From Octopus vulgaris (lineage: Eukaryota): DNA of 64,000 nt. The notes beneath the pieces are model-generated. The model had not been told where the DNA came from. It made no database searches and saw nothing but the letters and a program-made list of their open reading frames with translations. Location: NCBI GenBank assembly GCA_951406725.2, contig OX597819.1, positions 102,610,001-102,674,000 of the forward strand. Direction: 5' to 3'. Both the position numbers and the translations under genes were made by a program. Of the stretch, positions 1-64,000 are shown in pieces; position 1 is the stretch's first letter; every line of letters starts with the position of its first letter.

Positions 1-189
1 TAATCTCGAAACGCGTATGTAGCTAATCTGAGTCGTGTGGATTCGTTATTTTTTCTTTTTGCCTACGTAAAAAAGTGTGTTACTGTCTGGGAGATCTTTA
101 TGGTAGCAGGAAAGGCATTTTAACTCCTATTTTCTAAATTCGGTATGTAGCGAAGCAATTAGCTGACTCCTGATTATAATTATGTTTAT

Positions 190-482
190 ATGACCTCCTT
201 TGGTCATGGATAACCATGAGATTGCACCTAGAAAGTTACGCTCTAATGCACAACTCCAGACAAAGCTCCCAGTTTCCCCTCTTCACTGCACCGATGTTAT
301 ACATAGGAAAGGCAAAAGCCCACACAGCTTGACACCAGTGACGTCACAACTCATTTCTACAGCTAAGAGAACTGGAGCAACCTGAAATAAAGTGTTTTGA
401 TCAAGAACACAACACACAACCTCGTCAGGGGATTGAACTCACTACCACATGATTGTGAGCCTGACGCTCTATCAAAGGACCA
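190..482 (-). mobile_element. tRNA-derived SINE (family C), decayed
   Basis: Minus strand reads a B-box-like GAGTTCAATCCC, then ttgtgttcttgatcaaaacactttatttc...gctccag, a typical SINE central domain. A related plus-strand copy lies at 1420-1610. Confidence 0.65.
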
Positions 483-492
483 TTTACTATAT

Positions 493-566
<74 letters not shown>

Positions 567-583
567 GTATATACACACATATA

Positions 584-990
584 TTCCTTTATTTGTTTCA
601 GTCATTTGCGGCCATGCTTGAGTACCACCTTTAGTCGAACAAATCGACCCCAGGATTTATTTTTTGTAGGCCTAGTAGTTATCTTATCGGCCTCTTTTGC
701 CGAACCGCTAATTTCCGGGGACCTAAACTAACAAACATCGATTGTCAAGCGATCGTGGGCGACAAACACAGACAGACAAACATAAACACACACACACACA
801 CACAAACAAACAAACACATATATACATATACGACAGGCTTTTTTAATCTCTGTCTAACAAATCCACTTACAGAGCCTTGATCGGCCTGTGGCTATAGTAG
901 AAGACACTCGCCCAAGGTGCCACGCAATGGGATGAGAACCCGGAACCCGGTTCATAAGGAAGCTACTTACCACACAACCACTGCTGCGCC
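584..990 (-). mobile_element. SINE family A, full length, with internal (CA)n
   Basis: Head ggcgcag...gtggtaag with GGGTTC B box, accttgggc(a/g)agtgtcttct, internal microsatellite, and 3' end ...gcatggccgcaaatgactgaaacaaataaaag. Collinear with many other copies in the window. Confidence 0.9.
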
Positions 991-1064
991 TATATATATA
1001 TATATATGCGTGTGTGTGTGTGTGTGTGTGTGTGTATACACATATATATATGCACACACACATA

Positions 1065-1121
<57 letters not shown>

Positions 1122-1419
1122 GCACACACACACACACACACATACACACATATTATCAGCTTTAATAATCAAACAGCAGCCACACTTAGACACTGTTTTG
1201 AAGGCAAATCAAACTACTGAAGCAATTTATAGCCAGGTATTTATTTCGGTGGAGGACATTTTTTTACGGACCGTAAAGAGGACGTAAACGAACTAACACC
1301 GCTTGTCAAACTTGTGGCGTAAAATGCATTTTACAAAGGGAGGCAAACACCGACATATAAGATCACACTTAGATAGATACACACTCATGGACACTCACAT
1401 GTAATCAAACATATACATT

Positions 1420-1610
1420 ATAGCCTTCAAACGTAGGTAGCTTCGAAGCATCGTGGTTTCAATTCTTGAACCCAAGCGATACGTTGTTTTCTTGAGCAAA
1501 ACACTTCATTTCCCGTCGCTGCAATCCACTCAGTTGATAATAATGAGAAATCCTGCGACGTCTCGTTGGGAAGGGAATTAATATATCACAGAATCTCGGA
1601 AACCGGCCTG
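1420..1610 (+). mobile_element. SINE family C fragment, decayed
   Basis: gttgttttcttgagcaaaacacttcatttc...ccactcag matches the central domain of the 190-482 element. Confidence 0.55.
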
Positions 1611-1940
1611 ATAAACTTATGGTTTGGGAAAGATCTCTGATCCCACTTTTCATTTTTTTTTTTACACTGTGATAGATCTAGAATGTGGCTGTCGGAGAGA
1701 GAGGGAGACAGAGACGGGCAGACAGACAGACAGACAGACAGACAAATAGACAGACAAATAGACAGCCGGACAGAGATCTGGATCAAATTTCTGGTTGGTA
1801 TTCATTTAGAACTGAGTAGATTGGAGCCAGGTGAAATGAAATCTTACTTTGACGACAAGAGGCGCCAACCGAGCCAGATCTAAATCAGGACACTTTTACA
1901 ATTCTCTGTCCCTATCCACCTTTCATTATATCTCTCTCTT

Positions 1941-1999
<59 letters not shown>

Positions 2000-2181
2000 C
2001 ACACAGTCACACACAACATACACGGACAGTGTATTGGTAGCTGAAGCTACAAAACCTTTACATCCTGAGCCTATTGTACAGTTCTTTGAATCTTTATTTT
2101 TGCTACAGCTGATTGGTTGACATTGAATAACAAAGGAATATCGTTAGTTAACAATATAATCTTTATTTCTAAAGTGAGCAA

Positions 2182-2396
2182 GGTGGCGAGCTGGCAGAAT
2201 AGTTAGCACTCCGTGCAAAAGGTTTAGCAGCCTTTCATCCGTATTCGCTTTCTGAATTCAAATTCTGTCGAGGACAACTTTGCCTTTCATCGTTTCATAG
2301 TCGATAAAATAAGTACCAGTTAAATACTAGGCTCGATATTGTTGGTTTATTTCCTCCTCAAAAATTTCTGGCCTTGTACCAAATTTGAAACCAATA
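2182..2396 (+). mobile_element. SINE family B
   Basis: Head ggtggcgagctggcagaat, B box (g)aattcaaattc, central domain tttgcctttcatc...gtcgataaaataagtaccag. Confidence 0.88.
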
Positions 2397-2494
2397 TCTT
2401 ATAACAAAATATATAAAACAGACAAGATAATAAATTTCGTATGCAGTATAGCCGTGAAACAGCAGAAAGATTGTGTATTTTACTCTTTTACGAC

Positions 2495-2832
2495 GGGAAA
2501 ATTTGTCAGCAGGCGGCTGTAGAACTAGGACTCGTATCTCTCAAATGCCGGCTGTGTACTCTACCGTTAACCTAAACGGTCCGCTGACAACAATCACCGT
2601 CAAATTAAACGAGATCGAAATGTACTTTCTTGTCTGTGAAATACGAAACATATTCGACGTTTCCAAACTTTGTTTAGAAAATTTTGTCGCATTCCAAAGT
2701 TATTATTATTTAGCGTTGAATTTGGCAGTGAATATTATCAGCGGTCCGATTAGCTTAATGGTAGAATACTTAGCCGGAATTCAAAGGGTACGGGTTCGAG
2801 CACCGTAACCGTGGGCTGACAACTTCTTTTCC
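2495..2832. repeat. Imperfect palindrome with two outward-facing tRNA-like arms
   Basis: Right arm: tcagcggtccgattagcttaatggtagaatac...gggtacgggttcgag...gctgacaa. The left arm is its diverged reverse complement (ttgtcagc...ctctaccgttaacctaaacggtccgctgacaa). Confidence 0.8.
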
Positions 2833-3204
2833 ACCTTATAAGTATTACATAAAACCGTATAAAGGGCATTCCACTTCTGTTTGGTCTCTCTGAGCGTTAC
2901 TGATTCTGAGAACTACTCTAGATTAAGCAGCAACAGCACTATACTAGAGAGAGAGCGATCTTGAATAAGATGTTACCTAAAAATCTCGAATGAGTCACAC
3001 TTCTCAATAGTTGTCTTCGGATAAATACATGCACACGCACACAAATATATGCTATTAGTGCAGTTCAGGTATATATTGTTTAAGCCATATATTAGAGGTT
3101 CACTTCATTTCGTTTCTTTCGATAAATAAGTGTAAGATCATTGTCCCAGATATTTTATAATATATGCCATTGTTTGTTGAGCTCTTTGATAAAAAAAAAA
3201 GTTG

Positions 3205-3510
3205 ACCTACCTCTCTAAGACTTGGAAGTGGATTTGGTTGACAGAAACTGAAAGAAGCCCGTCGAATATGTTTGTGTGTGTGTGTGTGTGTGTTTATGTG
3301 GGCATGTGTGTGCGCGCGTGCCTGTGTTTGTACCCCATTATCATTTGACAACCAGTACTGGTGTGTTTACACCCCTTAAAGGGACCGACAGAATATATAG
3401 CAGGCTTTAAAAAAATAAGCACTGGGGTCATTTCGTTTGACTAAAATACTTCAAGGCAACGCCCCAGTATGGCATAAGTCTGATGACTAAAATGAGTAAA
3501 AGAATGAAAG

Positions 3511-3512
<2 letters not shown>
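3205..3512 (+). mobile_element. SINE family A, 5'-truncated
   Basis: gtggatttgg...aaactgaaagaagcccgtcg, then (TG)n, then the family 3' end. Confidence 0.85.
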
Positions 3513-3571
<59 letters not shown>

Positions 3572-3622
3572 GGATAGATAGATAGATCCACACATTTAAA
3601 TTTATATACATATATATGCACA

Positions 3623-3785
3623 CAATTAAAGATCCACAAAGATCAGAACATATCTGCAGCTCTTGGGGGTCCAAATCAGATATGCAATATATGTGGGTGT
3701 CTTTTAAAAACATTATCTGGTTTAAAAAGCCACACCAAATGCCATGTTGGTTCCAGGGTGTAGGTACAGGAGGTGGTCAACCAAC
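3623..3785 (+). pseudogene. Isolated C2H2 zinc-finger coding fragment, probably the 3' end of an RTE-like LINE ORF
   Basis: The frame 3623-3763 reads QLKIHKDQNISAALGGPNQICNICGCLLKTLSGLKSHTKCHVGSRV*, a CxxC-x12-H-x3-H pattern just before the stop. It is flanked by microsatellites. Confidence 0.6.
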
Positions 3786-3799
3786 ATATACACACATTC

Positions 3800-3852
<53 letters not shown>

Positions 3853-3853
<1 letters not shown>

Positions 3854-4000
3854 GTCCCTGACATTTAGCGGTTCGGCAAAAAGAAACCGATAGAATAAGT
3901 ACTAGGCTTACAAAGTATATGTCCTAAGGTCGATTTATTCGACGAAAGGTAGTGCTCAAGCATGACCGCAGTCATATTACTGAAACAAGTAAAAGAGTAT
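3853..4000 (+). mobile_element. SINE family A, 3' part
   Basis: ttagcggttcggcaaaa...gaataagtactaggcttac...actgaaacaagtaaaagag. Confidence 0.88.
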
Positions 4001-4019
4001 ATATATATTCCTTTTTAAT

Positions 4020-4497
<478 letters not shown>

Positions 4498-4819
4498 TAT
4501 ATATATATATGTATATATTTGTGTATGTGTGTGTTTGTTTGTGTGTATATGTGTTTATGTATACATACTTACATACATGCATCAATCTATCTATCTATCT
4601 ATATATATATTTATTTATTTATATATATATATGTATACATACATACAGGCACATACATATATATATGTATATCTACATATACAATTGCACATATATACAT
4701 TCATGTATATATACGTATGCATATATCTATATAAATTTATGTGTGTATGTTTTTGTGTGTATACATATGTACACACTTAAGCACATACATACATATTTAT
4801 ATATATACACACACACACA

Positions 4820-4891
<72 letters not shown>

Positions 4892-6061
4892 TGTATATCT
4901 AAACATGCGTGTCAGTGAGAGATTGGGGAAGAGTAAGAGTAAGAGGGAGAAAGACGGAAGGCAGGCGGAGAGAGTCAGAAAGAACGAAAGTGAAAGAGGG
5001 AGATTGGAAAACGACAACTGGTGGTATTTTAATTAAATAATTGAAAGAATAATCTCCAATATGTATGAATGCGATGTAATATTATATCTCAACCAACAGG
5101 ATTTGTCGGTTAGTACTTGTGTTATGCAGATCATATGATTCAGCTAAGAAATCCTTTCTTATTCACGGCGTCCATAGCAAAATGACAGCTTCTAGTAATG
5201 TGAAGGGATTAGGAATGAAATTGATGAAAGTAAAGGAATAGGCATTGATTCCTGACTTAAGTTTGAAGTTAAACTGAAATAACTGTCATGTCTTATAGAA
5301 CATGGCCAGCTTCCTTTGTGCTGCCATTTATCTGTCATTCGTGCTTTAGTAGACTACTAAACAACCAACGATCGAGATTCTATGCAGTTGGTTGACATGA
5401 TAAGAATAACTGGAAAATCAAAACGTACCACTTTTGGGTAATGTTGTCTGAGATGGTTGAGCGAGCGGTTAAGAAGTTTGGTGCGCAACGATGAGATCTT
5501 GGGTTCGATCCTGCTGCATAGCTCTTTGTGTATGTTTATTTTCTATTGTTTCAGGTCGACCCAGGCTGTGTGAATGAATTCGAATAGAGGAAAACTTCAA
5601 AGAAACTTATTGAATGGACTGACCCTATAATTCACAAATCCAGTCTCAATACACTGGCTTAGGCTGAGATTTACATTAATAATCATTTCTAATAAAGGTA
5701 CAAAGTATCAGTGAATATTGAACACTGAACGTAAAAAACGGGCGAAATTCCACAAAGCATATTATTCGGTGTGCTAACTCGCTGCTTCAGAGAGATTTAC
5801 GTTAAGAATGCATATATCTTTTGAATATTCAGTCATTTTTTCCTATTTTAGCTGCCATCATTGCCTTGTCAATCAATACATGTGACTGCAGATGATAACT
5901 AACTCACCTCACTGAGAACTACTGCAGTTAGTTATTTGAAAAAAAAACTTCAGAGATTAAAATGGTTTAACCAAATACGCAATGAAATGTTTGCGGAGGG
6001 TTCCAAATAATGAATCGTTCATTTGTTTATATGATTTTATATATTTTTAGCATTAACGCAT

Positions 6062-6235
6062 AGGCACAGGTATGGACGAATGGTTAACAAGCTTACTTTG
6101 CAACTACGTGTTTTCGGGTTCAGTTCCACTGCGCAGTACCCTGGACAAATATGTTCTACTATAGCTTGACCAATGCTTGAGAGAAGGAGAATCTGGAAGC
6201 CACTCGTGTGTGTGTGTGTGTGTTTGTGTGTGTGG
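6062..6235 (+). mobile_element. SINE family A head, decayed
   Basis: ggcacaggtatgg...cgggttcagttccactgcg...ttctactatagc. An older similar head lies at about 5450-5610. Confidence 0.7.
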
Positions 6236-6654
6236 ATGCCTTTCATGATACCCTTAAAGGTAGAAACTTTTCAGCACCCCCACGTATACGATAATATGGT
6301 GAATCTAACTAAATATATCTCCCTCATTGTACATATATATACTACCAAAATGTGACCTTTTTGAACTTATAAATTTCTGTGTATATATATAGAGAGAGAG
6401 ATACAATACCAATATTCCTCTGAACTTTTAATAATTCTTTCTGTAAACTGTTTTTAACATTTTCTTGTTATTATCAAATAATGTATATATGTATTGCAAA
6501 CTTTTGTGCCCAATATTTTAAAGAACTTTTTAATTTTTTTTAATATTTTCCCAAGATTTTCCCTTGTAAACTGTTTCTAACATGTTCTTAATATTTTTAA
6601 AGAATGTATATATGTATTGTAATATATTGTGACAACCAGTACCTAACACAACAA

Positions 6655-6737
6655 AGCTTTTACATGTTACTGTCTCTAAAAAAAGTGAAACCGTTGAAGT
6701 AAATAAACATCTTTTAAAATTGCATTTTCAAACCTTC

Positions 6738-6742
<5 letters not shown>
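6655..6742 (+). mobile_element. Short dispersed repeat, Penelope pLTR-like; second copy at 14150-14245 (minus)
   Basis: gtgaaaccg...aagtaaataaacatcttttaaaattgcattttcaaacctt is the reverse complement of 14152-14203. Confidence 0.6.
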
Positions 6743-6791
<49 letters not shown>

Positions 6792-7270
6792 CATATCACT
6801 GACTCTACATATAAGATTTACATTGGGAAAAAGTCTATTTATGTTCAATTCACTTTTCTTTATAACCTAACTGTGGTGTCTAATATGATGCGTCACTGAC
6901 AGAATTCCACTGCATTTCAGTTTTGACACTTCTTATTACTGAGAAAAACGTTAACTACAAGGAAATATAATATTTTGCATTGTTAAATAACTAAAATGGC
7001 TGTGATATGAGGTGGATTTTACAACTCATGAAGGGTCGTTCTTTGTGTTGTTAGTCTAGTTTTCCAATTGTGTCTTTCGTTGTTCAAAAAAATAGTTCAT
7101 ATCCCATGTACTCGTACTTCGTATTTTTTGTTGTATACGCTTCGTGACGTCCAGTACCCACATATGCATATATATATATACGTACAGATGTAAGTATCTA
7201 CATATACGTATGTATATATGCATATATATACATATTATATATATACATATACACATATACATACATACAT

Positions 7271-7353
<83 letters not shown>

Positions 7354-7499
7354 GGATGAAATTCATAAATTCCATCCAAATGTTATTGATATTAATATTA
7401 TATTTATCCTTCATTATATCAGTACAAATCGATGCAACTCCCCCAAAACGATTCCCCTAACAGCCGGCTTAATGGTCAAGGAGATTTATTTGCATACTG

Positions 7500-7885
7500 A
7501 AAACGCATCAAGTAAACAAATTGTCTTCTACAATGGCCTCGAGCCGAAATCGAACCATACGAGTGGATTTGGTAGATGGAAATTGAAAGAAGTCTATCGT
7601 ATATGTGTGTGCGTGTGTGTACGTGTGTGTGTACGTATGTGAGTGTGCTTGCGTTTGTGTATGCGTGTATTTGTATGTGTGTGTCTGTGTTTGAGCCACC
7701 AGCATCGCTTGACAACCGATGTTGGTTTGTTAACCACTCCGTAAATTAGCAGTTCACCAATAGAGTCTGATAGAATAAGTACTAGGCTTACATAGAATAA
7801 GTCCTTTGGCGGATTTCTTCGACTAACACTCTTCAGGGTGGTGCTCCAGCATGGCCGCAGTCAAAGAATAACAAAAATAAAATAA
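7500..7885 (+). mobile_element. SINE family A, head truncated
   Basis: gagtggatttggtagatggaaattgaaaga, (TG)n, then catcgcttgacaaccgat...ggtgctccagcatggccgcagtcaaa. Confidence 0.88.
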
Positions 7886-7919
7886 TTTTATATACATATA
7901 TATATATATATATATTTTA

Positions 7920-7961
<42 letters not shown>

Positions 7962-8510
7962 TATATATTCATATATATATACACATACATACATGCATAC
8001 ATACATACATACATACATACATACATACATACATACATACATACATACATACATACATACATACATACATAGAAACATACGTAAGTACGCATACGTAAAT
8101 ATGAATATATGTATTCTGTACGTAAGATTTACCAAGATGGAGTAGCACCGTGTCAACATTGTACACGTGTGTATGTGTCAAGTTTGGAAGCAGTGGCAAG
8201 TTAATGATAAATCAAACAGCTGAAATAGATTATGAATTAGCACTGAAAGAATGTTGAGGCATCATTATAGACCGTTCGCCTGTGACTGCTTATCTCTTCT
8301 TCACAAACGATATGTTGAAGCAGAGGGGGCAGAAGGGAGAGAGAAAAGGATTTCGTGGGTAACATCTAATAACTAAATATTTCTACGTTTGTATATATGT
8401 ATATGTACATGTGTACATGGATGTATATGTATGTGTATATATATATATAAATATTATATATCCACACATACATATACATATGCATATACAAAAACACACA
8501 CTCACACACA

Positions 8511-8585
<75 letters not shown>

Positions 8586-8682
8586 ATATATATATACACA
8601 CACACATTTGTATGTATATCTTTATATAAATGCATTTTCGCATTATATTTACATATGTAGAAATGTAAATTTACAAATATAG

Positions 8683-8743
<61 letters not shown>

Positions 8744-8849
8744 CATATATATATACGTATATATATATTTACGGAGAGGGAGAGATACCCACACACAAAT
8801 GCTATATATATATATTTGTTTTTTATTTATTTATTTATATATTAAAAAT

Positions 8850-9210
8850 TACGCAAACAGCTGAACTGGATGCCAATGCTTGGTGCTAAAAACCCAACAT
8901 AACAGTCAAAATATTGGTCCAGATATTGCAATGTCATAGTTTTCAAAGGCCCACAGTTCTTCAATGTCCTTCCAAAATGCTCGAGAGACCTGCATGGTGT
9001 GGATATAGGTGTCTTCAAATGAAAACTGTATCTACTCCTGTCAATGGTTATAGCTGAGCCTACCTTACGGCAGGAAGCACAATTGATAATGCCAGCAGCA
9101 TTAAATTGCCTCAATTAATGCCACATAACAGAGAAAGTTTCAAATAATGGTGTAGCACACTCAATAATGGTGTCACACCATGATCGCAGCTTTGGAGCTG
9201 AAACAATTTA
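8850..9210 (+). mobile_element. CR1/L2-group LINE, 3' ORF2 fragment (decayed)
   Basis: Translates as ...FKGPQFFNVLPKCSRDLHGVDIGVFK*KL..., the usual C-terminal 'LFN.LP...FK..LD' motif. Homologous to 41030-41130. Confidence 0.7.
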
Positions 9211-9376
9211 AAGAACTAAATGTTTGAAGTATATATATATACATACATATATATGAGAACATGTATAAACAAACGACATGAACGTATACTGAATGTAAAA
9301 ACAAACTGGAGACAAACAGAATGTCCATAATTCTTCATCAGTTATCGACCGATGTTACTCTTCAGTTTCGCACCTT

Positions 9377-9428
<52 letters not shown>

Positions 9429-9706
9429 AGTATGTGTGTGTAAAAGAAAAAGAAAACGGCGAAACAGATGTATAGACATCAATTTCTTTGAATGTATTCA
9501 AATTTGACATTGCACAGAACTAAATATCTTCAAATAAATTTATGTTTATACACCACTATCTCCGTTTTCTTTTTCTGTTACTTAAATCATTTATACCAAT
9601 ATCCGGCAATGTGAAACTAACATCTTTGACATTTCACTGAGACTGGATAAAATCGACGAACTTGGATGCTGACATCCATTTACGAGGGATTTCTATACTT
9701 GATCTT

Positions 9707-9767
<61 letters not shown>

Positions 9768-9769
9768 CT

Positions 9770-10316
<547 letters not shown>

Positions 10317-10349
10317 ATGGATGGATGGATGTACATTCGTATGTATGCT

Positions 10350-10380
<31 letters not shown>

Positions 10381-10400
10381 GCACAATCTATGTATATACA

Positions 10401-10446
<46 letters not shown>

Positions 10447-10468
10447 GTGTGTCTGTATTTTTGTGTGT

Positions 10469-10509
<41 letters not shown>

Positions 10510-10594
10510 TCCATACGGATATATACATTATATATATATACGTATATGTAAATTATACGTAGGTACATATCTATCTATCTCTCTCTCTCTCTCT

Positions 10595-10648
<54 letters not shown>

Positions 10649-10909
10649 CAGGCATATATAATAGTAGCATGCCTTACATATATGCCCATATTTGGGTAAT
10701 TATCTAGTTATATATACAGGTGTAGTTTTTCGCATCATATTAGAAAACAGCCATATACGCATACCCGCAGAGACTTGTCTCCATGCGCCCACACTCAAGA
10801 TTTTGCATACGTGTGTATGTATACAGTCTTGTCCGTACACAAGTCTGTAAATATGTTTGTGTGTATATCTGTAGCAACAAATACATTATCATGTACACAT
10901 GTCTGAATC

Positions 10910-10956
<47 letters not shown>

Positions 10957-11112
10957 AAGAGAATGCGAGAGAGAGCGTTAGTCTACGTGTTGGTGTGCTT
11001 CTCTGAGTTTTGTGTGCCGCATTTATATATATATATATACACATATGTACATATGTATATGTATATATACATATATACATGTGTGTATTTATATATATAT
11101 GATTATATATAC

Positions 11113-11157
<45 letters not shown>

Positions 11158-12597
11158 ATGAAATCACGCACCGAAGCACACACGCACACACATATACATA
11201 TGCATAAATATATTATACATATATACATATATATACACATACATTTACACACACACAGATATATATATACATGTTAATGCATATACGTATACATATATAT
11301 ATGCATATATATATACGTGTACTTACATATGCCTTTCTATGTGCTATGGATGTTTGCATGTGTGTTTGTATGTTTGAATCTATATACACAGACACGTAAA
11401 AACCTACATATGAAAGATAATGAAGTGTCAGAGATTATTCTAGAATTATAGAAAAATAGTCAAAATTCTTGGCAGAAACTTGACATGTGATAATATCTTC
11501 AGAGATTTTGAAAGGCCAACACTTAGCAATAGCAGAGCTGTTCACTATTTTTCTGACATTATACGTCGACGTTACTTTAGAATATAAAGGCCTTTCTGTA
11601 GTTTTACCTTATCTAGTTTTCAATACAATAATTAACATTCAATATGTATAAGAAAAGGCGACAGATTGGCAGCGTCGGACAGGCTGCAGAAAAGTATTTG
11701 TTCAACTCTTTGTGTTCTAAGTTCAAATCATTCCATGGTCTATCTGGGTGGTAGATATGATACGCTGTGATGTTTGATATCACCTCCTGCCTATTAAGTG
11801 CAATTTGGAATCGTGCAGTCACTCTGTTGTACGTATTCGACTTTGGTTACTGCTTTGGTGGCACCTACCTCACTTCTTTGAAACGTAATTTAGGCAATAT
11901 CACCCTCGTCTGAATAAGGGATAAAAACAGACTATCTCTCATTTTCTCTTTCATTTTCTTTCTCCATATATATAGAGAGAGATAGAGAGAGGGAGGGAGA
12001 GAGAGAAGGATTCTCTCTAGTGAGCGATACATTTGCCAGTATCGTCCCAGAAGGGTGACTTTCTGTTCAAAATCTGATACTATAAAACGCATAGTAAATT
12101 TGTTAAGAAGATCTTATAAATTATCACACGCTTATACACATGTACACATCTATTACACATACACAGAACAAACTTGTCCTCAGTTTCCAATCGCCTATAC
12201 GATATTCTCTCACGATCTCTTCGCGGTCAAAAAATGTTGTTGAAGACACAGTTCAAATATTCTTTAAGTCATTTCCCAGGATATATTTAAAGAATATTTT
12301 CATACAAGCACAACGCCACATAGATTTTGGTAGTGATCTGCACACAATTAAAGTATATCTACTTAACTATTTAATAATGATTATTTTATTTACGCCACAA
12401 GGCGAAAAGGAAATTTTATATCAGGTAGCATTTATGGGTTAATATAAGAAAGACAATATATGCAGGGTTTCCCCAGCAAATTCAACATTATCCATTACGA
12501 TTGCGTCAATATCAATCTCAGAGTTGTCCTCGTCTTAGATTCGATTATCTTGTCAACTTCAATTTCGACATTATCAACGTCAAAGTCGCCAGTCTCA

Positions 12598-12965
12598 TTG
12601 CGTGGCACCTTGGGCGAGTGTCTTCTACTATAGCCTCGGACCGACCAAAACCTTATGAGTGGATTCGATAGACGGAAACTGAAAGAAGCCCGTCGTGTGT
12701 GTTTGTGTGTGTGTTTGTGTTTTGTGTATGTATATATTTATGGGAGTGTGTCTTTGTGTCTGTGTTTGTTTCTCGCTCTGCCATTGCTTGACAACCGATT
12801 CTGGTGTGTTTGTATCCCCGTAACTTAGCGGTTCGGCAAAAAGTGATCGATAGGATAAGTACTAGGCTTACGAAGAATAAACCCTAGCGTCGATTTCTTT
12901 GAATAAAACTTTTTAAAGCGGTGCTCCAGCATGGCCCAGTCAAATGAATGAAACAATTAAAAGAT
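12598..12965 (+). mobile_element. SINE family A
   Basis: tgcgtggcaccttgggcgagtgtcttctactatagcc through to gcatggcccagtcaaatgaatgaaac. Confidence 0.9.
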
Positions 12966-13379
12966 TCTTTTGTGCTCTAAACACAAGGCCCGAAATTTTG
13001 GGGGAGGGCTCCAGTCGATTAGATCGATCCCAGTGCGCAACTGGTATTTAATTTATCGACCCATAAAGGATAAAAGGCAACGTCGACCTCTGCAGATTTT
13101 GAAATCAAAGCGTAGCAGCAGACGAAATATCTATTTCTTTACTACCCACAAGGGACTAAACACAGAGAGGACAAACGAGGACAGACAAACGAGGACAGAC
13201 AAACGGATTAAGTCGATTATATCGGCATCAGTGCATAACTGGTACTTAATTTATCGACCCCGAAAGGATGAAAGGCAAAGTCGACCCCGGCGGAATTTAA
13301 ACTCAGAACGTAACAGCAGACGAAATACCACAAAGCATTTTGCCCGTCGTGCTAACGTTTCTGCCAACTTGCCGCCTTA
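12966..13379 (-). mobile_element. SINE family B, tandem or nested pair
   Basis: A full copy at 13130-13379 is followed on the minus strand by a second copy that resumes internally at tatttcgtctgc. Confidence 0.88.
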
Positions 13380-13414
13380 AAAGAATAAAATAACACATAC
13401 ATGCGTTTAGTACA

Positions 13415-13630
13415 TTCTTTTATTATTTTACCTGTATTAGTCATTTGACTGCGGTCATGCTGCGGCACCGTTTTTACTCGAACAAACCAACCCGAAGACT
13501 TATTCTGTGTAAGTGTAGGACTTATTCTATCGGTCTCTTTTAACAAACGGTAAACGGCTAAGTTACGGGGGTGTAAACACACCAACATCAGTTCTCAAGC
13601 GATTGCGGAAGGAACAAACACAGATACACA
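13415..13630 (-). mobile_element. SINE family A, 3' half
   Basis: gtcatttgactgcggtcatgctg...cttattctatcggtctctttt...aagttacgggg. Confidence 0.88.
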
Positions 13631-13638
13631 TGCAAATA

Positions 13639-13702
<64 letters not shown>

Positions 13703-13707
<5 letters not shown>

Positions 13708-13951
13708 GTAAAACGGTAAGATAACAAAAGAAAAAAGAGACCTCAATATTATGTAAACAGAGGAAATTTATCTATACAATATGTTACATTACTCGATAGT
13801 CAAGATAAAACTCTGAGTTTCAGATGACGAAGTGGAAATCCACAACACCATCTCTTCGGTTATCTGGCTAACCGAAGAGATGGTGTTGTGGATTTCCACT
13901 TCGGCATCTGAAACTCAGTTTTATCTTGACTATCGAGTAATGTAACATATT

Positions 13952-13959
<8 letters not shown>
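13703..13959. mobile_element. Inverted pair of Penelope-like pLTR units inside (TA)n, forming a ~90 bp hairpin
   Basis: 13773-13862 and 13869-13959 are near-perfect reverse complements around a 6-nt loop (tctggc). (TA)n flanks both sides. Confidence 0.75.
13803..13865 (-). ncRNA. Type I hammerhead-ribozyme-like motif (CCGAAGA core variant)
   Basis: Minus strand: agataa CCGAAGA GATG..CATC t GAAA CTC a GAG TT ttatct, giving stem I (6 bp), core, stem II, GAAA, a minimal stem III and UH. Confidence 0.55.
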
Positions 13960-14021
<62 letters not shown>

Positions 14022-14037
14022 TACATATACGAAGGGC

Positions 14038-14075
<38 letters not shown>

Positions 14076-14149
14076 ACATATATATACGAAGGGCTATATA
14101 TGTATAACAAAGTGGAGTTGTAGGGTACCGCACGAGTGGAATTATATAC

Positions 14150-14245
14150 GAAAGGTTTGAAAATGCAATTTTAAAAGATGTTTATTTACTTTACCGGTTT
14201 CACTCTTTGGAAAAAGATTGTCAAAAGTAACATGTATAAGTTTGG
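14150..14245 (-). mobile_element. Penelope pLTR-like repeat with a degenerate hammerhead motif
   Basis: Minus strand: ttactt TTGACAA tcttt..aaaga gt GAAA CCGG TA aagtaa, followed by AATAAA. Confidence 0.55.
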
Positions 14246-14631
14246 TTGCGTTAATTATTGCAGTGATAGAATGGTGCGGCAAAGTTTCGGTCCTCTTTGA
14301 GGCCAGTCACTTTTTCCGCTAAATTCATTAATAATGCTACAATCTCGCATTTTCATTTGGAATATCTGTATGTATTTCTGAAAAACAAATGCACATTTCT
14401 ATTATATAAATTGCTACAGTTGCTCAAGAGTACGACATAAAGCTAAAGGATGTATTTCAAATTCTAGTTTCGTCTCTATGTAATCCGCCGCTCGCTTTAA
14501 AAATATCACCTGAGGCTTCGATGCCTTTAAAAGTGTCCGTACTTTTGCAAGCATTGGGACCATATTACTGGTTAAGGAACAACATATATACCTCCATACT
14601 ATCTCCTTCTCTCCACTCTCTGTCTCTATCT

Positions 14632-14866
<235 letters not shown>

Positions 14867-15571
14867 TTTTACATACACACGCAGACAAACACACACACCA
14901 GTTTTCAAGGCACTCTAAAGAGTCATACACAGTGTTTCTGCCCCTAAATGACTGATAATCTTTTTAATATATGATAGTAAACTACGAAAAGTTTAATTTT
15001 TTTCTTTCTATTAGATAATACATTTTGTGTTTCGTTAAGTATATCAATATGCCTTTCTGTATTGAACTCATTTGTTTTACAGTTGAAAATCAAAATTCTA
15101 TCACCAAAATTGAAATTTGAAAAAAAATCCAAACAAAAAAAATCAAAGAATGTCAATCGCAAAAAGAAATGTAAAAAAAAAAAACGCTTTTTTTTGTTTA
15201 AAAATATTTTAAAAACTTTTTTTAAACTTTCAGTTTTATTTCATTGATAATATGAGCAACGATGGAAAACACGAAGAGAAGTACAACAATAAAAAAAAAA
15301 AGACATTTTAAAAATTCAATATAAAGAAATTGAATAAATAACATAACATAACCAAACAGCTTCCATCTATTGTGTCTTAGGGGTGGATAAGGAAAGAAAT
15401 GATTTGCATGCTAAAAATTTGATTGAAACGAGAGGAAACGAGGAAAAAATTTCATGTTTTTGTAACATCTAAAAAGCAATGTTACACCCAAAAGCGCTTT
15501 TGTTCTAATTAAGTGCTTTAGTAAAAAAATTAATAAAATAATAACAACAACAACAATAATAATAATAATAT

Positions 15572-15648
<77 letters not shown>

Positions 15649-16802
15649 GTTATTATTATAGTGATAATGGTGATGTCAATGAAAGAAATTGGAAAGAGAA
15701 AGAAATGAAAGTATAAAGATAAACTGAAGAAGAAAATGTGGTGTGGGTGAATAAAGATAGAATTTAAGAAGAAAGAATAAACAGAAAGAATTCCAGAATG
15801 TTGGCAACACAGAAGGACAAGACTGATGGACAGGCAGGCTGGCAGACAGGCAGGCAGAAAGACAGGCAGGCAGGCAGAGAGCAGGAAATACTCAAGGAAA
15901 CGTTTAAAAAGACGCTCTTCGCGATAAAGAAATACACTTCTTGAAATTATTTGTACTTTGGCGTTTAATTCTTCCATTTATTTTGTTTTTCTTAGGGAAA
16001 TGATGGTGGTGGTGGCGATGGTGTTGGTGGTGGTGGTGATGGCAGTGGTGCTGGTGGTGATGGTGGTGTCGGTGGTGGTAGTGGTGGTGGTGGTGGTGTG
16101 GTAGTGGTGATAATTTTGGTGGTGTTAGCGGTAAAGGTGGTAGTAATAATGCGTTTAAGGTGCTAGCCCTGGTAATGTTGATATAGGTGATGATGGTGGT
16201 AATTTTGGTAGTGATGATGATTTATTCCAAGTGATGGTGGTGTTGGGGAAGCGGGGTGCTAAGGTGGCATTAATGATAGCAGAATTGTTAGTGACTGGTA
16301 GGTTTCAGGTTGTGGTGGGGGTGGAGGTGGGGGTGGTCGTCGTCGTAGTCGTCATCGTCGTCGTAGTGGTGATGTTGTTGAAGATTTTCGCGGCAACGGT
16401 GAGGTCCAGAGGTGGTGTTTGCAGTGATAATGATGGTGATGAGGTTTTACAGGTGATTTTGGTTGCTATTGTTGGTAAGTATGTGGGTGATCACGGTGGT
16501 ATATATTAGTAGCAGTAATAATGAACATGTTGTATCTGCATAATTGAGTTCCAAAATTGGTACAAGACAACAAATTTGGGAGAAGGTCTAGTTGATTAAT
16601 TTGATCCTTGTGCGTTGCTGGTACTCATTTTCTATTAGTTTCTCGGCGCCGGGCGGCTCAAAGTTAAAATCAACTTGGATGATATTTGAACTCGAAACCA
16701 AATACCATAATCCCGCTGCATTAATAACTGTACGAGCCGAAACACTTGATTTAATACTGTTCACCCATATATCTTTATACTCACATTATATGAAGTGTTT
16801 AA

Positions 16803-17003
16803 GGGGGCGAGCTGGCAGAAAGGTTAGCACACCGGGCGTGTTCCGTCTGTCTTTACATTCTGAGTTCAAATTCTACTAAGGTCCAGTGTGCCTTTCATCC
16901 TTTCGGGAGTCAATAAATTAAGTACCAGTTGCGTACTAGGGTCGATCTAATCGACTCCCCCCACCCTAAAAATTATGGGCTTTGTGCCTAGATTATAAAA
17001 GAA
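16803..17003 (+). mobile_element. SINE family B
   Basis: ggcgagctggcagaaaggttagcac...ctgagttcaaattc...gcctttcatcctttcggg. Confidence 0.88.
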
Positions 17004-17716
17004 TATATGTGGTATTTCTGTGTAAGAAGTTTTGGCAAGCAATCATAGCTAGATGAGTGATAATTCTGTAATCATCCCAACATGCTTACGATTAGACACG
17101 TGTCTTTACTTACATATTCATATATATGTGTGTGTATAAACATAAATGTATATATGTATTAATATATAACAAAATACATATGTATGTATATGTATATATA
17201 TATATATGTGTGTGTGTGTGTATATATATTCATCTATATAGAGATTTAAATTTACACATAATCGCACGCGCAGGCACGCACACTCACACACACGCACACA
17301 CACATACACACATTCATGTAGTATGTATGCATGCATATATGCTTGTATATATGTATGAACGTCTGTGTGTGTGTTCACAGTAATCATCTCTCTCCCCCCC
17401 TATCTCTCTCTCCCCTTAATTCCTCTTGGTTTTACTTTGTTATGCCTCTCATTGTTATAGAGATTACTTCGTCTCTTTCGTCTGTAATATCTCGCTTCTT
17501 TTTTTTTTTATCACCTTCTCTCTCTTTCCCCCAGCCTCACGTCTTCTCTCTGTCTCTATCTCGAAATATTTCTTCTTATAACTCCCATCACCACCACCAC
17601 CACCACCACTACCACCAGCATCAAAAATACTGCCAAGCACCGCTACCAGCAGCGTAATTTCATCTTTCATCTTTGCGGAACCCTACCTTAGTTATTCTCT
17701 CATTACATATACTCAC

Positions 17717-17830
17717 CTTAGCAGTCACGAAAGTAAGAAGCCATGGGCCAATTTGTAGAACAAAGAAATAAATCGCCGATCGGGTAGTAAAATCGACCCA
17801 AGCGCTGTTGGTTCGTGTCAGCGTGATTCC
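17717..17830 (-). CDS. Speculative 114-nt exon (phase 0/0), unknown product
   Basis: Non-repetitive sequence with a strong donor AAG|gtgagt and a weak acceptor cctag. Open frame GITLTRTNSAWVDFTTRSAIYFFVLQIGPWLLTFVTAK; no homology recognised. Confidence 0.2.
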
Positions 17831-18208
17831 CTAGGAGCTAATAATAACTCTCTATAGCTGCAATCAATTTTTACATCTTGCCATACATTCTCTCAACAGA
17901 CGTCGAGTTACTCAACTTAAAAACAAAATTAATTCCCCCCTAGTTCTATATTATGTTTACACACGTATTCTCACATGCTTACACATATATAAACGTATAT
18001 ATTGCTGCACACACGGGAGAAAAGTTAGAAACATTGTAACGCAAAAAGACAAAAACATGTGTACTGAAACAGAGGTACTGAAATACATATGAACACATAT
18101 CGTTCTGAGTGTATGTATACATGTATCTATGTATAAATACTCAACCCAGCCACCATATATTCATCTATCTATGTTTCTATCAATCTCTCTCTCTTTCTCT
18201 CTCTCTCT

Positions 18209-18256
<48 letters not shown>

Positions 18257-18347
18257 CAATGAGTATACTTATCAATTAATCAATCTATATTATATATCTT
18301 ATGTGTATATATACAAACGTACATAAGCACATATGTATGCATCCACG

Positions 18348-18410
<63 letters not shown>

Positions 18411-19177
18411 CATAGACACACGTACGCGGTATTTGATTTCATTTGTCTCCCGCCATTCAGAGCAATAATGCTATATCATTTATCGAAATTCACTGCTCTG
18501 TGTTTGCATTTTGGGGCCGTCGGATAGTCAAAGAGTGATGGTTCTCATTACTATTCTTTCTCTCTGTTTAATATATACGTGTGTTTGTGTGCACGTTTGT
18601 GTGTGTGTGTGTATGTGTGTCTGTGTGTGTAAGCATACACATACATATAATTATGTATGTATGTATATGCATACACACACACAGACACACAACAGAGCAC
18701 TGAGAAATAGAGTTAACTATATTTGCATTTATTCACGTATAAATGAGTTTTACATACCTAGACACGAAAGCCATGTGTATATATATACGATTGTGTATGT
18801 GTGTGTGCGCGTGTGTGCTCACACGTGCGTGTATTTATGTACGTATGTATATATATATATACCTATCATACATTAATACATGCATATGGGTATACGCTCA
18901 CACATGCAAATATAAAGACGTCAACTGCTATCGACGTAGAAGTATATGTACAAACACAATTACTGTACTAGTCTATTTCGGTTAATTTGATTCTATGGTT
19001 ATGAAAGCTTTGTATGAAACACAGGTTCATATACATGTGTCTCCATGTGAGTATATAATGATGAAAGTAGAATGGTGTAAGGCAAAATGTAAATGAAAGA
19101 TGAGTACTAATTGACACTCAATCAAAAATGTTGTAGAGTTCATATATAAATATATACATGCATATATATACATACAT

Positions 19178-19372
19178 GCGGCGAGCTGGGGTATTTCGTC
19201 TGTCGTTACGTTCTGAGTTCAAATTCCGCCGAGGTCGACTTTGCCTTTCATCCTTTCGGGGTCGATAAATAAAGTACCAGTTTCGCACTGGGGTCGATGT
19301 AATCGACTAAATCCCTTTGTCTATTCTTGTTTGTCCCCTCTATGTTTAGCCCCTTGTGGGTTGTAAAGAAAT
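19178..19372 (+). mobile_element. SINE family B with an internal deletion in the head
   Basis: gcggcgagctggg joins directly to gtatttcgtc; the rest is consensus-like up to gtaaagaaat. Confidence 0.9.
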
Positions 19373-19376
19373 ATAT

Positions 19377-19417
<41 letters not shown>

Positions 19418-19542
19418 TATATATATACAATCGCGTGCATATATATGAATGTACATGAAAACATGTATATTTACAAATACATACATACGTGCGTACGTAC
19501 TTAGATATATATATATATATTATATATATATATATATTATAT

Positions 19543-19656
<114 letters not shown>

Positions 19657-19905
19657 TTAAGGATGTTATCATCTGGAATGGACGCGAACACCTTTTCTCC
19701 ATATGATTAGCTTGAAAAATTGTTAAGAAATTATGATATTTTCTTAACATGAAACCAATGGTAGCTTTAATACTCAAATATATAAATTTTATCCACCAAT
19801 GCAGTGATGAGTACTTATTCTCATTGTTCAACATTTACGTATATATAGAGAGAGATAGAGAGAGAGAGATCAATCGAGTTTGATCCAAATTCGTTGATAC
19901 TCTTG

Positions 19906-19939
<34 letters not shown>

Positions 19940-20227
19940 TCCTCTGCATTCATAATACTAATATTGTTTCGAATATGCTTAACATAATATGCTGAGTATA
20001 ATTTGATTAGATATTAAAATATTTATAATTGAAAAGTTAATACTATACAGCGTCTCTATAGATGGGCATCGAATCTAATATTTTGTTCAAACTATGAAAT
20101 AAAATGACTGATAATTTGCTTAGCCAAAGTTTAATGTTAATCTGAAAGAGAATTGACACGGACATATGGAGGAACACTGTCGAAATTTGACCTTCTAATC
20201 TAACCAACTTTTCTCAATTTTTTTGTA

Positions 20228-20360
20228 CTTACTCTTTACTCTTTACTCTTTTACTCTTTGATTCGTTTCAGTCATTTGACTGTGACCATGCTGGAACACC
20301 GCCTTTAGTCGAGCAAATCGACCCCAGGACTTATTCTTTGTAAGCCTAGTACTTATTCTG
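20228..20360 (-). mobile_element. SINE family A 3' end with tandem (tactctt) tail
   Basis: tactctttactctttactctt...cagtcatttgactgtgaccatgctgg...gtaagcctagtacttattct. Confidence 0.88.
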
Positions 20361-20696
20361 TAAGGTAGAATATAATGAAAAAATATAAGGCAAAAAATTG
20401 AATTGAAGTATAATTAACATTTTGTCTTTTAATTAAGCTTAAATGATAGAGCTCAATTCGAGTAATTTCTTGGTATTAATCTCATGCAATGAAGTTTCAA
20501 AAGAAAACAGTTATGAGTGTTCGTTTCTCGAAGTTGAGGGTGATAATGTAGTACTATACTTTTTATTAATATAGTTCTATAAGGGGACTTTTATATATGT
20601 CACCAGCATCATTCAAGTAAGGAAAAATTATCAACGACACTGCTAATTGACACATTTGACACATTATTAAGTAGCATAAGCCTGGAAAAATCATGG

Positions 20697-21786
20697 ACTA
20701 CATGGGAAAATGCGAGCAATAGAAATAATATTTTTAAGATTATAAACCTGGAAAATTACAGGACAAATTATTACACTTGGAAAAGTTGAGGACAACTTAT
20801 TACATCTGGTAAAGTATAGAACAAGAAAATTTTTACTTAAAATATTACAGATAAAGATAATATTTGAATACTAAAAATTACAAAGTAACATTATAATTAA
20901 AAAAAGGTATTATCATTTTGTAGGGTGGTGAGTTGGCAGAATCGTTAGCACGCCGGGCTAAATGCTTAGCGGTATTTCGTCTGCCGTTACGTTCTGAGTT
21001 CAAATCTCACCGAGATCGATTTTGCCTTTCATCCTTTCGGGGCTCGATAAATTAAGTACCAGTTATGCATTGAAGTCGATATAATCGACTTAATCAGTTT
21101 GTCTGTCCTTGTTTGTCCTCTCTGTGTTTAGCCCCTTGCGGGTAGTAAAGAAATAGGTATTATCATTTTGTTAAAATATTGACACACTAAAATACTTAAA
21201 AAATGAGAACCAAAAGTACTAACATAGGTAAAGTTTTATGCAAAGTAGAATAGTGTATATGGTAGGCAAATTCATAATGTAAAAATCAGGATTTGACTCA
21301 AGATTAAAAATGTAAAGACTTGAGCAATAAATGAAGCAAATTTTACTGTAAATTTGTCGTTATAGGTATATTTTACTGTAATATATAACTAATTTTTGTA
21401 TTATTCCATTTATTTACTAACAAATTTTGTAACCTATTTTCAAAATTCTAATTATTAATTAATAATTGAAAAAATGAATTTTTTTAAAGCGAAAAAGTAT
21501 TTTGAGCTATTTTTAATTTTTAATAGAAGTAACAAGTAATAACAAATAGAAGTAATAACTTGTAATAAAATTATTAGTTTCAATAAAAGCTAATATTTTC
21601 TAAATCTAAATATTTTATTTGAAATGTTAACTTTAGCAGCAATATTTTAAGTAAAAATTCTTTTGTTGTGTTCATTACAAAATGTAATAAGTTGTCTTGA
21701 ACTTTTCCCAGTGTAATTACTTGTCCTGTAATTTTCCAGGTTTATAATCTTAAGAATATTATTTCCCGTGCTCGCATTTTTCCATG

Positions 21787-21789
<3 letters not shown>
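20697..21789. mobile_element. AT-rich foldback/MITE with ~180 bp terminal inverted repeats
   Basis: 20697-20875 (tacatgggaaaatgcgagc...tataaacctggaaaattacaggacaa...) is the reverse complement of 21610-21789. Confidence 0.8.
20922..21154 (+). mobile_element. SINE family B, full length, with 17-bp TSD
   Basis: The direct repeat aggtattatcattttgt occurs at 20905-20921 and 21155-21171. Confidence 0.95.
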
Positions 21790-21884
<95 letters not shown>

Positions 21885-22366
21885 GGGCCCTACTGAATGT
21901 ATGTTTTGTTTATTCTCTTATTAGGTGCGGGAACGAATCGGTAAAGAAAATACATTTTCAGACACGGAGTGTTAAAAGACACTGAATATCTCAAACCAAG
22001 CTAGGCAATTCGTCCCGTAGGTGAACGAGAACGGTGGATGTCGATATTTCGCTGTTACTTCTACTCCTCAGCATCATACGCCCAAGCCAATACGGTAGAA
22101 TCGGAATCACTGGTTTAAGGTATAAAAGCAGAATCTATGGGTTTAAGGTATATAATGCAGAATCTACTTCCTGATGTGCACAGGTAGGACAAAATTGAAT
22201 TTTGAATTATAAATACATATAATAATATATATATATATTGCTGATTTGCCATAATGAATTCGTGTATTTTGCACATGTACTTATTAGCAGCAACTTAAAC
22301 GGACTTCCTTCTGACACGTTCCCGCAAAGTCCTACAACATTAATGCATACGCGCCCAAATACAAAG

Positions 22367-22444
<78 letters not shown>

Positions 22445-22459
22445 ATAAATATACTCATA

Positions 22460-22843
22460 GGCGCAGGAATGGCCATGTGGTAAGAAGCTTGCTTCTCAAC
22501 CACACAGTTCCGGGTTCAGTCCCACTGCGTGGTACCTTCTACTATAGCCTCGGACTGATCAAATCTTCGAGAGTGGATTTGGTAGACGGAAACTGAAAGA
22601 ATCCCGTTGTATATATATATATATATATATACACATGATGTGTGTGTGAGTATGTCTGTTTGTTCCCCCGCCATCGCTGGACAACCGAAGTTGGTGCGGT
22701 TACGTCTCCATAAACTAGCGGATCGGCAAAAAAACCGACAAAATTAGTACTAGGCTTAACAAGAATAAGTCCTGGGGCCGATTCGTTCGCTTGAAAGGCA
22801 GTACTCCAGCATGACCGCAGTCAAATGACTGAAACAAATAAAA
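22460..22843 (+). mobile_element. SINE family A, full length
   Basis: A box tggccatgtgg, B box gggttcagtccc, internal (TA)/(TG) tract and consensus 3' end. Confidence 0.92.
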
Positions 22844-22879
22844 TAATGCATATAATAATCTTAATAACATTAATAATAA

Positions 22880-23250
22880 CGATTTCAAGTTTAGCGCAGG
22901 GCCAGCAGTTCTTTTGAAGGAGAAAAAGTTGATTTCATCAATTCCCGAGGGTAACTGGTATTTTATTTCATCGAATCCGAAAAGATGAAACACACAGTTG
23001 ACTCAGAACGTAAGAACAGAACAAATGCCGAAGGGTTGTTCTGTCTGGCATGATAACGATTCTGTGGTCTCGCCGATTCAATAATACTCCTACTGCTTTC
23101 AAATTTTGGCACAAGCCCAGCAATTTCAGGGTTGGGGCTATGTCGATTATATCGACCCCCATTGATCAACTGGTCCTTATTTTATTGACCAATCTCTAAA
23201 GGATGAAAGATAAACTCGACCTCCGTGGAATTTGAACTCGGAACGTAGTA
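22880..23250 (-). mobile_element. Two decayed SINE family B copies
   Basis: Repeated aactggt...ttattttat(c/t)gac...aaaggatgaaag...gaatttgaactc motifs. Confidence 0.75.
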
Positions 23251-23264
23251 ATAAATGTCGAGAC

Positions 23265-23800
23265 GCAGCTCCAGGCAGTGACTCTCGTGATCGGAAGTGT
23301 GAACCCACATGTTTTGTCCTGGTGTAAATAATGAGGTGCAGTATATAGAGATGTGCTTGTCAGTTGCTTGATTTTCCCCAGTTGAACATGTCCTTTTGTA
23401 GCTGACAATATGTGCATCTCTGAACATAGGCAGGAGTAGTGGAAAGCATCATAGCTAAGTGTCTGAAGAGAGAGAGAGAGAGAGAGAATTTCTTTGGGTT
23501 TTGAATAATTCACCCCTGGAATATGGGTGCTTATTTCATCGTCTTTAAACACGTTTTATTCAGGGATATTTTGTGCTGCATGGGGGTAATCGTTTAAATA
23601 ATAGATATTTCTACGAGTATCACACCTGCAAGTTCATGCGCTGTTTACCTAGATATGAGGTCACAATGTCGTGCGCATATGGTTGTGATACATGTGTTTG
23701 GTGTACCCTTATCAGACGCGTAGTCATGATGGTGGGATTTTGAACTTTGTGTAATGGTACTCCAGCGTCACTTTCTTGGGGGTGTGCTGCTCTCTCGCAC
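23265..23800 (+). mobile_element. Retroelement 3' region ending in (TAA)n (R4/Dong-like)
   Basis: Collinear diverged copy of 24187-24730, ending gctctctcgcacacaataataat. Confidence 0.7.
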
Positions 23801-23802
23801 AC

Positions 23803-23837
<35 letters not shown>

Positions 23838-23869
23838 CAACAACAACAAGAATAATAATAATAGTGATG

Positions 23870-23903
<34 letters not shown>

Positions 23904-23932
23904 CAACAACAACAAGAATAATAATAATAGTG

Positions 23933-23988
<56 letters not shown>

Positions 23989-24024
23989 TATTATTATTAT
24001 TATTATGGAAAGAATAATTATTAT

Positions 24025-24143
24025 GGAAAGAACACTTTCCATACAATAACCATCAGAGCATCACAACAAATCACAGCACATACCCAAGGCACACAGAGCT
24101 GCGCTCGGTAGTGAAGTGAAAGCACGCTATAAAAATAAAACTA

Positions 24144-24150
<7 letters not shown>
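24025..24150 (+). mobile_element. 3' end of a second (TAA)n-associated LINE
   Basis: ORF end ..RTLSIQ* and a ~100-nt UTR ending ctactgaataataat, embedded in (AAT)n. Confidence 0.55.
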
Positions 24151-24186
<36 letters not shown>

Positions 24187-24727
24187 GCAGTACCAGACAG
24201 TGGCTCTCATGGCTTCTGATCTTAACTAACTGGAAGTGTTATCATGTACATTATTTTGTCTTGGTATAAAAGATGGGCTACAGCAAATATTCTGCTCAAT
24301 ACTACAGATTTGCTTCTCAGTTGTTTAACCAGTTGAGCATGTCCCTTAGTGGCTGACGATATGTGCATCTCTGATCACAAGCAGAAGTAGTGGGGGAGCA
24401 TCATAGCCGTGTGTTGAAAGGAATTCTTGGAGGTTTGAATAATTCACCTTTGGAAACATGGGTGGTTCGTTCAACATCCTTAAACAATCTTTATTCAGGG
24501 ATCTTTTGAGCGGGATGGGCTACTTGACCAAAAGAAAATTCTAACTGGGCCCCACCTGCAAGGTTATGCGCTGTTTATCTTGATATGAGATCACTATGTC
24601 GCGCATATATTGTTCTGATGCATATGCCTGATGTACACTTATCAGACTTGGTAGTCATGATTGGAATACTGGGCTTCGTATATTTTACTCCAGTGTCATT
24701 TTGATGGCATGTGCTGCTCTCTCACTC

Positions 24728-24730
<3 letters not shown>
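24187..24730 (+). mobile_element. Retroelement 3' region flanked by (AAT)n on both sides
   Basis: Homologous to 23265-23800 and 45770-45942. Confidence 0.75.
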
Positions 24731-24783
<53 letters not shown>

Positions 24784-26087
24784 TTAGGAGGAGGATAATG
24801 ATTTCTTTTATTTGCCGCCAGCGTGAAGGATGAAGGGGACAATACAAAGACAGACATAAAATGTGGGGGTTTACATATCATGGAATGATAGAGAGAAAAA
24901 ATGAAAATATACACGGTATACATTAAAAGAAAGGAAGCATACATAGCATACAACACTTAGAAAAGTGAAAATAAATAATGATGACGATGATGATGATGAT
25001 GATGACGACAACGACGACAATGATGGTAATGATGATGATGATGATGATGATGAAATATAATGTGCACATAGTACATTGAGAATCGAAATGGTTACGTTCA
25101 TGCGCAATCTAAACATGTTCCGGCAGATTTAGAGTGAATATGTTAAATATGCTAATCACAGTTGCATTTCGTCTCCGGAGAAGTTTGCCTTTCAGACGAC
25201 ATATGTTGAAAACGCATTTGATTCCTTTGGGATACCGGTATTTCGACTTGCGTGTATCTTTTCAGTCAAAGTTAATCCCCGGGTCAGTATACTCTATAAG
25301 AATGAAAACTATGTCATACATATTTATACCTAGTACCATTCATTCATATCTGCTGGAATGTAGAGTCAAAAAAAAAAAAAAAAAGCAAGAAAAAGGACAT
25401 ACGCGTTCCATAGTTTTTGAGCGATCTGGTTTTGAAGGTTTGAAATATCTGAATTTTATACATTTAGAGAAAAGGAATAAATTCAATCTCGTTAATTAGT
25501 TTTGTGCCCTTAAGTTAATGCACACTTATTAATGAGTTATGCAAACGTTTAGAATTGCTAATCATGTATAGAAGAGGTATCACAGAATTAATCATTAATT
25601 TTTTGTGAGAAAATAATTAATTCTTTCTCTTTATATATATTGGAGTTTTCCATGTTTTTGTATTATATCACAGAACTGAAGTTGTCATAGCACAAGTTAG
25701 ATTTATTAATTTTTAGATCATCATTACCACGGAGAGGAACTTTATAACTAACTTGGAAGTGTGACTACGATTTGAAAAGTAGCTGAAAGCTACAGCGATA
25801 AAATGCCTGACTGTTACCAAAATGTGGAAGCCTATTGAAAATATTACAACCAGTTTATCCTATCCTGTCATTCCCTATCCTATCTCTTGATCATGTGGTC
25901 GATGGGGATAGTTATTGATGACGTTGCATTAGATTTCGCCGTTTCAGTCGCTCTTCTGCTGCTCTCTGGGAATCGACGAAATTCATTTAGTTTATGACCA
26001 TGAAAAATATCTATAGTAAAATATTATAGTACAAATATATAATATTATTGCTAAAGTATAGTAGTGTTTAGCAAGAAAAATATTGTA

Positions 26088-26763
26088 GGCATGGCTGTGT
26101 AGTTAAGAAGCTTTGCAACTAAGTGGTTTCAGGTTTCATTCCTCGGTGTGGCATCTTGGCTGAAGGACTTCAACTATAACCTCGAACTGACTAATTCCTT
26201 GTTAGAGGACAGAGGCTGTAAGGAAACCTGATGCGCTCACACGCACCCATACACACACACAAATTTATATATATATATAATAGGTAATATGATTCCAGAC
26301 TTACAGGGAAAAATTCAATTTAGTAATACCTAATCAAATTTCACAATATATAATACATGTATAATAATTAGAGAAGAACCACCATTTAGCAATTTCATAC
26401 CACATAGAAAAAAAATTAAGATACGATCGTACAGTTACCTAAAAGTAAATGAAGTACTAAGTAATAAATTGATAGTATATAATTAGTATATAATTACTAA
26501 TTATATACTACTTATTTATTATTTCGTATTTAATTTAGTTCTACGTAATTGTTTTAACGCATCTTAATTTTTTTCAATATGGTATGACTTAAGTATATCA
26601 TTGATGAATTGCTACATGATGGTTCTCCTCTAATTTATACACACACACTTACACACACACACTTACACTCACTCACACACACACACACTTACACTCACTC
26701 ACACACACACACACACACACACTTACACTCACTCACACACACACACACACACACTTACACTCA

Positions 26764-26854
<91 letters not shown>

Positions 26855-27070
26855 GCATGTGTGTATATGTCTTTGTGTTTGTATTAGTCCATACCCTCAC
26901 ATTGCTTGATACGGTGCTGGGTCTTTTTACGTTCTAATAACCTCACGGTTCAGCAAAAGAAATGAATAGAATAAGTACCAGATCTTAAAACTAATATTCT
27001 TAGATTAAACACTTCAAATCTGTGCCTTGCATGGCCATAGTTCAATGACTGAGACAAATAAAAGACGAAA
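26088..27070 (+). mobile_element. Old SINE family A copy split by insertions in its internal microsatellite
   Basis: Head ggcatggctgtgtagttaagaagc at 26088-26240; 3' half at 26865-27070. Confidence 0.7.
26360..26640. repeat. Imperfect AT-rich palindrome (~280 bp)
   Basis: aattagagaagaaccacc pairs with ggttctcctctaatt, and aaaaaaattaagat pairs with atcttaattttttt. The centre is tagtatataattagta..tactaattatatacta. Confidence 0.8.
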
Positions 27071-30000
27071 ATAGATAATTACCTTGTACTCCTGTAGTCA
27101 TTGCTGAATATCATTCCTCCATTGGGACTATTAAAAAAAATTAAGAGATGTTTCCCAGATTTTCAACTATCGACCATTCCTGCCAAATCGTATCACTAAG
27201 CGTTACCATTGTAGTTGACTATTGGTTCTAATTAGAATAAGTCTATTATTGTTGATGGGAAACAAGCCATCTTCTGTTCACATCACATAGCTTAGGAATG
27301 TGATGCTGAATTGGTTGGACAAAGTGCCTTCAGAGTAAAATAATAGGCTTAGAATTTCCCACTTGCCGAAGTATCGAACCTGTTCCGTAAGATACATATT
27401 TTAGCGTCTACCCGCGCCAGTTAATGTCTTTGCTTGTTTATCTCGAAACCACGATTTTTTTTTTCTTTGCTAGCGTCTGCTCACTTCTTTGTGTACAAAA
27501 GAAGACACGAGGAAATAGAGAAAACAATTCTGTAAAAACATAACTCCTATAATATTTAAATAAATCCAGGGTCAGTAAAGACATCATGTGTCAAAATAAG
27601 AAGAAGAGGAAGAAGAATAATAGTAAAATCAATTCTGATATTGTCCTTCAACTGTAGCTAAACCAACACAGCACAGTTTGTCCACGCGAATTTCGGTAAG
27701 CTATTAGAGCGGACAAATGTTTCCTGTGTTGACCTTATGAAGGTTTTGTCCAAGTAACATTCATGCGATCAAACAAATCCTACTGATTAGTTTGTTTAAT
27801 GTCTGAGTGTATGGAATATTAATAGTCTCTCGAGGGCGGTGGGTAGTAGAAACGGTAGAGAGTTGAAATATATGTCACGTGGTACTTTGATGCATTCTTT
27901 TATGAACTGAGTTCAAACCTCTCATCAGTTTTATAAAATGATTGCTAGCATTATATTGGTTTCAAGCAATCGAATATACACCTGTGTTTTAATTTGAGCT
28001 GTGGTACCATTCCAGAAATTAATAAAAGTAATCAATATAGAAAACGTTGAAAAGCAATAAGTAACATTAAATAAATACCAAGTGTTTTTAATCCATGGAT
28101 ACATCCATATTCTTTCATTTACGTGGTTCATCTCCCTGAGAAAAGCATAACTCTTACACAAATATATTGATTCTGGCCTACAAACATACAGCCTGTTTTT
28201 TTAAAGACTGCAAAATGACAGAATGGTGATAAATACATCTTAAGTAAAATCCGGTTGTGATCGACTTAGTCTCTGAAAAATTCAGGCCCCAAAATATACC
28301 AAATATGTTCTGCTGTCGATTCGAGGTACCAAACAATGTTTCTAATTTATTTATTATGAATTATTTATGTTCTCGATGATGCAACTAAAACGTACCTTAT
28401 ACTCCCAAGGAAATGGATGAAAGACTAAACTTTTCAACTCATATAATGTCTTATCAAAAATTAAGCATTTTTATGGCTTCATTGCATTTTAATTTCCTTA
28501 ATCTCTTCTACTAATTTTTTGTTAGTTTCAGCCTTCCACGAAGGGCAACCTGGAATATTGATTAAAGATAGTGAATACCAAGCTAGGATAACCAGAAAAC
28601 AGTAGTGATCGAAGATATATTTAAAGTATTGGAGTCGACTATGCCCTTGAAACATTAAGTACTGGAGTTGATATAATCAACTATAACTTTAGAATGTGAA
28701 TCGTCAGGGTTGTTATTATCAGACTATACATTTAATTTAGTTGGTCTTCTAACAAAGTTAAAAAGCAATACTTATATTAAAATGGTTACAATAATATTTT
28801 CATGCTATCTGTCTTCCAAAATGATTATCTACTGATGTAATAAACCTGAAAATCACAGTCAAATAAACGTTGGTATTTTATCCACCGTTCAATGTTAGTC
28901 TAGCTAACCGACGTCAACGTAATATTACAGACTTTACTACTGCCAGGCCGTTACTATCACCAGGCGACATCAACGAGGCAAGGACGGTGCAATGATGGTT
29001 GAAAAGCAAACTGGTTTTAGACTAAGAGATTTAAGTAGGATTACAGAAGCCGTTTACGAAATAAACAGTAGAATACAGATGAAGTTTATGGACAGAGTAT
29101 TGACGGGTTCTTTGAAGAACATGATCAATCGATAATCAATATTGATCCGCCCAATTTAATCAAGAGCACAGAGAAAATTAACATTGCGTCATAGCAAAAC
29201 TCTGTTCAAAGGTTTTATGGTTGTTCACATGAATAAGAATCTGTAGTCATTTGAATGATGTTAGGGAATATTATGTGTGTTGGAGTGGTGGTAAAGGTGT
29301 AGGTACGAGGTTAGAGATGCTATGGAGTTTGTGAGAGAGTGAGTTCGAACATGGTGGTGACGGATGGTGTTATTTTGGTTGCAGTCGTTGTTGTGTAGGG
29401 ATATTTAGTGAATGTAGTAGTAGTAGTAGTAGCTGTTGTTATGGAGGGAGAGTTAGTGGTGCCGTTGGTGTCACTAATATCTATTGTATATAGTAGTGAT
29501 GGCTCTATTGGTACTTGTGATGTTGATTAAGATCGACATCGAATTGGTATGTCAATAATATTTGTAGTAGTAGTAGTGGTGGTGGTAATAGAAGTATTGG
29601 TGTTAGTAGTAGTAAAAGTAATTGTTGAAGTGAGCGTAATAAATTTTCACTAGTCGTGTTGAGATCTGAACCAATAGGGAAACACAAGCGGAGAAATTCT
29701 GTGATCAAATTTATGCTTGGTGTGAACTTCTCATCACACTGCAAGATAGCGTAGTATAATTTGAGAAAATTTGGCTGCTCTTTCAAGCAGGTCGTACAGC
29801 AGCTTTTTAAGACGTTAAATTTTGATTTAAGAGAAGCTGGGCAGCTATTTCTAGCTTTCGGAAACATCCCAAGATCGTGATCCAGCAATCATAAGATCTT
29901 ACATTTTGCAGTCGTAGCGATCCTAACTGCTACAATTACTATACTGAGGAATATATTATCCAAAATATATCTCTTTTACTAAGATAGCACTTCGAAGGCC

Positions 30001-30229
30001 TGGATGATACCATTAGAAGTTCTATAGACTATGGATATAGTCCTACAATGTCTGTTATCATTGCTAAAGGTACCATATTCTAAAACACTTCAAGAGTCGT
30101 TCATCATAAATGTACATACACACATATACAAATTGTTTTCCAACATTTTTCGTTCTTTCTTTCTTTCTGTCTATACATAAGTTCATACATACATACATAA
30201 TATATACATACATATGCGCCTACCATTAC

Positions 30230-31048
30230 TAAGGTGGATTACTGGAAATCTGCGATGAAACTGAATTGCGACTAATAGCAGCTCAGGAAGGCACCATGAC
30301 TATCGATTTCATAAAAGCAATGATTGATAAAACTCAGACAGAGAGCAAAAGCAGATTTGTGGAAAAGGAGAGAGAAGTATTAAAAATCTTTTGAGAGAAT
30401 CCTGAAAACTAGCAGAAAACGAGCACAAGTGCAGGCGTAGCTGTCTGTAAAAGAGTACATTCGTATTCTTGACGAAAGTGTTGATTCGAAACAACAGAAG
30501 AGAAAAGTAAAACAGTATGAAAGCTAACCAGAGGTTCTGATGGTAAACAATACTGAAAAGACTTTGTGGAATTTTCCTAGAAAGACGGACCATAATATTC
30601 AAGCAAGAAGATCAGTTATGATAGCATAGAACAGAATAAATGAATAAACAGGATACGTTCATAGACTTTCCATTAGCATATTATAATAGGTCTGACACGC
30701 GAAAAATGACGAGATTGTGAATGATAATACTTACGAGTATTTCTATTTTATTTGGTGGTCTTGAAACAACACTCAAACTGCTAAGAGACCTAAAGGTATT
30801 CGAAGTGAAACGTGCACTGTCGATGGGGCCAACATGTAGGAGAACCCTGAATGAACAACCAAGGTAAAGGGGGAAAGAGGTTCTGATCACAGCAGCAGAC
30901 AAATGAGCCCGGGAAAAGGAAGGCAGTAAATCTATTGGACCACACGAAACGCCGTTCCCAGCTGAGCTGAAAACAGTAAGGATTCTACCCATTGCCCGCT
31001 CTGACCGCAGGAGGCCCTATTAAATAACAATACTACTACTACTAACAC

Positions 31049-31095
<47 letters not shown>

Positions 31096-31112
31096 TTAAT
31101 AATAATAATAAT
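30230..31112 (+). mobile_element. R4/Dong-like non-LTR retrotransposon, decayed 3' part with (TAA)n tail
   Basis: Broken frames read IAAQEGTMTIDFIKAMIDKTQTESK...KLAENEHK...IQARRSV, resembling the zinc-knuckle and restriction-like endonuclease region (IAAQEQAL.T.YIKAKIDKTQ). Confidence 0.7.
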
Positions 31113-31114
31113 AA

Positions 31115-31530
31115 TCCTTTCTACTAAAGGCACAACTCCTGAAACTTTGTGGGGGGGGGGGGGGGCTAGTTGATTATATGGAGCTCACAACGCAACGGGT
31201 ACTTATTTTATTGACACCGAAAGAATGAAAGGCAAAGTCGACATCGGTGTAATTTGAATTCAGAAAGTAAAGACGGACGAAATGCCGCTAGCATTTTGAC
31301 CGGTGTGCTAACGATTCTACCGGCTCACCGTCTTAATAAAAATAATTGTTATTATTTTAAATTTTTGCAACAAGGGTAGCTTGGGACAATTGGAGATGAG
31401 GCGAGTACATCGACCCCAGTGTTCAAATGGTACTTATTTTATCGACCCAGAAAGAATGAAAGGCAAACTCAAACTCGGCGGAATTTGAACTCAGAACGTA
31501 AGTGTGCTAACGATTCTGCCGACTCGCCAT
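31115..31530 (-). mobile_element. Two SINE family B copies
   Basis: gaatgaaaggcaaa...aatttgaa(c/t)tcagaa...gtgctaacgattct occurs twice. Confidence 0.85.
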
Positions 31531-31560
31531 ATACGAGTTCATCGCACTCTTCAAATATTG

Positions 31561-31650
31561 CGTTGGTGCCTAATTAACGACCATTTTATAATTCAACTAT
31601 TAATTAATAATTAATAAAAACAAAAAACGGTCGTTAATTGCGCACAAACC
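31561..31650. repeat. Short inverted repeat
   Basis: gtgcctaattaacgaccatttt ... aaaacggtcgttaattgcgcac. Confidence 0.7.
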
Positions 31651-31752
31651 TAATACATTGACAAACTCCAGAAGTACACAGTACTTACACATAAAATAAC
31701 ATAATAAAATTCATATATAGGAATATATATATATATATATACATATATATAC

Positions 31753-31812
<60 letters not shown>

Positions 31813-31824
31813 ACATATATATAC

Positions 31825-31859
<35 letters not shown>

Positions 31860-31979
31860 CACAAACACATATATACATATATGTGTGTGTGTGCGTGTGT
31901 ATGTGTATACACATATATATATATGTCAATAATAGTTAGATAAAAGAAATATAAATACCTATATATAATCATCTGTACG

Positions 31980-32045
<66 letters not shown>

Positions 32046-32050
32046 TAGAG

Positions 32051-32094
<44 letters not shown>

Positions 32095-32127
32095 GATAGA
32101 TAGATAGATAAATAAACAGACAGACAT

Positions 32128-32198
<71 letters not shown>

Positions 32199-33327
32199 TT
32201 TATATTACATTTATATATAATCGTGCTTTATCTAGAAAATATAGAACATATTTTTGTAGCGTAGCGCTCATTTACACATTTTTGTTCAAATGCGCGCACG
32301 CACGCACACACGCACACAAACACATATATTTGAGTGTATGTATTTGTGTATGTATGTATGTATGTATGTACGTATGTATGTATGTATGTATCTATGTATG
32401 TATATGTATATAAACAATCTGTGAGCAAATTCCCGGGCTTTTATTTGTTAAAATATTATTACAAATCCCTGTACAAATTTGGTCCCGTTCAATATGACAG
32501 CTTTGATTGCATCTAGCTTTCCTGCCGGAACTCGTATGTAGGGGTGAAATATTTTTTAATCCGTACTGAGAAATTTATAACTCTTTGCATACCACTCCTC
32601 AACCATTCTCGAAGGATTATCCCTAAATCTTGTCCGCTAGTCTTCATTTCCGTCATGTATCCGGTTATGTCCTAAGTTAGCCATCGGGCTGAAAATGATC
32701 GCAGTGTCAATACGCTGTTAACTCCCTTTGCATTTATATTTTATTTATTCAGTTTTATATTCACCTCCATGTTGGCCCAGCTGCGGCATGACTTCCGGTA
32801 TGACGATCTCTTATGCTCAGGTTGTGTGTTAGTCACGAAAATGTGTGAAACTATACTTTACGAAATATAAGCTTTTCTTTATCCATCACGCGATCAAATG
32901 ATTGGATGGAGGCGATCATAATTATTGTTTATCTATACCCAAGTGTCATATTAATCAATAGAACTTAAACGATTATTTCCCATCATCTGTGTAAATAAGA
33001 TTTAAAGCTTGATAGTGTGGGGGTGGGGTTGGGGTGCGTGCGTGCGTTTGCGTGTGTAATTATTATTGCGTACGTGAATGTGTAAATAGACTTGTATGCA
33101 ATTGCGTGAGTATATTTCAATTTCAGATTTTCTTTCACATATGTTTATTAATGTAGTTCTATTTACACGCACGTATGTATAACATTGTATATATATGTGC
33201 GTGTGTGTGTGTATGTGTATATATGTATTTATATGTATATATATATGTATATGTATATACAAATATATATATATGTATATATATGTATGTAAGTATATAT
33301 ACGTATTCACATGTACATGTATAATAT

Positions 33328-33875
<548 letters not shown>

Positions 33876-35329
33876 TCATATATATACATATATATATGTA
33901 TGTATGTATATGCTTATGTATACACTTATACATATATGTGTGTAACATTTATATATAGTACATTTGTATATGTATACATACACTCACATACACGCATTCA
34001 CATACACAAACACACAGATACACACACACACACGCGCACACATAATACACACACATATATATGTATATGCATGTATGGATGTATGTTTGTATGTACATAC
34101 GAATAATGTGTATGTATATTAGAAATACAATATACAGTGTAGAATGTATGTTCATCAACTATCTCCAGATGATTCTTCATGTTGCTACTTAGAATTGAGT
34201 GGCTACAAAGACAAGGAACGGTAAATACTGGTGTTGTGTGAAAACGTCCAAAAGAGTTTTCGAAATTCTCCTTGATGTAATATGTGTTCCAAAGGAATAT
34301 CATATCATTGTCTATAATCTATCTCCGTCAGCTATGGCATTACCGCCTCCAAGATCTTCTCGTATTCTATCACTTAAGTGAATAAATACACTTCTGTCTA
34401 GACAAAACGCTAATGACTAAGAAATCGCATTTTTCATCTCCTATTGAATCCTTTCTTCCCTGCCATATAAAGTTAATTACGGTCAAAAATGTTTTAGATT
34501 CTTTTACCTCCTAATCGAAGAATCTCTATTTGGACTTAAACGCTGATGAATTTTACTCTATGCAAAACTACATATTTTTTAGCTTAAGCTTCGGGTCTTT
34601 TTGTGCTGTTCGGAGCATTGAGTGGCAAGCTTCCTCCACCGGTGTTGGTTTGATGCTGGATTGCACATCCATTCTATACAATGTTAGCTGCCTCAGCATG
34701 TTCCTTTCATGCCTGCTGACTGTTGGTTCTCAATTCATGCTTTTAAGACTCCCTATAGACCAGTGATTCCTCACTTGGCGGATACGCCCTACCGATGTAG
34801 GTAGTGGAGAATGGTGCCGTACTTGCCAGTCACAAGGTTGTCATTACAGTGATTCACTTTTTTTATAGTCAATAATGTACTTTCCTTTGTACACGGTATT
34901 TAATAAAAGAGTTACAGTTAGATTCTTTTATATTATGTATTTGTAATGAAATATTACAAGTAAAGTTGCTTGTGAGCATACATTTTCCTGAAAACTTATA
35001 GTGGATCCTTGGGGTAAAATAATCGGTGAAACACTGCTATCCACTCTGTACATTGTATGAGGCTCGTTCAATTTTGTCAAGCATCGTTTGTAGGTATTAC
35101 AATGAAATTCGTTTAAAATCTCATATGTTCCGTATAATGTTCTATTCAAGATTATTTCAAGGAAAATAAGATCAAATATCAACCTATGTTTGTCCTTATC
35201 TATTTATAATTTTGATCCAATAATATGCAGTGGCAGCAATTTAGGCGAGTCATTAGGACATCAAATCACCAATTAATATATAGTTAATTATATTCACCCA
35301 CTTTTGTAGACCATTGTTTAATTAATGTA

Positions 35330-35548
35330 CAATAATCCATCGACTATCGCGACTGTTACGTTCCAAAACCCTCACGATAGGTGACAATCCGCGAATTAGA
35401 AACAGTACTGTATATTTTTTTAAAATCATTTTCATAATATTTATATATTTTTTTTAATTATAGATGCAAATCAACACCACAGAGGAATCGACTTTTGCTT
35501 AAATAATAAACCGCGATAGGTGAATCATGATATGGCGAGGGATTACTA
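35330..35548. mobile_element. Tigger/pogo-like MITE
   Basis: Degenerate TIRs TA|caataatccatcgactatcgcg ... gatatggcgagggattact. Confidence 0.7.
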
Positions 35549-35567
35549 CATAATATTTAATCATATC

Positions 35568-35715
35568 AGGGCGCCGAGCAGGCAGAATCGTTAGCACGCC
35601 AGACAAAATGCTTAGCAACATCGACTCTGCTTTCCATCTTTTGGAGTTCGATAAAATAAGTAATCGACTTACCATCTTCCCTGAAATTGACGGCTTTGTG
35701 CCAAAATTTCAAATC
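35568..35715 (+). mobile_element. SINE family B, internally deleted, with TSD
   Basis: Head ggcagaatcgttagcacgcc; aatatttaatca is repeated on both flanks. Confidence 0.75.
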
Positions 35716-35778
35716 AATATTTAATCAAATTCACCCATTCGATTAATAAAATAAGATCATCACCTTATTAATATTGTG

Positions 35779-35814
<36 letters not shown>

Positions 35815-35817
<3 letters not shown>

Positions 35818-36015
35818 GGCACGAGTCGCCATGATAGATCGTTAGCCACTACACACATTTTTTCTCTCTCCTTGTTTTTTCTGTGTCCCTTTCTGTAGAA
35901 GAGCGTAGGCTCGAAACGTAAAAGACTTTTTCTATTCCTGAGCGTTATACTAATACATCTGTTTATTTTGTACTCCACCTGTCTTCGTCTTTTGTTATTT
36001 TCGTAAACTCTCCCT
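35815..36015 (+). mobile_element. ~200 bp element in (TA)n carrying a minimal hammerhead-like motif (Penelope pLTR-like)
   Basis: 35889-35924: cttt CTGTAGA A GAGC gtag GCTC GAAA CG TA aaag. (TA)n lies on both flanks. Confidence 0.65.
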
Positions 36016-37699
36016 ATATATATATATATATGCATTGACATTAATTACATAATGATGTACCCCACTTGGTACATCATTATGTAATTAATATCCAATATTT
36101 GATCACACTCACATTTGTTGCTCTTGCCTGATAACATTTAATCGCATCCACAGTAGTCCACGATTGCTTAAATAAATATATTATTTAATCACACTCAGTC
36201 ATCTTTGTTGCGTATGTAGATCAGTTGACCGATGGCTTGTCATCGTTGAAACCGATAGAGAATGTGTCCTATTAAACAATGACACATCAGTGTCCCCTCA
36301 TTCCGTCCGACGAGTTATTTCATGTTGCATGAAGGACTGGTGAAATTTTACTTATATTTTAGTTTATTTATATAATTTTGCGTCATATATTTTTATGTCC
36401 CATCTTCACGGACACTCATCGATTCTTATGATGACATTATCATACATTATGTACCACTATCAATAAATTACTTTATCAATTAGTCACGGGTGGTTGATTT
36501 AATGTCTTCAGAACACACGACCTCACCCCTGTTTTGTATATGTTCGACTGAGTGCTTTCACGAGGCTCCTTACAAGGAAAAGAAAACAAAAAAATCTGAG
36601 ACTAACACAACTTACAAACAACAAACTGGCTTTGGACATATCCTGTCTACGTCCAAAATCATTCACGCCACATACTTAACTGTTAGAAAACGAAGCGAAT
36701 CAGGTTTTGCCTATGATCATGCGCAGATCTGCTTTATCAGAATTAAGTTTTTTTTTCCTATTATGTTCTCTCCCTTTTCCTTCTCTTCTCGTCTTCTCTC
36801 ATTCTCTCTCTTTCTCTTCCTTGTCTCAATCTTTCTCTAAAATTCTCAACGTCATTCAGAGTTAAAAATATGAACGCAACTCTATGCTTTAAGCTTCGTC
36901 GTGACATAAACACGTATGAGTTAATATGTTCACCTATACGATGCTTGCATGAATGTATTAGGACTTTTATGAGACTAGCTGAATGGGTTTGAATTAAATG
37001 CTTAACTTACCCGGCCATAAATAATGCTTTTGTCCGACTATTGTGCTAATATCTGGCTCTATTCATAATCTTCATAATGTCTGCAGTGAATGTTTATTGT
37101 GTTGCCACAATGAATTTCGTAGTAAAATCACCAGCCGTTGTACTTCTCTGAAACTTGCTTAATAAAGGATTAGTCCCAATAAGATTAATTCCTACAGCCG
37201 GGTTTTGGAAACCGTTTACACATTGAATTTACTTATATAGCAACATTAAGTTATTGTCGTAGAAATAAAACGGAAGTTTTGGAAGGAAAATATTGTTAGT
37301 AGCACATAAACATGCCTTGATTCTCGATTTTAACTGTCTTTTGCGGGGCTAATGACTCGTGAAAATTTACAATACTACACCTTCGTGTCAGTAGGCCCAG
37401 TATAAGATATAGTACGGCGGCGCGAACGCACATACACACGCATACCCAAACAGCGTGCGTAAAATGTATACACATTTACATAAGCACATGCACCCAACTA
37501 GATAGACGCGAATACATGTATGCACACACCACGCAAGCACATTTATAATATCAAATATAAGAACGTCCCAGACAAAGGCATCACACATGTATAAACTTAT
37601 GCAGATAAGGAGCTCTACCAAACACCCCCCGCATATACACACACATAAACACACGCATTTCTACATATATACATACATATATGTGTATATAAGTATGCG

Positions 37700-37739
<40 letters not shown>

Positions 37740-38276
37740 CAGGAGCTCACATAAATTTTTCTATACAAACGTATATATATGAATTTGAGTGTGTGTTTGC
37801 GCGCATGGATATTGATGTAATTGCGTGTATGCGCTTGTGCGTGTGTATAAATACATATAGTTGTGAAGCAAATACATATACTAATGTATATGAGAGGATA
37901 TATATATATATATATATGTGTGTGTGTAGATATACAAATATATATACAAATATATATACATATACATATATATACGTATATGTGTATATATATATGTGTA
38001 TATTTGTGTATACACACACACACTCATACACACATATAATACATACATACAGATATACACAAAAGACGCGGATTATTCAAGACTCTATTGAACTGTTTTA
38101 ACAGTGTGTGAATAAACGCTAATGTTAGTCTGAAGCTAATAATTCCTACAATACTTGTTTGACAGTAGTTGTCCATTAGACGAATAATTTTTATCCAATG
38201 TTAGCCATTCATATACTCTGAGATCACGCCCAGTCACCATTTTGCTTTCTCATACAGACAATGGAAGATTTAAATA

Positions 38277-38321
<45 letters not shown>

Positions 38322-38414
38322 GATGATAACGACGACGATGATGATTGATGATAAACTATTCGTCCTAGGACCTTTGTTGACTTGCTATTTTCTCAGCCAT
38401 TCTACTTACACAGG

Positions 38415-38972
38415 TACGAGAAATTGTATATAAGTATATATATATGTACAATAAATATCCGGACAGTTGCCATAATAACGAAGCTGTTTAGAGCAGTGCT
38501 TGGAAGGAAGGTGTGTAGCGTGTGATCGTCGCATTGACCATGGCAGAAAACATTGTCATCGGGATACCTGCGTAGAGGCCTACGCAAAGTTGTAGAAAGC
38601 GTATGGAGAGGAGTGTATGAATCTCACACAAGTGTACAAGTGGTTCAGACGTTTCGAAGATGGCCGAAAAAAAGTCGAGATTGAGGAACATCTTAAATGT
38701 GCATGCAGCTGTGAGGGGGAAATCGTCGAATCACATCCGTTTTTTGAAACCGTTGCGTAGGCCTCAAAACAATATCGCCAAGATTTTAGCAGAATTTGAT
38801 GCAGGCTTTCCTTTCAACTTTTGCTGTCATAGTCAATGCGACGATCACACGCTACACACCTTCCTTCCAAGCACTGCTGTAAAGAGCAGAATTGTGCGAA
38901 ACGGCTTCACTCTGCATGCTTTACCTTCGTTACAATGTCAACAGTATGGATACTTATTAATCAGACCACGTA
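38415..38972. mobile_element. mariner-derived element made of two inverted 5' ends
   Basis: 38490-38550 is the near-exact reverse complement of 38819-38880. The interior encodes EAYAKL*KAYGEECMNLTQVYKWFRRFEDGRKKVE (mariner HTH). The right end reads tacgtggtctgattaataagtatcc on the minus strand. Confidence 0.85.
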
Positions 38973-39414
38973 TTACAACGAACGTGTATGTATATGCATC
39001 TGTGTGAGTATACATATTCTCATATATAGATGCACACAAAATACATGTACAACCATATGCGTATGAGAGTGTGTGGGGGAGAGAGGGAGAGTGTGTGTGT
39101 GCCTGTGAGAGAGTATGTGTGTGCGTGTGTATGCATTATTGAAATTGGTATTTATTTCCGGACTCGAATCTCACTCACAGCGACATTATGTATGTATGTA
39201 TGTATGTATGTATGTATGTATGTATGTATGTATGTTATATGAATTTATGTGTGTATGCATGTATATGTGTGTAGGAGAGAGAGAGAGACAGAGAGAGAAA
39301 GAGAGAGAGAATATATGTATATATATACAGATAGATAGATAGATAGATAGGAGATAGACAGATAGATAGACAGGTGATATAATATATATATAAAATACTT
39401 ATGATATATATAAA

Positions 39415-39451
<37 letters not shown>

Positions 39452-39479
39452 ATGTATGATTTTTCTTTGAGTTTATTTC

Positions 39480-39880
39480 ATTTCTTCTTGAGAGAGTTCA
39501 AGCCTGTAACTAACCGTTTTACTCAAGAGAGTTCCCGCTGTTTCTAAATATATCATTGAGTTGGTGCGTTGGTTGAACTGTCGATGCATATACCCAGGTG
39601 TGCACCTGTTCACATAAGAATCTCACATGGAATTACTGCAATATCTTACGAAATCTGAAATTTCTTGCAAAATCTTCGCTGTGCCCCTAACAGGTTTGAT
39701 TTGGAGAACACGCGTCTATTTCTTTTGTTTTTTTTGTCCGTGAAACCAAGTGTTTCTAAGTTTTTGTGCAAATTTGTTGGTGCATTACCTAATACATCTA
39801 TGATGACAGATAGAAATGAGAATTCATAGTCCGGGTACAAGAACTATGAGTTCAGTATCAAGTTGCCATTTTATTCTTTT
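39480..39880 (-). mobile_element. 3' end of a REL-endonuclease non-LTR element (R4/NeSL-like)
   Basis: YPDYEFSFLSVIIDVLGNAPTNLHKNLETLGF resembles the C-terminal 'PI.IGALG..P..L...L..LG' motif. Confidence 0.55.
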
Positions 39881-40225
39881 ATTTGTTCCAGTGATTTACT
39901 GCCGCCATGCTGGAGCACCGCATTTAGTCGAGCTAATCGACCCCAGGACTTAATTTTTGTAAACATAGTATTTATTTCATCAGGGTCTTTTATTGAACCA
40001 CTAAGTTACGGAGACGTAATCACATAGCATCGGTTCTTAAGTTATGTTGGGGTGGCAAACACAGACACACAAACATATATACACACATAAAGACACGCAC
40101 GCACACACACACACACATATATATATATAAGACGGGCTTCTTTCAGTTTCTGTCTACCAAATCCACTTACAAGGCTTTGGTCGGCTCGTGACAATAGTAG
40201 AAGTGCCACGCAGTGGAATGAACTT
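39870..40225 (-). mobile_element. SINE family A
   Basis: ccatgctggagcaccg...gacgggcttctttcagtttc...gtgccacgcagtgg. Confidence 0.88.
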
Positions 40226-40439
40226 TTGATTGTACAGTCACATCTGCTGGGTAGCTTGTCTCTACAACAGTGCATGACTTTAGTATGTATGTATGTATGT
40301 ATGTATGTATGTATGTATGTATGTATGTATGTATGTATGTATGTATGTATGCATGCATGTGTACATACTTACACACTAGATACTAATCTTCTACTTAAAG
40401 ATTTATTTGCCATATATAAACATGCTGAAGAAAACAACA

Positions 40440-41272
40440 CGTAATTTAATGAGAAAAAATTCCAAGTTCTCCGCTCCCAGAGTGTTTGTGCTAACACGTC
40501 CCAACAAAGATATTTTAGACTAAACGCAGCAGTGATCCCAGTGGCAAATTTAATGCGCGACCTGGAGGTTAAAATGAGGAACGATGATTCTTTTCATGCA
40601 TGTATCACAAAAATGAAGCAACATGTAGGCAAACGACCGGATCAATCCTGAGAAGTTTCTGGACAGGGTACCTGGGGCTATGATGTTCCTAGAGAGAACA
40701 TTTGTGTGTCATCCACTTGACTATTGTTCTCAACTATAGTTAGCACATGATGTCAATTAAAAAGGAGAGCTCAAGGTAGTTCGGTTGTGTGTCACTAAAA
40801 TGATGGCATCAATGTATAATTTGAGAGATAGAAAAGAATTACGACTCTGCTCTCTGGAACGAAGATGGAAGAGAAACGCAAGTTTAAATATGAAAGTTCT
40901 TAGAAGGTTTGGTTCCAAACTTTCGCATCAAGAGTGATACCTGCTCCCAGTACGGGACACCACTCTACTGTTCCAAAGGTTTCACCCATTCTGTACAGAG
41001 TAAGGACCTGTTGCTAAAATTGAAAAGATTGAAAAGCGCACAGATGTTTAATATCTTACCGAAAAATTTAAGGAATTTACATGAAATGGAGTACATGATC
41101 TTAAGAAGCATCTTGATCTCCTGCTATCCAAGATTCCAGAGGAACATAGAATACGGCAAGAAACCTACATCAGGGCACAATGTCAAAAGTCCCTCATTCA
41201 CCAAAAAGCCAGCTACATGGGACAGACCATTGAAAAGGTGGCCAAACTGGTGGTACCCGGCACAGCAGTCTA
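40440..41272 (+). mobile_element. CR1/L2-group LINE, decayed 3' ORF2 ending at (TATC)n
   Basis: Broken frames contain LDYCSQL, LCSLERRW and FNILPKNLRNLH motifs. Homologous to 8850-9210. Confidence 0.7.
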
Positions 41273-41273
41273 C

Positions 41274-41348
<75 letters not shown>

Positions 41349-41506
41349 AATATATGTGTCTATCTATCTCTCTGCTTGCCTATTAATCTATTTATCTATC
41401 TCTCTGTCTATATATCTCTGTATGTGTATATATATATATATATATATGTAGAGTAGGTACGTACATATATGTTTATATATATGCATATGTTTTATTTCAT
41501 TTATTA

Positions 41507-41557
<51 letters not shown>

Positions 41558-41637
41558 TAATTAGCATATATATTATATAATATTTTACTATAAAATTGGA
41601 TTTAATCCTATCTGATTTTTTTCCTGTATTTATTATT

Positions 41638-41790
<153 letters not shown>

Positions 41791-42065
41791 GTAATAATAT
41801 ACATATGTATATAATTATATTAAAGGAGCAAGGGCAAAGCGACCTGTGTCCAGCATGCTCGAGGTGCTGAGACATTAAAAAAAACTACCAAAAAATCCAG
41901 ATAAATATACATATAGCTGAAAGTGAGCTAGTGAAAGAATATCAAATAGACCTCCTGTTAATTGCGAATTGTTTTCAATTTCTGGATTAAAACCATAAAC
42001 GGACTTTTTTCTTTCGTCAACACAATACAGAAAGGACAAAAGCCTGTTTATGGTTTTAATCATAA

Positions 42066-42470
42066 ACAGCAGTGTCTATGTGGTAGGTAGCTTGCTTACC
42101 AACCACATGGTTCCGGTTTCAGTCCCACTGTATGGCATCTTGGGCATGTGTCTCCTACTATAGCCGCGGGCCGACCATAGCCTTGTGAGTGGATTTGGTA
42201 GACGGAAACTGAAAGAAGTCCATCGTATGTGTGTATATATGTTTATATATATATGTATATGTTTGTGTGTCTATGTTTGTTTTCTCACCATCGCTTGACA
42301 ACCGATGTTGGTTTTTGTTTAGGTCCTCGTAATTAGCGGTTCGGCAAAATAGACTGCTAGAGTAAGTACTAGGCTTACAAAGAATAAGTCCTGGGGTCGA
42401 TTTATTCGACCAAAGGCGGTGCTCCAGTATGGCCGCTGTCAAATGACTGAAACCAATACAAGAATAAGAG
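42066..42470 (+). mobile_element. SINE family A, near full length
   Basis: Consensus head, body and tail. Confidence 0.9.
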
Positions 42471-42496
42471 AATATACATATACATAGACACACACG

Positions 42497-42531
<35 letters not shown>

Positions 42532-42569
42532 ACATATGTGTGTGTCTCTCTCTATATACATATGCGCAG

Positions 42570-42696
<127 letters not shown>

Positions 42697-42775
42697 CTGA
42701 ATGTGTATCTATCTATCTATCTGTCTGTCTGTCTCTCTATATGTATGTATGTATGTATATATGCATGTATGTTTA

Positions 42776-42806
<31 letters not shown>

Positions 42807-43066
42807 TCCCATTCTCTCGATCGCATGCTGTACCGTATGTCATTAAATGTAATAGGCATTAATTTTGACACTGATAGATTAGTTAAACAGTGTCACCCAT
42901 GTCACACTTCGATCTCCCTGGCCCCACACACCAACATCGATTTGAAGTGTCTTGACCAAACTTTTACCAAAATTTTATAAATAAATGTCCCAAGTGCAAA
43001 CCAACATTCTAATCAATTCCATTAATAAACACATAAACACATACACACAATACATACGTATCTCTA

Positions 43067-43123
<57 letters not shown>

Positions 43124-43250
43124 CCCCTGTACATATATATTTATTTTCCTTTTCCTTAACACAACAGGTGCACGTCCTTTGCATATATAAGGCCACAGTA
43201 CCTTATTTCAAGTCTGATACTTTTCCATATGCACTTTTTTGTGGAAAAAG

Positions 43251-43295
43251 TAGCTTATAAGAATATACACAAACAAATACAGGTTGAGAAGTAAC

Positions 43296-43393
<98 letters not shown>

Positions 43394-43731
43394 CGCATGC
43401 ACGCACAAATATGTATCTATATGTAGATATGAGGGGTTTTACACTTTTTCCATCAATGAAATTCACTCACAATGTATTAATCTGACTGGAAGAAACATGC
43501 TCGGTTTACCGAACATCGGGACTGAAACATTCGTCTCCGAAGCAATCTTCTACATTACCCAGCCGTTACATATATGTGTGCGCGTATATATACATACATA
43601 CATGCATATATATATAAATATATATGCATGTTTCTTCTAGTCAGATTAATACTTTGTGAGTGAACTTCGTTGACGGAAAAAGTGTAAAACCCCTCATATC
43701 TACATATAGATACATATTTGTGCGTGCGTGC

Positions 43732-43768
<37 letters not shown>

Positions 43769-43813
43769 GTTACTTCTCAACCTGTATTTGTTTGTGTATA
43801 TTCTCATAAGCTA
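43251..43813. repeat. Local inverted duplication (arms 43251-43500 and 43626-43813)
   Basis: The arms share unique flanks and a (CA)n/(TG)n tract of unequal length, with only a few substitutions. Confidence 0.9.
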
Positions 43814-43843
43814 TATATATTTATATATATATATATATACATA

Positions 43844-45063
43844 CAGGGTTTGGACAAAATAATGGAAACACCTTAAAATTTCAAGCAAATTTATTTTAAT
43901 AAGGTGTAGAACCGCTTTGGCAGTAATTACAGCTTGAATTCTACAAGGTATGGACTCGTAGAAAGTTTGAATTGTTTCCGAAGAAATTATTGTCCATTCT
44001 TCAATTAAAACAGTCTCCAGTTCTTTTAGTGATTATAGTGAAGAATATCGACTCCTTACTTGTTTTTCTAAAATGCACCATTAATGTTCAATAATATTGA
44101 GAACTGGAGACTGTGGTGGCCAAATATGATGTTCAACTTCACTAGAGGGTTCCTTGTGCTATTCAATAACACCTTTAACTGTGTGAATTAGTGCATTATC
44201 ATCCTGAAAGATTGCGTTTCCCTCCCGAAACAGTAGGCAAACATAGGATGGATTTGATCAGATAAAATGCTTAAATAGTCTTCACTATTAATTCTGCCAT
44301 GAAGAGAAACCATTAGGCCGGCAGATTTCCAAGATATAGCCGCCCCCCATCCAGATCATCACAGATCCTCCTCCATGTTTAACAGTTGGAAGAAGGCAAT
44401 CTGGGACGACTGCTTCTTTTGGCTGTCCCCACACGTTTACTCGGCCAGGGTCGAGAAATAAGATAAAAGATGACTTTTACGAGAAAATGACATTCTTCCA
44501 TTGCTCTAGGGTCCAATTTTGCTTTGAAACGTTTGTTTTTGAATGTAGTAGTTTTTTGATTACCGTGAAATCTGGCTTTGTGCAGCTCTCGGCGAACAGC
44601 TTTTGTGGAAACTGGGTTCACGAGGTGGTTATTAAACTCTGCAGTAATTTTGGGATCTCTGCCTTTGCAATCCTTTCTAACAATTTGCGTAAGAATCCGA
44701 TGGTCCCTATCTGAAATTTTGGTTTTCTTCCGGAGGTTTTTCTCTCTTTTTCAAAGGCGGTCATTACTTTCGAGGCAGTATTTCTTGATACACCAAACAT
44801 TTCGGCTGTTTTTGTTACGCTAGCGACTGCCATACGTGCACCAACAATTTGACCTCTTGGAAAGTTCGATAGGTCTGTAATTTTAATGAATTTTAATTAC
44901 CTTTTTATGATGATATCTGCAAAGAGGCAGCAATTTTAGCAAAACATATTAAGCAACATTAATAATAAATCAAAAATGCATAAAACTAAACAAGCTTTTG
45001 ACGGTTTTATAAATATTTCAAAATTATGATGCTAAGTGTTTCCATTATTTTGTCCTACCCCTG
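43844..45063 (-). mobile_element. Full-length Tc1-like DNA transposon (1220 bp)
   Basis: TIRs cagggtttggacaaaataatggaaacac and gtgtttccattattttgtcctacccctg, with TA on both sides. Confidence 0.95.
43900..44882 (-). pseudogene. Tc1 transposase, disrupted by frameshifts and stops
   Basis: TDLSNFPRGQIVGARMAVASVTKTAEMFGVSR..., VSTKAVRRELHK, FQDDNA and WPPQSPVLNIIEH* motifs. Confidence 0.92.
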
Positions 45064-45769
45064 TATATACAAACGCTCTCACGCATATAGGTACCCTCAT
45101 GTACACACGAGCCATAATGCCCACCCAGACAAATGCATATTCATTTACACAAATGTGTGGTTGTGGGGTGCATATTTGTTCATCTGGATATGTTGTTGCC
45201 GATACATATACTGCATTACGTGGGTGTATTATTAGATCGTAAAATACTGCGGTATTCGCCTTGATAGTTTTTCTCATACAGATATACGGTGCTAAGACAA
45301 CCAGCATATATCGTAGCAGGCGAGAACCGTCTAGCATTGGCGCCAGAGCTGCCAGATATTGTGATTTCAGCGAGTTGAGCTTCCTCGGAGACAGGCATCC
45401 AGTTCCTGAATACCAGTCAAATCTCCCTGCTAACGATGTATTGTTAATTAATAGAGGCTTTTCAATCACTGATACGCACATAACTAGTAGGCTTATTAGA
45501 AAGTAAATTTTAGCGACGGAAGCAATATTAATACTGAATGGCAATCTTGATATTTAACCTGGAGTGGATGTATAACACTGTGTAACAACATTTTAAAAAA
45601 AATATATTCTTGTCTTTGTTCAGTGTTTTCTATTTGCTTGTATCTGGAAATCAAAGGAAATTACTACTATTCCCTTCCATCTTTGCTTTTGTAACCTAGA
45701 CATCAAGGTTCTGAAACTGAACTATTTTTCATTACATTTCAGTGCTGAGTTGTTGAAGCAGAAATATCG

Positions 45770-45942
45770 TTATAGCAAATATTCTGTTCAATACCACCGA
45801 TTTGCTTATCATTTGTTTGACTTTAACCACTGGAGCATGTCTCTTAGCGGCTGACAATATGCGCATCTTCGACCATGCGCTGGAGTAGCAGAGGAGCATC
45901 ATAGCCATGTGTTGAGAAGGATTCTTTGAGGTTTGAATAAGT
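45770..45942 (+). mobile_element. Fragment of the 24187-24730 repeat
   Basis: agcaaatattctg...gagcatgtc.cttag.ggctgac.atatg.gcatct...gagcatcatagcc. Confidence 0.8.
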
Positions 45943-46835
45943 GTAGCAAAAGCAAATTTTGAAGGATATATTAGCCATTTTTCTTTCTTTCTAGAAGTAA
46001 CCAAATACTAAATAACACTTTCTACCTAAGGACAAAAGTCGTGTTACATTGTGTAGTTAGAAGTCGAAACTCTTGTATTCTCGTTGAGATGTCCTCTTAT
46101 AAAGATGTACAGTGCTTAGAATACAGTTATGTACACTTATTTCTGTATAATATATACAAACAGTAGCAATAATATAAACAGGCATACACTAATGCCCAAA
46201 CATTTTAACATACTCGCATGCACACACACACTCACATATCTATATACAGATTATATACCTAAAATATTTTGTACTTTGGTGCTAGAATGAGCTGTTTAAA
46301 AATATTTCACCTAAAATGCTGATATCTTTAACAATTCTTAAATGCTCACACTGAAAATATCGTTCATGTCAAGAGATCAAGAGAATTGCATCTGGAAATA
46401 TACTCCTGGTACTAATTAGGTTTCGAAATTTATTAATTAAATACTGTGTACTATTAAAAGTTATTTTATCATTATTTATTGTTACTGAAAAGAAGCTGAT
46501 TGACGGAATCAAATTCAGGATGACAGGTGCAAAAAGTAAATGATTTCAACGGAGAATAATCGTCCTGGAGGTTATTATTTTAAACTTTAGTGCACTCTAT
46601 TTTATTCCAGTTAAAATTGTATTGTTTGTAGCCGGTTAAATTAAGAAGGATTTCTGAAGTAGACGAAGGACAGGTGCATGTCGGTAATAGTTCGTTTAGA
46701 ATCAATCAGAGGCTACACAAGAAGAGTTTCCATCAAATGCTTTTGTATTTATTTACGGAAGTTTATCTGGAGGATTGGTTCAGTTTGTTGGCAGTATATG
46801 TATTTAGTAGTAGTAGTAGTAGTAGTAGTGGTGGC

Positions 46836-46866
<31 letters not shown>

Positions 46867-48399
46867 ATGGTGGTGGCGGTGGTGGCGGTGGTGGCGATGG
46901 TAGTAGTAGTAGTAGTGGTGGTGGTGGTGGTGGTGGTGGTGGTAGTAGTAGTAGTAGTAGTGGTGGTGGTGGTAGTAGTAGTAGTAGTTGGTCGTGGTGG
47001 TGGTGGTACTGCTATAGTTCCTGTTATTGTTTAACCACAGGTCAACTCTGATGGAACAAACTTATGATCGAAAGCAGTTCAATTAACAATCATTCAAATG
47101 CTGTTTTTCAAATTATTGTTTTCCATTGTTAATATATTTATGAATATTAACTGGGTTGATCTCTTCGATATCGAAAGGACCTCCGAAGACCCTAGATATG
47201 ACACACTCTACCAAAAAATATGTTTGTATGTATGTATCTATGCATGTATGTGTGTTCGTATGTAAGGACGTATGTATGTATGTATGTATGTATGTATGTA
47301 TGTATGTATGTATGTATGTGTGTGTGTGAATATAATTACTCAATTTTATTTCAAGATTTCGAGCCAATTGAGAAACACTCGCTTACTAAACTAGATCCAA
47401 GGCTCCTTCATTGGAACTTCAACATCAACAACAGGGTATTTTGCTTGTATGTATGTATGTATGTATGTATGTATGTATGTATGTATGTATGTATGTATGT
47501 ATGTATGTATGTATGCATGCATGCATGTATGTATGTATGTATGCATGCATTATGTATGTATGTATGTTTGTATGTATATGTGCAGATTTGTGAACCAGTG
47601 AGACATCCTTCCGACTTCCTTAACATGGATGATAAGGAGTTTATGTCTGTCTATATGTATGTATTTATAAATACGTGCAGATTTGTATGTTTTGTTTTAC
47701 GTATACCTTCTCTTACATATTCTTGCATATCTAGACATGCTCATATATACTTAAATGATACACTTCTGGGAAGTTTTACATATCTCTACAGTTCCAATGA
47801 TGTATTGGATCAGTAGTCTTCGAACCAGCTCTCACCTTTCTGGTTTTGAGAAGCTTAATTTCTCAAGATTGGTATTTAGGCGGTGTGTTACGTATCCCAT
47901 ATGCATGTATGTATGTATGTATGTATGTATGTATGTATGTATGTATGTATGTATGTATGTATGCATGTATGTATGCATGTATATATGTATGCATGTATGC
48001 ATACATGTATGTGTGTGCATGTATGCATGCATGCATGTACGTATGTATGCATGTTTGTATATATGTACGTATATGTATATATTATATAATAGATAATATA
48101 CATATATATATTATGTGCGTATGTTCGCGTATGTATTTTTTAACTTTTACTTGTTAAAATCATTTTACTGCAGCTAAACTGCACCGCCTTCAAGAATTTT
48201 CAGTCGAATGTATTGAACCCAGTACTTACTTTCTATAAGTTTGGTACTTATAGTATTCTTCCCTTTTACCGAACTGCAGATTCGTCGAATTAGTAGCGAA
48301 AAAATAATGACTCGCTAAATAAAGTGGAGTAGTTATTTAATTTTGTTGTCCAGCATCAACACCAGTCATTACTAATTAGAGCCATTTGATGCCTGTAAT

Positions 48400-48995
48400 A
48401 TTCGTTTCTACCTAAGGCACAGGGAGGGTGCTCAGTTGTTATTTATTTCATCGACTCCTAAAAGATGAGAGGCGAAATCGATTGCGGTGGCATTTTTACT
48501 CAGAACATAAAGACGGACGTTTTACCCAGCATGTTAAATATTTTGCCATCTTGTTGCTTTGATGTTTGTTACTATGATTTCAAATTTTGGCGCAGGGGCA
48601 GTGATTTCGGGGAGAAATAAATTGATTTACATCGATCCCCAGAAATCAACTGGTACTTATTTTATCGATACCGGAGAGGTAAAAATCGACCTCGGCAGAA
48701 TTTTGAACTTAGAACGCAAAGATGAACGAATTGACATTAAGCATTTTGCCAGCTCTCCGCCTTATATGATGTATGTAATAATGGTTTCAAATTTTACTCA
48801 AGGCCAGCAATTTCGGGAGTTGGGTAACTCGATTACAACGACTCCAGTACTCAACTGGTACTAATTTTATCGACCTTGAAAGATAAAGTCGAGAAGCCGA
48901 CCTTGGCGGAATATGAACACGGAACGCTAAGGCTAACGAATTACCGCTAGGCATTTTGCCCGACCTGCTAACGATTCTGCCAGAATGGCGCCTTA
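48400..48995 (-). mobile_element. Cluster of three decayed SINE family B copies
   Basis: Repeated actggtact.attttatcga...gacct.ggc.gaat...gcattttgcc units. Confidence 0.8.
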
Positions 48996-50457
48996 TTTTA
49001 TGTCTGCAATAATGCAAGATCAAAACCATGACTTCTGTCTCGTATTGAATTTTATAACATCGTGGTGACGTTGTGATCTGCATGGCTCCAAGCAAGGAAA
49101 CTCTGTGTAAGTTGCTAGTGTTTTGGTCCGCAATCAACTTGTAGAGGTGGACAAACATGTGCAGCAACTAAGATCTTAGTTTAGGCAGAATGCATAAATT
49201 GTGGAGAAGTAAAATTTGAACGCAAAAATATACGATTTAAATAACCACGAAAGACGAGGACTCTAAAATCAGATCCTAAGCACGAACCTAACTCATTCTT
49301 GGACATTATACATATTTCTTTCTTTTTGATTTTTGTTTATATCTCATTTTATTTATTTTCTCTATCTTTTTGATTTCTTTGTCTAGAAAATAAATGTCTT
49401 GTTTAATCATATCTCCAAGTTTTCTTCTTTTATTTTTTTTTTGCTTTCATGACACCAGCGGAAGTTCAGAATTGATGTTTTTCATCATATTGATAGATAT
49501 GTCACAGTTGTGACGATATTGTCACCGGAAGTAGATGTGACGGCCGTCTATAAAGTTGGTCAACTTGCGTGTCAATAGAGCCCTGGTCAGTCTCAACACA
49601 TTCACGCAGATACGCACACGCACACATAACTCTCTCCCCTTCTCTCTCTCTCTCTCTCACATACACTAATGAAATTATAATCTGCTATACATATGTGTGT
49701 ATACATATGTGTGTATACATATGTGTGTATACATATGTGTGTGTATAGGTGCATAAAAGAACGTGTATAAAACAGTCATTCTATGAGTATGAGTGTGAGT
49801 GTGCGTAAATCTGCATGTGTGTATGTGTAAATATATATCGAAATATGCATGCTTAACATTATAGCTTGGTGATATATATGTGTGTATAAATGTATATATA
49901 TATATCACTTAACTGTAATGATAAACATACATATTTCGATGTATGTTTAACATTGTTCATGCAAATCTATGTTTAAATGTCCTTTCATTTATATTTGTTC
50001 TTGCGCGATTTGTATATGCGTGCTTATGTGTATGTGCGCATGTGTGTGCCGGTGCACGTATCAATGCATTTCAGTGGAAACTGCATCTGCAGGTTTTTCT
50101 AATTTTTTTTCCTCTAACGTATGTACGTTCCGTAAGCGCGTGAATGTGTGTAAATAATTGTGAGTACATTTTTATACGTAAATGAACACACAAAAGATTA
50201 CATAGAACATACACTCACGCACGCGCAAGGAAACCCACTCACATTCATCTATGCATACATGTACTGAACATGTACATACATGCACATACGTAAATATATA
50301 TATATATATATATACATGTGTGTGTGTGTGTGTGTGTGTATGCATATATATATATATGTGCGTCTATGTGCGTATGCATACATAATATACGTGTTTATAC
50401 GAATATATATACTCACACACATGTTTTGTGTGTATATGTGCATATGTATTATTCTGT

Positions 50458-50516
<59 letters not shown>

Positions 50517-50878
50517 ATGTGTGTGCGTGTGTGTGTTTGTTTGTTTCACTATGTGAAATTTTTGCGGAGAAGTAGAGGTGATGCCTTGATCAAGTGTCAT
50601 TCGAAGACAACTTTACGCACATTTCCAAATTTTCAGAGCGATCTCTATTTGCTTCTCTTCTGTATATTTATTCTTTGCCGGTCACCCTTAGTTTCCGCCA
50701 TGTATACACAGATAAACCGGAAGCACCTTACTGTCGCATTATAAAATACTTTTCCCCATTGATTACACTGCTTCACTCACACACGCACACACATTTAGAC
50801 ACATAAATATACACACACTCACATATACATATATACATATATATACATACATACTTGCATACATAAATACATACATAC

Positions 50879-50964
<86 letters not shown>

Positions 50965-51940
50965 ACATATATATATATCACTCTTTATTCTTCTGTATAT
51001 CCCTAACCTCGTCTACTTCTATATGTTTTTCTCTCAACATTCATTTGTTAGTCTTACACTTACTCAATCTCCTTCATTTTTTCCTTAAATTTTTTTTTAC
51101 CACAGTTGTATTTTTGGCTATGTTTAACTCTCCCTTCACATCCTCTACCCCAACGCATTTGCACACTCTCTTTCCCCTCTCTCCCCTTCTGTCTCTCTCT
51201 CGCTTTTTCTCTCTCTCACTTTCTCTGTCAATGTTCTTTGAGTGTCTTATTCTTTCAGACCCTCATTGAAAAACTTCCCTATGACAACACCAAGCCATAT
51301 GAAATAAATGAAGCCAGAAGCGTATATGTGATTACTCAAACAGGAGGTTAATCGTTCTGGTGTTTATCATTTACACACAGAGATTAGCAGTAAATATTTA
51401 GAAGTACTTTGCATCTCACATATAGATCATGGCATAGTCTACCATAGAACAAGTCGAGACAGTATTTCTTGTTTAATTCCTTCAGTATCAGAGATTGTGT
51501 CGGAACAAGGCAAGGAATATTTTTTGTCCGTACGGTGGTTCATATATTTTAATGTTTTTATGAAAGTATGGACGTTTTTATTTTCTTGAAATATGAACTA
51601 CGATGCCTAAAATCTAAATCCTGTTTTACATTAATATTTAGTTTCTCTTTTTAAGATTTCAGTCATTAGTCAGCAGCAATGCCTCTGTGAGACAGATCTT
51701 CTCCGAATATGGGTTTTGATCTGAAATATGAAACTGAGGATATAAAAGTTTCTCTAGACGTGTCACCATTCCGTCGGAGGTTTATCCATATAGTTACTAA
51801 ATGTATATTTTGGATACTTTTATCTCCTTTCCTTCTCCTCTCTTTTTCTTCCCTCAACTTTATGTAAACCCGCTTCTCTCAGCGTGATTCTCAAATGTTA
51901 GTGGCTGTTGCAAAATTGGTTTGGGTGAATGGAACTAGAC

Positions 51941-52289
51941 CAGGGGTCCTCGACCATTTTTTATCTATGGACCCCTCTGATTATTATTTTATTCTGATGA
52001 ACCCCCTTGGACATTCGATGTTTAAAAACTTGTCTTATAGAAACTTCTTTCAAAATTCCTATTTTGTTTTTCATACATTATTTCGTGTAGGTTGAACTGT
52101 GTAAAACTTTAGAGAAAGAAACCGAACTGTTTCTTGCAATGCATACCATTACATACATCTAAAGCAAAAGTTTTTCAGGAACCCTTAAAATACTACTGTG
52201 GATCCCCAATTTACTATTTCGTTGTATGGAACCCCAAAAATCTTATATGAACGCTCAGGGGTCATTTGGACCCTGGGTGAGAACCACTG
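51941..52289. mobile_element. hAT (Charlie-like) MITE with 8-bp TSD
   Basis: TIRs caggggtcctcgacc and ggtgagaaccactg; TSD aactagac at 51933-51940 and 52290-52297. Confidence 0.92.
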
Positions 52290-52864
52290 AACTAGACGAA
52301 ACATTCATCGATGGAATAATGATTAAAGTTGAGTTATGGCTTATACATTTATTGGTCAAAATGATTTTAGATCTGTGGAGTTCTTTGACTGGTTCTAGTT
52401 TAAATATCTCCTTCACAAGGAGGACTGCATCAACCATCTAGTCACGTATCTTGTATATTATGTATAATTTTATCTCGTCTCTTACCTCCATTTTGTAAAC
52501 TTCACCACACAATTTGTAATTTCTTCTTGTAATTTTTGCCCCATCTGGCAAATTAAATGTTCTCCTCTGGCAATTAAAGAAATCATTGGGCGGAATCGCT
52601 TCCGCGTCAAATATATTACAGTTTTTCTTCGGCTCTTTGCGTTTTAGTTCTGAGTTGAATTCCTACCGAGATCAACTTTGCTTTTCATTGTTACGGGGTT
52701 GATAATATAAAGTATCCATCTGAGTTAAGGTGCTTAACTCAGAAACAATTACTACTATTATTGGCGAACTGATAGGATTGTTAGAGCAGAGGTTGAACAA
52801 GTCCTTGTGATGTCCCTTTCATCAGACGACTCTGTAATCATTCGGCAGAATCTTTAGAGCATCG

Positions 52865-53098
52865 AGGCGGTGAGCTGGCAGAAACGTTAGCACGCCGGGC
52901 GAAATGCTTAGCGGTTCCATCTGTCTTTACGTTCTGAGTTCAAATTCCGCCGAGGTCGACTTTGCCTTTCATTCTTTCGGGGTCGATAAATTAAGTACTA
53001 GTTACGCACTGGGATCGATGTAGTCGACTTAAAACCTTTATCTGCCCTTGTTTGTCCCCTCTATGTTTAAGCCCCTTGTGGGAATAAAAAGAAATGAA
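52865..53098 (+). mobile_element. Young SINE family B copy inserted into an older family B head
   Basis: Consensus-like copy flanked by the direct repeat aatc(t/g)ttagagcatcga. Confidence 0.9.
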
Positions 53099-53639
53099 AA
53101 TCGTTAGAGCATCGAACAATATGCCTTGTAATATTTGATCCGTTATTTTACGTTCTCTGTTAAAAGAATCCCTTTCACCCCCGTGGAATCGATAAAATAA
53201 AGTTCCCGTCTAGTGTTGGGTCGATGTTTATCGAAGTTCGCGTTGATAGCTGATGGTATCGCAGTACATATTAATCAGCTAATGATACCCACTCCTATGA
53301 AAATTATTGGTCTTTTGCTTCAATTAGAAATAATTATTGTCGTCGTTGTTTTTGTTGCTGTGTTACTTTGGGGCGGAGTATAAGAAGAGAAGAGGGAATA
53401 CAGTTTTATTAGTAAGCAGTTGTTGGTTTGTACTTACTGTTGAGTGACACCTGCCCTACTTGTCACCTGACTTGTCTAAGTGTACTAGACTGGCACCTGC
53501 GCGGAGTGTCTCAACTACCACACACGCCAACTGACCGTCGTCCATGTCAGTCATTGAGGTCGTCACTAGTAATGTATTAGTTGACAGTTCAGCCTTTATA
53601 TTGACCTATACATTGACACCAACGGAAATGACCAACTGT

Positions 53640-54549
53640 TTAAGCGGTCACCATACTTCCAGCACCACGACCACCACTACCGCCAACACCATCAACGTGC
53701 TACCCACTCTGTCCCCTGATGCTGACGTAGACGCCATAACCACTACCACCACCATCAACAACAGCAACAACAGCAACACCAAGTCTATCACCACTTTTAA
53801 ATACTAAAGGCAATACCAACTATACTAATAACAACAACAATAATACGAATAGTCCTAAAGTTAATTAAAAGTAGTAAGTGCTACTAGCACAAATGTCACA
53901 TCCACTACAATCACCACCACCACTATCACTAACAACAACAACAAAAACACCTCCACCACTACCAATAACAACAACAACAACACCTCGACCACCACCACCA
54001 CCACCACCACCACCACCAATAACAACAACAACAGCAACAATACCAAACATTAAAACCGATACTAATAGCACATCCAACATGAACACCGATAGAATCTCAA
54101 TGTTAATTAACAATAGAAGGAAGGGCTATCAACACCAACGTCAACCTCCACATCACTCCACTATCAACGCTACTACCACCATCAACGCCCACACACACTA
54201 CAACCACCCCTAATGCTAGCACCGATACCACCAAATATTATCATTACCACTCCCAAACAGATAACAACAATTATAGTCATACGAGCATTATGATTGTGTT
54301 GTTTCAGCACAGAGAAGCATAGTGCTATCAACATTATCCCCATCAACATAAGGTACCCTATACGCGGTCACTTTATCCGCGTGATATATCAACGAAACCT
54401 CCCTCAAATCATATTCTGTATTAAAAAGAGAAGGCAATACTAAATACGCAATGCAATTCCTATATACCCGGAAAGGAAACAGTTCATCACTAGAATGTTA
54501 CTAATCACCGGTCTCCCACAGTCAGAGTGACCTTAGGCTAAACAACAAA

Positions 54550-54591
<42 letters not shown>

Positions 54592-54805
54592 CACCACTAC
54601 TACCACCATTACCACCACCACTACCGCCATCACCACTACTACTACTACCACTACCACCACTACCACCACCACTACCGCCATCACCACTACTACTACTACC
54701 ACCACCACCACCACCACCGCCATCACTACTACTACTACTACCACCACCACTACCACCACCGCCATCACTACTACTACTACTACTATTACTACTACCACCA
54801 TCATC

Positions 54806-54840
<35 letters not shown>

Positions 54841-55840
54841 CGCCATCACTACTACTACTACTACTACTACTACTACATCCTCCCCCATTAACACTTCCAA
54901 CCACGCCCATCATGATTATCTGTACAAAAGCCATCCACCCTTTCCCCCGCACAATTGTCCAGTCTTATTGTACCATTGCATTAACCAATACTGACATCCC
55001 GTTACAATCAAAATCCCTATCAACACTACCATCCGCACTACCTCAGCCACTGCACCACTCACCAATAATATCACTGATACCACCACCCTCATCACAGTTA
55101 CTTTCTTTACCGTCATGTCCACCATCACCTATGTCTATCGGAGCCACTACAAAATTCTTTTGCAGCCGCTGTTAGCATCCGTACTACCACCATTACTAAC
55201 ATCAATACCTTCTCTACTAGCACCGGTACTACTGCTATAACTATTAGCATTACTTATACACTTACTGAGGACACTATCAACGCCACTGAGGTCACCAAAT
55301 TTCTGTAATTATCATCACCACTACCACCACCACCACCACCACCATCACCACCACCACCACCACCACAGCCACCACTAACGTCGCCGCTACCAGGACCATC
55401 AACACCACCGCTACCACCACCATCAACACCCCATTACTATCAGATCACTACGATCATCATATCACTACCAATACCACCACTGCCGCCACTACCAGCACCA
55501 TCTGTACCACCGCCACCACTAACAGCACACTACCACAGTCACATCATTACCACCACCACCATCACCACCGCTGCAACAAGCACCATCCGCACCACTGCCA
55601 CCACCATCACGTCGCTAACACTACTACCAGTGCCGCTATCAGCACCAGCACCACCGCCATCACACTATTACCACCAACACGACAACCACCAACGACGCCG
55701 CTACCTACATCACCAGCACCACCAGCACTAACACCACTACCACCAACATCACACCACTACCACCACCATCACACCACTACCACCACCGCTGCCGTTCCCT
55801 CCACCACCAGTATCACCACCATCATCCAACACCAGTTAAA
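53640..55840. repeat. Degenerate (ACC/ACT/AAC)n low-complexity region
   Basis: Mixed trinucleotide runs with frame switches. Confidence 0.85.
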
Positions 55841-56202
55841 CAAAGAAAACTATAACATCTTTACTACAGTACTAAGTTACCAATACAACCAGTAAGAAAC
55901 CCCAGAGAGAGAACTTCTACGTGGTCAGTTGAGCTGGCTAAAAACATCAATAAAATTCTTGTGTAATCACACCTCAGCATCTTAGAAAATAACAGATTGG
56001 ATACTGAAGTCCTGGGATGCTTGCATATAGGAATCAGGTGGGATGGTCATGGATGGACGAAAACATTTGACTGTGGAGTTACTAAGTTAGTTTTGAATTG
56101 AGTTTGTATTCTAGCAACAATCACTAATTCTATCACAACCATATTACCACCACCTCTACCACGAGTACAAACAAACACACCAGTTATTAGCCGTTATTAA
56201 CT

Positions 56203-56635
56203 AAGGTGGTGAGCTGGCAGAAACGTTAACACGCCGGGCGAACTGCTTAACGGTATTTCGTCTGCCGTTAAGTTCTGAGTTCAAATTCCACCGAGGTCGA
56301 GTTTGCCTTTCATTCTTTTGGGGTCGATAAATTAAGTACCAGTTGCGTACTGGGGTCGATGTAATCGACTTAATCCCTTTGTCTGGCCTTGTGGGTCCCC
56401 TCTATGTTTAGCCCCTTGTGGACAGTAAAGAAATAAGAAACGTTAGTTCTCCGGGCGAAAGGTTTAGCGGTATTTCGTCTGTCTTTACGTTCTGAGTTCA
56501 AATTCCGCCCAGGTCAACTTTGCTTTTCATCCTTTCAGGGTTGATAAATTAAGTGCCACTTGCGTACTGGTGTCGATCTAATCGACTGGACTCCTTCTCA
56601 AACATTTCGGGCTTCTGCCGAGAGTAGAAAAGATT
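56203..56635 (+). mobile_element. SINE family B tandem pair
   Basis: A full copy runs to gtaaagaaata (56435); a second copy resumes at agaaacgttag. Confidence 0.9.
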
Positions 56636-56689
56636 ACTTATTATTTAGTTATTATTAGTTATTATTTATCCACTACCATCAATTGACAT

Positions 56690-57140
56690 ATTCTTTTGTT
56701 TCAGTTATTCGACTGCGGTCATGCTGGAGCACCGCTTTTAGTCGAGCAAATCGACTACAGGAGAGATTTTTTTTTTGGAAGCCTAATACTTATTTTATCC
56801 GAGATTTTGCCGAACCGCTAAGTTACGGGGACATAAACACACCAGCATCGATAGTCAAAGGGTGGTGGTGGAGGGAGACAAGCATATATACACGCACACA
56901 TACATGTATATATATATATACATATATATTTTTTTATTCGTTTCAGTAATTTGACTTCGCGCATGCTGGAGCACTGCCTTTAGTCGAACACATCGTCCCT
57001 AGGACTTATTCTTTGTAAGCCTAAACCTAGTACTTATTCTATCGGTCTATTTTGCCGAACAGCTAAGTTCCAGGGACGTAAACACACCAACATTGGTTAA
57101 GTGATAATGGTGGGAGGACAGGCACAGACACACAAACATA

Positions 57141-57225
<85 letters not shown>

Positions 57226-57367
57226 GCAACGGGTTTCTTACAGTTTCCGTCTACCAAATCCACTCACAAGACCCGAGAAGACACTTGCCCAAGGTGCCAC
57301 GCAGTGTGACTGAACCCAGAACCATGTTGTTGGTAAGCAAGCTACTTACCACACAGCCACTCCTGCG
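56690..57367 (-). mobile_element. SINE family A: a 3' half (56690-56900) plus a full copy (56930-57367)
   Basis: Consensus motifs; the head ends at cagccactcctgcgc. Confidence 0.88.
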
Positions 57368-58010
57368 CGCACTTCCTTTTTTCTCCCATTGCTACATTAA
57401 GAATGACCTTGGCAACTTGACAGCTTATGTTTCATACAGATGGTGACACTGGGTAATATTTTGGGCTTAGCCATTACCACCACCATCACCAGAACTACTA
57501 CTAATAATACTAATACTACTATTACATGTGTCACCATTGCCACTAACACAACCACTACCCCACAACCACCGCAACTATCAGTCACCACCACCACCACCAC
57601 CACTACTATACAAGCACTATACTAATTGTATTATCAATATCTACAATAATCACTACCACCACCATCATCAGCTCAACAACAACAGCAATCTCAAGCACAA
57701 TAACCATTACCACCATCGCCAGCACCAGTTCCACACCTCCTAGCATGCTACCGTAGTAGCCACAACAGCCAGCGATCAGCACCTCCACCTCTAAGACCAC
57801 TGTCACCCATACAACGGAAATGAGAAAAGAGCAGGGCCTCAAGGGAGACAGTTGCTACTAACTTTTTAGTCATACTAATTTACGCATGCTATCTCCACAA
57901 CAGCTGCTATAGTAGCAGCAGCAGCAGCAGCAGTAGTAGTAGTTACATCAGTAGCAGCAGCAGCAGTTGTAGTAGTAGTAGTAGTTGCATCAGTAGTAGC
58001 AGCATCGGTT

Positions 58011-58042
<32 letters not shown>

Positions 58043-58043
58043 T

Positions 58044-58093
<50 letters not shown>

Positions 58094-58399
58094 TACATCA
58101 GTAGCAGCAGCAGCAGTTGTAGTAGTAGTAGTAGTAGTAGTTACATCAGTAGTAGCAGTATCGGTTGTAGTAGTAGTAGTAGTTAACATCAGTAGCAGCA
58201 GCAGTAGTAATAGTAGTAGTTTTAGTGGTGGTGGTAGTTTAACGCCCGCTAACCGTGTATGTCATAGTCGAACAGACCCTTGGTCAAAAGCTTTACAACC
58301 GTGACAATCCAGACTAAGTTTGTTCCTCTTTAAATACCAAGAGCTATGTTATCCTATGCGTCAGTCTATTTACGTGTGGTCTTTCAACAGCATCTACTA

Positions 58400-58456
<57 letters not shown>

Positions 58457-58869
58457 CAGCAGTAATTACGTGAAACACCGCGTAAGGAATATAATTAAAT
58501 CGAATCTGGTTGCTATTTGTATCTGATCGAACAGCCGTTTAGTGGCTCCTTGTTTGTTCACAGTAGTACTTGTTTAATCCCGGAGTTCTGATCAAACAGA
58601 CTTATGATTAAAAGGCAATCCAACAGTGATCCTCTCCCCCCCCCCCCATTGCATCTTCGCTCTCTTTCTTTTTTAAGATATTGAGGTGGAGTGATACAAA
58701 GAACGTTTACTTACTATTTCTAACAGGCCAAGCGACTCAACATAGAGCAGTTTTTCCCTGGCTGGACTCTACCAGTGCTTCGCAAACTTTCCTAATTGTG
58801 GTCCTTATATTTTATCAAAATTGGGCAGCACATATGAACTAAAAATATAACTAAGTATTTTTTTATTCC

Positions 58870-59095
58870 GTTATTCTTTTATTTGTTTCAGTCATTTGAT
58901 TGTAGCCATGCTGGAGCACGGCCTTTAGTTGAACAAATCGACCCCAGGAATTATTCTTTATAAGCCTAGTACTTTAGCCTATCGGTCTCTTTGGTGAACC
59001 GCTAAGTTACAGGGGGGCGTAAATACACCAACATCGGTTGTCAAGCGATGGTGGGGGACAAACACAGACACACAAACATACACACACACACACAC
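58870..59095 (-). mobile_element. SINE family A, 3' half
   Basis: tttcagtcatttg...ccatgctggagcac...catcggttgtcaagcgatggtggggg. Confidence 0.88.
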
Positions 59096-59269
59096 GATGA
59101 CGGTTCGTTTCTCTGTGATTACTTGTCCTGTTTACCGTTTTATTTTTCTCTCGTTGTTTACATATTTAACTCGTTTGTCTACGTATTTCCTGTTGTTTAC
59201 ACAGTTGGTGACGATCTGCACCCAAATAGCCATACATACACACACACACATACACACACACATATATTA

Positions 59270-59710
59270 TCTCTTATTATAAAAGGCAGATTTTATCTGC
59301 CTCCCTTTGTCAGTTATAGAAATCTACAATATAGGATTTCTTCAATTACAATTTACCTAGCATTTTTAAGAGTAGAATGCATCGGGTTTTGCCAGGTCCA
59401 GTTTTTAAAATTTAAACTCCAATTAAGCAAAATTTACAGAAAACTCACATTCTGGTGTGTATGTCAAATGCTTTTCTTAGTCTGGTTTACAGCACACGCA
59501 AACGCACACACACAGTGTGCAACGAATAAAGTGAAACTAGATGTAATATTTGTTTCTGTCTATCACGCTGATAGATACATGAGTAAAATGTATGGCAAGC
59601 TAACAGATAAGAGTTCTTGGAAGAGAGTAAATAGCGACAGAGTGATTTCAGGAAGACTAAACTGAAAGTATGAAACAGTGTTTATGTATAAACAGACGAC
59701 ACTTATATAA
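59270..59710 (+). mobile_element. Probable Helitron-like 5' portion
   Basis: Starts a|TCtcttattataaaag, resembling the 5' end at 60038. It has no 3' end of its own. Confidence 0.4.
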
Positions 59711-59711
59711 A

Positions 59712-60025
59712 CCCTTTCGTTACCAAACCGCCCGAATTTACCTATTCATATTTAAATGAGAATATCAGAGTAAATCTCTTTAGTACATTCGTGAAAACAC
59801 GTATTATACTTCGTAAACACTTCAAATACAGTTTTGTACAAAAATCGAAGTGTAATTTTAATTCCGTGAATTATGGGAGATTTTTTTCCGAAATTTGTTC
59901 CTATTGTGTTTTCAAAATTTGTAATTCTGACAAAAAATGGATACGAATTTCATTATATCAAGCAGCGAGTCAGAATTCGAAGGATTTTCTACTGAAGACC
60001 TTCATAAATCTAACTCTATGACTGA
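59712..60025 (+). mobile_element. piggyBac-like 5' end
   Basis: Begins aa|CCCTTTCGTTACC and runs into an acidic N-terminus MDTNFIISSSESEFEGFSTEDL. No intact TTAA site and no right TIR. Confidence 0.5.
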
Positions 60026-60037
60026 AAAAAAAAAGCA

Positions 60038-60432
60038 TCTTTATATAAGAGTGAAGTTGTGTGTCTGTCTCCTACGATTTAGATTCGTAACTACTCCCAC
60101 ATTTTGCGGTGCAGTTTAACCAAAAGCGGGTATCTTATAGTCGTGATTCATATCGAGCCCTTCCGGGTATTAGCGCGCGTCTACGATGAGTCTACGATTT
60201 AAAAAAAATTTACCATCATATTTTTCCATTTTAATGCATTTTTTTCGCTTTTATATAAGGGAAGTAACTCTCTAAAAATATCTACGATGTGTCAACGATT
60301 AAAAAAAAAATTTACCTTCAGTTTTTTTCAATTTTTAATGCATTTTTTTGCTATTTTTTGGCTATAACTCTCTAAAAATGCTTATATAATTATTTCCCTT
60401 ACAACCCGAGAAACGCCGGGCGATACTGCTAG
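60038..60432 (+). mobile_element. Non-autonomous Helitron
   Basis: a|TCtttatataag 5' end, subterminal hairpin cccg..cggg, CTAG|t 3' end, and an internal ~110-bp tandem duplication. Confidence 0.85.
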
Positions 60433-60454
60433 TTTATTATATATATATAAATAT

Positions 60455-60610
60455 ATACGACGGGCTTCTTAACGGTTCGGCAAAAGTCAACGATAGAATA
60501 AGTACTAGGCTTACACGGAATAAATCCTGGGGTCGATTTGTTCGACGAAAGGCGGTGCTCCAGCATGGCTGCAGTCAAACGACTGAAACGAGTAAAAGAG
60601 TAAAAGTGAA
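60455..60610 (+). mobile_element. SINE family A 3' part, joined to a short opposite-strand piece
   Basis: tacgacgggcttctt (minus sense) is followed by cggttcggcaaaa...gactgaaacgagtaaaagagtaaaag (plus sense). Confidence 0.8.
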
Positions 60611-61436
60611 TATATATATCGTTGAAAAAAGTTTAACTACAATTTTTGATTTGTATGGACTTTTCAACTATATTTATATACTTATATATCATCTCTGACG
60701 TTCCAGTCTTTTTATATTTACAGACATACACACATTAGACAAACTACATTACGTAATGCGCCCATTCTTTTCTATATACGATTGGGAGTAATCCGAGGGA
60801 TATTTGTTAGGTATTTGAAGCTCTCTAGGCTTATGCAGAAAGCTCGTTTTAATGCACACTGGTATATCATTTCATATACAACCATTTCTGAAATGCTATG
60901 CAGAGCAAGAATGCATTTGACTTTCGTTGTTCGAAATTGTGAAAATAGCTACTAAAATCGTTCGGAAGCAATATCCATTCAAGGCCATTTTATAAGTGAA
61001 TATCAACTCAGCGAGCGGGGTTCATTTCTCGAATGATGCTATTTTAATATAATCCGGTGAAAACGTACCCCAGGAGAAAAATCTTAATACAAGGATATCA
61101 AGTTTTCTTCTCTCTTGTAAATCTGCTCTTTTCTATAAGTTTCTTGTTACTTTTTGTAATAATTTTATCCCATTCATCATACATCACAGCTATAGTAAAA
61201 GTTATAAATCATTAAATGCAAACGTCATTAATTATTACCAGGTGGTGTGTTATTAAATCAAGATAAAGTTTCTTTTTTGCATTTCTTAAACTCTTCTTGT
61301 CGACTTTTATTTTTTATTCACAGCGTTTTTACGAACAAGAGAAGAAAATTCTCCCCAGGGCTGACTTGCACGAAATTGCAACTAACTCTTCTTCAAATGC
61401 TACCCTTATGTCTAAAAAAAAAAATTGAATATACTA

Positions 61437-61843
61437 GCGCAGGCGTAGCTGTGTGGTAAGAGGCTTGCCTCCCAACCACATGGGTATGGTTCATGCCCAC
61501 TGTGTGATACCTTGGTTAATTGTCTTCTACTGTAGTCTCGGGCCGGAAACAGAAAGAATCCGTCGTTTGTATACACGAGAGTGAGTGTTTGTGTGTGTTG
61601 CTCTTGTGTGCGCGTGTGTGTGTACATCATTGTGTCTGTGTTTCTTCCCACCATCACCTGACAACCGGTGATGGATTGTTCACGTCCCCGTGACATTAGC
61701 GGTTTGACAAAATGGACCGATAGAATAAGTATCAGGCTTAAAAGAAGAAATAATTACTGGGATCGGTTCATTCCACTGAAACTTCCTGAGGGTGGTGCTG
61801 CAGCATGGCCGCTGTCTAATGATTGAAACAAGCAAAAGATAAA
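61437..61843 (+). mobile_element. SINE family A, near full length
   Basis: Head gcgcaggcgtagctgtgtggtaag through to the tail gattgaaacaagcaaaagata. Confidence 0.88.
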
Positions 61844-62559
61844 CGAAAAAAGTTACAGAACAAACTGATACTGGATATACGATTATTTGCATATTCATTC
61901 TTTATGCCGTCTGGTAGATTCGAACGTAAATATGCTAATCACTGTTGTTTTTCCTCACAAGAAAACTACTTCTTTCAGATGAATGCTTTTCCACTCCTTC
62001 TACGCAAATTAATGGTGTGTGTCAAGAATACATATTTGTCTGAATGACGTTGTTATCTTGTGGCGAAACATGCCAGCGGTAAGTTTATATTCATGTTCGA
62101 ATCTGTAAGTCATTGTTTTGATACTCACTCTTCACTGTGATCATGATGATTGATTATGATTCTGAATATATATTTAAAAAAAAGGAAACAAGATTCACCA
62201 CAAGTACACTTCTCAAACGATGTTTTTTGATACACGAAAATATTTTTCAGTGCATCTGAGAACTCTATCAGAGAATGACAGTGGTTGCGAAGCTGTTCAA
62301 TGCGGATCTTAAAAATCATTTACAAGGGAGATTTCGAAAGTTTTCAAACTACCCGAAAGATATGAATAACAACATTTACAAATAATCCAGAATAATACAT
62401 GGGACTTTAAAGTAAAACGAAGAAGAAAAAACACCGACATAGGAATAACGATAAATATTGGAAGTAGTATTGTCTCCCTTCCAGAACAAAACAGTACCGC
62501 ATATAGTACATCTAAAAATATAAAATACTTCATGCAGAAATAAATTCTAAAAATTGCAT

Positions 62560-62782
62560 ACGTGGCTGTGTGGTAAGACTCTTACTTTCCAACTGCACGG
62601 TTACTGGTTCAGTTCGTTTACATCCTCTCCGCTTAGTGATTCGGCAAAAGAGACCAGTAGAATGAATACCAGGATTTCAAAATAAGTACCAGGGTTGATT
62701 CATTCGACTAAAACCCTTCAAAACAGTGCACTTGCATGACCGCAGTTCAATGACTGAAACAAGTGATAGATAAAAGATAAAA
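62560..62782 (+). mobile_element. SINE family A with central deletion
   Basis: Head tggctgtgtggtaag...ggttcag is fused to the 3' part ttcggcaaaagagacc. Confidence 0.8.
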
Positions 62783-62962
62783 TATCAAACAATAAATGTG
62801 GCTGCTGAAATTACGCATTACTGCTTTATATAAGTGCAAAAGGGACACAACTAGCCAAATGAATAACCCAACTAAACAAATATACATAAGAAAAACAGGA
62901 ACACGTCAACTATTTGCATCCAACATAAGCTGTAAAACTAACAGAATAATCACTATTTAAAG

Positions 62963-63219
62963 CAATGTTTCTCAACCCGTTTTGCCTTTTGATTTCGATT
63001 TTATTCTGTAGTACTTCCATACGCATTCGAACTACATAAAAAAAAAAAAAATTCGACTGTATCTTTCTAACGAAATATTATGAATTATATAAAAACAAAA
63101 CATTAAAATTTGGTGTTTGTGTTGTTTAGAAGTATAAGCAATATATTGCACATAAATTTTAATATTACAATCTTACATACACCATCAAGTCCCATATGGA
63201 CACCGGTTGAGAACAGCTT
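62963..63219. mobile_element. Decayed hAT MITE related to 51941-52289
   Basis: Ends caatgtttctcaacc and ggttgagaacagct, with imperfect flanking repeats atttaaag/atttagaa. Confidence 0.6.
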
Positions 63220-64000
63220 ATTTAGAATAATCATCGCAATGTTGCGCACAAGCTGGAATCTGGGAAAATTATTCTTCTAAGGGCGAACAAAAACCCAAAT
63301 AAAGTAACACCATATACACACATTACTTTTCTATATATAAGCCAAAAATTCTAGAAATTTTGATTTGTTACGAAGAAAGATAGATGTTTGTGTTGCACCT
63401 TCATCTTAGCATGCAGTTGGCAAAGATTACATGAGCTATTTCGTTTGCTACCGAAATAGCTTGTGTTTTTAGATACAGCACGTCTATAGAAGATGCAAAT
63501 ACAGCAGTAAATTTGCTTTTCCGCGATTTATTTACATTAAGTATGATACACAACTGAATTTCTTTTTTATATCTAATTGCATATAACGGACTTCTATGCA
63601 ACTGACGGCTAACTGGAACGCCAGTGATTGTGGTATTACTGTTTCTATAGCGGTAGTGAAGGATATTGTCTTAGCATGTTGTTAGCAGCAATTATATGCT
63701 ACTGATAAAGCGTAATGAGGCAGAAATGTGTATTGTGCTTTCTCACCTGCTGCAGTTGAAAGGTTTTCGTTTGCTACTGAAATAGTCATTTTAACTACAT
63801 TAAGTCCATAATATATAATCTCTCCTGATGAATACTGCTCACAATTTGCTGTTTTCCAATGTATTTATATTAAGTATTATAAACTAATACACGTTCGGTT
63901 GCATATTATAGATATGTGTGTATGTATGTATGTATGTATGTATGTATGTATGTATGTATGTATGTATGTATGTATGTATGTATGTATGTATGTATGTATG

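What the first reader, a model, noticed from the sequence alone, without database searches (positions are those of the whole stretch)
13703..13959. Near-perfect 90-bp hairpin made of two divergent hammerhead-like units, inserted in (TA)n
Seen: arms 13773-13862 and 13869-13959 pair with about one mismatch and two small indels. The minus-strand arm folds as a type I hammerhead: 6-bp stem I, CCGAAGA core (U4C relative to CUGANGA), extended stem II, GAAA, near-palindromic minimal stem III and a UU site. The plus-strand arm has lost 2 nt of stem III. Established: Penelope-like elements carry minimal, often dimer-acting hammerheads in their pLTRs and form inverted pLTR pairs. Inference: a young non-autonomous, ribozyme-bearing element (retrozyme-like) that is also a possible dsRNA, siRNA or ADAR substrate.
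Basis: partly seen in the sequence, partly recalled or inferred. Interest (0 to 1): 0.75.

Follow-up and report, generated by a model that had tools for sequence, protein, structure and literature searches.

The report
Penelope retrotransposon hairpin insertion stub
This DNA hairpin is one of many short head-to-head leftovers of a common, protein-coding jumping gene, likely made when the enzyme copied the front end of the gene's own RNA onto both cut DNA strands, so it is an ordinary insertion whose many siblings hint at where that RNA starts and is cut.

Summary
The hairpin is real (arms 13773-13862 and 13869-13959), but it is not a separate retrozyme. Both arms are the end repeat (pLTR) of an autonomous Hydra-clade Penelope-like element: a 2.59-kb unit with a 708-aa RT + GIY-YIG ORF, intact at many loci, with 3,145 exact 29-mer hits genome-wide. 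The hammerhead architecture matches published Hydra-clade motifs. In 39 of 40 two-armed insertions, as here, one arm has the ~68-nt tail and the other lacks it. Inner ends pile up about 15-fold just 5' of stem I, often preceded by an extra G. This likely marks a capped RNA start copied from both target strands. The active lineage's ribozyme looks weakened (U4C; older copies have U4). Five blunt palindromes begin exactly at the predicted cut site, a weak sign of occasional cleavage. In this copy the right arm lacks half of stem I, and on either strand the complement precedes the ribozyme, so the locus itself is unlikely to cleave. Cleavage, transcription and editing were not tested. Verdict: a new family of a known kind; this locus is ordinary, and the family-level footprints are modestly interesting.

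The parts
13636..13703 (.). (TA)n target microsatellite, left flank
   Evidence: the family inserts in (TA)n
13702..13870 (-). Left arm: pLTR of the Hydra-clade element from just 3' of the inferred RNA start to the long (tail) end; reference positions 2423-2592
   Evidence: alignment to natural full-length copy L054:1744-4335
13702..13769 (-). About 68-nt tail between the two fixed 3' ends (the inferred reverse-transcription start sites); present on this arm only
13797..13870 (-). Type I hammerhead motif: stem I 13865-13860 with 13808-13803, core CCGAAGA 13859-13853 (U4C), stem II 13852-13823, one extra U, GAA 13821-13819, palindromic stem III 13818-13810, predicted cut between 13809 and 13808
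   Evidence: sequence; same layout as Hydra-clade rows in Craig 2021 File S2; constrained fold
13863..13870 (.). Head-to-head junction: 6-nt loop plus a 2-nt TA microhomology (13869-13870) shared by both arms
13869..13959 (+). Right arm: pLTR from reference 2431 to the short end; defective hammerhead (5' half of stem I mostly missing, 2-nt deletion in stem III)
13956..14086 (.). (TA)n-rich right flank

Best explanation
The hairpin is a 5'-truncated, head-to-head insertion of the end repeat of an autonomous Hydra-clade Penelope-like retrotransposon into (TA)n, likely made when the element's enzyme primed on both cut target strands and copied only the short front end of its own, probably capped, RNA. 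Shown: the parent element, its copy number, the one-tail/one-short rule, the shared alleles of the two arms, and the pile-up of inner ends just 5' of stem I. Inferred: the RT-endonuclease nicks both strands of (TA)n and starts reverse transcription at two RNA sites about 68 nt apart. When this happens at the pLTR at the front of the transcript, both cDNAs run off the RNA 5' end (reference A2420) after about 105 and 172 nt. They are trimmed by a few bases (3 and 11 here) and joined through a 2-nt microhomology. The hammerhead is a passenger copied from uncleaved RNA. In the parent RNA it would work as a weak dimer ribozyme. At this locus any read-through transcript would be predicted to form the 90-bp duplex instead.
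For: Parent element: arms continue into an RT + GIY-YIG ORF. Open frames of 717 codons are present in 14 of the 15 regions fetched for that reason, including a tandem array with a ~2.58-kb period. Hydra motifs RWK, DKT, CxCX5C, CxxC and CxH are present (definition). Copy number: 3,145 exact 29-mer matches, reversed control 0. In a positional sample (98 of the first 100 matches on C1, 67 segments), 40 insertions showed both outer ends, and 39 of 40 had exactly one tail arm and one short arm. Arms share subfamily alleles: 74 of 76 concordant at one C/T site (about 52% expected by chance) and 70 of 76 at the 3-nt indel site. Inner ends: 22 of 100 arms at risk end in reference 2418-2433, 0.0138 per nt per arm, against 0.0006-0.0010 at positions 1000-2393. 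216 matches have a non-reference base directly before A2420, among about 2,531 copies spanning 2422. Extra G before the A-run at 2420: 18 of 30 in the discovery set, rule chosen post hoc. With the rule fixed in advance, 24 of 48 arms (18 of 40 loci) against 12 of 58 control junctions, p = 0.002 (0.014 by locus). After removing one duplicate locus, 3 internal substitutions and 6 microhomology-explained cases, 16 of 37, p = 0.02. Untemplated G is the accepted sign of a capped template for LINE-1 (PMC4859970 passage). In three insertions (L187, L227, L243) both arms end exactly at 2420 with a piece of the 5' UTR/ORF start between them, as expected from template jumps off an RNA end. In vitro, a Penelope enzyme nicks and extends both strands and starts at two internal sites that define the tail (PMC11167929). 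D. virilis Penelope transcribes from an internal promoter in the pLTR (PMC2377424).
Against: Without skipping extra A's the G excess is not significant (31 of 100 against 11 of 58, p = 0.13). By my reading, of about 15 upstream pLTR remnants in front of full units none ends at 2418-2433 and most reach further upstream, so many long templates do not start at 2420. Outside the hotspot, the two arms' inner ends do not coincide more than by chance (4 of 26 within 45 nt, 1.6 expected, p = 0.07). This window's arms differ at two indels that also segregate in the family; this needs repeated slippage or two templates. No raw reads were available to show an RNA start, and this exact junction was not seen in an independent run.
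Confidence: 0.75

Rival explanations
1. Same parent element, but the inverted repeat arises by self-priming (fold-back) of one strand, as proposed for Adineta Penelope elements, with the outer ends set later by the endonuclease.
For: This junction can be drawn as a 2-bp fold-back with a 6-nt loop. Arms share alleles. About 27 of 38 junctions near stem III join at its palindrome. The model is in print (PMC3846280 passage).
Against: The tail-less arm reaches further 5' in 19 of 39 cases (tail arm 16, equal 4), so the tail arm cannot simply be a copy of the longer arm. In 4 of 39 the tail arm stops at 2505-2545 and barely overlaps the other. An extra G at 2420 points to a capped sense template.
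Confidence: 0.15
2. A non-autonomous retrozyme-like element that spreads as a hairpin unit of its own and relies on its ribozyme.
For: Short palindromes are common: 18 of 40 two-armed insertions have both inner ends at or 3' of 2394. One locus holds 82-bp tandem hammerhead units (L011). Animal retrozymes are reported to derive from pLTRs (bioRxiv 10.64898/2026.07.22.740005 abstract).
Against: Junctions differ from locus to locus. Arm lengths grade continuously up to full ORF-bearing units. Short forms occur in old and young subfamilies alike. The arrangement is head-to-head, not tandem. On both strands the complement precedes the hammerhead.
Confidence: 0.06
3. The pile-up of ends at the 5' edge of stem I reflects exonuclease stalling or a protein footprint on the folded hammerhead, not a transcription start.
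For: The hotspot coincides with the base of stem I. Long insertions often read through it.
Against: It does not explain the extra G. The site lies in a pyrimidine-A initiator-like context (consensus recalled, no call).
Confidence: 0.2
4. Assembly artefact (fold-back chimeric read).
For: The exact junction was not recovered from contigs of four other runs.
Against: The arms differ at three places and have different, family-typical outer ends. An independent DNA-like run shows many similar family joints.
Confidence: 0.02

Closest known systems
Hydra clade of C-terminal EN+ Penelope-like elements (Craig et al. 2021, PMC8557442), nearest listed family Hydra-1_Obim
   Same: Unit under 3 kb with one ORF; RWK, DKT, CxCX5C, CxxC and CxH motifs; (TA)n target; hammerhead near the 3' end with an extra base before GAA and an odd-palindrome stem III. 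The stem III and cut-site letters equal those listed for Penelope-3_HM.
   Different: A different family: by eye about 60% identical to Hydra-1_Obim over one 56-residue RT stretch, with a different hammerhead sequence. It has intact tandem arrays and thousands of young copies. Its core is CCGAAGA, whereas all 26 Hydra-clade rows seen in File S2 have U4.
Inverted-pLTR insertions with a one-sided tail (D. virilis Penelope, Adineta Pen2a; PMC2377424, PMC3846280, PMC8557442 Fig. 2 legend)
   Same: Head-to-head inverted pLTRs, tail on one arm only, microhomology at the junction.
   Different: This is the ORF-less minimal form, and the tail is about 68 nt rather than 30-40 nt.
Poseidon_Ac in vitro system (Frangieh et al. 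2024, PMC11167929)
   Same: Two fixed reverse-transcription start sites that define the tail, both strands extended, AT-rich target; hammerhead cleavage not needed for insertion.
   Different: Different clade. Here the hammerhead and both start sites lie upstream of the ORF (start codon about 108 nt after the tail end), and all evidence is genomic.
Non-LTR retrozymes of animals (bioRxiv 10.64898/2026.07.22.740005, part 1 read; PMC7229834, listing only)
   Same: Short, non-coding, type I hammerhead, related to PLE end repeats.
   Different: Retrozymes are head-to-tail tandem repeats with a complete hammerhead in each unit. This is an inverted pair with one defective unit and no lineage of its own.
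LINE-1 twin priming and cap-derived 5' G (PMC4859970 passages)
   Same: Two primers from one target site are proposed to give an inversion; an untemplated G marks a capped RNA start.
   Different: In LINE-1 the two cDNAs copy different parts of the RNA (recalled). Here they mostly copy the same stretch, giving a palindrome.

Membership tests
Hydra-clade PLE | Single ORF with RT and C-terminal GIY-YIG endonuclease, element under 3 kb | tested here: met
   708-aa ORF, 2.59-kb unit. Pfam GIY-YIG E = 0.0077, below its cut-off; RVT_1 not hit. RT recognised by YKDD and by-eye match to Hydra-1_Obim.
Hydra-clade PLE | RWK motif, DKG changed to DKT, CxCX5C linker, CxxC and CxH, no CCHH | tested here: met
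   RWK 37, DKT 114, CxCX5C 557, CxxC 660, CxH 691; no cysteine between the two halves of GIY-YIG.
Hydra-clade PLE | (TA)n insertion preference | tested here: met
   3' ends abut TA-rich repeats in nearly all outer arms printed.
Hydra-clade PLE | Placement in the Hydra clade on an RT tree | not tested
   Reference proteins were not held as data; no tree was built.
EN+ PLE inverted insertion | Head-to-head pLTRs with the tail on one arm | tested here: met
   This locus; 39 of 40 two-armed insertions.
Type I hammerhead ribozyme (PLE type) | Stems I-III around the core in type I order, palindromic stem III | tested here: met
   Left arm and family copies; intermolecular stem III -7.4 kcal/mol, but -1.6 for the right arm.
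Type I hammerhead ribozyme (PLE type) | Canonical CUGANGA core | tested here: not met
   C4 in 3,809 matches against T4 in 299 for the two patterns used. Older subfamilies carry U4. U4C is a known natural low-activity variant (PMC3088659).
Type I hammerhead ribozyme (PLE type) | Covariation in the stems | tested here: inconclusive
   57 copies: 93.6% of cells paired, but covariation score 0.065 against 0.062 shuffled (57 of 500 shuffles as high); changes are one-sided.
Type I hammerhead ribozyme (PLE type) | Self-cleavage after GUU | not testable with these tools
   Indirect only: 5 blunt palindromes begin exactly at the predicted 3' product against 1 in five neighbouring registers; single-arm ends show no peak there.
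Non-LTR retrozyme | Head-to-tail tandem units, each with a complete hammerhead | tested here: not met
   Head-to-head pair; right unit defective.
Non-LTR retrozyme | Own non-autonomous lineage without a coding parent | tested here: not met
   Continuous with ORF-bearing copies; junctions differ between loci.
Non-LTR retrozyme | Abundant circular RNA | not testable with these tools
   No raw RNA reads offered.

The most novel reading that the evidence does not exclude
The family's thousands of insertions record the life of a Penelope-type RNA. It starts capped a few bases before hammerhead stem I, is primed twice from one target site, runs off its own 5' end to leave hundreds of 90-170-bp palindromes, and is only occasionally cut at the hammerhead site. 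Meanwhile the active lineage has stepwise weakened its ribozyme (U4 to C4, G-C to G-U at the base of stem II, a lost C-G pair in stem I). This would mean lower self-cleavage is tolerated or favoured during amplification.
Probability: 0.4. Interest if true: 0.55.

Novelty: new member of a known kind. Interest (0 to 1): 0.33.

Why it matters
The locus itself is an ordinary transposon stub. The family is useful because how Penelope-like elements make inverted repeats, and what their hammerhead does, are open questions. Here the genome gives base-exact predictions (RNA start, two priming sites, cut site) and a natural series of old and young ribozyme variants that can be assayed side by side. If transcribed, the several hundred palindromes (my extrapolation from one chromosome stretch) would be a source of double-stranded RNA; that was not tested.

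Tried and rejected
Rfam found no hammerhead; the miRNA-precursor hits are generic hairpin matches below gathering. A metagenome scan for related loci confirmed none of 225 candidates, so covariation across species was not tested. Within-family covariation was not above shuffles. Run search: no RNA holder listed. In contigs of three runs only guessed to be RNA, one contig bridges tail, 5' UTR and ORF start, and cover thins or stops near the 5' edge of stem I; contigs cannot show starts, so I do not count this. Coincidence of the two arms' inner ends away from the hotspot was not significant; an apparent 944/943 pair was a locus-edge artefact and was dropped. Ends at reference 2359 are probably alignment breaks in AT-rich sequence; they were left in the background count. 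No single-arm peak at the predicted cut site: 17 true ends among 30 of 38 matches at 2485, 19 (3 of them probably internal deletions) among 30 of 31 at 2486, and 11 of 19 at 2487. U4 as mere CpG decay was rejected for the old subfamilies, because it sits in both arms and travels with other alleles; it does explain some single-arm cases. Hairpins behind the two 3' ends, suggested by earlier notes, fold no better than shuffles (z -0.86 and -0.47). I recognised no host gene by eye among 68 ORFs of 110 aa or more (not scanned against Pfam). Lunse et al. on small dimeric PLE hammerheads was not held, so it may already list this core variant.

Full report
Observation. The hairpin is as described: arms 13773-13862 and 13869-13959, one substitution, indels of 2 and 3 nt, a 6-nt loop, and (TA)n on both sides. 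The left arm, read on the minus strand, has a type I hammerhead layout with a CCGAAGA core and a predicted cut between 13809 and 13808. Rfam gave no hammerhead match.

What it belongs to. A search of the own genome gave 859 candidates, with 40 scored and many in inverted pairs. Longer copies lead into an ORF with reverse-transcriptase and GIY-YIG motifs about 200 nt upstream of the hammerhead. A protein search found many 717-codon open frames. Of 15 regions fetched for that reason, 14 hold one, including a head-to-tail array with a period of about 2.58 kb that ends in an inverted copy. The 708-aa protein has RWK, DKT, CxCX5C, CxxC and CxH, and no cysteine pair inside GIY-YIG. These are the features Craig et al. 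give for the Hydra clade (PMC8557442, section read). Their File S2 lists Hydra-clade hammerheads with the same extra base before GAA and the same odd-palindrome stem III. By eye the protein is about 60% identical to Hydra-1_Obim over one RT stretch, so it is a related but different family; no tree was built. An exact 29-mer from the hammerhead occurs 3,145 times and an older variant 25-mer 1,184 times. I use one natural copy, L054:1744-4335, as the coordinate reference: core C3 at 2434, cut after 2484, short end about 2520-2527, long end 2592.

How the hairpin was made. I fetched 98 of the first 100 29-mer matches on contig C1, which form 67 segments. Forty showed both outer ends, and 39 of them have one arm with the tail and one without, as in the window. 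The arms share subfamily alleles (74 of 76 and 70 of 76 at two sites, across all non-duplicate loci matching the expression). They are also closer within an insertion than between insertions (0.53% against 1.26%, 29 pairs). The tail-less arm reaches further 5' in 19 cases, the tail arm in 16, and 4 are equal, which a simple copy-back of one arm cannot give. This fits the in vitro behaviour of Poseidon_Ac, which nicks and extends both strands and starts at two internal RNA sites (PMC11167929). The printed alternative is self-priming (PMC3846280). It is not excluded if the outer ends are cut afterwards.

Why so short. Inner ends are not evenly spread: 22 of 100 arms at risk end in 2418-2433, about 15 times the rate upstream, with a shoulder at 2394-2417 (11 of 78). 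In 18 of the 40 two-armed insertions both inner ends lie at or 3' of 2394, and in 8 both lie in 2394-2433 like this one. Scaled to the 29-mer count, that suggests a few hundred such hairpins. Genome-wide, 216 matches have a foreign base directly before A2420. In 30 of these, 18 had a G before the A-run when up to two extra A's were skipped. I fixed that rule and tested 40 further loci: 24 of 48 arms against 12 of 58 control junctions (p = 0.002; by locus 18 of 40, p = 0.014). The figure is 16 of 37 (p = 0.02) after dropping a duplicate locus, 3 internal substitutions and 6 cases explained by microhomology. Without the A-skipping the excess is not significant (p = 0.13). An untemplated G is taken as the copy of the cap in LINE-1 (PMC4859970). 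Three insertions have both arms ending exactly at 2420 with a piece of the 5' UTR or ORF start between them. I infer a capped RNA start at A2420, inside the pLTR as in D. virilis Penelope (PMC2377424), with run-off of both cDNAs when priming happens at the front pLTR. The window's arms start 3 and 11 nt inside that point. Against this, upstream remnants in front of full units do not end at 2420, and inner ends away from the hotspot do not coincide significantly.

The ribozyme. The young family has C4 (3,809 matches against 299 with T4 for the two patterns). Older copies carry U4 in both arms, a C before GAA that gives a G-C pair, an extra C-G pair in stem I and a firmer stem II. Arm-to-arm divergence orders the forms: 68 of 811 positions in the 10 pairs with U4 in both arms, 16 of 432 in 6 intermediate pairs, and 11 of 2,903 in 37 young pairs (my sums; one pair, L167, was left out, and all sets were picked on exact motifs). 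Constrained hammerhead folds fall from about -21.7 to -15.4 kcal/mol (one copy each), and -13.0 for this left arm. U4C is a known natural variant with much lower activity in vitro (PMC3088659). Covariation within the family is not above shuffles, so support for the structure comes from the match to other Hydra families. PLE hammerheads are reported to be weak and dimer-dependent (PMC4209133). Arms that span the cut site came from uncut RNA. Of 38 head-to-head junctions near the site, 5 are blunt palindromes with both arms starting exactly at 2485, against 1 in five neighbouring registers (post hoc p about 7e-4), while single-arm ends show no peak. That is a weak sign of occasional cleavage in vivo. 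At this locus the right unit is broken, and on either strand the complement is transcribed before the hammerhead, so a read-through RNA would be predicted to form the duplex (-144 kcal/mol).

Not tested. Cleavage, expression, small RNAs, editing and long-read support. No RNA holder was on record, and only contigs could be laid.

Novelty. Inverted pLTR insertions with a one-sided tail, Hydra-clade hammerheads and (TA)n targeting are all described. Earlier notes of this scan report the same short hairpins in many genomes (445 findings matched the words); these are unchecked and not independent support. I found no paper describing double priming or a cap signature for Penelope hairpins in three searches (2 papers, unrelated by title; listings on other elements; 6 listings). 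The library lacks most subscription papers, and one note search for the cap idea returned nothing.

What I saw of each paper. PMC11167929 and PMC4209133: parts 1-2 of 4. PMC8557442: passages, section 11, supplement searches and supplement part 2. bioRxiv 10.64898/2026.07.22.740005: part 1 of 5; its supplements are closed and may bear on the retrozyme comparison. PMC3088659, PMC2377424, PMC3846280, PMC4859970, PMC13282606 and PMC6765202: passages. PMC7229834: listing only. Lunse et al.: citation only.

Verdict. A real, ordinary insertion stub of a new family in a known clade; interest 0.33. The family-wide footprints of RNA start, double priming and a weakening ribozyme are the part worth testing.

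Noticed in passing
L187:1427-1845, L227:216-597, L243:151-482, L131, L165: A 60-130-nt piece of the element's 5' UTR or ORF start lies between two arms that end at or near reference 2420, suggesting template jumps and perhaps short leader RNAs.
   Followed up: partly
L011:1425-1879 (G000:C6, about 16.176 Mb): Two extra 82-bp head-to-tail hammerhead units (reference 2420-2496) inside an inverted insertion; a possible first step toward a tandem retrozyme.
   Followed up: no
G000:C2:44676845, C3:33467618, C4:21819182, C20:25694340, C26:14191710: Five blunt palindromes whose two arms both begin at the base after the predicted hammerhead cut.
   Followed up: partly
About 27 of 38 junctions listed: Head-to-head junctions centred on the stem III palindrome, which acts as a ready-made microhomology.
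   Followed up: no
L050 (four copies), also L061 and others: An A-to-T change at core position 7, the free position of hammerheads, has spread as a small sublineage.
   Followed up: no
L043:805-3156 and L042:3028-4687: A second, different Penelope-like family with a 784-aa open frame (RVT_1 and GIY-YIG hits) lies beside copies of this family.
   Followed up: no
window 13013-13129 and 13211-13327: Two copies (82% identical) of a short interspersed repeat just upstream of the hairpin.
   Followed up: no
window 44379-44750 (-): A broken ORF that by eye resembles a Tc1/mariner transposase fragment (resemblance recalled, not scanned).
   Followed up: no
window 14001-14106: Two copies of a short non-TA motif embedded in the right-hand (TA)n flank, 57 nt apart (family D3).
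   Followed up: no
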